Notes: generated by a model from the sequence alone, not told the origin. A stretch of 32,000 bases of DNA from Gemmata obscuriglobus (GCF_008065095.1 NZ_CP042911.1:1110001-1142000); one strand, 5' to 3'. Counted from the stretch's first letter, positions 1-32,000 are shown. Translations and numbers: made by a program.

Positions 1-735
1 GCGACCCTCGCCGAGCTGCGCGCCCGCCGCATCCCGATGTACGCGCACCCGCAGCACTACGCGTACATGGAGCGGGCCAGTTCGTTCGCCTCGTTCCGCG
101 CCGCGGGACTCGCGCGCGAGTACGGCGACGGCCGCCCGCTCGAACTCGCGCCGGGGCTCCGCTGCCTGCCGGTCCGCGTGTCGCACGACTCGGCCCCGAC
201 CTACGCGTTCCGCATCGACGGGTACGACGGCGAACGGCCGGAGCCCGCCTGGGCGGTCGGGTACGCCTCGGACCTGGGGTGCGGCTCGCCGGAACTGGTG
301 GCCGCGTTCACCGGGGTGGACGTGCTGGCGCTGGAGTACAACCACGACGAGCTGATGGAGCGCGCCAGCCCGCGGCCGAAGTTCCTCGTGGACCGCGTGC
401 TGAGCGACCTGGGGCACCTCTCGAACAAGCAGGCGGCGGAGCTGACCGCGACCATCGCGGGGCGCTCCGGCGAGGGGTTCCCGGGGCACCTGGTGCAGTT
501 GCACTTGAGCAAGGACTGCAACACGCCCGAGCTGGCGGCGGTGGCGGGGCGGGAGGCGCTGGTGGCGCTGAACCCGGCGACCGAGGTCGTCACCGCGCGC
601 CAGGACTACGCGATCGTCCCAATCACGCTCGCCCGGCGGCCGAACGCGGCCAACCGGGCGAGCGCGCGCGTGAACCGCCCCGCCCCGAAGCGCCGCACGG
701 TGCAGCCGTCGCTCCCCGGGTTCGACGACTGGTAG
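1..735 (+). CDS. MBL-fold metallo-hydrolase (YycJ/WalJ-like), C-terminal part; 5' end lies outside the window
   Basis: Frame 1 is open from base 1 (ATLAELRARRIP precedes the first Met at 37). Motifs LEYNHDELM, LSDLGHLSN and LVQLHLSKDCNTPELA match the C-terminal half of YycJ-type beta-lactamase-fold hydrolases. GC3 is high. Confidence 0.72.
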   Translation, partial: ATLAELRARRIPMYAHPQHYAYMERASSFASFRAAGLAREYGDGRPLELAPGLRCLPVRVSHDSAPTYAFRIDGYDGERPEPAWAVGYASDLGCGSPELVAAFTGVDVLALEYNHDELMERASPRPKFLVDRVLSDLGHLSNKQAAELTATIAGRSGEGFPGHLVQLHLSKDCNTPELAAVAGREALVALNPATEVVTARQDYAIVPITLARRPNAANRASARVNRPAPKRRTVQPSLPGFDDW

Positions 736-1017
736 CGGGTGCCTTCAGGAGACGGCCGGTGGAAGTGTTCAATCGCATCGCCCTACTTCTGCTCTAGCTC
801 GCGTTAACCGTTCGCTAAACCATCGTTCGGATCGTTGCGGTCCTGCTCCGCCAACGCCCGTGTTAGCCCCGGTGCGGCGCCATGGCAATTTGTGCCGGTT
901 GTGCCGGCCGATCGCCGGCCCCGTGTGTCACCCGTCCCCATGTGTCTCGACTCCGCGCGCCGATCGTGCCGAAAGTGAGGGTGCGTCGGATCACTTCACC
1001 CGCACGGAGGCGGAAAC

Positions 1018-1665
1018 ATGAAACGCTTATACCTCGCGGCGGTGGCGGGCTTGTGTGCGGTCGTGCCGGTGGGCGCTCAAGAGCGCGCCCTGGCACCGAC
1101 CGCGCCGGTGGTCCCGCCCCCGTCGCTGCACAACGGGAGCCTGGTCGCCCCGGCGGGCGCGTGGGGCGGCGGTGGCGGGATGCTCTCTCGCAGCAGTTGG
1201 GCGCCGGGGCGCGAGCTGGCGGGCACGAGCGACCGGGCGTACTTGGGCGCGGTGGCCGGGGTTCCGTGCGGCCCGGCCGGGTGCGGCACCGCGGAGCCGC
1301 GCCGCTCCTGCCTGGAGCGGATCAAGTCGTGGCTGTGCTTCCAGTACACGCCCACCGAACTGCCGAAAATGCGCCCGACCCCATACGTCACGCCGATTCA
1401 GGGGCTGCTCGGTTGCTCCTCGGGCGCCGGGTGCGCGCCGTGCGGGACGACCGGCGGCGGCTACCCGAGCGGGCAACCGGTGCCGCAACCGACCCCGCTG
1501 CCGGCGCCGATGAAGCCGCCCGCGGGCGCCGGCGCGGTGCTGATGCCCTCGCGCGGCACGCAGTGGATGATCGCACCGACCGAGTTCGGCACGGTGAAGC
1601 CCACCACCGCACAGAGCGCACCCGGACCGGTGGTGAACACCGGCTACCGCGCGCCGCAACGGTAA
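1018..1665 (+). CDS. secreted Cys/Gly/Pro-rich hypothetical protein
   Basis: GGAGG lies 7 nt upstream of the ATG at 1018. The N-terminal signal peptide is MKRLYLAAVAGLCAVVPVGAQE. This frame has the strongest G/C third-position bias among four overlapping ORFs. No family was recognised. Confidence 0.6.
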   Translation: MKRLYLAAVAGLCAVVPVGAQERALAPTAPVVPPPSLHNGSLVAPAGAWGGGGGMLSRSSWAPGRELAGTSDRAYLGAVAGVPCGPAGCGTAEPRRSCLERIKSWLCFQYTPTELPKMRPTPYVTPIQGLLGCSSGAGCAPCGTTGGGYPSGQPVPQPTPLPAPMKPPAGAGAVLMPSRGTQWMIAPTEFGTVKPTTAQSAPGPVVNTGYRAPQR

Positions 1666-1948
1666 GTTCCGTCAGACTTCCACCCACTTTAGCCCCGTGT
1701 GGCTTTTCCGCGCGGGTTCTGCCCGAATAGATGCACCGAGTGCGGCCCGCCGGTCCGCGCTCGGTTTGCGTAATGAGCGCCGCCGCGGCGGTCCCGTGGT
1801 CCGATGCGAGCCGCGCCCCGTATGAGGGCGCGAGAACGTGTCTCCGCAATACGATGCCGCGCGGGGCGTTCGGAACGAGCGGTGTTCGCCCGCCGCTGTG
1901 CCTCCTATCCTGAACTCCCGCCCATCCGCCCCATTTCGTGGAGCCCCG

Positions 1949-3424
1949 ATGCACGCCGGAACGGATTCTGCTGGCCCCAAGGAACCGGTGCCGGGCGCGC
2001 GATCGGCCCTCGCGCTGCTGCTGATCATCAACCTGTTCAACTACATCGACCGGCAGGTGCTGTCCGCGGTGCTCCCGCTGCTCCTGCTCGACGGCACCAT
2101 CATCGACCCGAACGACCCGGACCCGAACTTCAAGCTCGGGCTGCTGACCAGTGCGTTTCTGATCACGTACATGGTGTTCTCGCCGCTGTTCGGTTGGCTG
2201 GACGGACGGGGGGCGCGGCGGTGGGTAATCCTGGGCATCGGTGTCGTTTTCTGGAGCCTCGCGAGCGGTGCGAGCGGGCTGGCGACCGGATACGCTATGC
2301 TGCTGGCGACGCGGTGCCTGGTGGGCATCGGCGAGGCGGCGTATGCCCCGGTCGCGTCGGCAATGTTGTCGGACGCGTACCCGGCCAACCAGCGCGGTAA
2401 AGTGCTGGCGATCTTCAACCTCGCGGTCCCGGTCGGCAGCGCGCTGGGGTTCGGAATCGGGGGCGTGATCGCTTTACTCACTGGCGACTGGCGGCCGGCG
2501 TTCTGGTTCACGCTCTCGGGGCTACTGCTCGGCGCGTGGTGCTTTACCAAACGGGAGCTGCCGCGACCGCCGGTGCAGCCGCCGACCGATCGGCCATCGT
2601 ACTGGGCGGTTCTCGGCGGGCTCAAGCGGGTCCGCTCGTTCGTCCTGTGCTGCGCGGGGATGACCGCGATCACGTTCGTCACCGGCGGGGTCGGGGTGTG
2701 GGTGCCGGCGTACTTCTTTCAGCGCGAAGCGCGGTTTGAAGTCACCCCGGCGGCGCTGGCGAAGTTGGAAGGCGATTTACCCGCGGCCGACGTGAACAAG
2801 CTGCGCCCCCTGGCCGATGGCACCGAGCGGGCTTACCCGGAGATGCGCAAAGCGGTGGCCGCAGCCCTCGGCGAAGGAGAGAAGCGGCGCGCGGAGAAGG
2901 TGTTCCTGGCAACCGTCACCCCGACCTCACCGAACCCGGCCGGGTTGCCTATCATTTTCGGAGGCATTCTGGTGATCGGCGGTTTGACCGCGACGGCCGC
3001 CGGGGCTTGGCTCGGAGAGCGGCTCCGCACCCGGGGCACACGAGGGGCTTACTTTCTGGTGTGTGGCGGCGGTGCGGCGCTGGCTCTTCCGTTCTTCCTC
3101 GCCATGCTCTTCGCTCCTTTACCACTCGCCTGGGTGTTCACCTTCCTGACCATCTTTTGCCTGTTCCTCTACACCGGCCCGGGGAACGTGATCCTGGCGA
3201 ACGTAGTACGATCTGATGTGCGGGGCACCGCGTTCGCAATCAACGTGCTGGTCATCCACGCGCTGGGAGACGTTATCTCTCCGCCGCTGATCGGTACGGT
3301 CGGCGATCGCTATGGCCTTCAGACCGCGTTCGTACTCACGTCGGTGATGATCGCGGTCGGCGCGGTGCTGTGGCTGTGGGGCGTGAAGTTCCTCGACGCC
3401 GACACCGCTCAAGTTGAGGATTGA
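1949..3424 (+). CDS. MFS transporter (spinster-like)
   Basis: The product has 12-TM-like hydrophobic periodicity. The motif LINLFNYIDRQVLSAV, a GWLDGRGARR-type loop and RCLVGIGEAAYAPVA are typical of MFS_1. The internal ATG at 1949 (MHAGTDS...) is preferred over the ORF-track start at 1838. Confidence 0.85.
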   Translation: MHAGTDSAGPKEPVPGARSALALLLIINLFNYIDRQVLSAVLPLLLLDGTIIDPNDPDPNFKLGLLTSAFLITYMVFSPLFGWLDGRGARRWVILGIGVVFWSLASGASGLATGYAMLLATRCLVGIGEAAYAPVASAMLSDAYPANQRGKVLAIFNLAVPVGSALGFGIGGVIALLTGDWRPAFWFTLSGLLLGAWCFTKRELPRPPVQPPTDRPSYWAVLGGLKRVRSFVLCCAGMTAITFVTGGVGVWVPAYFFQREARFEVTPAALAKLEGDLPAADVNKLRPLADGTERAYPEMRKAVAAALGEGEKRRAEKVFLATVTPTSPNPAGLPIIFGGILVIGGLTATAAGAWLGERLRTRGTRGAYFLVCGGGAALALPFFLAMLFAPLPLAWVFTFLTIFCLFLYTGPGNVILANVVRSDVRGTAFAINVLVIHALGDVISPPLIGTVGDRYGLQTAFVLTSVMIAVGAVLWLWGVKFLDADTAQVED

Positions 3425-3449
3425 CCACACACGGTTGGTGTGTCGGTGC

Positions 3450-3728
3450 TTTGGCCTCTGCCGGAGCGCGGGCCTCTGGCCCGCTTGACGTTCGCGCCTC
3501 GATTCGATTCCGCGGGGACTCGGCGCTCACTCCAGACGCGTACCAGCGGGCCAGAGGCCCGCGCTCCGGCAAAGGCACGATCTTATTGGGTTTGGCCTCT
3601 GCCGGAGCGCGGGCCTCTGGCCCGCTTGACGTTCGCGCCTCGATTCGATTCCGCGGGGACTCGGCGCTCACTCCAGACGCGTACCAGCGGGCCAGAGGCC
3701 CGCGCTCCGGCAAAGGCACGATCCTATC
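3450..3728. repeat. two tandem copies of a 141-bp unit, each able to fold into a long hairpin
   Basis: Unit 1 is about 3450-3590 and unit 2 about 3591-3728; they are near-identical except at the 3' ends (gatcttattggg vs gatcctatcgg). In unit 1 the arm 3460-3485 (GCCGGAGCGCGGGCCTCTGGCCCGCT) is the perfect reverse complement of 3545-3570, with a 59-nt loop. The array starts 26 nt after the MFS stop codon. Confidence 0.9.
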
Positions 3729-4011
3729 GGATTTCGAGTGGGCACCGCTTGCGGCGTTCAGGCGCCGCATGAGTTCTCGACCAACCGCTCCCCATGCGGC
3801 TGCTTGCCTGCTACGCGAGCAGAGAACGGGTATTAAGGCCACATGGGAACTGTGACCAATTAATGAGAAACAACGTGGCTCGCGTGTGCGCAAAACCGCT
3901 ATTACGCTAGCGGATCGGCATGAAAGCGCCCTGGTTGTGACGAGACGTGTGAGCTATCATAGATTGTGGTCCGTTGATTAGTTTACCTCATTGGTCTCTC
4001 CCGAGGTTTTC

Positions 4012-4992
4012 ATGTCCGTTTCGTCCCACCTCCGGCGGCGCCGGGGGTTCACACTCATTGAATTGCTGGTGGTGATCGCGATCATCGCGATCCTGATCGG
4101 GCTGCTGCTGCCCGCGGTGCAAAAGGTGCGTGAGGCCGCCGCACGCATGAAGTGCCAGAACAACTTCAAGCAGATCGGTCTGGCCTGCCACACCTACCAC
4201 GACACGTACTCCACGCTCCCGCCCGCCACCGCCGCCTCCGGCAACAAGTGGGGCTGGGGCTCCTTCATCCTGCCCTACGTCGAGCAGGGCGCCCTGTACT
4301 CGACGCTCGGCTCGCCCACCCCGGCGACGACCACGGACATGCCGACCCCGTCCGCTCAGCCGCTGATGCAGACGAAGCTGAGCGTGTACCTGTGCCCGTC
4401 GGACCCGAACGACAACAACCCGAACACGTTCTACCCGATCGGCGGGGCCGGGTACGGGAAGAGCAACTACGTGGCGATGGCCGGGGTGATGGACGGCGCC
4501 GGCAGCGGGCGCGACAAGACCAAGATCCAGGGCATCCAGGACGGGTCGAGCAACACGTTCATGATCGGCGAGCGGGACAGCAAGCTGCTGATGGGCTCCA
4601 TCTGGGCGGGCCGGACCACGCACACCGGCGGGGTGAACGTCGCCATCGCCGTCTGGAAGCCGAACACCCCGTGGGCCGGCGGGTACAACACGAAGCCGAC
4701 CACGTGCTGCGGCAACGAGACCACCAACAACTGGCCGGGCGAAGTGTCGGGCCGCGACCCGTGCCTCCGCCTGGGCATCTCCAGCGGGCACACCGGCGGG
4801 GCCAACTTCGGGTTCTGCGACGGCTCGGTCCGCTTCGTGCGCGACTCGATTGAGACCTCGCCCACCGCAAAGGGGCAGCCGGCACTGGACCCGGCGTCCA
4901 CCGGCGCCACCGGGTGCCTGCCGGGCAAGACCAACTTCCTGTACCAGAAGCTCATGTTCGCGGACGACGGTTTCCCGATCGGCGACTTCTAA
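4012..4992 (+). CDS. DUF1559 / H-X9-DG protein with prepilin-type N-terminal cleavage/methylation domain
   Basis: The N-terminus RRGFTLIELLVVIAIIAILIGLLLPAVQKVREAA is a type IV pilin-like methylation motif. The C-terminal HTGGANFGFCDGSVRFV is the H-X9-DG signature. ATG at 4012 was chosen; a TTG at 3991 is also possible. Confidence 0.9.
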   Translation: MSVSSHLRRRRGFTLIELLVVIAIIAILIGLLLPAVQKVREAAARMKCQNNFKQIGLACHTYHDTYSTLPPATAASGNKWGWGSFILPYVEQGALYSTLGSPTPATTTDMPTPSAQPLMQTKLSVYLCPSDPNDNNPNTFYPIGGAGYGKSNYVAMAGVMDGAGSGRDKTKIQGIQDGSSNTFMIGERDSKLLMGSIWAGRTTHTGGVNVAIAVWKPNTPWAGGYNTKPTTCCGNETTNNWPGEVSGRDPCLRLGISSGHTGGANFGFCDGSVRFVRDSIETSPTAKGQPALDPASTGATGCLPGKTNFLYQKLMFADDGFPIGDF

Positions 4993-5012
4993 CCCCACCT
5001 GCGGAGGCACAC

Positions 5013-5417
5013 GTGCGTGCATTAGCTGGGGCCGGTTTGGCCCTGATTTGTGCCGCCCTCGCCGGGTGCGGGGGCGGCGGTGGGTCGGCGGTCGAAGGCG
5101 CCGTCACTTACGACGGCACCCCGGTGAAAGCCGGCGCCATCTCCTTCATCGCGGCCGACACCAAGGGCGGCGGGAGCGGGGGGGCGGCGATCGTGGACGG
5201 CACCTACAAGATTCCCGGGGAGCCCGGGCTCAAGCCCGGAAAGTACAAGGTCGAGATCCGGTGGGCGAAGCCGACCGGGAAGAAGTTCAAGAGCGAGTCC
5301 GGCGACATGCTCGACATGACCGAAGAGGGGCTGCCGGAGAAGTACCACATCAAGTCGGAACTGACCGCCGAAGTGACGTCCGGTCCGAACAAGATCGACT
5401 TCACTCTCGCGAAGTGA
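5013..5417 (+). CDS. small lipoprotein, beta-sandwich (carboxypeptidase-regulatory-like) partner of the DUF1559 gene
   Basis: GTG at 5013 has GGAGG 5 nt upstream (5003-5007). The lipobox is LALICAALAGC followed by GGGGG. It starts 20 nt after the DUF1559 stop, so it is probably co-transcribed. The ORF-track start at 4914 would overlap the upstream gene. Confidence 0.72.
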   Translation: MRALAGAGLALICAALAGCGGGGGSAVEGAVTYDGTPVKAGAISFIAADTKGGGSGGAAIVDGTYKIPGEPGLKPGKYKVEIRWAKPTGKKFKSESGDMLDMTEEGLPEKYHIKSELTAEVTSGPNKIDFTLAK

Positions 5418-5422
5418 CCGCC

Positions 5423-5454
5423 ACCGGCCCCGAATGGGGCCGGTTCTCATTTCG
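5423..5454 (+). terminator. candidate intrinsic terminator
   Basis: ACCGGCCCC-GAAT-GGGGCCGGT forms a 9-bp GC stem with a 4-nt loop, followed by TCTCATTTCGG. It begins 6 nt after the lipoprotein stop codon. Confidence 0.45.
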
Positions 5455-5609
5455 GCCCCCACGCCGACTCACACCCGATTCGCGGTTATGGCGACTGGGA
5501 CACGGACTGGCCGTTCGCTACCAACCGACTGGCCACAAGCGGGTCATTCGCTGGGCGGTTGCTACCGCGCGAATCGCACCCTCCGAACCCGATCCAACCC
5601 GCGCAAGTG

Positions 5610-6581
5610 CTAACGCAACCGAAGCACCTGCCAGGTCACGAACCCGATATGAGCCGCAAACAGTAACACCCCCTCCCACCGCGGCACGCGCCCGTTGAGC
5701 AGCGCGGGCGACACGAGGGCGGCGCTCAGCACCATCGCGGGCACTTCGTAGAGGATGGCGTGTTCGGTCAGCACGAGCGGGCGCACCAGCGCAACCGCAC
5801 CGACCACCAGCGACACATTGAACAGAGGCGGACCGACCGCTAACCCCAGCGCAACATCCGGGCGCCCGCGTCGAACGGCAAGCACCGCCGCCACCAGCGC
5901 CGGTAAGGCGGTGCCGAACGCCGCGAGCGTCATTCCGGTGACCGGCGTACTGAGCCTCAATCCGACCGCCGCGTGGAGGAACGCCCCGGAAGCGAGCCAC
6001 GCCCCGCTCGCGACCGCAGCCAGTCCCGTCAGCGAAAGCAGCCCTGCAACCCACACCGGCATTCGTTCCGGCACCCACCCGGCGAGCGCGGCCCGCACAT
6101 CCGGCAGCTCTCTCCGTGCGGCGCGGGCGAGCAGCACCAGCGCGACGACGGCTGCCATCAGGAGGATAGCGGCATCCGGGCGCGAGATCGCTTTGTCAGC
6201 CGCGAGGAACCAGAACAACAGGGCCATCGTGAACAGAAGCGGAATCGCAGTACCGAACAGCCGCGCCGATACCGTTACGGGACGCACGAGCGCCGCCACG
6301 CCGAGCACGAGCAGCGAACTGGCGATGTTCCCACCAATTACGGTTGCGAGAGCGGCAGCGTCCAGCCGGCGGGCCTCCAGTGCCGCGGCCGGCCGGATCA
6401 CGAGGGCCAGTGCGAGAGCGAACCCCGAAACGCACGGCCCGAGCCCGATCGCGACCAACCCGACCGCAAACGCTCCGCGCCCGGTCGCGCGGTCCAGGCG
6501 CGCCGCCCCGGCCACCAGCGCCCCGCTCCCGACCGCGAGCAGCACCAGCCCGACCGCGAACAAGATCCCGTGTTCCGCCAT
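5610..6581 (-). CDS. Na+/Ca2+ exchanger family (CaCA, YrbG-like) membrane protein
   Basis: The polytopic membrane protein starts at MAEHGILFAVGLVLLAVGSG. It has two homologous halves carrying alpha-repeat-like segments (GNIASSLLVLG and GTALPALVAAV). ATG at 6581 was chosen; the upstream 147 codons of the ORF-track entry have poor coding character. Confidence 0.78.
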   Translation of the reverse strand: MAEHGILFAVGLVLLAVGSGALVAGAARLDRATGRGAFAVGLVAIGLGPCVSGFALALALVIRPAAALEARRLDAAALATVIGGNIASSLLVLGVAALVRPVTVSARLFGTAIPLLFTMALLFWFLAADKAISRPDAAILLMAAVVALVLLARAARRELPDVRAALAGWVPERMPVWVAGLLSLTGLAAVASGAWLASGAFLHAAVGLRLSTPVTGMTLAAFGTALPALVAAVLAVRRGRPDVALGLAVGPPLFNVSLVVGAVALVRPLVLTEHAILYEVPAMVLSAALVSPALLNGRVPRWEGVLLFAAHIGFVTWQVLRLR

Positions 6582-6741
6582 ACGCCCCTCGGTCCGGCCG
6601 TTCGTGTCACGGAATGTAACAGATTCTGTTGCTGCGGCAAACTTTGCGCGGCGTCGTGGCGTCGGAATACGGCACCGGCGGGCGAACGCTGCGGTGCGAC
6701 CACTCCCGCCCCACACGGGGCCGTTAACGAGGGCCTGTGCG

Positions 6742-8985
6742 ATGTCGAAGGCGAAATGGCTGCTGTGGGCGGCGCCGGTGGCGGGCGCGGTGGGCCTGGG
6801 CGTGTGCGTGGACCAGTGGCTCAGCGCCGCCGGGGAGGCCAAGCAGGACCTGAAGCCGGCGGTGTCGCTGCCGATCAGCCGGGTGGTGCTGTTCAACAGC
6901 GGGGTCGGGTACTTCTCGCGGTCCGGCGAGGTGGAGGGGGACGCGCGGGTGGACCTGACGTTCCCGGAGGGGGACGTGAACGACCTGCTCAAGAGCATGG
7001 TGCTGGAGGACTTCAGCCCCACCGGGCGGGTGAGCGCGGTGAGCTACGACAGCCGGGAGCCGATCGCCCGCACCCTCAGCTCGTTCGCCATCAACCTGAC
7101 CGGGAGCCCGACGTTCGCGGGCATCCTGGGGCAGTTGCGCGGGGAGCGGGTGGAGGTGGCGGTGAGCGCCACCGCGGCGAACCAGCCGGGCAAGCTGTCC
7201 GGCACCATCGTGGGGATCGAGAAGCAGCGGGTGCCGGCGGGCACCCAGGTGCTCGACGCCGAGGTGCTGAACCTGTGGTGCGCGGAGGGCATGCGGGCGG
7301 TGAGGCTGGGGGACGTGCAGACGCTGCGGTTCAGCAACCCGGTGATCGAGTCCGAGTTCCGCCGGGCGCTGGACGTGCTGGCGCTGTCGCACGACAGCCA
7401 GAAGAAGTCGGTGAGCCTGCACTTCGCGGGGGACGGGCGGCGGCGGGTGCAGGTGGGGTACGTGACCGAGGCCCCGATCTGGAAGACCAGCTACCGGCTG
7501 TTGCTGGACGCGGGCAACAAGGAGAAGCCGTACCTGCAGGGCTGGGCCATGGTGGAGAACCCGACCGACGAGGACTGGGCCGGGGTCAAGATGGCGCTCG
7601 TGTCGGGGCGCCCCATCAGCTTCAAGATGGACCTGTACAACCCGCTGTACGTCAACCGCCCCACCGTCGAGCCCGAACTGTTCGCCTCGCTCCGCCCCGT
7701 TACGTACTCCGGAAGCCTCAAGGAATCCGAGTGGCTCGCCCGGAACCCGCGTGGGTGGAGCGAGGGAGGACCGGCCGGACCGGGGCAGCCAGCCGGCGCG
7801 GGCGGCGGGCGCGGGGGATTTGCGGGCGGCGCAGCCAACCGCCCGGCCGCGCCAAGCGCCAAGGGTGGGATGCCGGCACCGAAATTCGACGCCCCCGAGG
7901 CCGACGCGTTCCGGCGCTCCGTGAGTGCGAATGACGAACAAAACCGGTTCGCGAAGAACTCCGCCGCGGAACTGGTCCAGCAAATGGGCCGGGGCACGGT
8001 GGGGAACGCGGCCACGTCGGGCGCGCTGGGGGACTTCTTCCAGTACACGATCGACCACCCGGTAACGCTCCCGCGGCAGAAGAGCGCGCTGCTGCCGATC
8101 GTGGGCAAGGAGGTGGAGGGCGCGCGGGTGAGCATCTACAACCCGGCGGTGCAGGCCAAGCACCCGCTCCTGGGGCTGCGGTTCAAGAACACGTCGGGGG
8201 CGCACCTGAACCAGGGGCCGGTGACGGTATTCGAGGGGAGCGTGTACGCGGGCGACACCCGGGTGCTGGACGTGCAGCCGAACGAGGAGCGGCTGGTGAG
8301 CTACGCCATCGACCTGGGCACCGAGGTGGACCCCACGGCCGGGGCCGGCCGGCAGCAGATCACCCGCGTCAAGGCGGTCAAGGGGATCGTCCACACGGTC
8401 ACCCAGGTGACCGAGGAGAAGACGTACCGGATCGCCAACCGCAGCGCCACCGACCGCACCGTGCTGATCGAGCACCCGAACCGCACCGCCCAGCAGGTGA
8501 AGCTGGTGGACACCCCCAAGCCGGTCGACGACACCCCCGAGGTGCTCCGGTTTCAGGCCGCCGTGGCCGCCGGGCAGACGACCACGTTCACCGTCAAGGA
8601 GCAGCGCGACGTTGCCACCACCATCGCGCTGAGCAACGGGGCCGAGGACCAGATCCGGTACTTCCTGAGCCTCAACGAGGCCACGCCGGCGCTCAAGAAG
8701 AAGCTGGCCGAGGCGCTGCAGATCAAGGACGGGTGGGACGGGGCGGTGCGGGAGCTGCGGCAGGTGCAGGAGGAGCTGCGGCGGCTCACCGCGGACCAGG
8801 ACCGGATTCGCAAGAACCTGCGCGAGACCCCGCGGGAGGCCGAGGTGTACGCCACGTATCTAAAGAAGCTGTCCGACCAGGAGAAGGAGATCGACGCGCT
8901 GACCGCCAAGGAGAAGCAGCACACCGCCGCCGAGTTCGCCGCCCGCAAGAAGTACGAGGACTACCTCGCCAACATCTCCGACTGA
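6742..8985 (+). CDS. membrane-anchored DUF4139-like protein with a G/P/A-rich linker and C-terminal coiled coil
   Basis: GAGGG lies 8 nt upstream of the ATG at 6742. The N-terminal anchor is MSKAKWLLWAAPVAGAVGLGV. The beta-rich body resembles the DUF4140/DUF4139 (TIGR02231-like) architecture, but this was recalled by eye and not searched. The heptad-like C-terminus is ELRQVQEELRRLTADQDRIRKNL. The 329 upstream codons of the ORF-track entry are antisense to the CaCA gene. Confidence 0.75.
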   Translation: MSKAKWLLWAAPVAGAVGLGVCVDQWLSAAGEAKQDLKPAVSLPISRVVLFNSGVGYFSRSGEVEGDARVDLTFPEGDVNDLLKSMVLEDFSPTGRVSAVSYDSREPIARTLSSFAINLTGSPTFAGILGQLRGERVEVAVSATAANQPGKLSGTIVGIEKQRVPAGTQVLDAEVLNLWCAEGMRAVRLGDVQTLRFSNPVIESEFRRALDVLALSHDSQKKSVSLHFAGDGRRRVQVGYVTEAPIWKTSYRLLLDAGNKEKPYLQGWAMVENPTDEDWAGVKMALVSGRPISFKMDLYNPLYVNRPTVEPELFASLRPVTYSGSLKESEWLARNPRGWSEGGPAGPGQPAGAGGGRGGFAGGAANRPAAPSAKGGMPAPKFDAPEADAFRRSVSANDEQNRFAKNSAAELVQQMGRGTVGNAATSGALGDFFQYTIDHPVTLPRQKSALLPIVGKEVEGARVSIYNPAVQAKHPLLGLRFKNTSGAHLNQGPVTVFEGSVYAGDTRVLDVQPNEERLVSYAIDLGTEVDPTAGAGRQQITRVKAVKGIVHTVTQVTEEKTYRIANRSATDRTVLIEHPNRTAQQVKLVDTPKPVDDTPEVLRFQAAVAAGQTTTFTVKEQRDVATTIALSNGAEDQIRYFLSLNEATPALKKKLAEALQIKDGWDGAVRELRQVQEELRRLTADQDRIRKNLRETPREAEVYATYLKKLSDQEKEIDALTAKEKQHTAAEFAARKKYEDYLANISD

Positions 8986-8991
8986 TCGAGC

Positions 8992-9027
8992 CGCGCACGA
9001 CACGGCTCGCGGGCCGTGTCGTGCGCG
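8992..9027 (+). terminator. GC-rich hairpin immediately after the stop codon (possible terminator)
   Basis: GCGCACGACACGGC-TCGCGG-GCCGTGTCGTGCGC forms a 14-bp stem starting 8 nt after the TGA at 8983-8985. There is no clean U-tract. Confidence 0.35.
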
Positions 9028-9080
9028 CGGTCTTCACACGCTTTTCGCGTGACTCTGGTCGGGGTGGGCTTACGGTAACC

Positions 9081-9103
9081 AGCGGCGCGCCCGGCGCGCC
9101 GCT
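9081..9103. promoter_or_regulatory. perfect 23-nt palindrome of 22 G/C and one A.T pair, upstream of phoD (possible operator or 5'-UTR hairpin)
   Basis: AGCGGCGCGCC-C-GGCGCGCCGCT has 11-nt arms around one central base. It ends 23 nt before the ATG at 9127. Confidence 0.3.
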
Positions 9104-9126
9104 CGCCCGAACCCGAAGGGCCTCTC

Positions 9127-10743
9127 ATGCTCGACCTGTCCCGCATCCCCACCGCGCTCCGCTCCGAAGGCGGCTTGTCCCGGCGCCTGTTCCTGGCATA
9201 CGGTGCTGCGCTGGCGGCCCTTCCGTCGCTCGCGACTCGCACGCACGCCGCGGACAAGAAGGTGACGTTTTCCGCCGACCCGTTCGCGCTGGGGGTGGCG
9301 TCCGGCGACCCGAACGCCGACAGCGTGGTGCTGTGGACGAAGCTCGCTCCTGAACCGCTCGCACCGGACGGCGGGATGAAACCCGACGCCGTGAGCGTGA
9401 CCTGGGAAGTGGCCGAAGACGAAGCGATGAAGAAGGTGGTGGCGAGTGGCGCGGTCGTCGCTGCCCCGCAGCTCGGCCACTCGGTTCACGTGGAGGCGAA
9501 AGGGCTCAAACCGGACCGCTGGTACTGGTTCCGGTTCACGGCCGGGGACGCGCGGAGCCCGGTGGGCCGCACCCGCACGCTTCCCGCCTCCGACGCCGCG
9601 CCCGACAAACTCAAGTTCGCGTTCGCCTCGTGCCAGCACTACGAGCAGGGGCTGTACACGGCCTACGAGCAGATGGCGAAGGACGACCTCGACCTGGTCT
9701 TCCACCTGGGCGACTACATCTACGAGTACCCGAACCGCGAAACCGCCAAGGTGGTGCGCAAGCACACGGGTCCGAAAGACGGGAAGATCAAGACGCTGGG
9801 CGACTACCGCGAGCGGCACGCGCTGTACCGGTCGGACCGGCTGCTCAGCGGGATGCACGCGCGGTGCCCGTGGTTCGTGACCTGGGACGATCACGAGTTC
9901 GACAACAACTACGCCAACGACATCCAGGAGCGCCAGCCGAAGGGCAAGGCAAAGGCGGACCCGGCCGACTTCCTGGTCCAGCGGGCCGCGGCGTACCAGG
10001 CGTACTACGAGTTCATGCCGCTGCGGCCCCGGGCGCTGCCGAAGGGGCCGGACATGCAGCTCTACCGCAAGGCGAGCTTCGGCCGGCTGGCCGAGTTCTT
10101 CGTCCTGGACACGCGGCAGTACCGCACCCCGCAGCCCAACGAGGACGGGCTCAAGCCGCTCAACGAGGCCGCGCTGGACCCGAAGAACACGCTGCTGGGC
10201 AAGGCGCAGCGCGGGTGGCTGGACGCCGGGCTGCTGGCGTCCGGCGCCACGTGGAACGTGCTGGCCCAGCAGGTGATGATGGCGCTGGTGGAGATCACCA
10301 CCGCGAAGACGGCCGGGTACTCGATGGACCAGTGGCCCGGAGCCGCGCACGAGCGGATGGCGCTGATGAAGTTCATCGCCGACCGCAAGGTGCCCAACCC
10401 GGTGGTGCTGACCGGGGACATCCACTCGAACTGGGTGAACGACCTGCGCGTGGACGACCGCAGGCACGACGCCCCGGTGGTCGCCACCGAGTTCGTGGGA
10501 ACGAGCATCTCCAGCGGCGGGAACGGGCCGAAGGAGGTCGCGGGGCTGGACAAGTTGCAGGCCGCGAACCCCTGCGTGAAGTTCCACAACCGCGACCGCG
10601 GGTACGTCCGCTGCACGGTGACGCCGACCGCCTGGACCAGCGACTACGTCGCGGTCGAGGACGTGACCAAGTCGGGCGGCCGGGTGACCACTCGCGCCTC
10701 GTTCGTGGTCGAGGCCGGTACTCCCGGCGCGAAGAAAGCCTGA
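9127..10743 (+). CDS. phoD: alkaline phosphatase D family protein (PhoD), Tat-exported
   Basis: The twin-arginine signal is LSRRLFLAYGAALAALPSLA. The PhoD N-domain motif is DPFALGVASGDPNADSVVLWTKL. Metallophosphatase motifs FASCQHYEQG, HLGDYIYEY, TWDDHEFDNNY and LTGDIHSNWV are present. Confidence 0.92.
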   Translation: MLDLSRIPTALRSEGGLSRRLFLAYGAALAALPSLATRTHAADKKVTFSADPFALGVASGDPNADSVVLWTKLAPEPLAPDGGMKPDAVSVTWEVAEDEAMKKVVASGAVVAAPQLGHSVHVEAKGLKPDRWYWFRFTAGDARSPVGRTRTLPASDAAPDKLKFAFASCQHYEQGLYTAYEQMAKDDLDLVFHLGDYIYEYPNRETAKVVRKHTGPKDGKIKTLGDYRERHALYRSDRLLSGMHARCPWFVTWDDHEFDNNYANDIQERQPKGKAKADPADFLVQRAAAYQAYYEFMPLRPRALPKGPDMQLYRKASFGRLAEFFVLDTRQYRTPQPNEDGLKPLNEAALDPKNTLLGKAQRGWLDAGLLASGATWNVLAQQVMMALVEITTAKTAGYSMDQWPGAAHERMALMKFIADRKVPNPVVLTGDIHSNWVNDLRVDDRRHDAPVVATEFVGTSISSGGNGPKEVAGLDKLQAANPCVKFHNRDRGYVRCTVTPTAWTSDYVAVEDVTKSGGRVTTRASFVVEAGTPGAKKA

Positions 10744-10783
10744 GCCGACCGCACAGCGGGCTTCAAGCCCGCGCCGCTGGCGC

Positions 10784-11101
10784 TCAAGCAGACGAGCGGC
10801 GTGCCCTTCGCCGCTCGTAGTTCGCGACGAGGGTGTCCTTCAGCGTCCGGGTCAGTTTCTTGATCGCGAGTTCGCGGCGCAGGGCGTCACCGTGTGTCTT
10901 CACCGCTTGCCGGTAGGCCACGGTCACGGGCCGGCGTGACCGCGTGTACTTTGACGCCGTGCCCGCGTTGTGCTGCGCGAGGCGGCGGTTCAGGTCGGTG
11001 GTGATGCCGGTGTACAGCGTGCCGTCGGCGCACCGCAGGATGTACACCACCCACTTCGGGTTCTTCGCCTTCGGTGATTGCGAACGCGCCCGCGGGGGCA
11101 T
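10784..11101 (-). CDS. GIY-YIG nuclease family protein (UPF0213/YhbQ-like)
   Basis: The motif WVVYILRCADGTLYTGITTDLNRRLAQHNAG...KYTRSRRP is a canonical GIY-YIG core. The internal ATG at 11101 (MPPRARS...) was chosen. Confidence 0.85.
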   Translation of the reverse strand: MPPRARSQSPKAKNPKWVVYILRCADGTLYTGITTDLNRRLAQHNAGTASKYTRSRRPVTVAYRQAVKTHGDALRRELAIKKLTRTLKDTLVANYERRRARRSSA

Positions 11102-11357
11102 ATCTTGGAGCCCTCTCGTAATCCGTCGAAAGAGGTGCGGGACGGGCTGACGGCCATTCACCCGGACGCGAACACCGCCTCCGCCCCGGCCAGCAACTTC
11201 CTTTTCTAGCTACGGATCAGGGTCGGGTGAGTGCCGAACTGAAGCGATACGCTCGTTGAGCGTCTTGTCACACCTCCGAGCCGCCGGCGTCGCACAGGCT
11301 TTGAACTCCGCCGAAGGCTCCTTCGCGATCGACAGAACCACTGAACGGGGTACGAGA

Positions 11358-11726
11358 ATGGATGACGAATCGGAACCCGACGACCGCCCGCGGCGGCGTC
11401 GCCGTGACGAGGACGGGGACGGCGGTCGCCGTTCCCGGCGGCCGCCACCGGACGACTTCGAGCCAACCGAACTGCTCATCCCGGGCGGCAGCCCGTACGC
11501 CATCATCTCCCTGTACATGGGGCTGATCGGGTTGTGCCTCCCGATCATCGGACTGGTGTTCGCCGTCCCGGCGTTCATCTGCGGCATCGTCGCCGTCCGC
11601 CGGTGGAAGAAGACGAACACGTACGGGGGCGTGACGAGCAACATCCGCGCGCTGTTGGGCCTGATCATGAGCGGCTTGGGCGTCCTCGTTTGGGGAACCA
11701 TCGCGACGATACTCGCCTTCAAGTAG
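11358..11726 (+). CDS. small membrane protein, DUF4190-like, with a highly charged N-terminal tail
   Basis: ATG at 11358. The acidic/basic disordered N-terminus (DDESEPDDRPRRRRRDEDGDGGRRSRR) is followed by two hydrophobic hairpin segments separated by RRWKKTNTYGG. Confidence 0.62.
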   Translation: MDDESEPDDRPRRRRRDEDGDGGRRSRRPPPDDFEPTELLIPGGSPYAIISLYMGLIGLCLPIIGLVFAVPAFICGIVAVRRWKKTNTYGGVTSNIRALLGLIMSGLGVLVWGTIATILAFK

Positions 11727-11881
11727 CAACGGCGAAATCGCGTACCGCGCGGCCGCCCTTTGGGGGGCACTCGGCTCACAAAGAACCGGCCGACCAAACG
11801 AAGAACGCGCGGTTGCTGTTCGGGGCGAAACATCGGTGTGTGTGATGAGAGCCGGACCTGCTTGGCGAAGGAAGACGAACG

Positions 11882-12421
11882 GTGAGCGATATCTGTCCGC
11901 ACTGCAAAGTCAAGCTCCCATATGTTGTCGATGCGTTCTGCCCGGAGTGCCGTGAGTCGCTCACGGAATCACCAGAAGCGGATAGTTACGCGCCCGTTTT
12001 GCCTGGAGTTGCTCCTCTCGATGAGCCGCGTTCACGCGCGGCCCCCTGGCCTCTTCACACCCGCCTGTTCGTGCTCGCGTTCTACGCTCTTGCGGTCGCA
12101 ATGGGTGTCCGAAGCATCTGGTTCTGGGAGCCGTCCGTGCTGGACGGGTTGATCCCGGTCGCAACCGCCGTTTGCTTGGGGTGGTGGGCGGTTGTGGACG
12201 CCCGCCGGCGCCGGCACCCGATTCCGCTTCTGTCCCGGCCGTGGTTCTTCTTGCTGGCGCCGGTGGTGGTGCCGGGGTACGTTATTTGGAGCCGCCGCGG
12301 GTGGGGGGCAGGATTGGTCGCACTGCACGCAGCACTGTGGTACGGAACGGGCTTTGCCGTCATGCACATCGGCGGGGTTATCGTGTTCGGGCGCGAGTGG
12401 CTTCGCGCCCTCGGGTTGTAA
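11882..12421 (+). CDS. zinc-ribbon (CxxC...CxxC) membrane protein, hypothetical
   Basis: GTG start. The N-terminus ICPHCKVKLPYVVDAFCPECRE has four Cys in a zinc-ribbon arrangement. It is followed by about 4 hydrophobic helices. The G+C content at the 5' end is visibly lower. Confidence 0.58.
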   Translation: MSDICPHCKVKLPYVVDAFCPECRESLTESPEADSYAPVLPGVAPLDEPRSRAAPWPLHTRLFVLAFYALAVAMGVRSIWFWEPSVLDGLIPVATAVCLGWWAVVDARRRRHPIPLLSRPWFFLLAPVVVPGYVIWSRRGWGAGLVALHAALWYGTGFAVMHIGGVIVFGREWLRALGL

Positions 12422-12475
12422 CGACGCCAACCGCATTTGCCGCAGCGCTGGCCCCCAACCGCCAAGGTCGCACAG

Positions 12476-12967
12476 ATGATCGACGAGTTAACTACTATCC
12501 GTGAGGTCGATCTCGCGAGCGCGGAAGCGATACTGGCCGTTCGCCTGTTCATTCCCGGTGTGGTGGAGGGAATTGGCGACGAGTATCCTCTGGCACGCGT
12601 CCCGCCCCTGGCCGCCGTGATCACATCCCGTACCGTCACCCCGGACGGAACAGAGACAGGCACCATCACCACGACGGGTGCGGTGGTCGTGTACTGCGCT
12701 CACGTGGACGGGCAGACGGCGGACGGACGGGGCTATGGGTTCAGCAAAACCGTGTTCATTGAGGGCCGGGCGACAGACGCGGTCGCAGTTCATGTGTCGC
12801 TTTGCTGGACGGACCGTCACGGGCGCCGCGGGAGCCTGGACGAAGAGTTGCTGGTGCCGTGGTTAGGAGACTCCCGGCGCGAGGTGGCGGGCGGATGGGT
12901 CGAGGCGCGTATCACCCCGATCGCATGTCGCGCTGACTCCAACTCTGCACCAAACCACGGCGCGTAG
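12476..12967 (+). CDS. hypothetical protein (ORFan)
   Basis: ATG at 12476 (a TTG at 12437 is possible). The third-position G/C bias is coding-like but weaker than in neighbouring core genes. No motif was recognised. Confidence 0.5.
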   Translation: MIDELTTIREVDLASAEAILAVRLFIPGVVEGIGDEYPLARVPPLAAVITSRTVTPDGTETGTITTTGAVVVYCAHVDGQTADGRGYGFSKTVFIEGRATDAVAVHVSLCWTDRHGRRGSLDEELLVPWLGDSRREVAGGWVEARITPIACRADSNSAPNHGA

Positions 12968-13020
12968 ATCATTCCCTGTGCCGGTGGTGACGGGCGGCCG
13001 GCGAGTGGCATGTTCGGCCT

Positions 13021-13413
13021 GTGGAGATGCGATTGAACCGCGAGTTGCTTACACAACTGGCGTCGCTCGTCGAGCGCCTGAACGAGTGGCAGGGGACGAT
13101 GGTGGAGGTGATCGAACAAATCACCCGCTCACCGGGCAGCCTTGACCGGCACCACACCACCTACTCGTCGTTCGTGATGCGGTTGGAGTTCGTGGGCGTT
13201 GCGTTCAGCGGCGCGTCACTGATGGTGCTGGGAAAGGCGCTCGGCCGGGACGTGGGATACCAAGCCTCCTGCGATTTCCTCGAACGGCTGTCCGTGAAGC
13301 CTGACGGGGTCACGTTCGTGGAGCGGTTCGCCAGGGTGGCCGAGCGGCACACGACGATCAGACAACTGAGTGCGAGCCCAGGCACCGAACCTGACGCGGC
13401 CCCGGGCGCATAG
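13021..13413 (+). CDS. hypothetical protein (ORFan)
   Basis: Start is GTG at 13021 or ATG at 13027. The codon pattern is coding-like and no motif was recognised. It is convergent with the kinase gene. Confidence 0.5.
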   Translation: MEMRLNRELLTQLASLVERLNEWQGTMVEVIEQITRSPGSLDRHHTTYSSFVMRLEFVGVAFSGASLMVLGKALGRDVGYQASCDFLERLSVKPDGVTFVERFARVAERHTTIRQLSASPGTEPDAAPGA

Positions 13414-13481
13414 GTTACTCGGCGACACGTACCAACGAAGCGACGGGGGAAGCTCCGCACGAACCGCCTTGCGCCGCAACC

Positions 13482-15272
13482 TCACGCCGGACCGGTCAGC
13501 CAGACGGCCGCGAGCCGGCGGGTCCGGCGGACGATCCGCTCGGCGATCCCGACCCCCGCGACCCCGGCCCCGATGAGCCCCACCGTGAGCACCCGGAACC
13601 CGAGCGTGAGGACCCCGTCGGCCAGCGTCAGCAGCAACACCGCCCCCACCAGCGGGACCGCGCACGCGAGCGTCATGAGCGCGCCGAGCGGGGCCGTCAG
13701 CGGTTGCACCTCCGCCCGCGCCGCCGCCGGGGCGAACGCGTCCGGGTTCCCCAGGTGCGGGTACAGCGCGCGGAACACCACGTAGGTGATGCACAGGTAA
13801 CTGAACACGCACCCGATCAGCCCGGCCAGCGCGAACGACACGAAGTAGTGCGCGTAGGTCTGCCACCCGAGCGGCCCGGCCAGCACGTCGATGGCGACCG
13901 GGAACACCAGCGCGCCCGGCAGCCAGCCCACCGCACCCAGCACCGCCGACCGAGCGCCGATCCGCCGCACCTCGCCGCGCAGCGCGTCCAGTTGGGGGCC
14001 GCTCAGCGCCCCGACCACCGGGAGCTTGCGGGTGATGCGCCAGAACAGCCACAGCCCGATGCCCCCGCACGTCGGGTACACGACCAGGTTGTACGCCCAC
14101 AGCAGCCGCTCGAACACCATGCCCTGCGCCGCGCTCAGGTTCACCTCGACGAGGTTGTACCCGATCTGCACCACCGACGCGGCGGCGTGCGGGAGGATGC
14201 CCGCCAGCGCCAGCGCCAGGGCCGGCCGCGCGCCCACCCGCCGGTCCAGCGGCGTGGGCGCCGGCAGCTCCCGCCGGGCGGCCATGAGCCGCCCCGCCGC
14301 GCCCAGCGCCGCCGCCAGCTCGGCCGCAGACGAATACCGGTCTGCCGGGTCCGGGCGGAGCGTGCGGCGGATCACCGCGGCCAGTTCGCGGGGCACCCGG
14401 TCGAGCGCGTCCGGGCCGCCCGGCTCCGGGGACTCCGGCGGCGGCGCCAGCCGGGGCGGTCGGCGGCCGGTGGCCAGTTCGTACAGCACCACCCCGAGCG
14501 AGTACACGTCGCACCGCTCGTCGGCCGCGCCGCCGGGCAGCCCGGCCATCGCGGCGTAGTACTCGGGCGCCATGTACGCCAACGTGCCCCCGTACCGCAC
14601 CCCGTCCCGGTGCCGGGTGCGGTCGAACGCCACGTTGAAGTCCGCCAGCATCGGCCGCCCGTAGGGCGTGATCAGGATGTTCCCCGGCTTGATGTCGCAG
14701 TGCAGCACGCCGCGGGCGTGCGCGAACGCGAGCGCCTCGGCCAGCCGCGCCCCAAGCCGGCACACGGCCTGCGGGAACTCGTCCGCCCCGAGCGCCTCGC
14801 GGTCCCGCAGCGCGGCCGGGTCGAACCCCGGGTCGCCGCGCCGCAGCCGGTCGAGCGCGGCCAGCAACTCGGCCCCGGACTGCGGCTGGCGGCCGCCCTC
14901 GTACAGGTGGCGGATCAGCACCCCGAGGTCCGCCCCGGGCACGTACTGGAGGCACAACCCGGCCAACCCGGTGTCGGGGTCCGCGAACGCCGAGAACACC
15001 TTCACGATGTGGTCGTGCTCGAGGCCGGCGAGCAACTGCCCCTCGCTGCGCCCGGCCATCTCGCGGTCGGTCACCTTGAGCGCGACGTGCCGCCCGAGCG
15101 ACACCTGGTGCGCCAGGAACACCTGCCCGAACGCCCCCTGCCCCAACTTCGAGACGATCTCGAAGTCACCGACGCGGGGCGGGACGGCCGCGCCGCCCCC
15201 GTGCGCCCAGGGGGGCGGATTGGAAATCCGGGTGGTCTGGTCCGGCGGTGAGTCGTCGGGGAGCGTGCTCAT
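13482..15272 (-). CDS. serine/threonine protein kinase with polytopic membrane C-terminal domain
   Basis: Hanks-type motifs are present: [25 protein letters not shown] and TLAYMAPE. The C-terminal roughly 230 aa contains multiple hydrophobic helices. ATG at 15272 (MSTLPDD...) was chosen over the ORF-track start at 15434. Confidence 0.9.
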
Positions 15273-15532
15273 CAGTCGGTCCGGCGGCAAAGCGGGGCAC
15301 CACCACCGTTTTACGACCCGCGGCAGCTCTACAAGGAAGGTGCGACCGTAAAGCACCGCCCTCACCCCGCGGCACCGGCACTTCCCCTTGCCGGGAACTG
15401 GAAGCGATTGCTCCTGGCCCGTTTCTGCCGCCACCGCCGGCGCCGGTGGACCGCCGCAACCGCCCGGCGCTGAACGCCGGGGTGCCCGACGGCTACACTA
15501 CCGACAGCAGTTCCGAAGCAGGGAGCAAATCT

Positions 15533-16930
<1,398 letters not shown>

Positions 16931-17143
16931 CGGGCCGAAAGCGGACGCCCGCCGTTGTTCGGTGAGCGTCCGTGCCGGCGCTCAGTCGCGTATCGGCGGT
17001 TTCGGTCACGCGTCTCCCGGCCGCCCGTCTGGCCCGCTCCCCGAGCGGGTACACTCAAATCCCAGAACATCGCTCAACGACGGATTGCCGACGGACGCGA
17101 AGCCGGAATGGTGCCTCGTTCGCGGCTCGAATCTGGAGCCGTC

Positions 17144-18394
17144 CTACTTCGCGTTCTTGGCCTTCCACAGCCCCATTTCGATCTTCAGCCGGGTTTGTGT
17201 CGCGTAGTTCAGCAACTGCGGTTTGTATGCACCGGCCTCGACGCGCCGTTGCGTATATTGCTCCTGGTCCTTCGCTGCGACGAGCAACTCTTCAAGCCAG
17301 GGGACGAGTTCCTTTGGCTGCTCCGCCCACAACTCCGTCGCCGCCGCCTGGATGTCCAGCAAGCAGTTCGCATCGAGGACGAAGGAGTTCGGATCGGGTC
17401 CGGAATGCTGGTTCCATTGGGGGAGTTGGAACTGGAGCGTGCCCTGGTGCAACCGGGCCTTGAGGAGCTTGCGTGCGGTGTCATCGGTCGGCTCGATCTT
17501 CAGGGCTACCACTCCGAACAGCCGCGGGCACCGGTCGGTGTAGCGCGCCATCCGTCTGGCAAAGGCGAACGACGACCAGCCGCTATTCCCAAGGACTCCC
17601 GCAACCACCGGGGGAACAATGTCCGGGAACAGGGTCGGGGGCACCTTCGTGCCCGCGATCCAGTCGCCTTCAGCAGGCACTGCCTTCTCGCGTGCTGTTG
17701 TCGGCTGTGTCTTGCTCGGCTCGGCTTGGGGGTTCTTCGCCCTCCACAGGACCAACTCGAGTTGAAGTCGCACGCGCGTCATGGACATCACCTCTGGTGG
17801 CCTAAGAGACCCCACCTCAACTCGTAACCGCGTGAACCGCTCGAACTGCTTCGCCGCGACGATCAACTCTTCGAGCCAGGGAACGAGCTCTTTTGGCTGC
17901 TCTCTCAACAGCTCCGCCAGCGTGCTTTGTATTTCCAGAAGGTTAACGCCTGGGCGCCCGGCGTCAGACAGAGGCCGTCCCTCGATCGGCTTCAAATGCT
18001 CCTGGTACTCGAGAATGAGTTGGTGCGTATGGGCCTTTAAGAGCTTCCGAAGTGCGTCATCGGTCGGCTCAATTTTCAGGACCGCTTTCCCGAGGAGCCG
18101 CGGGCACAACTCGTTGAAGGCCGCCGCGCGCCTTTTCCAGAACACCTCCACGTCTTCTTTCCCGTCCCACTCGGCTGGAGTGAACACGAGATCGGGAAAC
18201 ATACTGGGCGGAACGCGGATGTCCCGGCGCGAGTCGTGCCGGTCGGCGCGAAACGCGGTGAGCGGCGGGAGCCACGCCGCGTCGTCGGCTTTCGGCGTCG
18301 CATCGGGTTTCTTCTCGTCACCCGCTCGCACCCCGCTCGTGGCGAACGTCACGCACAAGACCGCGAACAACACCCGCTTGGCCGAAGTGCGCAT
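17144..18394 (-). CDS. secreted hypothetical protein with two tandem homologous domains of about 160 aa
   Basis: ATG at 18394 has GGAGG 6 nt upstream. The signal peptide is MRTSAKRVLFAVLCVTFATSGVRAG. Repeat 1 (aa 61-221) and repeat 2 (aa 251-414) share VPPxxFPD, CPRLxG..LKIEPTDD..RKLLKA, EQPKELVPWLEEL..AAK and LW[RK]AKN. G+C is visibly lower than in the flanking genes. Confidence 0.75.
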   Translation of the reverse strand: MRTSAKRVLFAVLCVTFATSGVRAGDEKKPDATPKADDAAWLPPLTAFRADRHDSRRDIRVPPSMFPDLVFTPAEWDGKEDVEVFWKRRAAAFNELCPRLLGKAVLKIEPTDDALRKLLKAHTHQLILEYQEHLKPIEGRPLSDAGRPGVNLLEIQSTLAELLREQPKELVPWLEELIVAAKQFERFTRLRVEVGSLRPPEVMSMTRVRLQLELVLWRAKNPQAEPSKTQPTTAREKAVPAEGDWIAGTKVPPTLFPDIVPPVVAGVLGNSGWSSFAFARRMARYTDRCPRLFGVVALKIEPTDDTARKLLKARLHQGTLQFQLPQWNQHSGPDPNSFVLDANCLLDIQAAATELWAEQPKELVPWLEELLVAAKDQEQYTQRRVEAGAYKPQLLNYATQTRLKIEMGLWKAKNAK

Positions 18395-18468
18395 TTTAGC
18401 CTCCGAAATGCGATCGATTCGCCTCTCGTTCGACCGAGTCGATGGTATCGCGTTCCGATCGCGTTCAC

Positions 18469-18494
18469 AACGCCGCGCCTTCAAACCGCGTTCC
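18469..18494 (-). promoter_or_regulatory. candidate ECF-type promoter (GGAAC-N17-CGTT) upstream of the duplicated-domain gene
   Basis: The minus strand reads GGAACgcggtttgaaggcgcggCGTT, about 75 nt upstream of the ATG at 18394. This is a motif match only. Confidence 0.3.
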
Positions 18495-18652
18495 GCATCT
18501 CGGCTGGCGAATGGACGGTCCGACCGGGTAATTTGCCCCCTTGGGGCTCCGCGGCGGTACGCGGACATTTTTTCCCCACTCATCGAAGGGACGGATGGGT
18601 GGGCGCCAATATACGGTGGGCCGGCACGACGCCGGCCCTCGGAGGCAAGGGA

Positions 18653-20536
18653 ATGTCGCAGAGCGTACTGACCGCGGCCGTCACCCGGGTGCGCCGGGCG
18701 GCTCGCGCCGATTCGGCCGACGGGGAGCTGGTCACCCGGTTCGGCGCCACCGGCGACCCAGACGCGTTCGCGGAGCTGGTGCGCCGGCACGGGCCGATGG
18801 TGTCGGCGGTGTGCCGGCGGGTCACCCGGCACCGGCACGACGCCGAGGACGCGTTCCAGGCCGCGTTCCTGGTGCTGGCCCGCAAGGCCGGCGAGCTGGA
18901 CCCGCCGGGCGCGGTGGGCGGGTGGCTGTTCGGGGTGGCGGTGAACACCGCCCGGGCGGCCCGGCGGCGGTCCGCCCGGCGGTACGCCCGCGAGTCGCTG
19001 ACGGCGGCCCCGCCCGAGGCCGGCGGGTGCGAGCCGGAGCCGGACTTCGACACCCGGGCCGCGGTGGCCGAGGCGGTGGCCGAGTTGCCCGAGCGGTACC
19101 GCGCCCTGGTGGTCGCGTGCGACCTGCGGGGCGAGCCCCAGGCGGTGGTCGCGCGGCGGCTCGGGCTGCCGGTGGGGACCGTGTACAGCCGGCTCTCGAG
19201 CGCCCGCCGGTTGCTCGCCGAGCGGCTCCGGCGCCGGGGCGTCGGGGCCGCGTCGGGTGCGGCGGCGCTGGGCGCGCTGGCGCCCGACGCGGCGGCACTC
19301 CCACCGATCTCCGATTGCCCGTCCGCGAGCGTCACGGAACTGACGGAGGCGATCATGGCACAAGGGTCTACGCTGAAGTGGAAGCTGGCCGCGTGTGTGG
19401 TGCTGGTGGGCGTCACACTCGGCCTGGGCGCGGAGCCGTTCAAGCCGGCCGCCGTGCCCGCACCGGCCCCGCGGCCGGCGGACGAGTCGCGGCTGGTGCT
19501 GCGGTTCGGCGGGCACGTCCGGTTCCTGAAGCCGGACGGCACCGAGGTGGCGCGGGTCACCGCGGCGGACGCGGTGAAGGCCGGAGCGGACATGCCGACG
19601 CAGTCGCTCTCGCTCGGCCTTTCATCGAGCGAGGGGATCCGCGCCGTGCGGTCCGAGGAGTTCGGTCTGTGCGGCCGGGCCGCCCCGGATGGGCGGCTCC
19701 CGCTCGAAACCCGTAAGGGGCTGTACCTACTCACCTCGGGCACGCCGCCGGTCGTTGCTCCGGTGAAGGCGGCAAAAGGTGACGCGGCGCTGTTTGCATC
19801 GGGCGAGGTGCCGCCCATCGTTGCCTGGTCGGCGGACGGCAAACGGGCCGTCGGTTGCCGGCTCAAGCACCCTCTGTTCTCGACGCCCGTGTACGAGCAC
19901 GTGCTGATCGATCTGGCCGCGGGGACAACGACCGCGCTGAACCTGCCGAAGAACCATAAGGTCGTGGACTGGTCCGCGGACGGATGGTTCCTCACCATCG
20001 GCGAGGAGCGCTTGGGGTACCTGAAAGGTTGGTCGGTGACATCGCAGGCGCTGTGCAAGGTGTCGGCGAACGGCCGGATCAGCGAGGTTCTGGCCACTTA
20101 CTCGTTCACAGGGGATTGGACGCAAAACGGAGAATGGCTCAACACCGCGGCCCTGTCGCCGGACGGCACGCGCGTGGCGTGCCTCGTGAACACCACGGAA
20201 CCGGTGGGCGAGAAGAAAGAGCCACTTCTGGGCCTGAAAATTACGGCGTTTGATCTCGCTAAAAAAGAACGGGTTGCGGTCCTTCACGAAGAGCGGAGCA
20301 AACGGGTCGCGGGGAGGAGCAGCAATCGACTTCCCTACGCCCTGAACTGGGCGCCGGACGGCTCCCGCCTCGCATTCCTTTGCTTCTCACACGACTACCA
20401 GTCCGATGCGCTGGCATCGTCCGGCTGGCACGTCGGTGTGGTCGGTGCGGACGGGACAGGAGCGAAGACCGTCTTCAGCTCCGACTTTCCAGGCGGAAAG
20501 GGGATGCCCACCACCGCCCAACTCGACTGGCGGTAA
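18653..20536 (+). CDS. ECF (sigma-70 family) RNA polymerase sigma factor fused to a TM helix and an extracytoplasmic beta-propeller-like (PD40/WD40-like) domain
   Basis: GGAGG lies 7 nt upstream of the ATG at 18653. Region 2 reads FAELVRRHGPMVSAVCRRV...DAEDAFQAAFLVLARKA. The region 4 HTH reads LPERYRALVVACDLRGEPQAVVARRLGLPVGTVYSRLSSARRLL. A single TM helix (WKLAACVVLVGVTLGLGA) follows. The C-terminal roughly 370 aa carries recurrent WSADGKRAV, WSADGWFL, LSPDGTRVA and WAPDGSRLAF motifs. Confidence 0.85.
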   Translation: MSQSVLTAAVTRVRRAARADSADGELVTRFGATGDPDAFAELVRRHGPMVSAVCRRVTRHRHDAEDAFQAAFLVLARKAGELDPPGAVGGWLFGVAVNTARAARRRSARRYARESLTAAPPEAGGCEPEPDFDTRAAVAEAVAELPERYRALVVACDLRGEPQAVVARRLGLPVGTVYSRLSSARRLLAERLRRRGVGAASGAAALGALAPDAAALPPISDCPSASVTELTEAIMAQGSTLKWKLAACVVLVGVTLGLGAEPFKPAAVPAPAPRPADESRLVLRFGGHVRFLKPDGTEVARVTAADAVKAGADMPTQSLSLGLSSSEGIRAVRSEEFGLCGRAAPDGRLPLETRKGLYLLTSGTPPVVAPVKAAKGDAALFASGEVPPIVAWSADGKRAVGCRLKHPLFSTPVYEHVLIDLAAGTTTALNLPKNHKVVDWSADGWFLTIGEERLGYLKGWSVTSQALCKVSANGRISEVLATYSFTGDWTQNGEWLNTAALSPDGTRVACLVNTTEPVGEKKEPLLGLKITAFDLAKKERVAVLHEERSKRVAGRSSNRLPYALNWAPDGSRLAFLCFSHDYQSDALASSGWHVGVVGADGTGAKTVFSSDFPGGKGMPTTAQLDWR

Positions 20537-20547
20537 CACGTTCCCAC

Positions 20548-20572
20548 AACCCGGCGGTGACCTCGCCGGGTT
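20548..20572. terminator. hairpin between convergent genes (possible bidirectional terminator)
   Basis: AACCCGGCG-GTGACCT-CGCCGGGTT forms a 9-bp stem. It lies between the sigma-fusion stop (20536) and the priA stop (20571-20573) and overlaps the latter. Confidence 0.4.
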
Positions 20573-22979
20573 ACAGCATGCTGTACGGGTCGATGTCCAC
20601 CTGGAACTCGACCCCGTGCGGCGGCTTCGCCAGCGCCAGCACGTTCCGCAGCACCTCGTGCAGCACCGCGCTGCTGTCCGACTGCAACTGGAAGTGGAAC
20701 CGGTAGAAGTTGTTCAGCCGGAACACCGGGCACTCCGCCGGCCCCAGCAAGCGTACCGGGGCCTCGGGCGACGGGCGGCCGGTGCTCATTGCCCGCCGGA
20801 TCGCCTCCTTGAACGCCGTCGCGAGCACGTCCGCGAACGCCGCCGCGGCCTCTTCCTTCTCGCTCCGCACGATCATCCGCGCCATCCGCTCGTAGGGCGG
20901 GTACTTGTGCAGCTTCCGGTGGACGAGTTCCATCTTCGCGAACTCGTTGTAGTTGTGGTGCGACGCCAGCGTGATGCACGGGTGCTCGGGCGTGAACGTC
21001 TGCACCAGCACCTGCCCGCCGCGCGTCCCGCGCCCCGCCCGGCCCGCCACCTGGGCGAGCAACTGGAACGTCCGCTCGGCGCTGCGGAAGTCGGGCAGGT
21101 GCAGCCCCACGTCCGCGTTCACCACGCCCACGAGCGTCACGTTCGGGAAGTCGAGCCCCTTCGCGATCATCTGCGTGCCGACGAGGATCTGGATCAGCCC
21201 GTCGCGGAACGCGTCCAGCACCCGCTGGTGGCTCCCGGGCTTGGACATCGTGTCGGAGTCCATCCGCTGGCACACGCTCCCCGGGAACTTCTCCTCGATC
21301 TCGACTTGCAGCTTCTCCGTCCCGAGCCCCTGGTAGCGCATCGAGGGCTGCGCGCACGTCGGGCACTTCTGGAACGGCGCCGTCTCGAACCCGCAGTAGT
21401 GGCACATCAGCGAGTTCTTCGTGCGGTGGAACGTCATCGCGAGGTCGCAGTTGGCGCACTGCGCCACGTACCCGCACGCCTCGCAGTGGACGTGCGTGCT
21501 GAACCCGCGGCGGTTCAGCAGCAGGATGATCTGCCCCTTGTCCTTGAGGGTCTGGCGCATCGCGGCCTCGAGCGTCGGGCCGATGGCCCCGGGCTTGCCG
21601 GGCGCCTTCGGCTCGTGCCGCAGGTCCACGACCTTCACCGCGGGCATCGGTCGGCTCGCTACGCGGTTCGGCATGCTCAAAACCGTGTAGTTGCCCTTCT
21701 CCGCGTTGGCCCAGCTCTCGAGGCTCGGCGTCGCCGAGCCCATAAGGATGGGGATGCCCTCCAGACGCGCCCGCATCACCGCCACGTCGCGGGCGTGGTA
21801 CCGCGGGGTCGATTCCTGCTTGAAGCTGTTCTCGTGCTCCTCGTCGATGATGATGAGCCCGAGCTTGCGCGTGGGGGCGAACACGGCGCTGCGGGCGCCG
21901 ACCACCACGTGGATGTGCCCGGTGGCGATGCGGCGCCAGTACCCGCCGCGCTCGGCGTCGGTCAGGTGGCTGTGCATCACCGCGAGGTTCCCGCACCGCC
22001 CCTGGAACCGCGAAATGGTTTGCGGCGTGAGCGAGATCTCGGGCACCAGAACGACGACCTCTTTACCCTGCTTCACCACCTCCTCGATGGCCCGCAGGTA
22101 CACCTCCGTTTTGCCGCTCCCGGTCACGCCGTGCAGCAGGAACGGGTGGTAGCCGCCGGCGGCGAGCGCCTCGCCGATCGGCTTCCAGACGCGGAGCTGG
22201 TCCGCGTTGAGCTCGATCTCCTTGCGCGCCTCATCAGTCCCCTGCGCGTTCTCGCTTTCGGCGGACTCGTGCGCCCCGCTCGCCTCGGTCTCGATGCGCT
22301 CGCTGAACTTGCGCACCAGCCCCTTCTTGATGAGCCCCGACACCACCCCGGCGGTACACTTCGCCAGCCGCGCGAGCTGGAGGATCTCGAGCGGGCGGTT
22401 CTCCTTCTTGAGCTTGTCGAGCGCCGCCTTCTGCTGCGGCGTGACGGTGGGCAGCGGGTTGGGCAGGCTCTCGCGCGGGACCGGCTCCACGAACGACGCC
22501 ATCCGCGTGCCGGCGTTGTCGCGCACCCCGGCGGGGACGACCGCGTGCAGCACCTGGCCCCACCCGCACAGGTAGTAGTCCGCCATCCAGCGGGTGAGCT
22601 TCATGAGGTGCTCGTCAACGATCGCGTCGTCGTCGAGCACGCGGGTGACGGTTTTGATCTCGTAGCCGGAGGTGGGCTCGTCGTCGGTGACGCGGACGCA
22701 GAACCCGGCGGTGGCCTTCCCGCCCTTGCCGAAAGGCACCTCGACCCGCTTCCCGACGCCGATCTTGGCCACCAACTCGGCGGGCACGGCGTAGGTGTAG
22801 GCGTGGTCGAGCGGGCGGTCGAACACGACGTCCGCGAACAGCCCGCCGGGCGTGCGGGTGGCGCGTACCGCGCGGGGCTCGTTCGGCTTGTCCCGCTCGT
22901 CTTCGATGTCGAACAGGGTGTCGTGGGCCGTCATGGCCGGTCGCTCCGCGGCGTCGGGCGTGAGTGTGTTCATGCGCAC
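20571..22979 (-). CDS. priA: primosomal protein N' (replication restart helicase PriA)
   Basis: The Walker A motif is LLHGVTGSGKTEVY and the DEEH box is IIIDEEHE. The Cys-rich zinc-binding insert is CEACGYVAQCANCDLAMTFH...CHYCG...CPTC. The C-terminal domain is conserved. The start is uncertain (22979, 22973 or 22934); the ATG at 22934 has GGAG 9 nt upstream. Confidence 0.95.
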   Translation of the reverse strand: MRMNTLTPDAAERPAMTAHDTLFDIEDERDKPNEPRAVRATRTPGGLFADVVFDRPLDHAYTYAVPAELVAKIGVGKRVEVPFGKGGKATAGFCVRVTDDEPTSGYEIKTVTRVLDDDAIVDEHLMKLTRWMADYYLCGWGQVLHAVVPAGVRDNAGTRMASFVEPVPRESLPNPLPTVTPQQKAALDKLKKENRPLEILQLARLAKCTAGVVSGLIKKGLVRKFSERIETEASGAHESAESENAQGTDEARKEIELNADQLRVWKPIGEALAAGGYHPFLLHGVTGSGKTEVYLRAIEEVVKQGKEVVVLVPEISLTPQTISRFQGRCGNLAVMHSHLTDAERGGYWRRIATGHIHVVVGARSAVFAPTRKLGLIIIDEEHENSFKQESTPRYHARDVAVMRARLEGIPILMGSATPSLESWANAEKGNYTVLSMPNRVASRPMPAVKVVDLRHEPKAPGKPGAIGPTLEAAMRQTLKDKGQIILLLNRRGFSTHVHCEACGYVAQCANCDLAMTFHRTKNSLMCHYCGFETAPFQKCPTCAQPSMRYQGLGTEKLQVEIEEKFPGSVCQRMDSDTMSKPGSHQRVLDAFRDGLIQILVGTQMIAKGLDFPNVTLVGVVNADVGLHLPDFRSAERTFQLLAQVAGRAGRGTRGGQVLVQTFTPEHPCITLASHHNYNEFAKMELVHRKLHKYPPYERMARMIVRSEKEEAAAAFADVLATAFKEAIRRAMSTGRPSPEAPVRLLGPAECPVFRLNNFYRFHFQLQSDSSAVLHEVLRNVLALAKPPHGVEFQVDIDPYSML

Positions 22980-23075
22980 AGTTTAGCCGCGCGCGCCGGG
23001 CCCTCAAAGGACGGTTGCCCAACCGCTATCATCGGCACAACGGGTGCGGCGGGATCAGCCGTTGCTGTTTCTGCT

Positions 23076-23108
23076 GAGCGCGGGCGCCCCGCCCAATGGC
23101 ACTTAATA
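23076..23108. repeat. left terminal inverted repeat of the IS
   Basis: See the mobile element entry. It pairs with 24553-24585. Confidence 0.75.
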
Positions 23109-23246
23109 CAACACTGTAACAATTGACATTGTATCGCGGGCACGGTTTTTCGGCACGAGGCCGGCGGTTTGATACGATCGGTTGGCGGGTGCGGCTCGGT
23201 GGGTGTGGCCGTACCGTGGTTGGTTCCCGAACGGCGCTGAGATCCG

Positions 23247-24551
23247 ATGAGTACCACACAACCGGCCCGGTCGGCGTCGGAATGGGGCGTGTTCCAACAG
23301 TTGCTGGCTCGGGACGTGATCGATGCGCTGGCCCCGCCACCGGCCCGAGCGGTGTACACCCCGTGGGTGGTGCTGTGGCTGCTGGTGTACCAGCGGCTCC
23401 ACGGGAACGGCTCGCTGGGTGATGCGGTGAGCCACTTCCTCACCCAGTTCCCGAGCGCCGCCGAACAGCCGTCGGGGGCCACCGGGGGGTACCGCCACGC
23501 TCGCACTCGGCTCCCCAATGCGGTGGTCGCCACCGCCGGGCGCCGGGTGTTCGACACCCTGGTGGCCGCATACCCCCCGTCGTGGCGCGGGCGCCGGGTG
23601 TTCATGATGGACGGCACCACCCTGCGGTTGGCCCCGACCGACGCGCTGCGGGGCGCGTTCACCCCGGCGTCTAACCAGCACGGCCGGTCCCATTGGCCGG
23701 TGATGCATCTGGTGGTGGCCCACGAGTTGGCCAGCGGGTTGGCCGCGCCCCCGCAGCACGGAGCCATGTACGGGCCGGGGGCGGTGGGCGCGGTGCAACT
23801 GGGGCTTCGGTTGATGCCCGATCTGCCACCCGGTTCGGTGATCCTTGGGGACCGCAACTTCGGGGTGTTCGGGTTGGCCCACGGGGCGGTGGCGGGTGGA
23901 CACGACGCGGTGCTGCGGCTCACCCAGAGCCGATTCCAGGCGCTGGTGAAGAAGGCTCAACCCGCCGGGGACGGGCGGTGGGCGCTCACGTGGCACCCGA
24001 GCGTGGCGGATCGCAAGGGGAATCCGGACCTGCGTGCCGACGCGGTGCTCACCGGCTGGTTGCACGAGGTGCCGATCGGGGGCGACCAGCCGCTGTGGTT
24101 GTTCGCCACGGTGGACGGCACCGGGGCCGAGTGGGGGGGGCTCTACCGGCGCCGGTTGGACGTAGAGACGGACATCCGGGATGTGAGGCGCACGCTCGCG
24201 CTGGACCAGACCCGCGGGCGCACGGTGCCGATGGTGGAGAAGGAGTTGGGAGCGGCGCTGCTGGCGTACAACCTGGCCACCCAGGTGCGCCGGGTGGCGG
24301 CGGCCGCGCGTGGGGTGGAACCGCGACGAGTCAGTTTCGCCGGGGTGTGGAGCTTGGTACGGGCGATGGTCCCGATGCTCCGACCGGAACCCGCGGACGG
24401 GCACTGGGAGACCTGGTTCGAGCGGCTCGTTAAGGCCGCCGGGCAGCGGCTGGTGCCCGCCCGCGAGCCCGGACGTCAGTACCCATGCGAACTCATACCC
24501 AAAAGGCGGGGATACCCCGAACGGAAACGACCAAATAAGCAGGCGAGTTAG
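23247..24551 (+). CDS. IS4-family DDE transposase
   Basis: Catalytic-region motifs are VFMMDGTTL (D), VILGDRNFG (D) and YRRRLDVETDIRDVRR, which is a Y-2-R-3-E-6-(K/R) signature. Length is 434 aa. The stop codon lies just inside the right IR. Confidence 0.88.
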   Translation: MSTTQPARSASEWGVFQQLLARDVIDALAPPPARAVYTPWVVLWLLVYQRLHGNGSLGDAVSHFLTQFPSAAEQPSGATGGYRHARTRLPNAVVATAGRRVFDTLVAAYPPSWRGRRVFMMDGTTLRLAPTDALRGAFTPASNQHGRSHWPVMHLVVAHELASGLAAPPQHGAMYGPGAVGAVQLGLRLMPDLPPGSVILGDRNFGVFGLAHGAVAGGHDAVLRLTQSRFQALVKKAQPAGDGRWALTWHPSVADRKGNPDLRADAVLTGWLHEVPIGGDQPLWLFATVDGTGAEWGGLYRRRLDVETDIRDVRRTLALDQTRGRTVPMVEKELGAALLAYNLATQVRRVAAAARGVEPRRVSFAGVWSLVRAMVPMLRPEPADGHWETWFERLVKAAGQRLVPAREPGRQYPCELIPKRRGYPERKRPNKQAS

Positions 24552-24552
24552 A

Positions 24553-24585
24553 TATTAAGTGCCATTGGGCGTCTCGCCCGCGCTC
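24553..24585. repeat. right terminal inverted repeat of the IS
   Basis: See the mobile element entry. Confidence 0.75.
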
Positions 24586-24877
24586 CGGCCGGGCGACCGC
24601 ACACGGTAACGCACCCGCGGAGCATGGCGCCCCCCCTCCCCTCCCGCCGGCGCGACTTTGCGCCGGGCGCAATTCTCCTGCACCGGTGCGAAGTTGGCGG
24701 CGCGGGCGCGGGTGCTGCGACGATTTCCGCACCGTCCGCCCGCTCGCCCGTTCGAAAATGAAATAGCGTGCGAAGAACGGGAAGCGCGCCCGGCCCCGCC
24801 TGTGAGCCCGTAACCGCAAATTTCCCGGCGGGCGCGGCGCCCGGACCGGGCTCGGATCGCCCCGGAGGGTCACGCCG

Positions 24878-27800
24878 ATGCCGTTCCGCCCCACGGTCGA
24901 GCGACTCGAGGACCGGACCGTCCCCGCACTGGTCGCGCAGCGCGGCGACTTCCTCATGATCGGCAACACGCTGGCCCAGGACGCCGGCCCGGGCGTGGTC
25001 GCGCCGGTCGTCGGCACGGTCGGGGCGACCGGCACCAACACGAACGACACCGCCCCCGACGTGTACTGGCGCGCCGACGACCCCACCGCCGGCGCCGCCG
25101 CCGCGAACACGTCGATCACCGTCGCGCAGGCCCGCACCACCGCCGTCCTCACCGTGCCCGCCGGCGCCACGGTCACGCACGCGTTCCTGTACTGGGCCGG
25201 CACCGGCACGGCGGACGCCACCGCCGCCCTCGAGCGGCCCGGCGTGTTCACCCAGGGCGTCACCGCCTCCGCCACGTACACCGCGGCGCTCAACGGCCTG
25301 GCCTACATGGGCGTGGCCGACGTGACGGCCCTGGTGCAGCAGTACGGCAGCGGCGCGTACCGGGTCAGCGATGTGAGCGCGCTGTCCCTCACCAACGTGA
25401 ACAACTCGTCGCTGTTCGCCGGCTGGTCGCTGGTCGTCGTCTACGCCCGCAGCAGCGACCCGTTCCGCACCTTTTTCATTTCCGACCAGCTCAACCAGGT
25501 GCTCAACGGCGGGTCCACCACGGTCGCGCTCAACGGGTTCACGGTGTCCAGCCCGGGGGGCCGCCTGGGGGTCATCGCGTTCGACGGCGACGACTCGCTG
25601 AGCGGGGACGGGCTGTCGGTGAACGGCGTCGCGCTGTCCAACGCCAACAACCCCGCGAACAACGTCTTCAACAGCACCCGGACGAACGACGGGGCCGTGT
25701 CGAGCGACCCGGGCGACCTGCCCCGGCTGACCGGCGGGCCGCGCAGCATGAGCGGCGTCGACATCGACACGTTCGACCTGGCCGGGGCGCTGGCGAGCGG
25801 GCAGACGCAGGCCACCGCCGAGGCCACCACGACCAACGACTCGTACCTCGTCGGCCCGCTGATCCTGGCGATCAACAGCTTCGCCCCGGAGTTCGGCCCG
25901 TCCACCCTCACCGCCACCGACCTCAACGGCGGGGCGCTGCTGCCCGGCGACGTGGTGAGCTACACCGTCTCCGTGCAGAACCAGGGGGACGACGCCTCGT
26001 TGGGGTCCGCGCTGGCGGCGGCGCTGCCGGCCGATGTCACCTACGTGCCCGGGTCGCTCCAGATCCTCTCCGGGGCGAACGCCGGCCCCCAGACCGACGC
26101 CGCGGGCGACGACCCCGGCACCTACGACCCGGTCGCCCGGACCGTGTCCGTGAACCTCGGCGTCGGGGCCGGCGCGGGCGGCGGGGGGCGGCTCGGGATC
26201 GCGGAGACCACCACCGTCACGTTCCAGGTGGTCGTGAACGCGGGCGCCACGCAGGTGGTGATGCCGGTGACCGTGACCGGGGCGGGCGAGACCGGCACCA
26301 CGCCCGTCTCCACCACGCTGACCAGCACCCTGGCCGTCAGCCAAAACGCCACGCCGGCCCTGACCGACCTGGACGGCGACACGGTCCCGTGGGCCGGGGT
26401 CGGGAGCACCGTGCGCCCGGACGCCGGGACCGCCCTGACGGCCGCCGACGCGGACCTGGAGGCGCTCAACGGGGGCCTCGGGGACTGGGCCGGCGCCGCG
26501 CTCACCGTCCGGCGGTCGGGCACCGCCGTGCTCACCGACGTGTTCGGGTTCGACCCGGCCGGCGCGCTGTTCGCCGTGAACGGCAACGCGCTCGAAGCGG
26601 GCGGGCAGGCGTTCGCCACGTTCACCGCCGCCGCGGGCGTGCTCACGGTCGCCTTCACCAGTTCCGGCACCGCGGCCACCACCGCCCTGGTGCGGGACGT
26701 GCTGCGCCGCGTCACCTACCGGAACGACACGCCCGCCGGTGATGCCCCTCTGGTGTACGACCTGAGCGACGGCATCGTCTCGGCGGTGGCGACGGTCACG
26801 ATCACGTCCGACGAGATCTACGTGAACGACGCCGGCGACGCCGCGGACGCCGACCGCAACACGGTCACGCTGCGCGAGGCCGCGGCCGTCGCGGCGGCCC
26901 AGCCGGGCGCGCAAACGGTCCGGTTCGTGTCCGCCGCCTTCGCCGCGCCGCAGACGGTCACGCTCGGCTCGGCCCTCGCGCTCGACGCGGGCCTGACGCT
27001 CGACGCCGGCAACGCGGCCGGCGTCACGGTCACCGGCGCGGCGGTGCAACTGGGCGGCGCGCTCACCTACGTCGCGGGCGCCGGCGACAGCGACACCCTC
27101 GCGAGCGCGATCACCGGCGCCGGAACGTTAGCCAAAACGGGCGCCGGGACGCTCACCCTCTCGGGCACCAACAGCTACACCGGTGGGACCACCGTCACCG
27201 GCGGCACCCTGAGCGTCACCGACGGCGCGAACCTGGGCACCGGACCGGTAACACTGGCCGGCGGCACCACCCTCGAAGTGACCGGGGCCGGTACCCTTGC
27301 GAACACCGTCACCGGCGCCGGCGCGCTCACGAAGACCGGCGCCGGGACGCTCACCCTCTCGGGCGCGAACAGCTACGGCGCCACCACCGTCACCGGCGGC
27401 ACCCTGAGCATCACCGACGGCGCGAACCTGGGCACCGGGGCCGTATCACTGGCCGGCGGCACCACCCTCGAAGTGACCGGGGCTGGCACCCTCAGTAACG
27501 CCGTCACCGGCGCCGGCGCGCTGGTTAAGTCCGGGGCCGGAACGCTCACCCTCTCGGGCACCAACACCTACACCGGTGGGACCGCCGTCACCGGCGACAC
27601 CCTGAGCATCACCGACGGCGCGAACCTGGGCACCGGAGCCGTATCACTGGCCGGCGGCACCACCCTCGAAGTGACCGGGGCCGGCACCCTCAGTAACGCC
27701 GTCACCGGCGCCGGAACGTTAGCCAAAACGGGCGCCGGAACGCTCACCCTCTCGGGCACCAACAGCTACGGCGCCACCACCGTCACCGCCGGCACCCTGA

Positions 27801-29758
27801 GCATCGCGGGGGATTCTAACCTCGGGGCCGGAACGGTGACACTGGGCGCCGGTGCAACCTTTGAGGTCACCGCGGCGGGCACGGTCGACAACGCCGTCAC
27901 CCTGGCCGGCGCCGCAACGCTTCGCACCACCGCCGACGTGCTGCTGTCCGGTGTCGTCGGCGGCGCGTTCGCGCTGACCAAGTCCGGAACCGGAACGCTC
28001 ACGCTGTCCGCCGCGAACACGCACAGCGGGGCGTTCACCGTCGGGGCCGGGGCGGTGTACGTGACCGGCACCCTCGCGAGTTCGGCCGTCACCGTGAGCG
28101 CGGGCGGGTTGCTCGGCGGGACCGGAACCGTGTCCGGGCCGGTGACCGCGGCCGGCACGGTGGCGGCCGGCGTGGCGGGCGCGGGCGTGCTCACGCTCTC
28201 CGGCGGGGTCACGTTCCCGGGCGGCGGCACGGCCGCGGTCGAGCTGAACGGCACCGCCCCCGGCACCGGGTACGATCAGGTGGGCAGCGGGCCGGTCGAT
28301 CTGACGGGCGCGACACTTTCCGCCGTGCTCGGGTTCACCCCGGCCGGCGGGACGAGCTTCGTCGTCATCAACAACGCCAGCGGTTCGCCGGTCACCGGGA
28401 CGTTCAGCGGGTTGCCCGAAGGGGCGACGGTCACGATCGGCGGGGTGCCGTTCGCCGTCAGCTACGCCGGCGGCGACGGGAACGACGTGACCCTCACGGC
28501 CGCGGCGGCCGCGGCGGCCCCGGCGGTGTCGATCGGGGACGTGACCGCGAGCGAAGGCGCGGACGGGCTCGCCGCGTTCGTGTTCACGGTGCGCCTGTCG
28601 GCGGCGAGCCTCGTGCCGGTCACGGTCACGTACACCACGGCCGCCGGCACCGCCGGGGCGGGCACCGACTTCGTACCGGTCACCGGCACCCTGGTCTTCG
28701 CGCCGGGCGTCACGGAACTGACGGTTTCGGTCGGCGTGGTCGGCGACCCGGTGCCGGAACCGGACGAGCGGTTCACAGTGGTGCTCACGGGGGTGACGAA
28801 CGCGACCGTCGGCCGCGGCGCCGCCACCGGCACCATCGCCAACGACGACCCGCCGCGGATCGTGATCGGGGTCGGCACCAGCGGCGCGACGGCCGGCATC
28901 GTCCAGCCGGTGAACCCGCTCACGGGCGTGCTGGGCGACCCGGTCCGGCCGTATGAGGGGTACGCCGGGGACGTGCGGGTGTCGTCCGGGGACATGGACG
29001 GGGACGGGCTCGTCGACATGATCACCGGCGCCGGCCCGGGGCCGATGGGCGGGCACGTGAAGGTGATCGACGGGCGGACCGGCGCCGAGCGGTTCAGCTT
29101 CCTGGCGTTCGAGGGGTTCCGCGGCGGGGTGCAGGTGTCGTCGGGGGACATCGACGGGGACGGGCACGACGACATCATCGTGGCGGCGGACGCGGGCGCG
29201 GTCCCGCACGTGAAGGTGTTCAGCGGGCGCGACGGGTCGCTGCTGCGGAGCTTCCTGGCCTACGACGCCGGGTTCCGCGGCGGGGTGCGGGTGTCCGCGG
29301 CGGACATCGACGGGGACGGGCTCGACGACATCGTGACCATGAGCGGCGCGGGGTCGGCGCCGCACGTGCGGGCGTTCGGCGGGCGCGACGGGGGCGTCCT
29401 GATCAGCACGCTGGTGGCGGGCCGCCCGACCGGGGGGCTGTACGTCGCGGCCGGCGACCTCGACGGGGACGGGTACGCCGAGGTGGTGACCGGGTCCGGG
29501 GTCGGCGACCCGCCGGTCGTGAACGTGTACGGCGGCCGGGGCGGCGCGCTGGAGCGGAGCTTCCTGGCGTACCTGGCGGGGTTCGTGGGCGGGGTGCGGG
29601 TGGGGGTGGAAGAGATCGACGGGCGGGCGATGATCCTGACCGGCGCCGGCCCGGGCGCGGGGCCGCACCTGTGCGCGTTCGGGGCCGCCGGCGGCGACCC
29701 GCCGCTGAGCATGTTCGTCGGCCCCACCAGCGTCCATGGCGGGGTGTACGTGGGCTGA
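24878..29758 (+). CDS. giant surface/secreted protein (1626 aa): N-terminal LEDRxVP motif, beta-rich domain, DUF11-like repeat, autotransporter-associated beta-strand (PATR) repeats, Calx-beta domain, FG-GAP/VCBS beta-propeller repeats
   Basis: GGAGG lies 10 nt upstream of the ATG. PATR units read GAGTLTLSG.NSY.G.TTVTGGTL. The Calx-beta-like segment runs VSIGDVTASEG...DERFTVVLTGVTNATV...GTIANDD. There are at least five copies of a D[IM]DGDG...VTG.G....PHVKVF.GRDG...SFLAY FG-GAP-type repeat. GC3 is very high throughout. Confidence 0.92.
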   Translation: MPFRPTVERLEDRTVPALVAQRGDFLMIGNTLAQDAGPGVVAPVVGTVGATGTNTNDTAPDVYWRADDPTAGAAAANTSITVAQARTTAVLTVPAGATVTHAFLYWAGTGTADATAALERPGVFTQGVTASATYTAALNGLAYMGVADVTALVQQYGSGAYRVSDVSALSLTNVNNSSLFAGWSLVVVYARSSDPFRTFFISDQLNQVLNGGSTTVALNGFTVSSPGGRLGVIAFDGDDSLSGDGLSVNGVALSNANNPANNVFNSTRTNDGAVSSDPGDLPRLTGGPRSMSGVDIDTFDLAGALASGQTQATAEATTTNDSYLVGPLILAINSFAPEFGPSTLTATDLNGGALLPGDVVSYTVSVQNQGDDASLGSALAAALPADVTYVPGSLQILSGANAGPQTDAAGDDPGTYDPVARTVSVNLGVGAGAGGGGRLGIAETTTVTFQVVVNAGATQVVMPVTVTGAGETGTTPVSTTLTSTLAVSQNATPALTDLDGDTVPWAGVGSTVRPDAGTALTAADADLEALNGGLGDWAGAALTVRRSGTAVLTDVFGFDPAGALFAVNGNALEAGGQAFATFTAAAGVLTVAFTSSGTAATTALVRDVLRRVTYRNDTPAGDAPLVYDLSDGIVSAVATVTITSDEIYVNDAGDAADADRNTVTLREAAAVAAAQPGAQTVRFVSAAFAAPQTVTLGSALALDAGLTLDAGNAAGVTVTGAAVQLGGALTYVAGAGDSDTLASAITGAGTLAKTGAGTLTLSGTNSYTGGTTVTGGTLSVTDGANLGTGPVTLAGGTTLEVTGAGTLANTVTGAGALTKTGAGTLTLSGANSYGATTVTGGTLSITDGANLGTGAVSLAGGTTLEVTGAGTLSNAVTGAGALVKSGAGTLTLSGTNTYTGGTAVTGDTLSITDGANLGTGAVSLAGGTTLEVTGAGTLSNAVTGAGTLAKTGAGTLTLSGTNSYGATTVTAGTLSIAGDSNLGAGTVTLGAGATFEVTAAGTVDNAVTLAGAATLRTTADVLLSGVVGGAFALTKSGTGTLTLSAANTHSGAFTVGAGAVYVTGTLASSAVTVSAGGLLGGTGTVSGPVTAAGTVAAGVAGAGVLTLSGGVTFPGGGTAAVELNGTAPGTGYDQVGSGPVDLTGATLSAVLGFTPAGGTSFVVINNASGSPVTGTFSGLPEGATVTIGGVPFAVSYAGGDGNDVTLTAAAAAAAPAVSIGDVTASEGADGLAAFVFTVRLSAASLVPVTVTYTTAAGTAGAGTDFVPVTGTLVFAPGVTELTVSVGVVGDPVPEPDERFTVVLTGVTNATVGRGAATGTIANDDPPRIVIGVGTSGATAGIVQPVNPLTGVLGDPVRPYEGYAGDVRVSSGDMDGDGLVDMITGAGPGPMGGHVKVIDGRTGAERFSFLAFEGFRGGVQVSSGDIDGDGHDDIIVAADAGAVPHVKVFSGRDGSLLRSFLAYDAGFRGGVRVSAADIDGDGLDDIVTMSGAGSAPHVRAFGGRDGGVLISTLVAGRPTGGLYVAAGDLDGDGYAEVVTGSGVGDPPVVNVYGGRGGALERSFLAYLAGFVGGVRVGVEEIDGRAMILTGAGPGAGPHLCAFGAAGGDPPLSMFVGPTSVHGGVYVG
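27113..27900 (+). repeat. four tandem 195-198 bp intragenic repeats (65-66 aa PATR double units)
   Basis: Unit starts (ACCGGCGCCGG...) are at 27113, 27311, 27506 and 27704. Units 2 and 3 differ by only a few bases over more than 100 nt. Units 1 and 4 share an identical 5' segment (ACCGGCGCCGGAACGTTAGCCAAAACGGGCGCCGG). Confidence 0.9.
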
Positions 29759-29765
29759 GGCTAAG

Positions 29766-29816
29766 AGTCGCAAGTCGGCAAGTCGCAAGTCGCAAGTCGC
29801 AAGTCGCCAAGTCGTG
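29766..29816. repeat. heptanucleotide tandem array (AGTCGCA) x about 7
   Basis: The array reads AGTCGCA AGTCGGCA AGTCGCA AGTCGCA AGTCGCA AGTCGCCA AGTCGTG. It starts 8 nt after the TGA of the giant gene. Confidence 0.9.
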
Positions 29817-30032
29817 TCTGTTTCTTGTGGCACAGACATTCCTGTCTGTGCGACGCGAGAAGACCACACAGACGAAGACAAAAGCAACTCTGGCACCAAC
29901 CACCCGCCGGCCGACGCCGGCGGTTCGACGAGCCTTGGCGCCTCCCCTCTTGCTGCGCGCCTCGCCGCCCGGCATACTTGACCGGCGTCGGCCCAACGGG
30001 GTGTCTCGTTACTCATACGTGAACCCGCAATG

Positions 30033-30125
30033 GGTGTCGCCTTTCTTGACGAGCCGCGACCGCCAGGGAGCGGTGCCACGTACCCCGCTCCCTGGCGGTC
30101 GCGGCTCGTCAAGAAAAGCGACACC
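30033..30125. repeat. 93-nt near-perfect palindrome (41-bp arms, 11-nt loop)
   Basis: The arm 30033-30073 (GGTGTCGCCTTTCTTGACGAGCCGCGACCGCCAGGGAGCGG) pairs with 30085-30125, with one mismatch. It lies 65 nt upstream of the GTG at 30191. Confidence 0.9.
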
Positions 30126-30190
30126 ACCACCGAGCACATGTATCAGAGCGGGCGCCGACAACCCGACCGCCGCACGAGGACATCGCTCAC

Positions 30191-30715
30191 GTGAAGAAGC
30201 TACTACTTGGGCCGGCGGTGTTTTGCTTGTTGACGACCGGGTGCGGGGGATGCCTCGGGAAGCCGTCCGCCGGGAGCTATGACCTGGTCGTGGGCGCCCA
30301 GACAACGACACTGCCGGCCTACGACGACCCCGTGCTCATTCAGAACGACATCCTTTCCCATCTCAAACCGCTCTGGGACAACCTGCAATCCGGGGAATCG
30401 GTCACGTTCTACTGCACGCGAAACACACTCTTCCAGCTCGGGGCCAGCGGCAACGAGATCGAGAGCGAACGCCGTGGCGCCATCCCGGTGACCGTAACAA
30501 CGCCTTCGTTCAGGTTCTTCAAGGACAGGCACGGCACGAACGGGCTGGAGCAAGCCGAGCCGGACCGGCCCCCCTCGCCGATGATATCGGGCGCCGACCT
30601 CAAGTGGACCGTCGTCGAGCAGTACCTTCGGGCCGGTGCGCTCAGCACCCAGAAGGTTCGTGAGCTGCTGCAAGGCGGTTGGGGCGATCCGGTGAACGCG
30701 CCCGGCGGCAAGTAG
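30191..30715 (+). CDS. hypothetical lipoprotein
   Basis: GTG start. The signal peptide and lipobox are MKKLLLGPAVFCLLTTGC. The third-position bias is better than in the overlapping antisense ORF 30203..31048. G+C is lower than in core genes. Confidence 0.58.
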   Translation: MKKLLLGPAVFCLLTTGCGGCLGKPSAGSYDLVVGAQTTTLPAYDDPVLIQNDILSHLKPLWDNLQSGESVTFYCTRNTLFQLGASGNEIESERRGAIPVTVTTPSFRFFKDRHGTNGLEQAEPDRPPSPMISGADLKWTVVEQYLRAGALSTQKVRELLQGGWGDPVNAPGGK

Positions 30716-31135
30716 TTGTTCAACGCACTCACGTCGCGAACTCCGCGCAAGCCCGCGCGACCGGAGCCGTCGTTCCGTCCGCCCTTGAGCCGCGCCCCGG
30801 TGCAACGCCACCTCGGCCCGTCCACGGTGTGCGGTGCCATCAGATAGATGGGGGCCGTGCCAAGTACGCCGCGCGGCTGTAACGGGGGTTACACCGAATC
30901 CGGTGGCTCCAGGTGTGCGGCAGGCAACGGGCTGCCTCTGTGGAGCGCGGCCGTCCCGGCCGCCTGGCGACGCACACGAATACGGTACGCGCGCGTCTCC
31001 AGTTCCTCGGCGGAAAGCGGACGGGACGAGCTGTTGGCGCGCAGCCACTCGCCGGCGGCGATCAGGGACGCCAGCACGACCACCGGGGCAGCAACTTGCG
31101 GAAGATGACTCCCCTCAAAGCGTCTGGCGCGCCCA

Positions 31136-31522
31136 TTACCCGGTGACCGCGGCTACGACCGCACCGGCGGCGCGGAGCGCGTCGGCGGCAGGCTTGCACA
31201 CGGCCGCGAGGCTGTCGAGCCAGCGGGTCACGCGCCCCGGGCGCGCGGGGTCGGGGTCGGTCTTCTTCACCTCGTCCTGAATCTTTCCGACCGTGCCGGC
31301 GGCATCGGCGCGGTCCGGTTCGGCGAGCGTCGCCTGCTTGAGTTCCGCCAGGGCCTTCGTGACCGCGGCCGTGAGGTCGCCCGGCGACGTCTGCGCCGCC
31401 TGAGTCACGTGCGCGATGATCTGTTCCGCGGTGACGCTCGCGCCGCGGCCGATCGCGGACCCGACCACGGTCCCCGAAACGGTGAACGTGTCGCCGCCGG
31501 TGTTCTTGGGCTCGTCGGACAT
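31136..31522 (-). CDS. hypothetical protein (128 aa)
   Basis: ATG at 31522 (MSDEPKNTGG...) has AGGAG about 8 nt upstream. GC3 is good. The upstream 90 codons of the ORF-track entry run through a C/G-tract repeat element and are unlikely to be coding. Confidence 0.55.
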   Translation of the reverse strand: MSDEPKNTGGDTFTVSGTVVGSAIGRGASVTAEQIIAHVTQAAQTSPGDLTAAVTKALAELKQATLAEPDRADAAGTVGKIQDEVKKTDPDPARPGRVTRWLDSLAAVCKPAADALRAAGAVVAAVTG

Positions 31523-31550
31523 CGGAACGGCTCCTGAAGGTGAGTGCGGT

Positions 31551-31726
31551 GAAGAACCCCTCCCCAACCCCTCCTCCATGCTCGCCGGTCCTGTCAGCAG
31601 AGCTTCCCGCGGACCGGCGGAGAAGGGAGGGGCTTCAAGCCACTGCGCACCGATTCCGCATCGGAAGCGCGGTTGCTTTGCTCCCCCTCTCTTCTTAGGA
31701 GAGGGGGTTAGGGGGAGAGGTTCTTC
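31551..31726. repeat. 176-bp element bounded by imperfect C-tract/G-tract inverted repeats (MITE/REP-like)
   Basis: The left arm 31551-31577 is GAAGAACCCCTCCCCAACCCCTCCTCC. The reverse complement of the right arm 31698-31726 is GAAGAACCTCTCCCCCTAACCCCCTCTCC. The right arm also forms a local hairpin, CCCCCTCTC-N7-GAGAGGGGG, at 31683-31707. Confidence 0.45.
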
Positions 31727-31891
31727 GCCCCGCGGACCAGCCGACACGTCGTTACGATCGTACCCGCCGGCGCCCCCGCGCCCAAGGCTCACCGGTGTTA
31801 ATTCTCACAGCGCGAGATCGCGCACCGGGCGCTTGCGTTCGCACCGCCGTTCGGCCAGCATGGGCGAATCATTCCTCTGAGGGTTCGCCCG

Positions 31892-32000
31892 ATGGCCAAG
31901 AAGAAGAAGCCGAAAGCCGCTGCCAAGCCAAAACCGAAACCGAATTCCCTACCAAAGCTACCGGAGAGCGAGAACCCGGACGCCATCCCACCCGGGTTCA
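31892..32000 (+). CDS. possible 5' end of a gene with a Lys/Pro-rich N-terminus (runs off the window)
   Basis: The ATG at 31892 opens a frame (MAKKKKPKAAAKPKPKPNSLPKLPESENPDAIPPGF) that stays open to the end of the window. The antisense 62-aa ORF 31798..31986 looks like its shadow. Support is weak. Confidence 0.3.
   Translation, partial: MAKKKKPKAAAKPKPKPNSLPKLPESENPDAIPPGF

What the first reader, a model, noticed from the sequence alone, without database searches (positions are those of the whole stretch)
17144..20536. Divergent module: membrane-tethered ECF sigma/beta-propeller fusion plus a secreted, internally duplicated ORFan with an ECF-like promoter
Seen in the sequence:
- One ORF (18653-20536) encodes complete ECF sigma regions 2 and 4. 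These are followed by a single TM helix and a domain of about 370 aa with four W/LS(A/P)DG blade-like motifs.
- The sigma factor and a putative extracytoplasmic sensor are therefore one polypeptide, and no separate anti-sigma gene is visible.
- 258 bp away on the other strand is a signal-peptide protein (17144-18394) made of two homologous domains of about 160 aa. Neither domain has any motif I recognise.
- The only GGAAC-N17-CGTT match in the intergenic region faces that gene (18469-18494, minus strand).

Established knowledge: ECF sigmas with long C-terminal TM/WD40-like extensions have been noted in comparative genomics of Gemmata-type planctomycetes. As far as I know, their activation mechanism and regulons are uncharacterised.

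Inference: the duplicated protein could be the regulon output, or a periplasmic ligand or modulator of the propeller. Activation would require proteolytic release of the sigma domain.
Basis: partly seen in the sequence, partly recalled or inferred. Interest (0 to 1): 0.75.

Follow-up and report, generated by a model that had tools for sequence, protein, structure and literature searches.

The report
Membrane-anchored sigma factor plus sensor-domain paralogue
A Gemmata gene for a known type of membrane-anchored sigma factor with a periplasmic beta-propeller sits beside a secreted protein built from two copies of an unannotated helical domain, which other sigma factors and BlaR1-like proteins use as their outer domain; the promoter link proposed between the two genes does not hold.

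Summary
The window is Gemmata obscuriglobus.

ORF B (18653-20536, +) is ECF sigma2/sigma4, a 45-aa linker, one TM helix and a TolB-like beta-propeller. This fits the published planctomycete group ECF57 (formerly ECF01-Gob), including its two conserved cysteines. It is not a new architecture.

ORF A (17144-18394, -) has a signal peptide and two 47%-identical helical domains, which I call "X". It is not an ORFan.
- A profile of X finds 544 protein clusters.
- X forms free secreted proteins with 1-5 copies.
- X is the extracytoplasmic domain of sibling sigma-TM-X factors, one of which G. obscuriglobus encodes elsewhere.
- X occurs as repeats on BlaR1-type M56 proteins.
- It has no Pfam family and no relative in the PDB.

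GGAAC-N17-CGTT is at chance level (0.38 expected per window) and is lost in the informative orthologue. All X-X orthologues instead share TTGTGR-N17-TAYNAT followed by a palindrome, including in genomes with no sigma-propeller gene nearby. ORF B's own conserved upstream motif has no copy facing ORF A.

The gene pair is kept only in G. obscuriglobus, G. algarum and one metagenomic contig. In Frigoriglobus the divergent partner is sigma-X itself. Both gene types are anchored to the flank of priA.

ORF A is most likely a soluble accessory of X-type receptors, not ORF B's output. Interest is moderate.

The parts
18653..20536 (+). ORF B, 627 aa: membrane-anchored ECF sigma factor with a periplasmic beta-propeller (G. 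obscuriglobus WP_010045883, annotated 'SigE')
   Evidence: Translation; Pfam and NCBIfam; AlphaFold model with pLDDT 81.9; Foldseek; identified through cluster member P0183.
18776..19216 (+). Sigma region 2 (aa 42-109) and region 4 (aa 136-188), with the conserved cysteines C54 and C156
   Evidence: Pfam. C54 is invariant and C156 is at least 90% conserved across 42 homologues. Residues checked. Foldseek matches SigE/RseA, AlgU and SigW.
19235..19378 (+). Cytoplasmic juxtamembrane linker (aa ~195-242), including the conserved helix SVTELTEAIM (aa 225-236). It has no recognisable anti-sigma domain and no HxxxCxxC motif.
   Evidence: V227 and L230 are nearly invariant. The model has a helix at 225-236 with low pLDDT. 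No anti-sigma Pfam hit.
19379..19435 (+). Single transmembrane helix (aa ~243-261, WKLAACVVLVGVTLGLGAE)
   Evidence: Hydropathy; helix 242-258 in the model; a hydrophobic stretch at the same alignment position in all homologues.
19490..20533 (+). Periplasmic TolB/PD40-like beta-propeller (aa ~280-627) with seven xxDG motifs and a C-terminal DWR
   Evidence: About 25 beta strands. Foldseek matches TolB 2ojh at 1e-8 and the propellers of S9 peptidases. Pfam PD40 is sub-threshold at 16.6 versus 20.9 bits. Motifs listed.
17144..18394 (-). ORF A, 416 aa: secreted protein made of two X domains (WP_010045884, GobsT_09410)
   Evidence: Translation; 100% identity to P0001; AlphaFold pLDDT 84.5 and pTM 0.83.
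18323..18394 (-). Signal peptide (aa 1-24), with predicted cleavage VRA|GD
   Evidence: Read directly from the sequence, with an N-terminal hydrophobic window. 62 of 70 free X proteins with a complete N-terminus have a hydrophobic N-terminal segment. No SignalP run was possible.
17723..18226 (-). X domain 1 (aa ~57-224), a five-helix unit
   Evidence: Internal repeat; helices 58-196 of the mature-protein model; X1 groups with X1 of orthologues.
17147..17650 (-). X domain 2 (aa ~249-416), a five-helix unit
   Evidence: It is 40-50% identical to the C-terminal domain of sigma-TM-X proteins.
18469..18494 (-).
   Evidence: 0.38 expected per window and 32 of 100 shuffles give at least one. GGAAC is absent in L001, L002, L003 and L007.
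18442..18470 (-). Conserved promoter-like element TTGTGA (18465-18470), N17, TACCAT (18442-18447) upstream of ORF A
   Evidence: GTTGTG and TA..AT are invariant at fixed spacing in six X-X upstream regions from five species-level lineages. It matches only 8 of 12 consensus positions, so the sigma-70 scan does not call it. Its status rests on positional conservation.
18413..18443 (-). Remnant of a 13-bp inverted repeat (ATCGGTTCrGTCC-N5-GGrCyGAACCGAT in relatives) between the -10-like hexamer and the Shine-Dalgarno sequence
   Evidence: 89.7% of cells paired and two compensatory pairs. The hairpin is strong in L001 and L002 (z -4.8 and -7.1) but decayed in the window (z -0.66).
18500..18655 (+). 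Conserved upstream region of ORF B: TCGGCTGGCG (18500-18509), GGGTAA (18526-18531), hairpin plus T-run (18548-18573), CGAAGGG-N12-GCGCCAATATA (18584-18613), 8-bp hairpin (18618-18638), GGAGG Shine-Dalgarno and ATG
   Evidence: Alignment of six orthologue and paralogue upstream regions from three genera; terminator-like call; the motif is unique in the window; fold.

Best explanation
**Shown**
- ORF B is a one-polypeptide transmembrane signalling sigma factor of the planctomycete ECF57 type. It has a cytoplasmic sigma2-sigma4 core, a short linker, one TM helix, a Pro-rich spacer and a periplasmic TolB-like propeller.
- ORF A is a Sec-exported periplasmic protein made of two ancient copies of an unannotated ~160-aa five-helix domain, which I call X.
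- X is an extracytoplasmic module. It occurs behind signal peptides in 1 to 5 copies, behind the TM helix of sibling sigma factors (sigma-TM-X, same sigma core and same two cysteines), and as repeats after the membrane domain of BlaR1-type M56 proteins.
- The two genes lie together because both belong to a variable region on the 3' flank of priA. The layouts seen are: priA -> X genes -> sigma-X in most Gemmataceae; sigma-propeller <-> sigma-X in Frigoriglobus; sigma-propeller <-> X-X, X-X, X, sigma-X in contig L001.

**Inferred**
- ORF B is held inactive at the membrane. It is released or activated when its propeller binds a periplasmic partner, most likely by regulated proteolysis as in IutY or SCO4117.
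- ORF A is transcribed from its own conserved TTGTGR-N17-TAYNAT promoter. It is not part of ORF B's regulon.
- ORF A acts as a soluble paralogue of the X ectodomain, either as co-receptor or as decoy. Its target would be X-bearing receptors such as G. obscuriglobus sigma-X (WP_010046060).
For: **Architecture of ORF B.**

**Fit to ECF57.**
- The literature describes WD40-like C-terminal extensions, two conserved Cys in sigma2 and sigma4, and about 5.3 copies per planctomycete genome (PMC8999054, PMC7826278).
- C54 and C156 are conserved.
- More than 1273 homologues carry variable C-terminal domains.
- Gemmataceae ECFs are recovered in detergent fractions (PMC8567305).

**X domain.**
- Internal repeat at E 8e-44.
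- Homology to the C-terminus of sigma-TM-X proteins at 40-50% identity, E 1e-40 to 1e-20.
- 544 clusters.
- Architectures among the top 150 representatives: X1 78, X3 35, X2 19, sigma+X 14, X4 2, M56+X 2.
- 62 of 70 free X proteins have a hydrophobic N-terminus.
- The model is confident and helical, with pTM 0.83.
- G. obscuriglobus sigma-X carries X at E 3e-62.

**Synteny.**

**Own promoter.**

**No ORF B-type motif facing ORF A.**

**X-X without a sigma-propeller.** X-X genes persist where no ORF B orthologue is adjacent (L002, L003, L007). No full-length ORF B orthologue named for G. massiliana, Gemmata G18 or SH-PL17 appears among the top 120 hits.
Against: - No experiment exists on any ECF57 member, and no direct evidence exists for any X-X interaction partner.
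- A PWM of the highly conserved sigma-X upstream motif finds nothing near ORF A. There is therefore no promoter evidence tying ORF A to sigma-X either.
- In G. obscuriglobus the sigma-X gene is far away.
- The divergent adjacency of a sigma-propeller gene with an X-bearing gene recurs in two genera (window, L004/L005, L001, L018). This could reflect a functional link to the propeller rather than shared ancestry.
- TTGTGA-N17-TACCAT matches only 8 of 12 consensus positions. In priA-adjacent genomes TTGTGA overlaps the priA stop codon.
- Topology and the signal peptide were not checked with dedicated predictors.
Confidence: 0.5

Rival explanations
1. One reading: ORF A is the regulon output of ORF B. 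It would be transcribed from the ECF-type promoter GGAAC-N17-CGTT at 18469-18494 (-) once the sigma domain is released.
For: The motif exists, faces ORF A and is the only one in the window. The genes are divergent neighbours in G. obscuriglobus, G. algarum and L001. The spacer is highly conserved.
Against: - The motif is at chance level: 0.38 expected, and 32 of 100 shuffles give at least one.
- GGAAC is lost in L001 and absent in L002, L003 and L007, while the CGTT is part of the conserved GTTGTGR element.
- X-X keeps its upstream element without an adjacent sigma-propeller gene.
- The motif conserved upstream of ORF B orthologues across genera (CGAAGGG-N12-GnGCCArTAyA), the best candidate for autoregulation, has no copy facing ORF A.
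Confidence: 0.08
2. ORF A is a periplasmic ligand or modulator of ORF B's propeller, in the manner of RseB or a TolB partner. The X domain, free or tethered on sigma-X, is what the propeller senses, which would couple the two sigma factors.
For: A sigma-propeller gene lies divergently next to an X-bearing gene in two genera. The partner is X-X in the window, L004, L005 and L001, and sigma-X itself in Frigoriglobus L018. Both products are predicted to be periplasmic. TolB-type propellers are protein-binding modules (established knowledge).
Against: Four other ORF B orthologue or paralogue contexts have no X gene (L019/L020, L021, L022, L023). Seven X or sigma-X loci have no sigma-propeller gene. 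Both gene types are independently anchored to priA, so adjacency can be explained by descent. No interaction was tested.
Confidence: 0.17
3. ORF A has no regulatory role. X is a generic periplasmic helical repeat, structural or binding, and the gene sits next to ORF B only through the history of rearrangements in the priA flank.
For: Most X proteins are free proteins with 1-5 repeats. The region carries transposases in several genomes. ORF A has a lower GC3 (0.78) than its neighbours (0.95-0.96). X-X differs strongly between otherwise near-identical loci.
Against: X is repeatedly fused to two different families of transmembrane signal transducers, ECF sigma and BlaR1-type M56. Free X genes sit immediately upstream of sigma-X in L001 and L009, with a remnant in L010. 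This points to a signalling context.
Confidence: 0.25

Closest known systems
ECF57 (originally ECF01-Gob) sigma factors of Planctomycetes (Jogler et al. 2012; Casas-Pastor et al. 2021, PMC7826278; review PMC8999054)
   Same: An ECF sigma2/sigma4 core, planctomycete origin, a long C-terminal extension with WD40/PD40-like repeats, two conserved cysteines (one in sigma2, one in sigma4), no neighbouring anti-sigma gene, and many paralogues per genome.
   Different: Nothing architectural. Assignment by the ECF Hub group HMM could not be run. The sibling sigma-TM-X proteins replace the propeller with the helical X domain. I did not find that variant described in the papers I could read.
IutY of Pseudomonas putida (ECF243) and SCO4117 of Streptomyces coelicolor (ECF52): sigma factors fused to a transmembrane C-terminal extension and activated by proteolysis (PMC8999054)
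   Same: One polypeptide made of a sigma core, TM helix and extracytoplasmic domain. This gives the logic of activation by release from the membrane.
   Different: Those proteins carry a recognisable anti-sigma domain (FecR-like or zinc-finger ASD) between sigma4 and the TM helix. ORF B has only a ~45-aa linker with no such Pfam match and no HxxxCxxC. Proteolysis of ORF B is untested.
TolB / PD40 beta-propellers
   Same: The best fold match is 2ojh at E 1e-8. ORF B also has xPDG blade motifs and a periplasmic location.
   Different: Pfam PD40 scores below its threshold (16.6 versus 20.9 bits). There is no TolB N-terminal domain, and the propeller is attached to a sigma factor.
BlaR1/MecR1-type M56 signal transducers
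   Same: Some planctomycete-type M56 proteins (P0319, P0284) carry 3-4 X-like repeats as their extracytoplasmic part. X therefore serves as an ectodomain in a second family of one-polypeptide transmembrane signal transducers.
   Different: ORF A has no M56 domain and no TM segment. It is only the free ectodomain module.
RseB/MucB-type periplasmic modulators of sigma-E signalling, and domain mimicry as in PhyR
   Same: A soluble periplasmic protein that could modulate proteolytic activation of a membrane-bound sigma regulator. It is also a free-standing copy of a domain used in the signalling chain.
   Different: No sequence or fold relationship exists. This is an analogy of mechanism only and is untested.

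Membership tests
ECF57 / ECF01-Gob | ECF-type sigma core (regions 2 and 4 only) | tested here: met
   Pfam Sigma70_r2 and Sigma70_r4_2, NCBIfam TIGR02937 at 74.4 bits against a 42.9 cutoff. Fold matches to SigE, AlgU and SigW.
ECF57 / ECF01-Gob | Planctomycete origin and multi-copy family | tested here: met
   The window is G. obscuriglobus. More than 1273 homologues were found, essentially all from Gemmataceae or planctomycete sources.
ECF57 / ECF01-Gob | Long C-terminal extension with WD40-like repeats | tested here: met
   AlphaFold beta-propeller with Foldseek hits. Homologues carry PD40, WD40 and Tricorn_N Pfam hits.
ECF57 / ECF01-Gob | Two conserved cysteines, one in sigma2 and one in sigma4 | tested here: met
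   C54 is invariant and C156 is at least 90% conserved in 42 sequences.
ECF57 / ECF01-Gob | No cognate anti-sigma gene in the neighbourhood | tested here: met
   The flanks are ORF A and priA. No anti-sigma Pfam hit was found among neighbours.
ECF57 / ECF01-Gob | Score above threshold with the ECF Hub group HMM | not testable with these tools
   The ECF Hub models are not in any available library.
Sigma/anti-sigma fusions activated by regulated intramembrane proteolysis (IutY, SCO4117) | Recognisable anti-sigma domain between sigma4 and the TM helix | tested here: not met
   No RskA, zf-HC2 or FecR hit. The linker is about 45 aa with no HxxxCxxC.
Sigma/anti-sigma fusions activated by regulated intramembrane proteolysis (IutY, SCO4117) | Stimulus-dependent proteolytic release of the sigma domain | not testable with these tools
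   This needs immunoblots of tagged protein and protease mutants.
TolB/PD40 propeller | Pfam PD40 repeat above the gathering score | tested here: inconclusive
   16.6 bits against a 20.9 cutoff. The fold match is clear.
DUF885 (the UniRef name attached to ORF A) | Match to Pfam DUF885 | tested here: not met
   No DUF885 hit even at E<=1. The name appears only as a UniRef cluster label.
X domain (unnamed family defined here) | A ~160-aa five-helix unit with the motifs PPSAFPDL, CPRLxG, TDDxLRKLLKA, ELWxxQPKELxPWLEE and RHRLxxExxLWKAKN, in an extracytoplasmic context | tested here: met
   Both halves of ORF A align to the profile. Model. Family size and architectures.

The most novel reading that the evidence does not exclude
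The priA-flank locus encodes a two-sigma periplasmic circuit. The X domain, either free (X-X) or tethered on sigma-X, would be the physiological ligand of the sigma-propeller. Free X-X would titrate or bridge the two membrane-anchored sigma factors. That would give the first handle on how ECF57-type sigma factors are activated, through sensor-domain mimicry in the periplasm.
Probability: 0.15. Interest if true: 0.65.

Novelty: new member of a known kind. Interest (0 to 1): 0.38.

Why it matters
ECF57-type membrane-anchored sigma factors are among the most expanded regulators in Gemmataceae, and none has been studied experimentally.

This locus does not add a new architecture. It does show three things:
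- The ectodomains of these sigma factors are exchangeable modules.
- One such module, X, is an unannotated family of several hundred clusters. It is shared with BlaR1-like transducers.
- That module also exists as free secreted proteins encoded next to the sigma genes.

This gives a concrete and cheap pair of hypotheses to test: free ectodomain paralogue as co-receptor or decoy, versus ligand of the propeller.

The work also corrects two database labels. The DUF885 name on ORF A is unsupported, and the G. algarum orthologue is annotated as a truncated 311-aa protein.

Tried and rejected
1. **Shared promoter between X-X and sigma-X genes.** By eye the two upstream regions look alike (TGTATGA / TTGTGA ... 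CGG..TAT). A gapless PWM from nine non-redundant sigma-X upstream regions gave only negative scores in the window, and the best intergenic hit ranked 319th. Rejected.
2. **Fold relatives of X.** Foldseek against the PDB gave nothing below E 0.37, only designed helical repeats and 14-3-3. A profile against PDB sequences gave nothing below E 1.1.
3. **Rfam on the whole window.** No hit. The conserved leader hairpins are not known RNA families.
4. **Sigma-70 consensus scan of the spacer.** It called no promoter. The TTGTGA-N17-TACCAT element matches only 8 of 12 positions.
5. **A target-site-duplication explanation for the sigma-propeller insertion.** I looked for GTTGTGA at both ends. The priA 3' end in the window reads CTGTAA, not TTGTGA. 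Dropped.
6. **Genome-wide pattern scan for X loci.** It returned only 10 loci and not G. obscuriglobus itself. I did not use it for statistics.
7. **Papers that could not be read.** Jogler 2012 and Wiegand 2020 are not held. Casas-Pastor 2021 has no supplement text held. The ECF57 description therefore rests on PMC8999054, PMC7826278, PMC5766207 and PMC8567305.

Full report
**Identity and observation**

The window is from Gemmata obscuriglobus. ORF A (17144-18394, minus strand) is 100% identical to GobsT_09410 / WP_010045884. ORF B (18653-20536, plus strand) is WP_010045883, annotated "SigE".

For ORF B:
- Pfam Sigma70_r2 covers aa 42-109 and Sigma70_r4_2 covers aa 136-188. NCBIfam also gives an ECF match.
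- There is one hydrophobic stretch at aa ~243-261.
- The C-terminal part is all-beta. An AlphaFold model built on 42 homologues has pLDDT 81.9.
- Foldseek identifies that part as a beta-propeller. The best match is TolB 2ojh at E 1e-8, followed by the propellers of S9 peptidases. The N-terminus matches SigE/RseA, AlgU and SigW.
- There are seven xxDG blade motifs, not four.

For ORF A:
- The N-terminus looks like a Sec signal peptide.
- The two halves are 47% identical (E 8e-44).

The flanks are asnS and priA. No anti-sigma gene is present.

**ORF B is a known kind**

The literature describes planctomycete ECF sigma factors with WD40-like C-terminal extensions as group ECF57, earlier called ECF01-Gob. 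The group has two conserved cysteines, one in sigma2 and one in sigma4. It has about 5.3 copies per planctomycete genome, and no member has been characterised (PMC8999054, PMC7826278, PMC5766207). Gemmataceae ECFs with WD40 domains are recovered in detergent-soluble fractions (PMC8567305).

ORF B meets every feature I could test. C54 is invariant and C156 is at least 90% conserved. It belongs to a family of more than 1273 proteins with the same sigma core, linker and TM helix but interchangeable C-terminal domains: PD40, WD40, Tricorn_N, DPPIV_N, Big_5 and others.

Unlike IutY or SCO4117, the ~45-aa linker between sigma4 and the TM helix has no recognisable anti-sigma domain. It contains only a conserved short helix, SVTELTEAIM.

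**ORF A is not an ORFan**

It has no Pfam or NCBIfam hit, and the UniRef label "DUF885" is unsupported. Its repeat, which I call X, is nonetheless widespread.
- X is 40-50% identical to the C-terminal ~165 aa of a family of 455-490-aa ECF sigma factors. These have the layout sigma core, linker (SLTEGALAML), TM helix, X.
- Their sigma cores are 40-48% identical to ORF B over aa 21-260 and carry the same two cysteines.
- G. obscuriglobus has such a sigma-X protein elsewhere in its genome (WP_010046060; X domain at E 3e-62).
- A profile of X finds 544 clusters at 50% identity among 1.84 billion representatives, 193 of them at E<=1e-10.
- Among the best 150 the architectures are X1 (78), X3 (35), X2 (19), sigma+X (14), X4 (2) and BlaR1-type Peptidase_M56 plus 3-4 X repeats (2).
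- 62 of 70 free X proteins with a complete N-terminus start with a hydrophobic segment.

X is therefore an extracytoplasmic module used by two families of one-polypeptide transmembrane transducers, and it also occurs free. This gives independent support for placing the C-terminal domains of this sigma family outside the cytoplasm.

The AlphaFold model of mature ORF A is confident, with pLDDT 84.5 and pTM 0.83. It shows two five-helix units. The high pTM for a two-domain protein suggests the two units pack against each other, but I could not inspect the coordinates, so this is an inference.

X has no relative in the PDB by fold or by sequence profile.

**Synteny**

| Context | Layout |
|---|---|
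| Window, G. algarum JC673 and JC717 (L004/L005/L008) | sigma-propeller <-> X-X |
| Metagenomic contig L001 | sigma-propeller <-> X-X, X-X, X, sigma-X, Fer4, hemH |
| Frigoriglobus tundricola (L018) | hemH, Fer4, ..., sigma-X <-> sigma-propeller ... priA |
| Gemmata G18, G. massiliana, a Gemmata MAG | priA followed directly by X-X |
| Four further loci | priA followed by X and/or sigma-X |
| Other ORF B orthologues or paralogues (L019/L020, L021, L022, L023) | no X gene nearby; L023 keeps priA |

In G. algarum the X-X gene is intact at 406 aa, although it is annotated as 311 aa. In Frigoriglobus the divergent partner of the sigma-propeller gene is sigma-X itself.

The stable anchor is the 3' flank of priA. 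That region also collects transposases. The ORF A / ORF B pairing is real but confined to one lineage.

**Promoters**

GGAAC-N17-CGTT occurs once in the window, against 0.38 expected. 32 of 100 shuffles give at least one.

The spacer is 85% conserved among four orthologous loci. In the only informative one, L001, the GGAAC region carries an insertion and the motif is gone.

All six X-X upstream regions share the following features at fixed spacing, whether the upstream neighbour is priA or a sigma-propeller gene:
- an invariant GTTGTG(A/G);
- 17 nt downstream of it, TA(C/T)N AT;
- then a 13-bp inverted repeat;
- then the Shine-Dalgarno sequence.

The inverted repeat is 89.7% paired with two compensatory pairs. 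It forms a strong hairpin in L001 and L002 but has decayed in the window.

In the window the element lies at 18465-18470 and 18442-18447 on the minus strand. It matches only 8 of 12 sigma-70 consensus positions and is not called by the scan. Its status therefore rests on positional conservation.

ORF B orthologues from three genera share a different upstream pattern:
- CTCGGCTGGCG-N16-GGGTAw;
- CGAAGGG-N12-GnGCCArTAyA;
- a hairpin;
- GGAGGCAAnGGA before the ATG.

The second of these motifs occurs once in the window, upstream of ORF B. No copy faces ORF A.

Sigma-X genes share a third pattern that is very strongly conserved: ATTTyCmCACTTTCnTGTATGA-N14-CGCGGATCAGkATGGGTGA plus a hairpin. A PWM of it finds nothing in the window.

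Promoter evidence therefore links ORF A to neither sigma factor. It most simply indicates an independent promoter.

**Mechanism**

Shown:
- the architectures;
- the homology of ORF A to sensor ectodomains;
- the evolutionary layout of the locus;
- the absence of a shared promoter motif.

Inferred:
- ORF B is inactive while tethered to the membrane. It is activated after its propeller engages a periplasmic partner, probably by regulated proteolysis as in IutY or SCO4117 (PMC8999054).
- ORF A is a soluble paralogue of the X ectodomain that acts on X-bearing receptors as co-receptor or decoy.

My confidence in this combined reading is about 0.5.

The rivals are:
- ORF A is a ligand of the propeller (0.17). 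This is supported by the recurrence of sigma-propeller / X adjacency in two genera.
- ORF A has no regulatory role (0.25).

**Verdict**

The sigma factor is a member of a known group. The useful new points are the unannotated X family and its modular use. Interest is moderate at 0.38.

Noticed in passing
window 17144-18394 versus L004 6524-7745: The X-X protein is only 42% identical between G. obscuriglobus and G. algarum. The adjacent priA is 99% identical, asnS 98%, the sigma-propeller 91%, and the spacer is nearly identical right up to the start codon. ORF A is closer to the X-X proteins of contig L001 (60-63%) and a Gemmata MAG (57%). This looks like allele or paralogue replacement, or very fast evolution, confined to this gene.
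   Followed up: partly
L001 3776-3925, L002, L009-L015, L017, L018 5758-5830 (-): Every sigma-X gene, across Gemmata, Frigoriglobus and MAGs, is preceded by the same ungapped ~55-nt block: ATTTyCmCACTTTCnTGTATGA-N14-CGCGGATCAGkATGGGTGA. A covarying hairpin follows it. This is a strong candidate for an autoregulated promoter.
   Followed up: partly
window 18548-18573 (+) and 18618-18638 (+): A terminator-like hairpin plus T-run lies upstream of ORF B. A perfect 8-bp hairpin (GGGCCGGC/GCCGGCCC) lies directly before its Shine-Dalgarno sequence. The 45 nt before the ATG are identical in four loci and nearly so in three genera. There is no Rfam match.
   Followed up: partly
P0319 (1280 aa) and P0284, metagenomic: BlaR1-type Peptidase_M56 proteins carry 3-4 X-like repeats as their extracytoplasmic part. 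The same ectodomain therefore serves two unrelated transducer families.
   Followed up: partly
window 17144-18394; L001 and L002 X genes: X genes have a lower GC3 (0.68-0.79) than neighbouring housekeeping genes (0.87-0.96) in every genome examined. Within ORF B, the sigma part has GC3 0.95 and the propeller 0.82.
   Followed up: no
window 23247-24551 (+): An IS4-type DDE transposase lies next to priA. G. massiliana has a DDE_Tnp_1 transposase beside its X-X gene, and Frigoriglobus has an IS66 transposase between the sigma-propeller gene and priA. The priA flank looks like a hot spot for rearrangement.
   Followed up: no
window 13482-15434 (-): A Ser/Thr protein kinase of 650 aa has a C-terminal half that reads as several hydrophobic segments. 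It lies two genes from ORF A. Planctomycete ECFs are often linked to such kinases, but I found no evidence of a link here.
   Followed up: no
window 24878-29758 (+): A 1626-aa protein with PATR autotransporter-type repeats, Calx-beta and FG-GAP domains.
   Followed up: no
L004/L005 6524-7745 (-); window 18394-18568: Two gene-model problems. The G. algarum X-X orthologue is annotated as a 311-aa protein (WP_320687192), although an intact 406-aa ORF with a signal peptide exists. An old 474-aa model of ORF A (UPI0002F46F7F) starts inside the spacer. The UniRef name "DUF885 domain-containing protein" for ORF A has no Pfam support.
   Followed up: yes
L010 ~5040-5090: Upstream of the G. algarum sigma-X gene (P0011), a reading frame ends ...RLKREAELRKVTNAR*. 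This resembles the X C-terminus (RLKxEAELWKAKNAK*) but gave no tblastn hit. It may be a decayed X gene.
   Followed up: no
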